DNA of 24,896 nucleotides from Leptospirales bacterium (GTDB taxonomy: Bacteria > Spirochaetota > Leptospiria > Turneriellales > JAOUFE01), in assembly GCA_040326155.1 (NCBI GenBank), contig JBEQLE010000064.1:1-24896 (forward strand). Direction: 5' to 3'. The notes under the pieces were generated by a model. The model made no database searches. It was not told the origin of the DNA and was given only the letters and a program-made list of their open reading frames with translations. Position 1 is the stretch's first letter; every line of letters begins with the position of its first letter. A program made the position numbers and the translations under genes. Below are positions 1 through 24,896 of the stretch, one piece after another.

Positions 1-199
1 CTGCCGCCAGGTTTGGGTCGGTTAAGACAACGTCGACGTTAACGTCCCCGACAAAACAGGCGGGCGAAAACAACAGAGCAATAAACATTGCGCATAGCGC
101 TTTTGAGCGTTGAACCGGACGAGTTCGATCGATTTCAGACGTTCCTGAAAAATCGATCGAATTTGCCTGAGCATTCTGATTATACATTTTCTGATCCAT
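1..199 (-). CDS. Partial gene running off the window: putative lipoprotein, possibly the N-cap of a leucine-rich-repeat protein
   Basis: Manual translation from ATG at 199 is open to the window edge: MDQKMYNQ...KALCAMFIALLFSPAC FVGDVNVDVVLTDPNLAA. It has a hydrophobic stretch ending in Cys. The xDPNL motif resembles internalin-like LRR caps. Confidence 0.55.
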   Translation of the reverse strand, partial: MDQKMYNQNAQANSIDFSGTSEIDRTRPVQRSKALCAMFIALLFSPACFVGDVNVDVVLTDPNLAA

Positions 200-216
200 T
201 GTCTAACGCCCTGCTC

Positions 217-441
217 TTAATACAACAATCGCGCTTTGGTCTCTGCTTTTTTATCGCTTCGGTATTGTCTTGCTTTTGCTTCTGATGAATTACTTTTGAT
301 GGAAGTCGCTTTAACGTCCGCTTTCCCCATACAATTGGTAAAAAGAAAAACCGATAAACACATGCCCAGAATAGCTTTGACTATAAAACCTATCCAGTTT
401 TTTTTATAACTTATAATATCTTTCGAATATAACAATTTCAT
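217..441 (-). CDS. Small hypothetical membrane protein or lipoprotein (74 aa)
   Basis: ATG at 441 follows a GGAG SD-like motif. A hydrophobic segment ends in FLFTNC, followed by a basic tail. The ORF-track start at 495 is a TTG with no SD. Confidence 0.5.
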   Translation of the reverse strand: MKLLYSKDIISYKKNWIGFIVKAILGMCLSVFLFTNCMGKADVKATSIKSNSSEAKARQYRSDKKAETKARLLY

Positions 442-487
442 AATGTCTCCAGAATAATCACTAAGGCATAATGTTATACGCCAAGAC

Positions 488-595
488 GCATACAACGCTG
501 CAATACCAATGCATTGCCCATGAAAAATAGCAAATGCGTTAACATAAAGAGCCGCATAACGGCATAGTTGCCGCAGTAGTTTAGGGCGTTATGTG
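488..595. other. Candidate degenerate attC-like inverted-repeat site
   Basis: Ends are GCATACAACG (488-497) and CGTTATGTG (587-595), with partial internal complementarity (CTGC/GCAG, TGCC/GGCA). No integrase is present in the window. Confidence 0.25.
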
Positions 596-698
596 TCAGT
601 GCTGCAAATTGTCAATATTATTTCGGTATTTTATGGGACATTTACTAAAATTTTATTTCATCAGGGACAATGTTGGTCGATTGATGAGGGCGGTGATA

Positions 699-758
699 AC
701 GCGTGGGGTAGCTTAGGCCGCTGAGCGGCCGGAGCGAGGGGCGCGCTAAGCCCCCTTT
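699..758 (+). repeat. Dispersed G-run/hairpin element, copy 1
   Basis: ACGCGTGGGGTAGC, then the hairpin GGCCGC-tga-GCGGCC, then CGAGGGGCGCGCTAAGCCCCCTTT. The scaffold matches 24802-24856 and 17725-17781. Confidence 0.65.
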
Positions 759-902
759 GCACCGCTTTAAGCCGCTGAGTTTGCTTTTGCATTTTTAAGT
801 ATGGACTTTTCAAGGCCCCATATTGCCTTCGTGTCGACACTCGGATATTCTTTGATAATGAATGATCAATTCAAATACATTTCATTCTACAGGTATTGGG
901 GC

Positions 903-957
903 TTTTAGCTACAGTGTAACAACACTTTCTGAGATGTCAGGTCTGTTACGAACTTTC
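903..957. repeat. ~55-bp dispersed direct repeat A, copy 1
   Basis: TTTTAGCTACAGTGTAACAACACTTT...TCTGTTACGAACTTTC matches 2951-3006 (first 26 nt have 1 mismatch). Confidence 0.85.
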
Positions 958-1012
958 TACTTTATTTAAAACTCTTACCAGACCTTTCTTAGAACAGCCA
1001 ACTAGCAAGAGA

Positions 1013-2515
1013 CTAATTATAAGGGGTAACACATTTTGCATTAGCGTTCGCTTCGCTCTCTCCTCTTGAACGTTCCCAGGCCAAACAAAGTCCTTTTTCC
1101 ATACAACTTTCACAAGCGGCCCCATTTCTTTTAAAGAGAATATCTGACGTCGTTTTCATAATATCGCCATCAATTAAGTCACTCATGTTATTTCCAGATG
1201 AGGGATTTTGTTTGTCGATAATCCAAACCTCTGAAATTGAGCAAGAACAGGGGCCTGTATCTGCCGTCCCACAGAGTGCTCGACAATCTCCGGCCACCAC
1301 CGGTTGAGTGACCCCGGGATGATTATTGAGCTTCGACACCGAAGCGAGACATTCTTGCTCCGTTAGGAATGTATTACACCCGCCTGGCCCCGAACAAAAG
1401 GGAAGTACCTCAGAACAAACTTTTGGGGGAGCAAAACCAATACACGAAGGTTGTCCCAATTTACAATCATAAGAACAAGGAGTTTCACCTTCTACCGGGA
1501 GATCAGGTACCTGGAGAACAGGCCCCTGGTTACTACCTGAATCTGTTGGCAAGGTTGGTGTACATGGAGTACAACATACGCATACCGAAAGTTCATTCGG
1601 ATTAGCCGGACCGCCGGGATGTTCAGAGGTGGCAGGATCATTATATTCATCGCCAAGAGAAAATAGCGCATGACCAAGTTCATGTTGAACTACCAGAGGT
1701 GCGTCTCCTTTACCTGAGAAAAAGATGGGACCCGTTTCGGTGTTTCCAACTCCCGAACAATCTCTGAAATTACTATGACGGTGGATAACACCAATGACAT
1801 CGCTTGTGGATAAAAAATCCGGTGTGAACTCTCCCGGCCATGGATCATTACCACACCGAGTGGACAGGCCGCTATTTACATCCGTCGTTTTTCCACCCGT
1901 TAAGGAATAATAAAACCCAAGTTGGTTGTCTCGCCATCGATAAGCGGGATCTTTCAAAATTTGTTGATACAAAAATTTTTCAGCATCCTCATAAAAGAGC
2001 AGATGATTATCGTGGTAGCTGGGAATATCTCTTACAAAAGAGATTTTGAATGCATGTCCTTTTATACTGACAGGTGCCCTCAACGTAATCAGATTTTTTC
2101 CCGGTGGATTACCTATATCAAAATAATAGGAAGCCATTGAGTAGGTTTTTTCGCCGGCATTATTCTCTATATATGCTGAATAGGTGGCAAATTTGGGGCT
2201 ACTCGAAAGGTTCACAACATTCAAAGTACATTCATTTGTATTGTTACAAATTTTTATTTCTGGCGATGGGTCACCCTCTCTTTGAAAGGTTATCTTGATT
2301 GTAGAGGGTACGGCTTGACCCGTTTCAGACAAAGCTTTAATCGTTATATCCTGGCCGGGGGCCGGATGAATTGGCTCATGCCAGACAAATATTTTGGATG
2401 CCTGATTTTTAGCATCAGAGTTGAAAGTGGGCGAGCATCCCGTACATCCTACAAATGCCAACAAATATAATAGAGATAGACCTGTCAAAGCGACTTTTCT
2501 TAAAGAATGAACCAT
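1013..2515 (-). CDS. Secreted lipoprotein zinc metalloprotease, M64 (IgA peptidase)-like, with Cys-rich C-terminal region
   Basis: 500-aa ORF with signal peptide and lipobox LAFVGC. Zinc motif HELGHALFSLGDEY matches the HExGHxxxxLxDEY pattern; GDIMK is a possible Met-turn. About 19 Cys follow the zinc motif. Confidence 0.75.
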   Translation of the reverse strand: MVHSLRKVALTGLSLLYLLAFVGCTGCSPTFNSDAKNQASKIFVWHEPIHPAPGQDITIKALSETGQAVPSTIKITFQREGDPSPEIKICNNTNECTLNVVNLSSSPKFATYSAYIENNAGEKTYSMASYYFDIGNPPGKNLITLRAPVSIKGHAFKISFVRDIPSYHDNHLLFYEDAEKFLYQQILKDPAYRWRDNQLGFYYSLTGGKTTDVNSGLSTRCGNDPWPGEFTPDFLSTSDVIGVIHRHSNFRDCSGVGNTETGPIFFSGKGDAPLVVQHELGHALFSLGDEYNDPATSEHPGGPANPNELSVCVCCTPCTPTLPTDSGSNQGPVLQVPDLPVEGETPCSYDCKLGQPSCIGFAPPKVCSEVLPFCSGPGGCNTFLTEQECLASVSKLNNHPGVTQPVVAGDCRALCGTADTGPCSCSISEVWIIDKQNPSSGNNMSDLIDGDIMKTTSDILFKRNGAACESCMEKGLCLAWERSRGESEANANAKCVTPYN

Positions 2516-2608
2516 TATTTTTTCCCCTTCAGCACTGGAGCCACCAACTCAAAACAAACGAAAGGTGACTTAAAACTCTTTATTAGTAGTTATTTATTTT
2601 CTTGTTCG

Positions 2609-2637
2609 ATTAAATATGAAACAACATAATGCGTCAA
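2609..2637 (-). promoter_or_regulatory. Putative sigma70 promoter for the peptidase gene
   Basis: Minus strand reads TTGACG-N17-TTTAAT, about 95 bp upstream of the ATG at 2515. Confidence 0.35.
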
Positions 2638-2660
2638 GACAAATAATAGAATAAAACTTC

Positions 2661-2693
2661 AGGCTAGGTTCTGGTTAGATTCTGGTTAGATTC
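2661..2693. repeat. 11-bp tandem repeat, about 3 copies
   Basis: AGGCTAGGTTC / TGGTTAGATTC / TGGTTAGATTC. Confidence 0.7.
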
Positions 2694-2950
2694 AGTCGGG
2701 GTTTTCGCTATGGCGGGTAAGTCCACCACAGCGTTCACCACTGGAAAAGAATCATGCATCTTAATTTCAGAGTCGTATGCGAAGGCAAACAAACTCTACA
2801 TAACATTTTTTTGGGAAAGTTTTCAATGGAGGAAGAGAGAACTTAGAGTTTTTGTTTTCGTGCATGATTCTCATCTTCATTTGTTTGTTAGACCCTGTTT
2901 TTGCAAAAAGGTTCCAACTTTTTCCTTATTTCACAAAAAAAGCGAACGGT

Positions 2951-3006
2951 TTTTAGCTACAGTGCAACAACACTTTGCAGAAATTATAGATCTGCTACGA
3001 ACTTTC
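2951..3006. repeat. ~55-bp dispersed direct repeat A, copy 2
   Basis: TTTTAGCTACAGTGCAACAACACTTT...TCTGCTACGAACTTTC matches 903-957. Confidence 0.85.
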
Positions 3007-3218
3007 AATTTTAAAAGATTAGCCAAAATAAATAAGTTTTATACTTTATGTGCGTGTTGAAGGTAGAGTGGATTAAAACGGGTAAAGGCGAGCCATATAT
3101 TTTAACCCTCAAACTCAAGCGAGCTTTTGAAATTGAATTGTTGTTTAACTACAGAAGCGGAAAAACAAAATAAAGAGAAAGCGGACAAGAAGACAGATGA
3201 TGTGGATGGGACAAAACG

Positions 3219-3250
3219 TTCGGACGGTCGCTTGCAAACGACCGTCCGAA
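3219..3250 (-). terminator. Hairpin, likely terminator of the FG-GAP gene
   Basis: Perfect 12-bp stem TTCGGACGGTCG/CGACCGTCCGAA with an 8-nt loop, 7 bp after the stop at 3258. CGTTTT follows on the minus strand. Confidence 0.6.
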
Positions 3251-3257
3251 AAATGCG

Positions 3258-6200
3258 TTAGTAGGTCAGGTTGTAGTAGATGTTGTTTGGTTGCCCTGAG
3301 TTACCTTCTATTAGGTCAAGGTCGCCATCATTATCAATATCGCCTAAGTCTAAAGAAGTTGTTTGATTATAAATTCCTAATGCTTGACCACTGTCTGTGA
3401 ATACTCCGAGACCATCATTAAAGTAAATCTTGTTCGCGGCGCCATTATTACTCTCAACAATATCAAGATCGCCATCATCATCCACATCGCCTAAAATAAT
3501 CAAGTTTACCATCCATTGATAATATTTACCAAGATATTGACCACTGTCAGTGAAAACACCGGAACCATTGTTCAAGTAAATTTTACTTTTTCCATTGTTT
3601 GGATCAATAGGCCCCCAGCTGAAATCAGAAATGTACTTATTTCCTTCCACAAGATCAAGATCACCGTCTCCATCAACATCGCCAAACGCAACACTCACTG
3701 TATTGGATAGTCCGATACTCTGGGCGCTTTTTGTAAACATACCCGATCCATCATTTAAAAAAGTACTGTTGGCTATTCCCTGCCCACTGCCATGGATAGT
3801 GCCATTTCCTTGTACAAGGTCTGGATCTCCATCGCCATCAATATCGCCCAACGCAATTGAAACACCGTAGTAACCAGCATATATTATCTGGCCGTTGTTA
3901 TTAAAGCCCCCTGTACCATCATTCAAATGTACTTTGCTGTAAGAGCCAGATGAAATAATAAAATCGACATCATTATCTCCATCGAGATCTCCTGTAAGAA
4001 TACTGATTTTATTCGACAAACTACTAACTGGGTATAAATTCTGGCCGCTGTCAGTATAGTTACCCAGACCGTCATTAAAATAGATTTTATTGTAGCCCAT
4101 TCCCATCCCATTTATTGCTTCGACAATGTCGAGGTCACCGTCATTGTCGAAGTCTGCTAAGGCTATGGTTGAGGTTCTGTTTTCTGCAAAAAAATCCGGG
4201 CAATTATCAATAAGAATGGTCAAACCGTCATTCATGCAAATTTTAGAAGAATTCCAGTAGTAACCTCCTTCGACCAGGTCAAGATAACCATCATTATTAA
4301 TATCTCCAAAAGAGACACTCATCGTTTGTGTCAGTACACGTGTTTGCCCTGTATCGGTAAAATTCCCCATACCATCATTCAGGGATATTTTATTGTCGTG
4401 TCCGATGTTCGCGGTGGCAATATCAAGGTTTCCATCGCCGTTTACATCTGCCAAAAGAATTAACCTGATATTGCCAGTATCAAGAATTTGACCGCTGTCG
4501 ATATATACTCCCGTTCCGTCGTTTAATAAAACTTTACTTCCAGGATAAGAGGCGCCGATTACTATATCAAGATCGCCATCTCCATCAACATCACCGGTGG
4601 CCATAATTCCTCCATATGTATAAGGAGAGATGGCCCCGTTATGAACAAAATTTCCGGTTCCATCATTAATATAAATTGTGACCCGGCCGCCTCCAACCAT
4701 CTCGATAATATCAAGTGCGCCGTCACCATCAACATCTTCCAATAATATTTTGCCGCTTAAAATAATTGTCTGACCACTATCAACGAAATTACCGGTCCCA
4801 TCGTTTAGGTATATTTTATTGGGCCAAACATAGACACTCTTTACCTCAATAATATCAAGGTCACCGTCATTGTCAATATCACCGAGCGCTACGGATATAT
4901 TGGTTCCTATGTCTCGAATTGTTTGCCCCTGGCTGAATACTCCCGAACCATTGTTCATAAAAAAACTCATTGCGCCATACCATGTTGTCGCAAACAAATC
5001 AAGATCACCATCATTATCCAAATCTGCCAAAGCGACGACCGTCCAGTAGGATGCAATTTGCCTGCTCGATACAAACGTTCCGGTTCCATCGTTTATATAG
5101 ACTTTACTATTACTACTATTTCCAGTAACTAAATCAAGATCGCCATCGTTATCCAGATCTCCCAGGAAAATATTGGTTGTCAAATCTGTCCCCAGATTTT
5201 GACCGCTATCTATAAATATTCCTGTCCCATCATTTAGATAAACCTTATTGGGCTGTCTCCAATTACCTTCCACTCGATCTATGTCGCCATCTCCGTCGAC
5301 GTCACCCATGGCTATAGTATAGGTGCTATAATTATGATCCGGACTGTTGTCTGCAAATATACCCGGCTGAATTTTTGGTCTATTTGAGACACAATCCACC
5401 GCCACACTAACATGGCTGCCCGCCACATTCCCGGTGCCACCGGTTATGGTACAGGTTTTCCCAGTTGGTTGCGTAATAACCGTTACATTGTATGCTGCCG
5501 TATCCAATACGCGGCCCAGAAATTCATAAACATCGCTGCCCGTTCCGCCGCCGGTAACACTTAAATTCTCTCCATTGTTGTCGATGACCAAAACATCAGA
5601 CAAGGCCAACCCGGTTACGGTACCGCCAACCGTGGCGTCAAAACCGTTCGGGTTTGTTCCATTTTGGTATTCGATTACGTTGGTAAGCAGGTCACCGTCA
5701 AGATCTCCTGCACCATCGTTTACTGCCGGGTTCAGTCCGTTATCGAACTCCCAGCGGTCGTTCATCAGGTCGGGGGGAATTTCCGCATCGGGATTATACG
5801 AATAAACAAAATCGCTCGCCCCGGGAACAAGTGGGTCACAACCAGCCGGGGCGAAAGAATATGTAAGTTTTCCGGTCTTTGTTGTTTCTGTTGTGTGAAT
5901 ACACATTTGTACATTTGCCGGGTTAATTACATCCGGGTAAAACGGAGCTGCTGGAAGCGAAGCTTCATATAGCCCTGTCGCCACGTTCAAAACCATTGGT
6001 TGCTGTGGCTGGGAAATACCGTTAATCAGATAAGCCAGAGTCACTGTATTTACGGTGGTGGTTGTCTGTTTTGGAGTAATGGTCGCGGTTACGCTTTCGG
6101 GTACCTGGGTAATGGTTACTCCCGCATTGATAATGTCCGCCGATACTACGGAGCCGGAATTTCCACCAAGAGCAAACGGAGTAAAGTGGTTTACTGTCGC

Positions 6201-7193
6201 TGTGACTGTGTTCGAGGCAAGATTTACCGTGCCGCCGATGCTGACCCAGTCTTGCTGAATATCGTCGTAATAAAGCATTTCGAGGGTGCTTGCATCGAGC
6301 CCGAGAGTTGTTACTTCTGCGGGGTCGTAATTCATGGTAATTGTAATATCGCCATTAAAAAGTGTTCCGTCAGGCAGAAGCTCATAACGATTTGAAAGCA
6401 GTGTCATGCCCGAAAATGGTGAACCGTAAGGCGTCCCTTTTAAGGGTAAGATTTCAATATTGGTATCTGCGTTTAGAACTCCTGCTGGAATATCGAGCAT
6501 AATCTCGTTTAGAATTCCAGTGGAACCTCCGGTGGCCGCGTTAATGGTTGTTCCCGCGCCAGGCGTTGTTTGTGCGTCGATGACTTTAATAACAGGTTTG
6601 AGCATAAAGCCCTGCCCTTTGTTATAATGAATCGATTTTTGCGCGTCAAAGTCGATGGTCAATACAGTATAACCCTGTGAGTCTACCGTAAAAGAGTGAA
6701 TAAGTTTTATTCCGGTTTGTCCGCCTGATGGTGTTTTCAGGGGTTCTTGTGTTATTACACCTTTGGTATTTACATTCAAATAGTTCGCGTCGTTTAAAAC
6801 AAATCGCATCTGGTCGTAGGTACCGGGGTCGAGACTGAATGAACCTAAAGCGGCTGTAACCCCGTTTTGCAGTTGCAAAAGATCGAAGGTTTTACCGGCG
6901 TCGCCAAAATCAACCACGGTCATCCATCCCTCAGTCGCCGAGTTAACTTCAATAGAACGGAAATTCACCATAACAGAGGTAACGTCTTTATTTTGAATCG
7001 GAAAATCGGTCAGTAAAAGGGTCACCGCTCCTTTGTTGCCGTCCGGACCAAAGGCATTTTTGGTAAAAACACCAGCTTCTTTTTGCTGATTAACAGCAGT
7101 TGTACAAAAGCCTGAAGCTATTGCCAATATAGAAATAAATAATATCTTTATAAACCCATTGTTTAAAGGCTCGAATAACGTCTTGATTGTCAT
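3258..7193 (-). CDS. Large surface protein: DUF4382-like domain, ZU5-like region, Ca-binding repeat, Ig-like module and 14 FG-GAP/VCBS repeats
   Basis: ATG at 7193 follows GGGAG. Signal region ends ...ASGFC. DUF4382-type motifs are LLTDFP, FDLLQLQNG, PSGGQTGIKL, IDFDAQKS and LKPVIK. DRWEFDNGLNP..DLDGDLLTN..EY..GTNP is a Ca-binding repeat. There are 14 GD(V/L/I)DxDGDLD-type repeats. Confidence 0.9.
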   Translation of the reverse strand: MTIKTLFEPLNNGFIKILFISILAIASGFCTTAVNQQKEAGVFTKNAFGPDGNKGAVTLLLTDFPIQNKDVTSVMVNFRSIEVNSATEGWMTVVDFGDAGKTFDLLQLQNGVTAALGSFSLDPGTYDQMRFVLNDANYLNVNTKGVITQEPLKTPSGGQTGIKLIHSFTVDSQGYTVLTIDFDAQKSIHYNKGQGFMLKPVIKVIDAQTTPGAGTTINAATGGSTGILNEIMLDIPAGVLNADTNIEILPLKGTPYGSPFSGMTLLSNRYELLPDGTLFNGDITITMNYDPAEVTTLGLDASTLEMLYYDDIQQDWVSIGGTVNLASNTVTATVNHFTPFALGGNSGSVVSADIINAGVTITQVPESVTATITPKQTTTTVNTVTLAYLINGISQPQQPMVLNVATGLYEASLPAAPFYPDVINPANVQMCIHTTETTKTGKLTYSFAPAGCDPLVPGASDFVYSYNPDAEIPPDLMNDRWEFDNGLNPAVNDGAGDLDGDLLTNVIEYQNGTNPNGFDATVGGTVTGLALSDVLVIDNNGENLSVTGGGTGSDVYEFLGRVLDTAAYNVTVITQPTGKTCTITGGTGNVAGSHVSVAVDCVSNRPKIQPGIFADNSPDHNYSTYTIAMGDVDGDGDIDRVEGNWRQPNKVYLNDGTGIFIDSGQNLGTDLTTNIFLGDLDNDGDLDLVTGNSSNSKVYINDGTGTFVSSRQIASYWTVVALADLDNDGDLDLFATTWYGAMSFFMNNGSGVFSQGQTIRDIGTNISVALGDIDNDGDLDIIEVKSVYVWPNKIYLNDGTGNFVDSGQTIILSGKILLEDVDGDGALDIIEMVGGGRVTIYINDGTGNFVHNGAISPYTYGGIMATGDVDGDGDLDIVIGASYPGSKVLLNDGTGVYIDSGQILDTGNIRLILLADVNGDGNLDIATANIGHDNKISLNDGMGNFTDTGQTRVLTQTMSVSFGDINNDGYLDLVEGGYYWNSSKICMNDGLTILIDNCPDFFAENRTSTIALADFDNDGDLDIVEAINGMGMGYNKIYFNDGLGNYTDSGQNLYPVSSLSNKISILTGDLDGDNDVDFIISSGSYSKVHLNDGTGGFNNNGQIIYAGYYGVSIALGDIDGDGDPDLVQGNGTIHGSGQGIANSTFLNDGSGMFTKSAQSIGLSNTVSVAFGDVDGDGDLDLVEGNKYISDFSWGPIDPNNGKSKIYLNNGSGVFTDSGQYLGKYYQWMVNLIILGDVDDDGDLDIVESNNGAANKIYFNDGLGVFTDSGQALGIYNQTTSLDLGDIDNDGDLDLIEGNSGQPNNIYYNLTY

Positions 7194-7392
7194 AATTTTG
7201 TCTCCCGGTACATCATTTTGAACCACCAAGGCAATACCCCCATTTGCGGTCAATGTTTTTTCGAAATTTATATATTTGGTACATAATTTTACGAGTATTT
7301 TCGTGTTTTTTTCTTTAATAATGTTATGGGCGAATTCGAATCGGTAGAAGAGGGTTAGACATGATTTACAGGATGGGGTGCTGCGACCAATA

Positions 7393-7497
7393 TGTAGGGG
7401 GTAGTGAAGAATCTTTTTTGTTTGTTAAAATCCCGCTACCGGCGGTTGGTGGAACTTGACAAAAAAATTCGGAACGTGGGGGAAAACTTTCCCCCTC
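7393..7497 (+). repeat. Dispersed G-run/hairpin element, copy 2
   Basis: GTAGGGGGTAGTGAAGAATCTTTTTTG...[imperfect hairpin]...ACAAAAAAATTCGGAACGTGGGGGAAAACTTTCCCCCTC. The flanks align with the reverse complement of 17562-17652. Confidence 0.65.
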
Positions 7498-7602
7498 TAA
7501 CTTCTTAAATTGTTGTAATTGTCGCACGTTTATCGTCTCTGTCAAAGGTAAGCCCACCAGCAAAGTTTAAACGTATTACACATCAAACGAGAGAATTCAA
7601 AA

Positions 7603-9087
7603 ATGAAAATTATTAAACTTCTAATTCAGTTCTTTTTTATATCGGTAATTTTAGCCAGTTGTGGAAATAACGGCGGTGGCGGTGGAGGCGGCAATAACGT
7701 TTCGTCGGTCTGCGATGATAACAATGTTGATGAGGGTGTCTTTGCAGCTACCCCTGCGGTTTGCGACTATTATGTGGACGATGCTACGGGCGATGACAAC
7801 GATGACGGAACCACCGAACTGCTTGCCTGGAAAACTCTCGATCGGGCCGTTGGCTGGAACAGTTCTAGCGGTGTAGACGGTAAAACGGTTTGTGTTAAAA
7901 ATGGAACTTACGCGGGTGTCGACATTCGGCGTACCGGTACCGACGCGGCGAACTACCTTACCATTCGAGCTATGGCAGCTCACTCCCCTGTTGTTTCGGC
8001 AAAGTCAGATACCCCCTACTGTTTTGACGGCGATACGGCGAGCGGTAGTATCTCTTATGTTATTATAGACGGGTTTGATTGTACCGAAGATCTGGCGGAC
8101 GGGCAGGCAAACGATGGGGCCGGTATTGCCTTTTACGAGTTGGACTCAACAAACATAATTATACGAAATAATATTATACACGATATCGGTATTGAGGCGC
8201 CCACAGAGCCAAACCCGGGAATTATTTTTGCGGGGGCGGGAACCCATCGCAATATTTTAATTGAAAATAATACGTTTGATGATAATGACGGCGAAGGCCT
8301 CTACCTTGGCACGGCTACGGCCAGCAAGCTTGGGTATCTGGCTTATAATATAGTCGTTAAAAATAACACTTTTACGAATAACAACGATACTGTGCCTGCG
8401 GCCTGCGGAGGTTTAGCTCGGTGCGGTGAAGAGGCCATTGACATTAAACCCACTGTGTGTTCCGCTCTAATTAAAAATAACACGATTGATAATTTCGGGC
8501 AAACAGGTTCGGCAATTCGTCTGGACGGTCGTTTTGTGGAGCTTGCCTACAATACAATTATCGATTCAGGTCATGCTGACAATGAGGACGGTTCTTTTGC
8601 AATCTCGTTTTCTTCGGCGTTAAATGATGTGGACTATTATGACGGGCATTATATTCATCACAATGTTTTTGTAAGGGTAAAAGTCAGCACGCCCGACCCC
8701 TGGGCCGATTCGTTTATTCTGATGCCCGGTTGTAACGACTGTTCCAACATTACAACTCCGTTTATTATTTCGCACAATACATTTATCGATGCTGAAAAAT
8801 TCGGTATTTTCTTAAACGAAGAGACTGGCGCTCATGAAATAAAAGACAATGTTTTTGTGGGCAGCGCAGATAAGCATATTAAAAAACACCAGGCAACTTC
8901 TACCATTATAGATAACAACGCTTTTGAAACTCCAAATACCTACGACGTAAATGACGCGAGCGAACTTTTAGGTACCAACACCGGAAATTTTCTTGTAAAT
9001 GTAAACGATGGCACCCTCGGGGGCGGTTCCACTTTAAAAAATGCGGCCAGCGACGGAACCCATATCGGGGCGAATCAACTGCCTTAA
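7603..9087 (+). CDS. Lipoprotein with right-handed parallel beta-helix (pectin lyase-like) repeats
   Basis: Lipobox LASC, then a Gly-rich linker. The N-cap reads YYVD...GDD.DDGT..LAWKTL.RA...VKNGTY. Repeated I(I/R)NN(T/I)(F/I) beta-helix rungs follow, and the C-terminus is DGTHIGA. Confidence 0.85.
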   Translation: MKIIKLLIQFFFISVILASCGNNGGGGGGGNNVSSVCDDNNVDEGVFAATPAVCDYYVDDATGDDNDDGTTELLAWKTLDRAVGWNSSSGVDGKTVCVKNGTYAGVDIRRTGTDAANYLTIRAMAAHSPVVSAKSDTPYCFDGDTASGSISYVIIDGFDCTEDLADGQANDGAGIAFYELDSTNIIIRNNIIHDIGIEAPTEPNPGIIFAGAGTHRNILIENNTFDDNDGEGLYLGTATASKLGYLAYNIVVKNNTFTNNNDTVPAACGGLARCGEEAIDIKPTVCSALIKNNTIDNFGQTGSAIRLDGRFVELAYNTIIDSGHADNEDGSFAISFSSALNDVDYYDGHYIHHNVFVRVKVSTPDPWADSFILMPGCNDCSNITTPFIISHNTFIDAEKFGIFLNEETGAHEIKDNVFVGSADKHIKKHQATSTIIDNNAFETPNTYDVNDASELLGTNTGNFLVNVNDGTLGGGSTLKNAASDGTHIGANQLP

Positions 9088-9120
9088 TTCGGGTTGGTAT
9101 AAATTGATATTTCATATTTA

Positions 9121-9386
9121 AAAAGGGGGCGCAGGTATCGTTGTCCTTCTTTTTATTTTCAAAAAAATAAAAACCAATACAGACCCCCTTGGTTTGTTAT
9201 TATTGTTGGTTGCTACGCGCTCAACAAAAATAACAAACCCCCTTGGTTCCGGCTTTTCGGCTGTTTTTGAGCGCCAATTGCCTTTGGCAATCGATGCATT
9301 TAATTGCGCCGAAAGAGCCTCCGCCAACCCACTGGTTGTCTACGACCCGGCGCAAAGGCCCCGGTTCTTCGCCAACCCACTGGTAA
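9121..9386 (-). repeat. Tandem array of four different hairpins separated by conserved junctions (expanded member of the G-run/hairpin family)
   Basis: Junctions are ACCCCCTTGGTT (9183-9194, 9237-9248) and CGCCAACCCACTGGT (9322-9336, 9370-9384). Inverted repeats lie at 9150-9173, 9191-9239, 9251-9319 and 9344-9367. Confidence 0.75.
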
Positions 9387-9432
9387 TTAAATTTCAGCGT
9401 CGCCGAAATGGAGCTTTCGTGAAGTGGAAGTG

Positions 9433-9627
9433 AACTTTAAACAGAAATCGAACGTAGTGACGAAGGTTCCCCGAACCTGGATTTTTTTAAACTAAAATAC
9501 CATGTAGCGATCGAAAATAAATGACATTTTTTTTCGAAAATAACTTTAAGCGGAAATCGAACGTAGCAGCACAAAAAAACCGCAGGATTTTTTTGTACAC
9601 TAAAAATGAAAAAAAATCGAACTTTTG
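9433..9627 (+). repeat. Repeat B region upstream of the RHH gene with three AAATCGAAC boxes; 9493-9610 is duplicated at 14141-14255
   Basis: AAATCGAACGTAG occurs at 9445 and 9554, and AAATCGAACTTT at 9614. The 43-bp core 9554-9596 differs from 14201-14243 at 2 positions. Confidence 0.85.
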
Positions 9628-9642
9628 CCTATTACACTTACT

Positions 9643-10206
9643 ATGAAGAACAAAAGTACGTATAGAAAGCTGAAGATACCGATTGATAATGTTTTAGAAA
9701 TTCGCTTGCCATATTTAACCTGGAAAAAGATAAAGTGGGTGGCAGTCGGGAAAAATCGAAGTTGCTCGTGGGTGGTCCGCTACACTATTTTTAGAATGAT
9801 TAAGCGACATGGACCGTTACATCGGGGTGTTGAAATTGCGGGAGCTCGATCTAAAAAGATTGCGAAGTTAAACGAGCAAGTGCGAGAGGAAAGAATGGAT
9901 AGCAAGAAAAAACACAGGCACAGGTTGTGTCTTTATGGACAGGACGAATTGTTTATTCGAATTGCCGCTGCAAAAATGGGCTGTAGTATGACTCATTTGG
10001 TACGTTTGGCGCTTGCGTTATATTTGGATGATTTAGTGAGAAAGTTTCCGTCTTTCGGGCGTTCCAGGGATTACCGTGGCAGGTTTAACAGTGCGGCCTG
10101 GCGGTGTCTGGGTATCAAGATCTACCTTGGTGTGAGATTCCACACCAAGGCCGCAAGACACCAGCTCTTTGAGTTCACCCACTACAAACCCAGCGATTAT
10201 TGGTAA
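9643..10206 (+). CDS. Basic protein with two predicted ribbon-helix-helix motifs (reminiscent of Leptospira DUF1564-type proteins)
   Basis: Strand-helix-helix patterns LEIRLPYLTWKKIKWVAVGKNRSCSWVVRYTI and HRLCLYGQDELFIRIAAAKMGCSMTHLVRLALALYL. ATG 9643 is preferred over TTG 9625. Confidence 0.6.
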   Translation: MKNKSTYRKLKIPIDNVLEIRLPYLTWKKIKWVAVGKNRSCSWVVRYTIFRMIKRHGPLHRGVEIAGARSKKIAKLNEQVREERMDSKKKHRHRLCLYGQDELFIRIAAAKMGCSMTHLVRLALALYLDDLVRKFPSFGRSRDYRGRFNSAAWRCLGIKIYLGVRFHTKAARHQLFEFTHYKPSDYW

Positions 10207-10379
10207 TAAACCTCGAAACTGGCTCAATCTTGGCAATTCGGTTCCAAAAATAAAAACGCAAAGCATATGAGGCTCACCTGAAAAATGTATATGGACATTT
10301 TTTTGACCAGTTGTCCATGGCAGCTAACTTATTATGTAAAGTATTAAATTCAACTTATTGTGCTAAATCGGACACCGGT

Positions 10380-11744
10380 TCATGTTTTCTTTCTCTGGGT
10401 TTTTCTGAAAAATAGCAAACCCATCAGCATCGCTAGTAACGCTAAAATACCAAATGTCGGCGACGACATTGTAGAAACGGTATCAACCTCAAGGGAAAAA
10501 TACTCTTTTGATTTCAGCACTTCTTCTTGCTTTTTCTGTAGAGCGATCTTCTGGGTCTCATTCTCCAGCGCAATATACGAAGTAACCTGACTTAAAATTC
10601 CCGATTCAAAACTTAGAGCCAGCATGCTATGCCACGCTCGGGGCCATTTACCGGGGTTTAAAAACTTAAACGTATTCATTCCATCCAGATAAAATCCCTT
10701 TTCCAGTTTTGTAAAATTCTTTGCGGTTGGCTCGATTTCCATAATACCGGGTTGACAATAAATATCTGGTTTTTCATTTCGTCGCGCCAGATGAATAGCC
10801 TGGTCATTGCCTAAGTTCACGGTTTTATGAAAAAACAGTTTATTCAGCAGGGCTGGTTTTACAAGAGCCCCGGAGGACAAGGGGTGGGAGTACAACCCTC
10901 CTTTTTGATACAGAAAAAAATCGTCCACCTCGGGAAATAAAAACTTTAACGGTGAAAGATTTTCTTCCCATAAAGAATTTTCAAACTCATCGGTTAAAAT
11001 AACAAACACCGGAAACTTCCGAAGGTTATTTTCTTTATAAAATTGATAACTCAAATATCGTATGGCGCGGTTGAGCATAAACCCTCCCTCTTTTGGCAGG
11101 GGTATCTGTTCAAATTCCAAGTCTTTGTTTATCTTCCCGTTTTTCATAAAACCAAAAGAACGGGTGGTTCCGACTTTATAATTTACAAAAGATATTTTGT
11201 AGCCGAAATTCCCGATCAGGTTTTTCTTTTGTATATTCTGAATTATTGTCTGAACTGATTTCACATCCATTTTACTTTGGCCAGAGTAGTCCACAATAAA
11301 ATGAAAATAAGGTTTTCTGGAGACAGCCGGTAATATATTTTTTTGCCGGGAGCTCACATAACGGCATAGATCGTTTTTGTTTGATTGTATTTTTGGTATT
11401 TTTTTTAATGTTTTTTCATTGGGGAACAAAGCAATTTTCTGGTTATTTAAATACAACGTTACAGGTTCAGCATGAATCACCTCTATGCCCGTTGTTCTCA
11501 ATTGCCGCTTCTCGAATGGAAAAATTCGTAAATTCAGTTTATTCTTTGAAGTATAATACAAAATTCCAGGATCTTTTTTCGCCTGGGTAATTTGTCGATA
11601 TGTCCAGAGGGCCGATTTTTTTTCTGCCAGAATACCTTGTTCTTTTCGCTCGCCTATTTTCAAATAATAATCGGAGATGTATACTCCATCCGGTATATGT
11701 AAATTGCCAAAAAACTCCTGAGGACTATTGAGTCTGTTTTTCAA
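10380..11744 (-). CDS. MSEP-CTERM-type exosortase K substrate, C-terminal part (frameshifted from 11741-13294)
   Basis: Family-like core IPDGVYISDYYL..GERKEQGILAEKKSALWTY..I....KDPGILYY......LRIFPF, and ESGILSQVTSYIALENETQK. C-terminus is MSSP + TM helix + RKTQRKK. The frame stays open upstream to the A7 run at 11772-11778. Confidence 0.8.
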   Translation of the reverse strand: MKNRLNSPQEFFGNLHIPDGVYISDYYLKIGERKEQGILAEKKSALWTYRQITQAKKDPGILYYTSKNKLNLRIFPFEKRQLRTTGIEVIHAEPVTLYLNNQKIALFPNEKTLKKIPKIQSNKNDLCRYVSSRQKNILPAVSRKPYFHFIVDYSGQSKMDVKSVQTIIQNIQKKNLIGNFGYKISFVNYKVGTTRSFGFMKNGKINKDLEFEQIPLPKEGGFMLNRAIRYLSYQFYKENNLRKFPVFVILTDEFENSLWEENLSPLKFLFPEVDDFFLYQKGGLYSHPLSSGALVKPALLNKLFFHKTVNLGNDQAIHLARRNEKPDIYCQPGIMEIEPTAKNFTKLEKGFYLDGMNTFKFLNPGKWPRAWHSMLALSFESGILSQVTSYIALENETQKIALQKKQEEVLKSKEYFSLEVDTVSTMSSPTFGILALLAMLMGLLFFRKTQRKKT

Positions 11745-13294
11745 ATCAACATGTACATTTGATAGATAATATTTTTTTCTTTTATGTATTTTGTTTCTGC
11801 CGTTATTTTATCTATAACCACAGCCCCACGGTTTCTACGATTGGCTCGGCCATTATTTTCCCGCAAAGATTCTGTTTCCCCTGAAAATCCCTTTACTAGA
11901 AAAGTCCGTTTGGAATCGGGAAGTAACATATTGTCAAAAACAATGGATTTATGCAAATAAGATAAAAAGGGAACATTTTTTTGTGTTTTCAGATCCAGAA
12001 TCGACCGCAACCTGTGAGTAGATACAGAAATATCATTTTCTTCAAAATCAGGTTTAAAAACATAATCCATGGCGGCATGAAGTTCCCACCGGTCTTTATA
12101 CATAGACAGAGTAATATACGACGGAATAATAGAAAAAATTAAAAAGCCAATTACCATCGTCTTATTTCGAAACTTCACCCGAGGCAGCCCGAAGGGGAGA
12201 TGAACCATGTCAGGCTCTTTATCGTTCTGTAAATTCAGGACATAATCTTTTTTCAAAATCTGGCTATGCAATACCATCAAAACGAGAGGCGTTAACATTA
12301 GAAACCCGGCGCCAAAAATAATAATCGCCGGAAAGGATAAAGGAAAAAAGGGCAAAAACACCAGGAAAAAATAAACCGTAAATGGGTAGGTTATCAGCCG
12401 CAAATAAAAACCAAATTTACTTTTAAATTTTTGCATTGCCGAAAACCGAGAAAATGCCTCCGGAATAAAAAGGAAAATACCATTTAAAATTGCCAGTATA
12501 TAAAAAGCTGGAAGAGAGAAATCACCAAAAGGGGAAAAAGGGATCGGAAAGTCTACAGGAAACAATCCCTCATTCAAAGCAAGACCAAGAAGGGGAAAAA
12601 GGATGGCCACCAAAAACAACAAAATCAGATAAACAGCCTCTGAGATTTTTCCTTTTCTTTTTTGAACCAGGCCTCTGGTCAAATATACCAGCAACACAAA
12701 AAATAAAACCAGACTGACAATAATGAGAATGGAAATTAGATGCCCACTCACATCCACGCGATACTTACGTAAGGGTAAAATGATATTGAAAAACAGATAC
12801 CACAATGACGGAATCAAAACCATCCCCAGAACGGGAACCAGCGCCTTGAATGGTTTACTTCTTCTTAATAATTTATCTACAATAAAAGAAATGGAAAAAA
12901 TAATTCCCGGAGAAAATATCATAATCGGGTAGACAGTAAATAAATCGCGATCAAAAACCCAGCGCGGTATTTCCCAGGGAAACAGGAGATCAAAAAAATG
13001 AAAGTAAATATACATGAAAGCGATGTACGCCGGCAATAACAGCACAGAATAAAGGGTTGAGATATTTTTCTTTTTTTTCCAAACCCAAATTGCATATAAC
13101 AAAGGCGGTAAGAAAATAAAGAGATACGCTATGCTAAACTTTTTCCACAGAAAAATGGTTTCGGGCTTTAACAAAGGCGCAATGGTATCGTAAACATCGT
13201 AAAAAAATAACCATAAAAATCCCAGTGGAATACTCGAGGTGAGTAAAATCCAGACAGGCCTGTTTATGGCAAAAGAGAGTCGATTAGTATTCAT
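11741..13294 (-). CDS. MSEP-CTERM-type exosortase K substrate, N-terminal multi-TM part (frameshifted)
   Basis: About 10 hydrophobic helices, with motifs FPLLGLALN, FGDFS...FYILAILNG and PFTVYFFLVFLPFFPLS..AIIIFGAGFLMLTP. The start overlaps the xrtK stop (ATGA). Confidence 0.8.
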   Translation of the reverse strand: MNTNRLSFAINRPVWILLTSSIPLGFLWLFFYDVYDTIAPLLKPETIFLWKKFSIAYLFIFLPPLLYAIWVWKKKKNISTLYSVLLLPAYIAFMYIYFHFFDLLFPWEIPRWVFDRDLFTVYPIMIFSPGIIFSISFIVDKLLRRSKPFKALVPVLGMVLIPSLWYLFFNIILPLRKYRVDVSGHLISILIIVSLVLFFVLLVYLTRGLVQKRKGKISEAVYLILLFLVAILFPLLGLALNEGLFPVDFPIPFSPFGDFSLPAFYILAILNGIFLFIPEAFSRFSAMQKFKSKFGFYLRLITYPFTVYFFLVFLPFFPLSFPAIIIFGAGFLMLTPLVLMVLHSQILKKDYVLNLQNDKEPDMVHLPFGLPRVKFRNKTMVIGFLIFSIIPSYITLSMYKDRWELHAAMDYVFKPDFEENDISVSTHRLRSILDLKTQKNVPFLSYLHKSIVFDNMLLPDSKRTFLVKGFSGETESLRENNGRANRRNRGAVVIDKITAETKYIKEKNIIYQMYMLI

Positions 13295-13836
13295 TTTTTC
13301 TCCTGTAGACTGATATTCCCGGTTTTTCGAAGTGAATTCAAATACATACTTATGGTAAGAAGTACAGTGAAAAAAATGAATACCCCGAAAGCCTCATGAA
13401 GGTTAATCCAGTCCGTTGGCATTCCAAAATATTCATATTTTTCCAGAATAATCAAACCATGAATTCGCAGACCATTTGCAGCAATTGTTGCTGCATAACC
13501 AAAGCCCACCATATAAAAAATATTTCTTATATTTCCGGGTCTCTGAATGAATAACGAAAAAGACAATATATAAATACTTATTAATATAAAATAGTTCAAC
13601 CCGGAACAAGAGGAGTCGATAAGGACGTTTAAATCAGGAAAATAATAACCCTGGTCTGCAATAAAAACATATGGTGAAGACGTAAAAAACAATATAAACA
13701 AAGCAACCGGCCACAACAACCAGATTAAAGAGGAAGTTTCCAATGTCGAGGAAACGAGCTTCAATAGCATCAAAGCTGCGATGGCTCCCACATATACCAA
13801 GTCAACTTTGTTCCACTTTATATTATTACCGATCAC
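13291..13836 (-). CDS. xrtK: Exosortase K
   Basis: Small multi-TM protein with the exosortase catalytic triad motifs IDSSCSG (Cys), ANGLRI (Arg) and LHEAFG (His). It is coupled to an MSEP-CTERM-type gene. Confidence 0.85.
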   Translation of the reverse strand: MIGNNIKWNKVDLVYVGAIAALMLLKLVSSTLETSSLIWLLWPVALFILFFTSSPYVFIADQGYYFPDLNVLIDSSCSGLNYFILISIYILSFSLFIQRPGNIRNIFYMVGFGYAATIAANGLRIHGLIILEKYEYFGMPTDWINLHEAFGVFIFFTVLLTISMYLNSLRKTGNISLQEKK

Positions 13837-14140
13837 TTCGTTAAGACGTAATATAAAGAATATTCCCGGTCAAGTAGAATAGTTCGTAAATGTTAATGAT
13901 GCCCAAGAACATATTTAGTTTATATTATATTTTGACCAGTATGTTTCATACAATGCATGATCTGAATCTAAACCTTGTGGGCTGTTCCACGCCATCAAAA
14001 GCGCGTTCAATAGTTTGAATGATTTTCTGTTTATCCATTGTGCGCGATTCATACCTTTTAAAACAGAGTGGTGCCTATTCTCGGGAATCTGATAAAATAT
14101 GTATTTTTACCTTTTTTGAGAATACCCCTTATATGACTAA

Positions 14141-14255
14141 TAAAATACCACGAAGCAGGCAAAAAAAAACCACGTTTTTTTTGCAAAAGACTTCAAACAA
14201 AAATCGAACGTAGGAGCATAAAAAAACCGCAGGATTTTTTTGTGGATTAAATGAA
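14141..14255 (+). repeat. Repeat B, orphan copy (~115 bp)
   Basis: TAAAATACCA...TTTTTTTT...AAATCGAACGTAGGAGCATAAAAAAACCGCAGGATTTTTTTGT...AAATGAA is colinear with 9493-9610. Confidence 0.85.
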
Positions 14256-14258
14256 GCC

Positions 14259-14324
14259 TTTTTTTTATATAAGGGGCAGACTTGCCCCTTATATAAAAAA
14301 AAAGGCCGGATATTACTCCGGCCT
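14259..14324 (-). terminator. Double hairpin, intrinsic terminator downstream of flaB (probably bidirectional)
   Basis: AGGCCGGA-N6-TCCGGCCT (14303-14324) is followed by a T-run on the minus strand. Adjacent is a 20-bp stem, T8-ATATAAGGGGCA-gact-TGCCCCTTATAT-A9. Confidence 0.8.
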
Positions 14325-14371
14325 CGAATGTTCAGCTAACGGTTTCCACTAATTGAAAACAGGGTGGAATA

Positions 14372-15217
14372 TTACTGTAAAAGTTGAAGCATGGCTTGAG
14401 GTTTTGCATTCGCCTGAGCCAGCATCGCCGTACCACTCTGAATAAGAATTTGTTTTGTTGTTAATTTGACCATTTCTTCGGCCATATCAACATCTCGTAT
14501 TCTAGATTCACTGGCAGTTACATTCTCATACGCATTCATCAAACCTTTTGCAGCATACTCTAGCCTGTTGTAATAAGCTCCCAAGTCAGCTCGCTGCTTC
14601 ATCAACACTTTGAGGCCTTCATCAATACGGCCAATCGTATCGTTTGCTTTTTGTGGCGAAGAAATTGAAACAGCTGTTCCATCTTCATTCGCTACTTGCA
14701 AAGTTTCGGCGTTCATTGCGTCGATGTATACGCGTTCTCTCTGGTGCATGTTCGGCCCCATGTGAAACCACATAGATGCCTCGGTGCTACCCCTGGCGAA
14801 ATCGCCCTGGAGTAGTTTCATCGTATTAAACTCTGCTTGAGAAGAAACACGATTCACCTCATCCACCAATTGCGAAACTTCCACCTGCATCAATTGCCGG
14901 TCATCTTCAGTGTATATACCGTTAGCCGCCTGTATAGACAGTTCACGCACACGCTGAAGAATATTTGACAGTTGATCCAGGTAACCGTCGGCAGTTTGAA
15001 CAAAACTCATACCATCTTCTGTATTTCTTTCTGCCTGCCTTAATCCTTTTACCTGGGTTCGCATTTTTTCTGAAACGGCTAAGCCCGAAGCGTCGTCACC
15101 CGCAGTGACAATCCGTTCGCCCGAAGATAGCCGCGCCAGACTTTTATCAAATTCCCAGTGCTGGAATTTCAACGTTTTATGGGCGCTGATAGCACTCAGG
15201 TTATGATTAATAATCAT
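14372..15217 (-). CDS. flaB: Flagellar filament core protein FlaB (flagellin)
   Basis: 281 aa. Motifs [13 protein letters not shown]...[37 protein letters not shown] and [17 protein letters not shown] is AAGGAG. Confidence 0.97.
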
Positions 15218-15219
15218 AA

Positions 15220-15232
15220 GACACTCCTTGTC
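15220..15232 (-). promoter_or_regulatory. Putative CsrA-binding hairpin overlapping the flaB SD
   Basis: Minus strand GACA-AGGAG-TGTC places GGA in a hairpin loop 2 nt before the ATG. Confidence 0.5.
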
Positions 15233-15258
15233 CTGAATTTGAACGTTCGCTAAGTTGA

Positions 15259-15329
15259 TTCAGATCGGACGTCCAGGCAGCTACGCGTAAAAAAATATTA
15301 CGCGCGCTTCCTGGAGGTCCGATTTTGAA
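15259..15329 (-). promoter_or_regulatory. Long stem-loop in the flaB-flaB intergenic region / 5' leader
   Basis: Nested inverted repeats TTCA..ATCGGAC/GTCCGAT..TGAA, TCCAGG/CCTGGA, AGC/GCT and CGCGTAA/TTACGCG. Confidence 0.55.
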
Positions 15330-15443
15330 CCTCCAGGGGGAATGTCACAGCATGAGTTTAGTCAAACTTTAATTTACCCGTTAGCGGCCACTTATAAAGC
15401 GGACGCCTTCGAATAAACTAATAGTAGTATAATAACGTCAAAC

Positions 15444-15472
15444 AGCCCGGGTCTCCCGAAGAAACCCAGGCT
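15444..15472 (-). terminator. Hairpin after the upstream flaB (terminator or mRNA-stabilising stem)
   Basis: Minus strand AGCCTGGGTTTC-ttcgg-GAGACCCGGGCT (with G-U pairs), 17 bp after the stop, followed by a weak U-tail. Confidence 0.55.
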
Positions 15473-15489
15473 AAAAAATGAGATTTCTA

Positions 15490-16335
15490 TTAACCTAGAA
15501 GTCTCAATACATGTTGTGGTTGTTGGTTTGCTTGAGCCAACATAGCCGTACCGCTCTGCGTCAAGATTTGTCTTTTAGTTAATTCAGACATCTCTTCAGC
15601 CATGTCTACATCACGAATACGAGATTCACTTGCTTGAAGGTTCTCATATGCGTTCATAAGCCCTTTAGAAGCCATTTCTAAACGGTTGTAGTAAGCTCCA
15701 AGGTCAGCTCTTTGCTTACCAATTCGGTGCAAGGCACTGTCAATGATACCAATCGCGTCATTAGCAAGACCCGCAGTAGAAAGCTTTAAGATAGTTCCGT
15801 CTGTACTTTTTACCTGCAATGCTTCGGCAGTCATGGTACCAATGTATATGCGCTCTCTCTGGTGCATATTGGCTCCCATGTGCAACCACATAGACGCTTG
15901 TCTAGACCCTCTAGCAAAGTCTCCTTGTAGAAGAGTCATAGTATTGAATTCAGCTTGCGAAGCAACCCTGTCAATTTCGTCTACTAATTGAGAAACTTCA
16001 ACTTGAATCAATTGACGATCCTCGGGAGTATATATTCCGTTGGAACTCTGAACAGCCAGTTCCCGAACTCTTTGCAGAATATCAGAAGCTGTAGAAAGAA
16101 AACCTTCAGCGGTTTGAACAAGGCTCATACCATCTTCAGTATTTCTTTCAGCCTGACGAATACCCCGAATTTGCGTTCTCATTTTCTCAGAAACTGCAAG
16201 TCCGGAAGCGTCGTCACCAGATTTATTGATTCTCATTCCGCTGGAAAGTTTTTCCAGAGATTTGTTGGTTTCCCAATGTTGAAATTTTAGTACGCGTTGT
16301 GAATTGATCGCGGACATATTGTGATTAATAATCAT
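15490..16335 (-). CDS. flaB: Flagellar filament core protein FlaB (flagellin), paralog
   Basis: 281 aa with the same flagellin N- and C-terminal motifs ([37 protein letters not shown]). Strong SD AAGGAGG. Confidence 0.97.
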
Positions 16336-16587
16336 TTGATTCCTCCTTGAACCATTTGAAAAAGTCAGTCCAGTGTACCCAACCTCTTGTCAGGTATTGG
16401 CTGGCCCGCCGATCGTTTCGATCGATAAACCTTTTCCTATGATTATTTTTCGGAAGATCTATAGGTCAAACGTAACACCCTACAGCTGAGGTTACGTCAA
16501 GATATACCAGGTTACATTAAGTTAGATAAAGATATGGGTGCAATAGACCCGAATTATAATTAAATACGATTTGAGATGTTTTTTTTA

Positions 16588-16614
16588 ATGTCGGCTTCTT
16601 TCAGGTTAACATTA
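16588..16614 (-). promoter_or_regulatory. Putative sigma28 (FliA) promoter for flaB
   Basis: Minus strand TAAT-N15-GCCGACAT versus consensus TAAA-N15-GCCGATAA, about 250 bp upstream of the ATG. A weaker candidate, TACG-N16-TCCGAAAA, lies near 16447-16474. Confidence 0.45.
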
Positions 16615-16630
16615 CTTTTTTTTATACAAA

Positions 16631-17512
16631 TTAGCCGTCTATGATGAAAATAACGCGACATTTCAGGATATTCGTTAAAGTTTCGGGGTGTCCCATAGCT
16701 TTTGCAGTATCTTCCCGAGAAAGTACCACATCTGTCTTATATTGGCCTCTAGTCGTTAAAGCGACTGTAAAATAGGGCCGAATACCGGCTCGAAGTGCAA
16801 TTTCAGCATCATCCATTTTATGAACATAGCCCACCAAACCCCTTTGTGCCCCTATTTTCTTTAAAATAAACTCGGGACCATACAACAAACGACCATTTTG
16901 CGAAAAAATTCTCGGAGCAAGTGCCTTGTTAATTTTCATTCCCCGCAAATCAATGACTATCCCGGTATAAGCAATGGGTACAACCCCAGCCCGGTACTCA
17001 TATTTCACCGTATCGTCCTCATAGGCTTCCCCAACATACTCCGGTTTTGTCAGAGTGGAATATTCGAGAATATGCCATGGCAACGGCAAACGCCGCAAAA
17101 GACCATTATCCCCCCGCAACGCAAGAGAAGCCGAAGACTCCACCCGATTATTACGAAAAATAAGGCTATCGATCGTCAAAGAATCCAGAAAAAGGGGATA
17201 TTCCCGCCGAAAAACCGAACTCGTATCAAGTAGATCGCGAATTCTCCTGGAATTATCGACAAACATACTTTCAATATCCATCGAAACCTTATGCAATATA
17301 ATCTCCCGCACTTTAGAACGAACATAGTAGCGCTCGTTAACCGCAAGAGATCGCGGCAAAGAGATCTCCGAAGAAATCATATACTTGTAATTTCGCCAAT
17401 AAATATCGAACCGATTTTGTCCGTTAGACAAATCAATGCCATAGCCGGCGTGAAAAGAAAACAGCGCCCCGATTAATACACATATAGAAAGAAAAAACCG
17501 AAATAATTTCAT
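16631..17512 (-). CDS. Conserved exported protein, LPP20-lipoprotein-like C-terminal domain
   Basis: Signal peptide. C-terminal motifs YTGIVIDLRG..ALAPRIF..NG..LYG, G.VGY, D.VLS.ED and CRVIFIID. Confidence 0.7.
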   Translation of the reverse strand: MKLFRFFLSICVLIGALFSFHAGYGIDLSNGQNRFDIYWRNYKYMISSEISLPRSLAVNERYYVRSKVREIILHKVSMDIESMFVDNSRRIRDLLDTSSVFRREYPLFLDSLTIDSLIFRNNRVESSASLALRGDNGLLRRLPLPWHILEYSTLTKPEYVGEAYEDDTVKYEYRAGVVPIAYTGIVIDLRGMKINKALAPRIFSQNGRLLYGPEFILKKIGAQRGLVGYVHKMDDAEIALRAGIRPYFTVALTTRGQYKTDVVLSREDTAKAMGHPETLTNILKCRVIFIIDG

Positions 17513-17561
17513 ATCTCAATTATCGACCATAACCCATTTTTTTGAACCTAAAATATGTGAA

Positions 17562-17652
17562 TGGGTGGCAGTCGCCCCCCTCGTTTCGGCTTTTTTGTTG
17601 GTGTCGCATATATGCGACACCAACAAAAAGATCCTACACTACCCCCCACGTT
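17562..17652 (-). repeat. Dispersed G-run/hairpin element containing a perfect 38-bp palindrome (17592-17629)
   Basis: Minus strand reads AACGTGGGGGGTAGTGTAGGATC-[TTTTTGTTGGTGTCGCATA|TATGCGACACCAACAAAAA]-AGCCGAAACGAGGGGGGCGACTGCCACCC. Confidence 0.75.
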
Positions 17653-17696
17653 TTCAACTTCAACCTGAATACTGGTTTCAAGATTAACGAAAGTTT

Positions 17697-17781
17697 GAAA
17701 ACGAATTTTACAAATTCAGTATTATCCGTCGGGGGTAGGCCAAGACCGTGGCTTGGCCGAGGGGGCAGGCTTGCACCCTTT
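17697..17781 (+). repeat. Dispersed G-run/hairpin element with conserved 5' flank
   Basis: GAAAACGAATTTTACAAATTCAGTATTATCCGTCGGGGGTAG matches 24773-24813 at 36/42 positions. The GGCCAAG/CTTGGCC hairpin and GAGGGGGCAGGCTTGCACCCTTT follow. Confidence 0.75.
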
Positions 17782-17851
17782 AAATTCACCAGCCGGAGTT
17801 TCTAATATTAATTTATACTTGTTTAAATATCTACCCGGTGTCAACTGGTGC

Positions 17852-18952
17852 ATGTTATCAAAAAAACGATTCTTTCTTCTTTCTATTTCAATACTGTGCT
17901 CTATACTGCTTAGCTCTAACTATCTGGTCGCTCAAAGAGGTCAATTTCAAACGCGAAATATAATCTGCGACGCCAAAACTGAGATCACAATTAACGGTGT
18001 ACTCACACAAAGAACTCACACAAAAAAAGATGAGCAACTGATAAATAAACTTTTGAAAGAACATGCTGAAGGCGAAGGTTTTACGGTATCTACAGTATCA
18101 AATGTTTCTACAAAATATTGTAAAAAGGACATCCAGCCAATTTTTGTATGGATTGATATGGAAGATGATGATCTAGGTTTATCGAGCGCCGTTCATGAAG
18201 AGACTCATTCATTTACCGGGACGGCTTATTATGACATGCTGGGTAAATTCCAGGGGAAAAGAGACAACAGTATCTGGTTTCAAGTTCCCGCTGGTTGGTA
18301 TTCAAGTTTCTATCTCGAAGAGTGGGGAACGCATCATTTAAAACATGGACTGCTTTTTGACTCTATTAAAATTACTAAAATTATGCCTGTAAAAAAATTC
18401 AAGACAACCAGGTTAGAAACGTATATTCTCGGTTCCCAGCATATGGCTTCAAGACAATTCGGGATTTACGGTTTGCTGGATGAATACCACGCCTACTACC
18501 ATGGATATAGAGTGTCCCGAAGTATGCACGAGGCCGGCATCCATAAAGAAATCAGTGACGAATTTACCTCTTTTGCTGAGTTTACTTTGTATATATTAAA
18601 ATACCTGCAATATGCGAAAGAGAGACATCCAAGAATATATAAAGCAACCATGAAGCAAAAAGAGGTTCTGGAAACTTTCATTCGAGTTCACGATAAGTTT
18701 GAAAAAATATTTTGTAAAGGCGCTGAAGTAAATGATGAGTCGAATAAAAATGTATTCAATTATGAAAAGACCGGTGATGTAACATATAACGGTCATTCCT
18801 GTAATGTAACAATGTCTATTTACGAAACCGTGGGCGAGTATAAAGGGTTTTACAGCTTTTCAAAAAGTATTGAAAGTTATATCCATGAATTAGAAACTCC
18901 GAAAATGGTTCAGATGATGGAAGAGGCGCGGCGCGTTGCCGGTATAAAATAA
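17852..18952 (+). CDS. Exported hypothetical protein with HExxH motif (possible gluzincin-like metalloprotease)
   Basis: ATG at 17852 starts a signal peptide (MLSKKRFFLL...LVA). Motifs are AVHEETH and a downstream LLDEYHAY. Confidence 0.65.
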   Translation: MLSKKRFFLLSISILCSILLSSNYLVAQRGQFQTRNIICDAKTEITINGVLTQRTHTKKDEQLINKLLKEHAEGEGFTVSTVSNVSTKYCKKDIQPIFVWIDMEDDDLGLSSAVHEETHSFTGTAYYDMLGKFQGKRDNSIWFQVPAGWYSSFYLEEWGTHHLKHGLLFDSIKITKIMPVKKFKTTRLETYILGSQHMASRQFGIYGLLDEYHAYYHGYRVSRSMHEAGIHKEISDEFTSFAEFTLYILKYLQYAKERHPRIYKATMKQKEVLETFIRVHDKFEKIFCKGAEVNDESNKNVFNYEKTGDVTYNGHSCNVTMSIYETVGEYKGFYSFSKSIESYIHELETPKMVQMMEEARRVAGIK

Positions 18953-19070
18953 GATTCTTGTTAAGAAATAAAACAGCAACAGTATCTCCCAAAGAATCGC
19001 TCAAAAAAACGATCTGTAGTCTGTATTGAAAATGTGCTTGCACAAATACAGCGATCTTATTCTATACTTT

Positions 19071-19736
19071 ATGAAAGTAAAGGCAATTATATTTGGAACA
19101 ACTGGTATGGTAGGCGAAGGAGTATTGCACGAATGTTTGCAGCACCCGGAGGTAAGTTCGGTTTTAATTATCAACAGGCGAGCTAGTAATATTAAGCATG
19201 AAAAAATTACAGAAATAATTCACGATAATTTTTTTGATTTTTCTGGTTTGAAAAAAGAGATGAAAGGCTATAATGCCTGTTTTTTTTGCATGGGCATTTC
19301 TTCTGTGGGTAAAAAAGAAGATGTATACACTCGAATTACATATGACATTACCCTTGCCGCAGGCAATGAACTCTCTAAATTAAATTCTAAAATGACGTTT
19401 TGTTATGTTTCGGGCGAAAGTACCGACAGCAGTGAAAAAGGGCGTATGATGTGGGCACGCGTTAAAGGCAAAACCGAAAACGATTTGTTAAAACTGTTTA
19501 AAGCGGCTTATATGTTTCGTCCCGCGCTTATTCAACCTACCAAAGGGATGAAGAATACTTATTTATTTTATAAAATTCTTGCACCGCTTATTCCTTTGCT
19601 GAAACTTTTATTTCCGAAATACATATGTACTTTAAGAGAGGTCGGCCTTGCCATGATTCACACCGTCACAAAAGGGTATGTAAAAAATATTCTAGAGGTT
19701 GAAGATATCAAAGAACTGGCAAAGGAAAGTAAGTAA
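19071..19736 (+). CDS. Atypical SDR / NAD-dependent epimerase-dehydratase family protein (YraR/TIP30-like)
   Basis: Rossmann motif IFGTTGMVGEG, plus YNACFFCMG, FCYVSG, MWARVKGKTEN and YMFRP. ATG at 19071. Confidence 0.9.
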   Translation: MKVKAIIFGTTGMVGEGVLHECLQHPEVSSVLIINRRASNIKHEKITEIIHDNFFDFSGLKKEMKGYNACFFCMGISSVGKKEDVYTRITYDITLAAGNELSKLNSKMTFCYVSGESTDSSEKGRMMWARVKGKTENDLLKLFKAAYMFRPALIQPTKGMKNTYLFYKILAPLIPLLKLLFPKYICTLREVGLAMIHTVTKGYVKNILEVEDIKELAKESK

Positions 19737-19756
19737 AGATATAGCAAATTAACATA

Positions 19757-20563
19757 ATGAAAATCGGTAAATATATTCTGGCCAATAAAATAACAACGCT
19801 AAGTGTATGCGTTCTACTCTTTTTCGCCATACCATGGATCGTTGTTTCGGGAAAAGTTATAAAAGTGGATCCGATGACGATTACAGATGAACAGTTTCTG
19901 GACTCTATTGAAAAAATCAGCGGAAGACAGATCAAAGAGTCGCGCCCTTTACAAGAAAGAGCCGCGCGCGCCATTGCCAAAAAGTACAATATGAAAAATG
20001 CCGAAATTGTTATTTTAGTCAGCTTCAGTGGCCCAAGACCGCCCGAAGGTGGCTATGTCTACTGGGGTGTTCGCGGGCAACTCGACGGAAAATGGGTTAT
20101 CTGGCAGCCGTACACAAACCCTCCCTTGCGTCCGGGCAGAGAGCTCGAAGACCCAAAACGATACCAAAAGTGTAATTCTCCGCAGACAAAAATTTTAACG
20201 TCGATCGGTTATATAGCCATAGTCGATCTTAAAGTTGGCGACATGGTCATGACCGAAACAAATCAATTCGTCCCGGTGTTAAAAATCTCAAAGGTAAAGG
20301 CGACGAATCACCATGTCAGCCTGGTACATTTTGACAATGGCAGCGTCGTGCAAATATCTCCCACTCACCCGCTGGCCGATGGTAGATTTATGGGACAATT
20401 AAAACCCGGTGACAAGGTAGGCACAATGCATGTGGTCAGCGCGCAGCTGATTTTCTATGAGTATGAATATACATATGATATTCTTCCTGATTCACCTTCG
20501 GCAAATTATTATGCCGAAGGAATATTACTAAAAAGTACAATCTCTGTTGCAAAGAAATACTAA
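19757..20563 (+). CDS. Membrane-anchored protein with C-terminal Hint (Hedgehog/intein) domain
   Basis: N-terminal TM helix. Hint block A is C139-NSPQTKILT..G.I.I.DLKVGD.V, block B is SPTHP, then LKPGD, block F TYDI, and the end NYYAEGILLKST. Confidence 0.85.
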   Translation: MKIGKYILANKITTLSVCVLLFFAIPWIVVSGKVIKVDPMTITDEQFLDSIEKISGRQIKESRPLQERAARAIAKKYNMKNAEIVILVSFSGPRPPEGGYVYWGVRGQLDGKWVIWQPYTNPPLRPGRELEDPKRYQKCNSPQTKILTSIGYIAIVDLKVGDMVMTETNQFVPVLKISKVKATNHHVSLVHFDNGSVVQISPTHPLADGRFMGQLKPGDKVGTMHVVSAQLIFYEYEYTYDILPDSPSANYYAEGILLKSTISVAKKY

Positions 20564-20595
20564 CATAGGTATACTCCGACTCAAAACCTGATAAA

Positions 20596-21011
20596 TGGGA
20601 AAAAAAATCTTTTGCCTTACATATGTATTCGTTAGAAAAACAACTTGCATTAGAAAAAGATCCGCAGAAAAAAGCTGAACTTTACTTTGAAATTGGAAAT
20701 GGCTTCTACAACCCGGAAAAGTGGCAACATGTTTCCGGAATCAGTGGCAGGTTAAACCCGGAATGGGTGGCAGGGTGTTTCCGGAATCAGTGGCAACATG
20801 TTTCCGGAATATCTAACTCGGCGCAAAAGCCCTGTTTCTTGCCGCGCTTGCAGAACAAAAACTACATGATGTATCATTATATGGTAAACGAAAAATTTCA
20901 GCCGAAGAAAAAGTATTATGGGAAAAGATGGAAAGTGAATATTCTGACACTGAGTTTTATAATTCTGTCGTCAAAGAGTGCGTCTACTATAGGCAGGTTG
21001 CGAGTGAATGA
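20596..21011 (+). pseudogene. 3' fragment of a helical-repeat (TPR-like) protein gene, interrupted by an IS-end remnant
   Basis: WEKKSFALHMYSLEKQLALEKDPQKKAELYFEIGNGFYN runs up to ~20712. After the repeat block a different frame (20817-21011) reads LGAKALFLAALAEQK...WEKMESEYSDTEFYNSVVKECVYYRQVASE*. Confidence 0.6.
20713..20815 (+). mobile_element. Isolated IS21-family-type terminal region (no transposase)
   Basis: CCGGAA at 20713, 20735, 20758, 20781 and 20804 (period 22-23), unit CCGGAAT(C/G)(A/G)GTGGCA-N7. It ends CCGGAATATCTA, close to the ...ATATGCA type of terminus. Multiple subterminal repeats are typical of IS21 ends. Confidence 0.7.
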
Positions 21012-21113
21012 TAGGGTGTGGTGGTTTGGGTTTGAATGCTTCGCATCAACTCTATATAGTTATATGAAATTGGCAAATGTATTTATTCTATTGGCGAACG
21101 GTCATATGTAGAG

Positions 21114-21746
21114 TTATGGACTAGGGAATTTCTTGTCAAAATCTCTTGGATGAAAATATCCTTTAATACAATTCGGATTTCGGATACAAACCTGGATGTG
21201 GTTCTTTGCTCTGAATCCCGAATTCGCGTACAATTCTTTTCCTTCCAAAAATACAGCTCTCACTGAATCATACTGTCTTTTATCATCATGCTTTTCATTT
21301 AAACCATGCAAAGTTTCAATTACAGCTAAATCTAAATGACGTAATAATAAATCTCCCTCATCTTTTATCGGATTATAGTTTTTAGGTAAATCATCTAAGT
21401 TGCCGTGTGCTTTTTCGTATAATTCAAGAAATGAATGATATGCAGCTTCCACAATTTTTAAGTTTTTATACTCTAATAAGTTCAAACAATGGCCTGGATC
21501 AATAATGGCCCCTACTACAGCAGGTTTTTCAATTTTACTATTAACCTTACGATTACTATTCTTAATGTATTTGGCATATTCCAAGGCTCTATCAGGATCA
21601 TTTTCCCAAAAATATACTCCATGTCCCAACCAATCATAATCATTTTCACTCTGGGTTAACTTGGTCTGCTTTGCTATAACTGTATCAGCTATACTTTGAT
21701 CACAGCCATGAAAACCAAATATTAAATTTGGGACAGTACTATACAT
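21114..21746 (-). CDS. Putative ADP-ribosyltransferase-fold protein (DUF3990/PARP-like)
   Basis: Motifs FGFHGC, DWLGHGVYFWE...A, and HIQVCIRN fit an H-Y-x ART scaffold. No signal peptide. Confidence 0.7.
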   Translation of the reverse strand: MYSTVPNLIFGFHGCDQSIADTVIAKQTKLTQSENDYDWLGHGVYFWENDPDRALEYAKYIKNSNRKVNSKIEKPAVVGAIIDPGHCLNLLEYKNLKIVEAAYHSFLELYEKAHGNLDDLPKNYNPIKDEGDLLLRHLDLAVIETLHGLNEKHDDKRQYDSVRAVFLEGKELYANSGFRAKNHIQVCIRNPNCIKGYFHPRDFDKKFPSP

Positions 21747-21751
21747 ACTGA

Positions 21752-21940
21752 TTATTTGTAGTTTTTATTGAGGGTTCCAGTTTTGTCTAAAATTCCAATA
21801 GACTTTAGAAAACCTTGTGCAGACTTTTTTGATTCTGATTCGATTTTAGTATAGCTTTTGATTCGGCTGATATACGATGAATTATCATCATAACTTTGTT
21901 TTCGACTTTTAGTAGCAACTTTCTGATTAGCTTTTATCAT
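21752..21940 (-). CDS. Small basic protein, putative partner/antitoxin of the ART-like gene
   Basis: 62 aa, ending 5 bp before the ART-like ATG. AGGA SD. C-terminal AQGFLKSIGILDKTGTLNKNYK. Confidence 0.6.
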   Translation of the reverse strand: MIKANQKVATKSRKQSYDDNSSYISRIKSYTKIESESKKSAQGFLKSIGILDKTGTLNKNYK

Positions 21941-21958
21941 TTTCGATTTCCTGATATA

Positions 21959-21986
21959 AATATATTACTATTATGCCTCTTGTCAA
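21959..21986 (-). promoter_or_regulatory. Putative sigma70 promoter of the two-gene operon
   Basis: Minus strand TTGACA-N16-TATATT. Confidence 0.4.
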
Positions 21987-22127
21987 GTATTAATAGCCAC
22001 TTACTGTATAAAAACGGCCGTCATTTGTCAACTTCATATAACAAAATACTTTTTGAATTTATAGTAAAATATCTGGACGAGGCGAATACTCTCTATTATT
22101 ATTGTATTTCACTATAAGAAAAAAAGA

Positions 22128-22538
22128 ATGGAAGAATTAGACATCAACGGTGAATGGCCTGAATTATTAAATAAGAAATTAGATGAATTAATTATTCAAG
22201 AATATTGGTATAAAGGGAAGTTAACAGAACAAGTCAATTCTATTTGGTTAAACATTCAAAATGTTTGGCACCGTCTATATTTTGATTTTGGAATAATATT
22301 TTGGCGCAAATATAATGATCGTCCTAATAATTATGAGTTTAATCCTGATGATATGTATAATTATCCTCTACGTGAAATTACATCAAAATTACAACTAAAA
22401 GGCCAAGTGATAAAAGACTGTACAGGTTGCGCGATACCAGGCGGTTCCCAGGTTATTTTCTTTTTTGCTAATAATCAACAGCTAATATTCAAAAACATCA
22501 ATGATAATACTACTTATGAGATCATTGAAACTAAATAA
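22128..22538 (+). CDS. Hypothetical protein
   Basis: 136-aa ATG ORF in AT-rich DNA with protein-like composition. No family recognised. Confidence 0.7.
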   Translation: MEELDINGEWPELLNKKLDELIIQEYWYKGKLTEQVNSIWLNIQNVWHRLYFDFGIIFWRKYNDRPNNYEFNPDDMYNYPLREITSKLQLKGQVIKDCTGCAIPGGSQVIFFFANNQQLIFKNINDNTTYEIIETK

Positions 22539-22658
22539 TTTACAACTGACTATACAGCATTGTCGAGTAAACCCAATACGTCAGATGAAATTAAAGCGTC
22601 ATACGCCATATTCAATATATGATTATACCGTACCATGCAACAGTTACTGGCAAAGTAA

Positions 22659-22686
22659 TTGACAAAGATATTCATTCCATTAAAAT
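22659..22686 (+). promoter_or_regulatory. Putative sigma70 promoter
   Basis: TTGACA-N16-TAAAAT, about 50 bp upstream of the ATG at 22738. Confidence 0.45.
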
Positions 22687-22737
22687 GTCCTTAAAGATAT
22701 CAGTCTTCGATGGTTGGTAAAGAGGTGGTGGTAAAAA

Positions 22738-22980
22738 ATGAAAAGTTTAAAACTTGTAATCGGTATGACATTTATTATGTTAATAGTTTCATGTGGCGGT
22801 GGCAAATGGATTACTCTTCCTGGATTCGGGCGGATGTTTTGCAAAAATGGCAAACCAGATAAGAATTTATTAAAAGGCTATATGAATAGTCAATTTAAAG
22901 CTAGATGTCAGGGCATGAACATGGAATGGACTAAGGAAACCAGATGTGACAATGCAGCTATAGAAATACACTGCAAATAA
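22738..22980 (+). CDS. Small lipoprotein (80 aa) with four additional Cys
   Basis: SD GAGGTGG. Signal peptide MKSLK + hydrophobic stretch + lipobox IVSC. Confidence 0.75.
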   Translation: MKSLKLVIGMTFIMLIVSCGGGKWITLPGFGRMFCKNGKPDKNLLKGYMNSQFKARCQGMNMEWTKETRCDNAAIEIHCK

Positions 22981-23495
22981 AAATATAAGGGAGGAGATTA
23001 AAAGCTTCCACCCCACTTGGGATTATCGAATGTGCACAAAAATAAGATAGAAATTACTTAAAAATAAATATTATGTCTATACAGTAAAGATTGAAATAAG
23101 AATAATAATTATTATTTTGAATAACAACTTCTATCTTTTCCCAACCCTACAAGGATAAGTGGCTTGGTCAGTTACAGTGACTAAAACTTGGCTGGTGTGG
23201 CAAAACATATCGCAAAATAGTTGGCAACCTCCATATATCAGGGGTGATTATTTCCATTAAGGTTGAATAGGAAAGAATAGATTTCTTATTGTAGAACATT
23301 AAATTTGGGCGGCGCAAGGGATCCCAAAACCTTATCTGCAATAAGCATGGCCAATTCACGACATAGTAACACTGAAAATCATTACTTTTAAAAAAGTAAT
23401 ATATTATATGATGTCTGTAGCGATATTTCGACAGGTAAAATACTATTGACAAAATTGGTGCAAATATATTGAATGTGAACAATAAGGGAGTAATT

Positions 23496-23801
23496 ATGTT
23501 TTGTAAAAATTGTGGAAATGAGGTTGATGAAAATGCGGCTGTATGTATAAAATGTGGATATGCGATAGAAAGCAAGTCTACAAATAAAAATTCGGGAAAA
23601 CCCGATTGGGTGATTACTATGTTATTATGTTTTTTTGCTGGAATATTTGGTGTTCATCGTTTTTATGTAGGTAAAGCCGGAACTGGAATTCTTCAATTAT
23701 TTACCCTTGGCGGTTTAGGGATATGGGCATTTATTGATTTTATCATGATAATCATGGACAAATTTACGGACAAAGAAGGTAACTTTATAACCAGGGCTTG
23801 A
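23496..23801 (+). CDS. TM2-domain membrane protein with N-terminal zinc ribbon
   Basis: ATG at 23496 follows AAGGGAG. Zinc ribbon CKNCG...CIKCG. TM2 motif [36 protein letters not shown]. Confidence 0.92.
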
Positions 23802-24051
23802 GGTAACTAATCCATCACCGATTCCAAATTAGTTTCCAGAAATAAAACAGATTCAGTAGATGCAAATTCAATTGCCACTATCTTCGTCATTTTCCTTTCC
23901 ATAAGTATAACTTGAAAGAGTAACCATACAAAATATCTTCCATTCACAGAAAAAATTATTATTGATTTTTCACCGTATTTGTTTAATTCATCCATACAAC
24001 ACAACATAATTGACAGGTTAAACAAATCTGGAATTTAATAGTAAAGTGGTC

Positions 24052-24110
24052 CCCCCACCAGGAATACCCACGCAAAATCTTGCGAGCCAGCCGGGCACAT
24101 AATATAAATA
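24052..24110 (-). repeat. Direct repeat resembling the 5' end of a group IIC intron, copy 1
   Basis: Minus strand TTAT-GTGCCCGGCTGGCTCGCAAGATTTTGCGTGGGTATTCCTGGTG. The 51-bp core 24056-24106 differs from 24701-24751 at 3 positions. Confidence 0.6.
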
Positions 24111-24112
24111 AT

Positions 24113-24574
24113 CTACTGTTTCGAAGAAAGACCAAAGTGAGCCATAACAATCTTATCATATTCTTTTAACACTAAAAATTCGATATTTACCAGTGTATCA
24201 ACTTTATAAGTACAAGATTTTCGAAATAGCCAGCCAGGACCCGTTCCGGTTTCTTCTTTTGTAACATGAACATAATCACCGCCATCTGACAGATCTTTAC
24301 AGTCCTTAAAAAAAGGGATGGTGTCATTCTCATAAACTTTTTTCAACTCTTGCAAACCTGCCTTTTTAATTGTATATGTACTTGTTATGGAGACCATGCT
24401 TTCAACATCATCATTTCGTGCATATTCGACAAAGGAGACCATCACTTCTTTGTAATCATCAGGGTCGTCTTCTTTAAGTGCATTTATCAAATTGTCTAGA
24501 TCAGCTCGCTGTCCGTTTATGTATGTAGGAAAAATTAAAACAGTAAAAAACAGTATTATTAATGTTCGCTTCAT
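24113..24574 (-). CDS. Exported hypothetical protein
   Basis: 153 aa with signal peptide MKRTLIILFFTVLIFPTYING. Confidence 0.75.
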   Translation of the reverse strand: MKRTLIILFFTVLIFPTYINGQRADLDNLINALKEDDPDDYKEVMVSFVEYARNDDVESMVSITSTYTIKKAGLQELKKVYENDTIPFFKDCKDLSDGGDYVHVTKEETGTGPGWLFRKSCTYKVDTLVNIEFLVLKEYDKIVMAHFGLSSKQ

Positions 24575-24580
24575 TGGATA

Positions 24581-24608
24581 ATTATAAAAGAAGCTTGCAA
24601 ATAGTCAA
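24581..24608 (-). promoter_or_regulatory. Putative sigma70 promoter giving a leaderless transcript
   Basis: Minus strand TTGACT-N16-TATAAT, then 6 nt and the ATG at 24574. No SD. Confidence 0.5.
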
Positions 24609-24696
24609 TTAAGATTTGCTCACCAGAGGCGGCCAAAACGCGAAGCCAGAATTCTCTTATTAGAAAACCAATACCAAGATGCTCGATATATCCAAT

Positions 24697-24755
24697 CCCT
24701 CACCAGGAATACCTACGCAGAATCTTACGAGCCAGCCGGGCACATAATATAGATA
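24697..24755 (-). repeat. Direct repeat resembling the 5' end of a group IIC intron, copy 2
   Basis: Minus strand TTAT-GTGCCCGGCTGGCTCGTAAGATTCTGCGTAGGTATTCCTGGTG. Confidence 0.6.
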
Positions 24756-24772
24756 TTGTATAATGAAAATAC

Positions 24773-24896
24773 GAAAACGAAGTTTACAAGTTCAGTAGAA
24801 TACGCGGGGGTAGCGCAAACCGCCGCAGACGGTTGGTGCTAGGGGCGAGCTAACCCGAGCGCCATCACCCAGAGAGGGGTGATGCACGCTCGGCGC
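24773..24896 (+). repeat. Dispersed G-run/hairpin element (runs off the window)
   Basis: The 5' flank is shared with 17697-17738. Sequence reads GGGGGT-AGCGCAAACCG..CGGTTGGTGCT-AGGGGCGAGCTAACC, then a second hairpin CGAGCG.CATCACCC/GGGTGATG..CGCTCG. Confidence 0.75.

Follow-up and report, generated by a model that had tools for sequence, protein, structure and literature searches.

The window analysed here is the whole 24,896-nt stretch, taken from a 4.26-Mb Leptospirales genome (G000). Between a beta-helix gene and a tandem ribbon-helix-helix (RHH) gene, it contains a structured intergenic region at 9120-9386, which is a copy of a repeat with the working label "GCC element". The neighbouring features and the other matches to this repeat in the window are the following.

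699..757, minus strand: second GCC copy, in minimal form (23.8 bits; also found by the regex detector)
7393..7497, minus strand: third GCC copy, weaker (19.8 bits, E 0.0012)
7603..9087, plus strand: beta-helix gene encoding a 494-aa right-handed beta-helix protein (ORF; Pfam Beta_helix 1.5e-12, NosD, Disaggr_assoc)
9433..9620, plus strand: repeat family R2, two to three tandem copies, distinct from the GCC element (repeats D1-D3 and D6; multi-copy in the genome)
9643..10206, plus strand: tandem RHH gene, preceded directly by a conserved promoter-like box of its own
17561..17651, plus strand: fourth GCC copy, whose P4 contains the palindrome GTGTCGCATATATGCGACAC (16.9 bits, E 0.0067)
24801-24858: fifth, weaker GCC match

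The beta-helix gene and the element share one orientation, with the stop codon of the gene 34 nt upstream of the element.

An expanded repeat copy downstream of the beta-helix gene

At 9120-9386 a modular hairpin repeat is present in an unusually expanded form. The covariance model of the family (R1) matched 9122-9336 over its full length (model positions 1-86 of 86) with 36.8 bits and an E value of 7.5e-7, or 6.5e-8 with filters off. A partial and weak match of 7.8 bits aligned 9337-9374 with model positions 48-76. The parts of the copy, all given on the plus strand, are as follows.

9120..9129, plus strand: 5′ A-run and G-run (AAAAAGGGGG), the 5′ strand of stem P1 (covariance-model alignment)
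9130..9178, plus strand: sequence held in the P1 loop (permissive site 1), comprising an AT hairpin at 9150-9173 and a weak stem GCAGG..CCUUC that resembles P2 (I10, model alignment)
9179..9194, plus strand: junction 1, an additional copy of the mid C-run (ACAGACCCCCTTGGTT) (direct repeat D5)
9191..9239, plus strand: inserted hairpin unit with an 18-bp stem (inverted repeat I1 and fold)
9233..9248, plus strand: junction 2, where the canonical mid C-run (3′ strand of P1) runs into TTGG (5′ strand of P3) (model alignment; consensus ACAAACCCCCTTGG)
9249..9321, plus strand: internal loop and P4 hairpin of the GGCT..AGCC type, permissive site 2 (repeats, fold, model alignment)
9319..9336, plus strand: junction 3, GCCAA (3′ strand of P3) and the 3′ C-run, here CCCACTGG (D4; the full-length model match ends here)
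9337..9368, plus strand: second P3/internal-loop/P4 unit, TTGTC TAC GACC..GGTTC TTC (partial model match; like the canonical TTGTCTGCGACC..GGTTCTCCGCCAACC)
9367..9386, plus strand: junction 4, the terminal 3′ C-run module ending in GGTAA (D4; family tail CCGGTA)

The 5′ G-run of this copy (9125-9129) is invariant across the family, and its nearest simple relative, C33:11012-11120, shares its 5′ part. The stem of the inserted hairpin at 9191-9239 has as its foot GGTT of junction 1 paired with AACC of junction 2. The P4 hairpin holds a long nested insert (ATTGCC/GGCAAT), and its GGCT/AGCC foot recurs in copies C15 and C149. Junction 3 doubles as the mid C-run for the unit that follows, and the copy contains three units of a C-run plus a hairpin with four junctions. 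An ordinary copy has one such unit, and only the window copy, one of 130, has two full 3′ junctions. Because the unit is tripled and two full 3′ junctions are present, the copy resembles an array of repeats and spacers.

A preliminary description of this region, prepared from the letters alone, had interpreted it as a local array of four unrelated hairpins separated by conserved junctions. Its structural part stands, but the local array does not, as the region belongs to a dispersed family, in whose core the junctions correspond to the two C-run strands. The junction pair ACCCCCTTGGTT at 9183 and 9237 was recovered within D5 (9179-9194 / 9233-9248, 16 nt, 94%), and the pair CGCCAACCCACTGGT at 9322 and 9370 within D4 (9319-9336 / 9367-9384, 18 nt, 94%). 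Distances of 54, 90 and 48 between the junctions are also correct, with 90 counted from ACCCACTGGT at 9327. All four inverted repeats were found: 9150-9159/9164-9173 at 100% (I10), 9191-9208/9222-9239 over 18 nt at 94% (I1), GGCTTTTCGGC (9251-9261) paired with GCCGAAAGAGCC (9308-9319) and enclosing ATTGCC/GGCAAT (9277-9282/9286-9291), and GACCCGGCGC (9344-9353) paired with GCCCCGGTTC (9358-9367) at 8 of 10 positions.

The GGTT/AACC pairing proposed between successive junctions corresponds to stem P3 of the family model, and the likeness noted to an element at 699-758 was borne out by the further copy at 699-757 on the minus strand. Across the family the junctions show conservation and one hairpin can stand in for another as a spacer, and the suggested addition of hairpin units at a conserved junction agrees with the layout of the window copy. 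Folding was also unusually stable. The plus strand reached -88.9 kcal/mol against -68.7 ± 4.8 in shuffles (z -4.24) and the minus strand -103.5 against -77.6 ± 4.9 (z -5.32), with none of 200 shuffles as good on either strand. The 12- and 15-mer junctions are themselves rare in the genome (three sites each, two of them inside the window copy).

The repeat-spacer look, together with open frames of 79 and 69 codons over the element (9194-9433 on the plus strand and 9118-9327 on the minus strand), is what favours a CRISPR-like array or a protein-coding frame, a reading that is almost certainly wrong; the earlier reader had also dismissed CRISPR. The repeats measure 12-18 nt, compared with about 23-50 nt in CRISPR arrays, and occur singly at 130 dispersed sites, the spacers are self-complementary, and insertions of any length distinguish one family member from another (P4 measures 10 to 126 nt and loop 1 3 to 108 nt). 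Large BOX elements likewise yield spurious ORFs on both strands, according to the accessible text of PMC3049150. A tRNA/tmRNA scan of the window found none.

Core and fold of the GCC family

Searches for like elements elsewhere in the genome gave a family of at least 130 copies, as the union of three detectors. Iterations of nhmmer in the own genome gave 34, 53, 66 and 93 matches. The covariance model R1 gave at least 59 matches at E<=0.01 among 150 scored of 2139 candidates, and a structure-aware regex gave 72 matches, compared with 5 in reversed-sequence controls.

Read from 5′ to 3′, the core begins with AA-G(4-7), loop 1 and a C-run that pairs with the G-run to form P1. Stem P3, of 4-5 bp, follows directly, and then a nearly invariant internal loop, U-N-C / Y-U-N-C. 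P4 with loop 2, the return strand of P3 and a second C-run as long as the first complete the core. Loops 1 and 2 can hold unrelated hairpins or palindromes, other repeats included, with lengths between 3 nt and over 100 nt; loop 1 falls into length classes of about 4-6, 33 and 55-62 nt. The same palindromes recur in different subfamilies, an R2 repeat is nested within P4 of copy C123, and P4 is duplicated in copy C108a. The feet of P4 covary among ACC/GGT, AAC/GTT, GCT/AGC and AAT/ATT.

Paired cells made up 82.7% of 1438, compared with 72.3% in shuffles, counts that lean towards the model because the structural alignment was fitted to it. The covariation score was 0.274 versus 0.147, a value reached by none of 500 shuffles, and slid controls gave at most 0.215. 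Within the internal loop, C174 was present in 84 and U352 in 83 of 86 copies, and the second P3 pair was solely G-C (43) or C.U (42). The mid and 3′ C-runs were of equal length in most of the 81 copies scored, with length combinations of (5,5) in 21, (6,6) in 16, (4,4) in 14 and (5,6) in 12. G.U pairs outnumbered A.C pairs in the modelled stems (91 versus 43), which favours one strand. The reverse strand gave the better fold in 73 of 86 copies, so that either strand may be the working one.

The equal C-runs, the near-invariant internal loop, the restricted second P3 pair and the excess of G.U over A.C all speak for a specific conserved structured RNA or RNA-protein site, of which the G000 copies would be functional instances and not junk. 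Both peripheral loops are also free to vary, as they are in many functional RNAs. Variants of this reading include a two-state switch, in which the G-run would pair with one or the other of two competing C-runs, and a purine-pyrimidine-pyrimidine triple strand; the internal loop would be the putative binding site. We regard it as a serious but unlikely alternative, and one point against it is that Rfam holds no matching family. Rfam 15 gave no matches to the window at the gathering score, CRISPR repeat families included. Twenty canonical copies gave only chance-level matches at E<=10, none over the element core, and at four loci of relatives the element was unmatched at E<=1.

Self-cleaving ribozymes (HDV-like, pistol and twister, with their folds as generally known) were considered and rejected, because the minimal P1 loop of 3-6 nt is too small for their helices and no Rfam ribozyme matched; the best Rfam ribozyme score was 13.8 bits (E 4).

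The family was not found in the accessible portions of the published literature searched. Two Leptospira sRNA papers (PMC13224635 and PMC5243855) contain neither ileS nor ftsK, genes that adjoin copies in a sister genus, in the accessible main texts. The element was not found in the available supplements of PMC13224635, and in those of PMC5243855 ileS and ftsK appear in the gene and TSS tables and are absent from the sRNA table examined. The GCC family appears to be uncatalogued.

Relatives, genomic placement and the RHH gene

The same search that gave 43 matches in G000 gave 14, 12 and 13 in three genomes of the same family. In the sister genus g19, 15 of 22 genomes carried one to four copies, and copy number among relatives ranged from 0 to more than 100. 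A DNA search with positions 8900-9700 of the window against 40 relatives gave no match outside G000. Eleven of the 29 g19 loci lie directly after ileS and five directly after ftsK, all co-oriented, and the copies after ftsK end in a hairpin followed by T7-8. Twenty-eight g19 copies from 15 species were near-identical at four or more conserved loci, unpaired stretches included, with diverged flanks, and one pair compensates among them (GC in 17, AU in 11). This conservation supports the structured-RNA alternative. Against that alternative stand the wide range of copy numbers among relatives, the nesting of other repeats in some copies and the neutral placement of the 130 G000 copies described below.

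With gene contexts taken from crude calls (ORFs of at least 100 aa), 96 of the 130 copies were placed between ORFs. Tandem regions held 54, divergent regions 22 and convergent regions 20, compared with 50.5, 30.3 and 15.2 expected by intergenic length (p 0.13). In the tandem regions 28 copies were co-oriented with the genes and 26 opposed. The G000 copies favour no context and no orientation. A 5′ leader or riboswitch had been considered on the basis of a bias in the first 37 copies. It was rejected; the bias was dismissed because it arose in divergent regions, where orientation is uninformative, and larger sets were neutral, with 20 copies between convergent genes. No positioned hexamer that could serve as a fixed -10 box was found upstream of the G-run, where there is only a T-rich and then A-rich flank. 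Signs of a possible intrinsic terminator, a GC-rich stem directly followed by a U-tract, were mixed: at least four consecutive T within 14 nt past the 3′ C-run were present in 30 of 72 copies, and window positions 8900-9750 contained three terminator-like sites, compared with 1.6 ± 1.4 in shuffles.

Placement that is intergenic only and orientation-neutral is what would be expected of a DNA-level element, that is, a site for recombination, transposition or protein binding that acts as single-stranded or cruciform DNA and whose RNA folding is a by-product. REP/RAYT-like sites, attC-like sites and single-strand transposon ends are candidates. The perfect palindromes in the variable loops and the inverted copies on both sides of ftsK in two g19 genomes are in keeping with such a role. 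The attC-like layout, with two short stems, an unpaired loop between them and a variable tip, also counts in its favour. The order Leptospirales is reported to be rich in MITEs (PMC11602168, accessible text). We nevertheless judge a DNA-level element to be distinctly unlikely. The Y1 transposase/RAYT domain (PF01797) had no match in G000 (94.66% complete), with 6 of 14 control genomes matched, and no target-site duplication was found (flank word sharing of 4.00 versus 4.13 in permuted pairs, 35 minimal copies). The genes between close copy pairs, as judged from their translations, are a flagellin-like ORF and a PIN-type/ribbon-helix-helix-like pair and not transposases, there are no co-oriented cassette arrays among the 130 copies, and G.U exceeds A.C in the modelled pairs. 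The ends carry no terminal inverted repeats apart from the G-run/C-run complement that they share, and no empty site was found.

The position of the window copy upstream of the RHH gene had raised the possibility of a link between arrays and RHH paralogs. In G000, a GCC copy is present within 600 nt upstream of 6 of the 22 RHH paralogs, compared with about 1.5% expected per random 600-nt stretch, as would be predicted if the element were a leader or operator array that regulates the downstream gene in cis. Yet none of 30 RHH paralog loci in G001 and G002 has a copy at E<=0.05, G003 has 13 element matches and no RHH paralog, and two g19 genomes have element copies with the RHH paralog absent. 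The conserved box of the RHH genes lies immediately before the ATG, with R2 repeats between the box and the element, and the copies upstream of RHH paralogs belong to different subfamilies and both orientations. The leader reading is largely refuted by the data from relatives and is very improbable, and the evidence here does not tie the RHH gene functionally to the element. DUF1564, which adjoins a g19 copy, was rejected as an RHH-family homologue (BLASTP E 1.3, hhalign probability 0.5%).

Comparison with known repeats and nature of the element

Our preferred reading, which we consider an even call, is that the GCC element is a BOX/BIME-like modular interspersed repeat, high-copy in this spirochaete lineage, whose hairpins form in untranslated regions. 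The C-run junctions would be the sites between which duplication or unequal exchange creates new units of a C-run plus a hairpin, and such events could have produced the three units and four junctions of the window copy. The element would act only once transcribed within an untranslated region, in this case probably the 3′ end of the beta-helix gene, in the same layout as the ileS and ftsK copies of g19. By analogy with REP, BIME and BOX, a row of stable hairpins there might block 3′ exonucleases or help to end or insulate transcription, and the element may spread non-autonomously.

Several observations weigh against this modular-repeat reading. The negative results on target-site duplication, terminal inverted repeats, a Y1 transposase and empty sites give no direct sign of mobility, and the better fold of the reverse strand in most copies counts against a fixed working strand. 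The near-invariance in g19, the invariant internal loop and the matched C-run lengths look like a specific RNA or protein site more than a passive repeat. In addition, BOX, RUP and IS elements show parasitic behaviour as an excess between convergent genes (accessible text of PMC3049150), but the excess of GCC copies there is small and not significant (20 versus 15.2).

The closest likeness is to BOX of Streptococcus pneumoniae (boxA - boxB x n - boxC), which is a likeness of design and not homology; the phyla differ. In the accessible text of PMC3049150, boxB hairpins self-fold and vary in number, and BOX-type repeats probably act via RNA structure in co-transcribed regions. BOX and GCC elements are both scattered between genes in some 100 copies or more, with fixed 5′ and 3′ end modules paired to one another and a self-folding internal hairpin in variable number; expanded copies of both yield spurious ORFs on both strands, and neither has clear terminal inverted repeats, target-site duplication or a known transposase (same portions of PMC3049150). 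Unlike BOX, the GCC core is defined by one G-run, two equal C-runs and an invariant internal loop, and its variable hairpins are mutually unrelated and do not repeat one boxB. Copies with several units are rare (1 of 130), and single copies are kept at orthologous gene ends in g19.

The REP/BIME sequences of enterobacteria are also high-copy extragenic hairpins, often just past stop codons, with mosaic motif combinations and some conserved orthologous sites, as is partly documented in the accessible sections of PMC3049150 and PMC12306157. However, the GCC element has no GTAG-type head, no Y1/RAYT gene was found in G000, two adjacent hairpins of about 55-130 nt replace one palindrome of about 35 nt, and copies are not clustered in alternating orientation. 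MITEs such as Correia elements are likewise small, non-coding, structured and intergenic, with lineage-dependent copy number, whereas the GCC element has a GC-rich core, no target-site duplication, and terminal inverted repeats limited to G/C runs. Integron attC sites share two short paired boxes, an unpaired central loop between them and a terminal structure of variable length, but the GCC element has no GTTRRRY core and no co-oriented cassette arrays, and it has an extra G-run hairpin and a 3′ C-run.

Intramolecular pyrimidine-purine-pyrimidine triplexes and the RNA triple-helix stabilisers of the ENE/MALAT1 type resemble the GCC element in combining a purine run, a Watson-Crick pyrimidine run, a hairpin and an equal second pyrimidine run, and the order of runs in GCC is that needed for a parallel third strand. 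The GCC element would, however, form C+.G-C triples in place of U.A-U, and its purine run is 5′ and not 3′. Five to six protonated C triples in a run are unstable at neutral pH, which counts against the triple-strand variant.

A more speculative and rather improbable proposal is that the core is a functional RNA motif of the class Leptospirae, kept for long at ileS and ftsK 3′ ends and then multiplied more than 100-fold, together with cargo hairpins, in a single uncultured lineage; a 5′-proximal triple strand or a C-run-competition switch would be possible in such a motif. If true, bacteria would have an RNA structural class to which no catalogued one is related, and its more than 100 variants would form a natural library.

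Small interspersed repeats affect the transcriptomes of bacteria by way of mRNA stability, termination, promoters and spurious ORFs, and are a source of confusion in annotation. The GCC family accounts for at least four structured oddities in the window and about 130 in the genome, and copies in this genome should be recognised as members of a family and not each as a new ncRNA. Its core is kept nearly to the base at two housekeeping gene ends across 15 g19 species, and both the three matched G/C runs and the invariant internal loop suggest that the core has a specific fold or partner. In a cultured carrier of the element, that fold or partner would be directly testable.

A dispersed family of hairpin repeats

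The array upstream of the ribbon-helix-helix (RHH) gene contained the junction repeats reported in the preliminary description, ACCCCCTTGGTT at 9183 and 9237 and CGCCAACCCACTGGT at 9322 and 9370, and its inverted repeats: an AT hairpin (9150-9173), an 18-bp stem (9191-9239), a nested GGCTTTTCGGC/GCCGAAAGAGCC hairpin (9251-9319), and a GC hairpin (9344-9367). Its folding was far more stable than that of dinucleotide shuffles (z -4.24 on the plus strand and -5.32 on the minus strand), with 0 of 200 shuffles folding as well on each strand. A tRNA scan found no tRNA in the window, and Rfam gave no match there at gathering score.

The search for similar arrays that the description proposed turned up related loci elsewhere in the genome of origin (G000; 171 contigs, 4.26 Mb, 94.7% complete). 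Sites with CCCCCTTGG or AACCCACTGG fell into about 10 loci sharing one layout (GGAAGGGGGCGG, hairpin, ACAAACCCCCTTGGCNCCGACC, hairpin, TTCTCYGCCAACCCCCCGGTA), and these led to a family of 130 distinct copies, ~30 per Mb, which we call the GCC element. The total is the union of iterated nhmmer searches (E ≤ 0.01; 34, 53, 66, then 93 matches), a covariance model, R1, built on 20 copies with 86 positions and 19 pairs (at least 59 matches, with 150 of 2139 candidates scored), and a structure-aware regular expression (72 matches, 36 of them new, vs 5 in reversed-sequence controls). It is a lower bound, as weaker copies are still missed.

GCC copies in the window (the first four scores from R1 with filters off, on the window alone)
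9122-9336, plus strand, 36.8 bits
699-757, minus strand, 23.8 bits
7393-7497, minus strand, 19.8 bits
17561-17651, plus strand, 16.9 bits
24801-24858, minus strand, 12.1 bits

Following a T-rich and then A-rich 5' flank, stem P1 pairs a run of 4-7 G with a "mid" C-run (paired in 97% of cells) around a loop whose minimal form is 3-6 nt long; a P2 hairpin brings it to ~33 nt, and an extra palindrome to ~55-62 nt. P3 lies directly 3' of the mid C-run and occurs as TTGGC/GCCAA, TGAC/GTCA, TCGT/ACTA, and other types, with G-C (43 copies) or C.U (42) as its second pair. The internal loop after it reads U-N-C / Y-U-N-C (C174 in 84 and U352 in 83 of 86 copies). The foot of P4 covaries (ACC/GGT, AAC/GTT, GCT/AGC, AAT/ATT) and its interior, 10 to 126 nt long, consists of hairpins unrelated to one another or of perfect palindromes. 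The core ends with the P3 return strand and a second C-run matched in length to the mid one; among 81 scored copies, the (mid, second) lengths were (5,5) in 21, (6,6) in 16, (4,4) in 14, and (5,6) in 12. In an 86-row structural alignment, 82.7% of cells were paired vs 72.3% in shuffles, and the covariation score was 0.274 vs 0.147 in shuffles (0 of 500 reached it), slid controls giving no more than 0.215; because this alignment of paralogs had itself been fitted to the model, these figures are support rather than proof.

The same perfect palindromes (GTGTCGCATATATGCGACAC, GTCACAACATGTTGTGAC, ACGCGATTCATCGCGT, GTGGGCGTAAACGCCCAC) were carried in variable loops by more than one subfamily, for example in the window at 17595-17625 and in C98, C83, C94, and C152 of G000, suggesting module exchange or separate small palindromic elements. 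At G000 C142:12449-12480 (L026:50-81), a weak match to the CRISPR direct-repeat model CRISPR-DR36 (19.8 bits, E 0.78) adjoined a GCC copy, with GGGGATTTCCCC-type palindromes nearby. Another copy adjoined a short run of N (L080:2830-2850; G000 C108, ~15520) that appears as XXXX in ORF translations and is either a gap in the assembly or withheld sequence.

The compound copy at 9120-9386

R1 aligned to 9122-9336 from one model end to the other. Inside the P1 loop lay the AT hairpin and a weak stem resembling P2; the second ACCCCCTTGG (at 9238) was the canonical mid C-run, and the first CGCCAACCCACTGGT comprised the P3 return strand and 3' C-run.

Parts of the copy and the neighbouring repeat
9125-9129, plus strand, G-run (R1 alignment)
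9249-9321, plus strand, P4, GGCT..AGCC hairpin (R1 alignment)
9433-9620, between the element and the RHH gene, two to three tandem copies of repeat family R2, TTTAARCNGAAATCGAACGTAG .. AAAAACCGCAGGATTTTTTTGT

Two parts are additional. The mid junction has a near-duplicate at 9179-9194, after which comes the 18-bp hairpin, and a further P3/loop/P4/C-run unit, also complete, spans 9337-9386, with a weak partial R1 match (model positions 48-76). Each of the four "junctions" thus corresponds to a C-run module, and the "spacers" correspond to the loop-1 hairpin and three hairpin units. By a strict 3'-junction pattern, this was the only one of the 130 copies with two junctions. Weaker second junctions were judged by eye in C45 (which ends at a contig end), C22, C92, C130, and C95, and P4 was duplicated in C108a. 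The nearest simple relative of the 5' half was C33:11012-11120.

R2 matched ~109 sites in G000 with its A/T-flanked part and ~70 with GAAAATCGAACG. Both orientations occurred; some R2 repeats directly adjoined GCC copies on their 5' side, and one was nested in the P4 loop of C123.

Genomic setting and the RHH gene

An orientation towards the downstream gene among the initial 37 copies was rejected as an artefact, because divergent regions score alike for both orientations. Of the 130 copies, 96 could be assigned to a gap separating two ORFs of ≥100 aa. Tandem regions held 54 of these, divergent regions 22, and convergent regions 20, where intergenic length would predict 50.5, 30.3, and 15.2 (p 0.13). 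Of the 54 in tandem regions, 28 were co-oriented with the genes and 26 were not. No positioned -10 box was found upstream of the copies and no target-site duplication at them; G000 yielded no Y1/RAYT transposase, nor was a transposase present between close pairs of copies. Modelled G.U pairs (91) exceeded A.C pairs (43), but for 73 of 86 copies the reverse strand was predicted to fold more stably, which may be a simple effect of its two G-runs. These two signals point to different strands. The window copy at 7393-7497 lies between the divergent beta-helix gene and a gene (3258-7253, minus strand) whose 1331-aa product combines a DUF4382 domain with repeats of the FG-GAP/VCBS type (11 FG-GAP_3 and 5 FG-GAP stretches).

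ORF 9643-10206 matched nothing in Pfam or NCBIfam, and its 42 homologues are all unnamed. An AlphaFold model from 25 homologues predicted two strand-helix-helix units (pLDDT ~85-92 there); the best PDB fold matches were F-plasmid relaxosome chains (E 1.4e-3), which we take to be the tandem-RHH protein TraY, followed by AvtR, DndE, and single-chain Arc. Model and matches together uphold the RHH assignment at fold level. In this family of unnamed tandem-RHH proteins, represented in the window at 9596-10206, each of the ~22 G000 paralogs is preceded by a conserved box, GAAAAAAATCCAACTTTTGCCTATTACACTTATG, which ends TATTACACTTATG and continues into the start codon, suggestive of a leaderless mRNA.

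The proposed co-location of arrays with RHH paralogs was seen in G000, where the 600 nt upstream of 6 of the 22 included a GCC copy, but at none of 30 paralog loci in the family members G001 (~26 full-length paralogs) and G002 (6). No RHH paralogs were found in the fourth family member, G003 (13 element matches), or in two copy-bearing genomes of the sister genus g19. The observation in the preliminary description is confirmed and its interpretation partly supported; the link to the RHH gene did not recur in relatives.

Relatives and the nature of the element

With strict filters, R1 found 12-14 matches in each of the three other genomes of the family and none in genera g11 (0/14 genomes) and g21 (0/9). 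In g19 (same class, 4-5 Mb), 15 of 22 genomes had 1-4 copies. Across 151 genomes of the phylum, only two single weak matches fell outside the class. Judging by a DUF1564 neighbour and an intergenic motif that PMC5243855 describes for L. interrogans, g19 is Leptospira-like.

Eleven of the 29 g19 loci sit 9-70 nt 3' of the ileS stop codon and five 3' of ftsK, each in the orientation of its gene; two are antisense upstream of ftsK, and the remaining 11 are at other places, four of them, by eye, at a shared third locus. In 28 aligned loci (L157, a long, aberrant match, was left out), the copies were almost invariant, unpaired stretches included, with one compensating P4 pair (GC in 17, AU in 11), and extended through a CCGGG..CCCGG hairpin that was conserved apart from its loop, which varied. 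At ftsK, the copies terminate in T7-8. At L118 (G045:C1:1369300-1375300), two inverted ~200-nt repeats with a GCC core bracket ftsK, and the next gene is a DUF1564 paralog.

A passive hairpin accounts neither for this base-level conservation nor for the equal C-runs or the invariant internal loop. We keep a serious rival, in which the core has a specific function as an RNA or protein site, although we consider it rather unlikely. On the evidence, the element fits among modular interspersed repeats such as REP, BIME, and BOX, and small repeats are described as abundant in Leptospirales (PMC11602168). The nearest design is pneumococcal BOX (PMC3049150): its end modules are fixed and pair with each other, and the hairpin module between them folds independently and is present in varying number; large copies create false ORFs, and BOX probably works via RNA structure in co-transcribed regions.

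The window copy, co-oriented with the beta-helix gene and 34 nt 3' of its stop codon, is probably transcribed in that gene's 3' untranslated region, where its stable hairpins would function as a stack, its units perhaps gained by exchange between C-run junctions. The GCC element is a new family of an already known kind of element.
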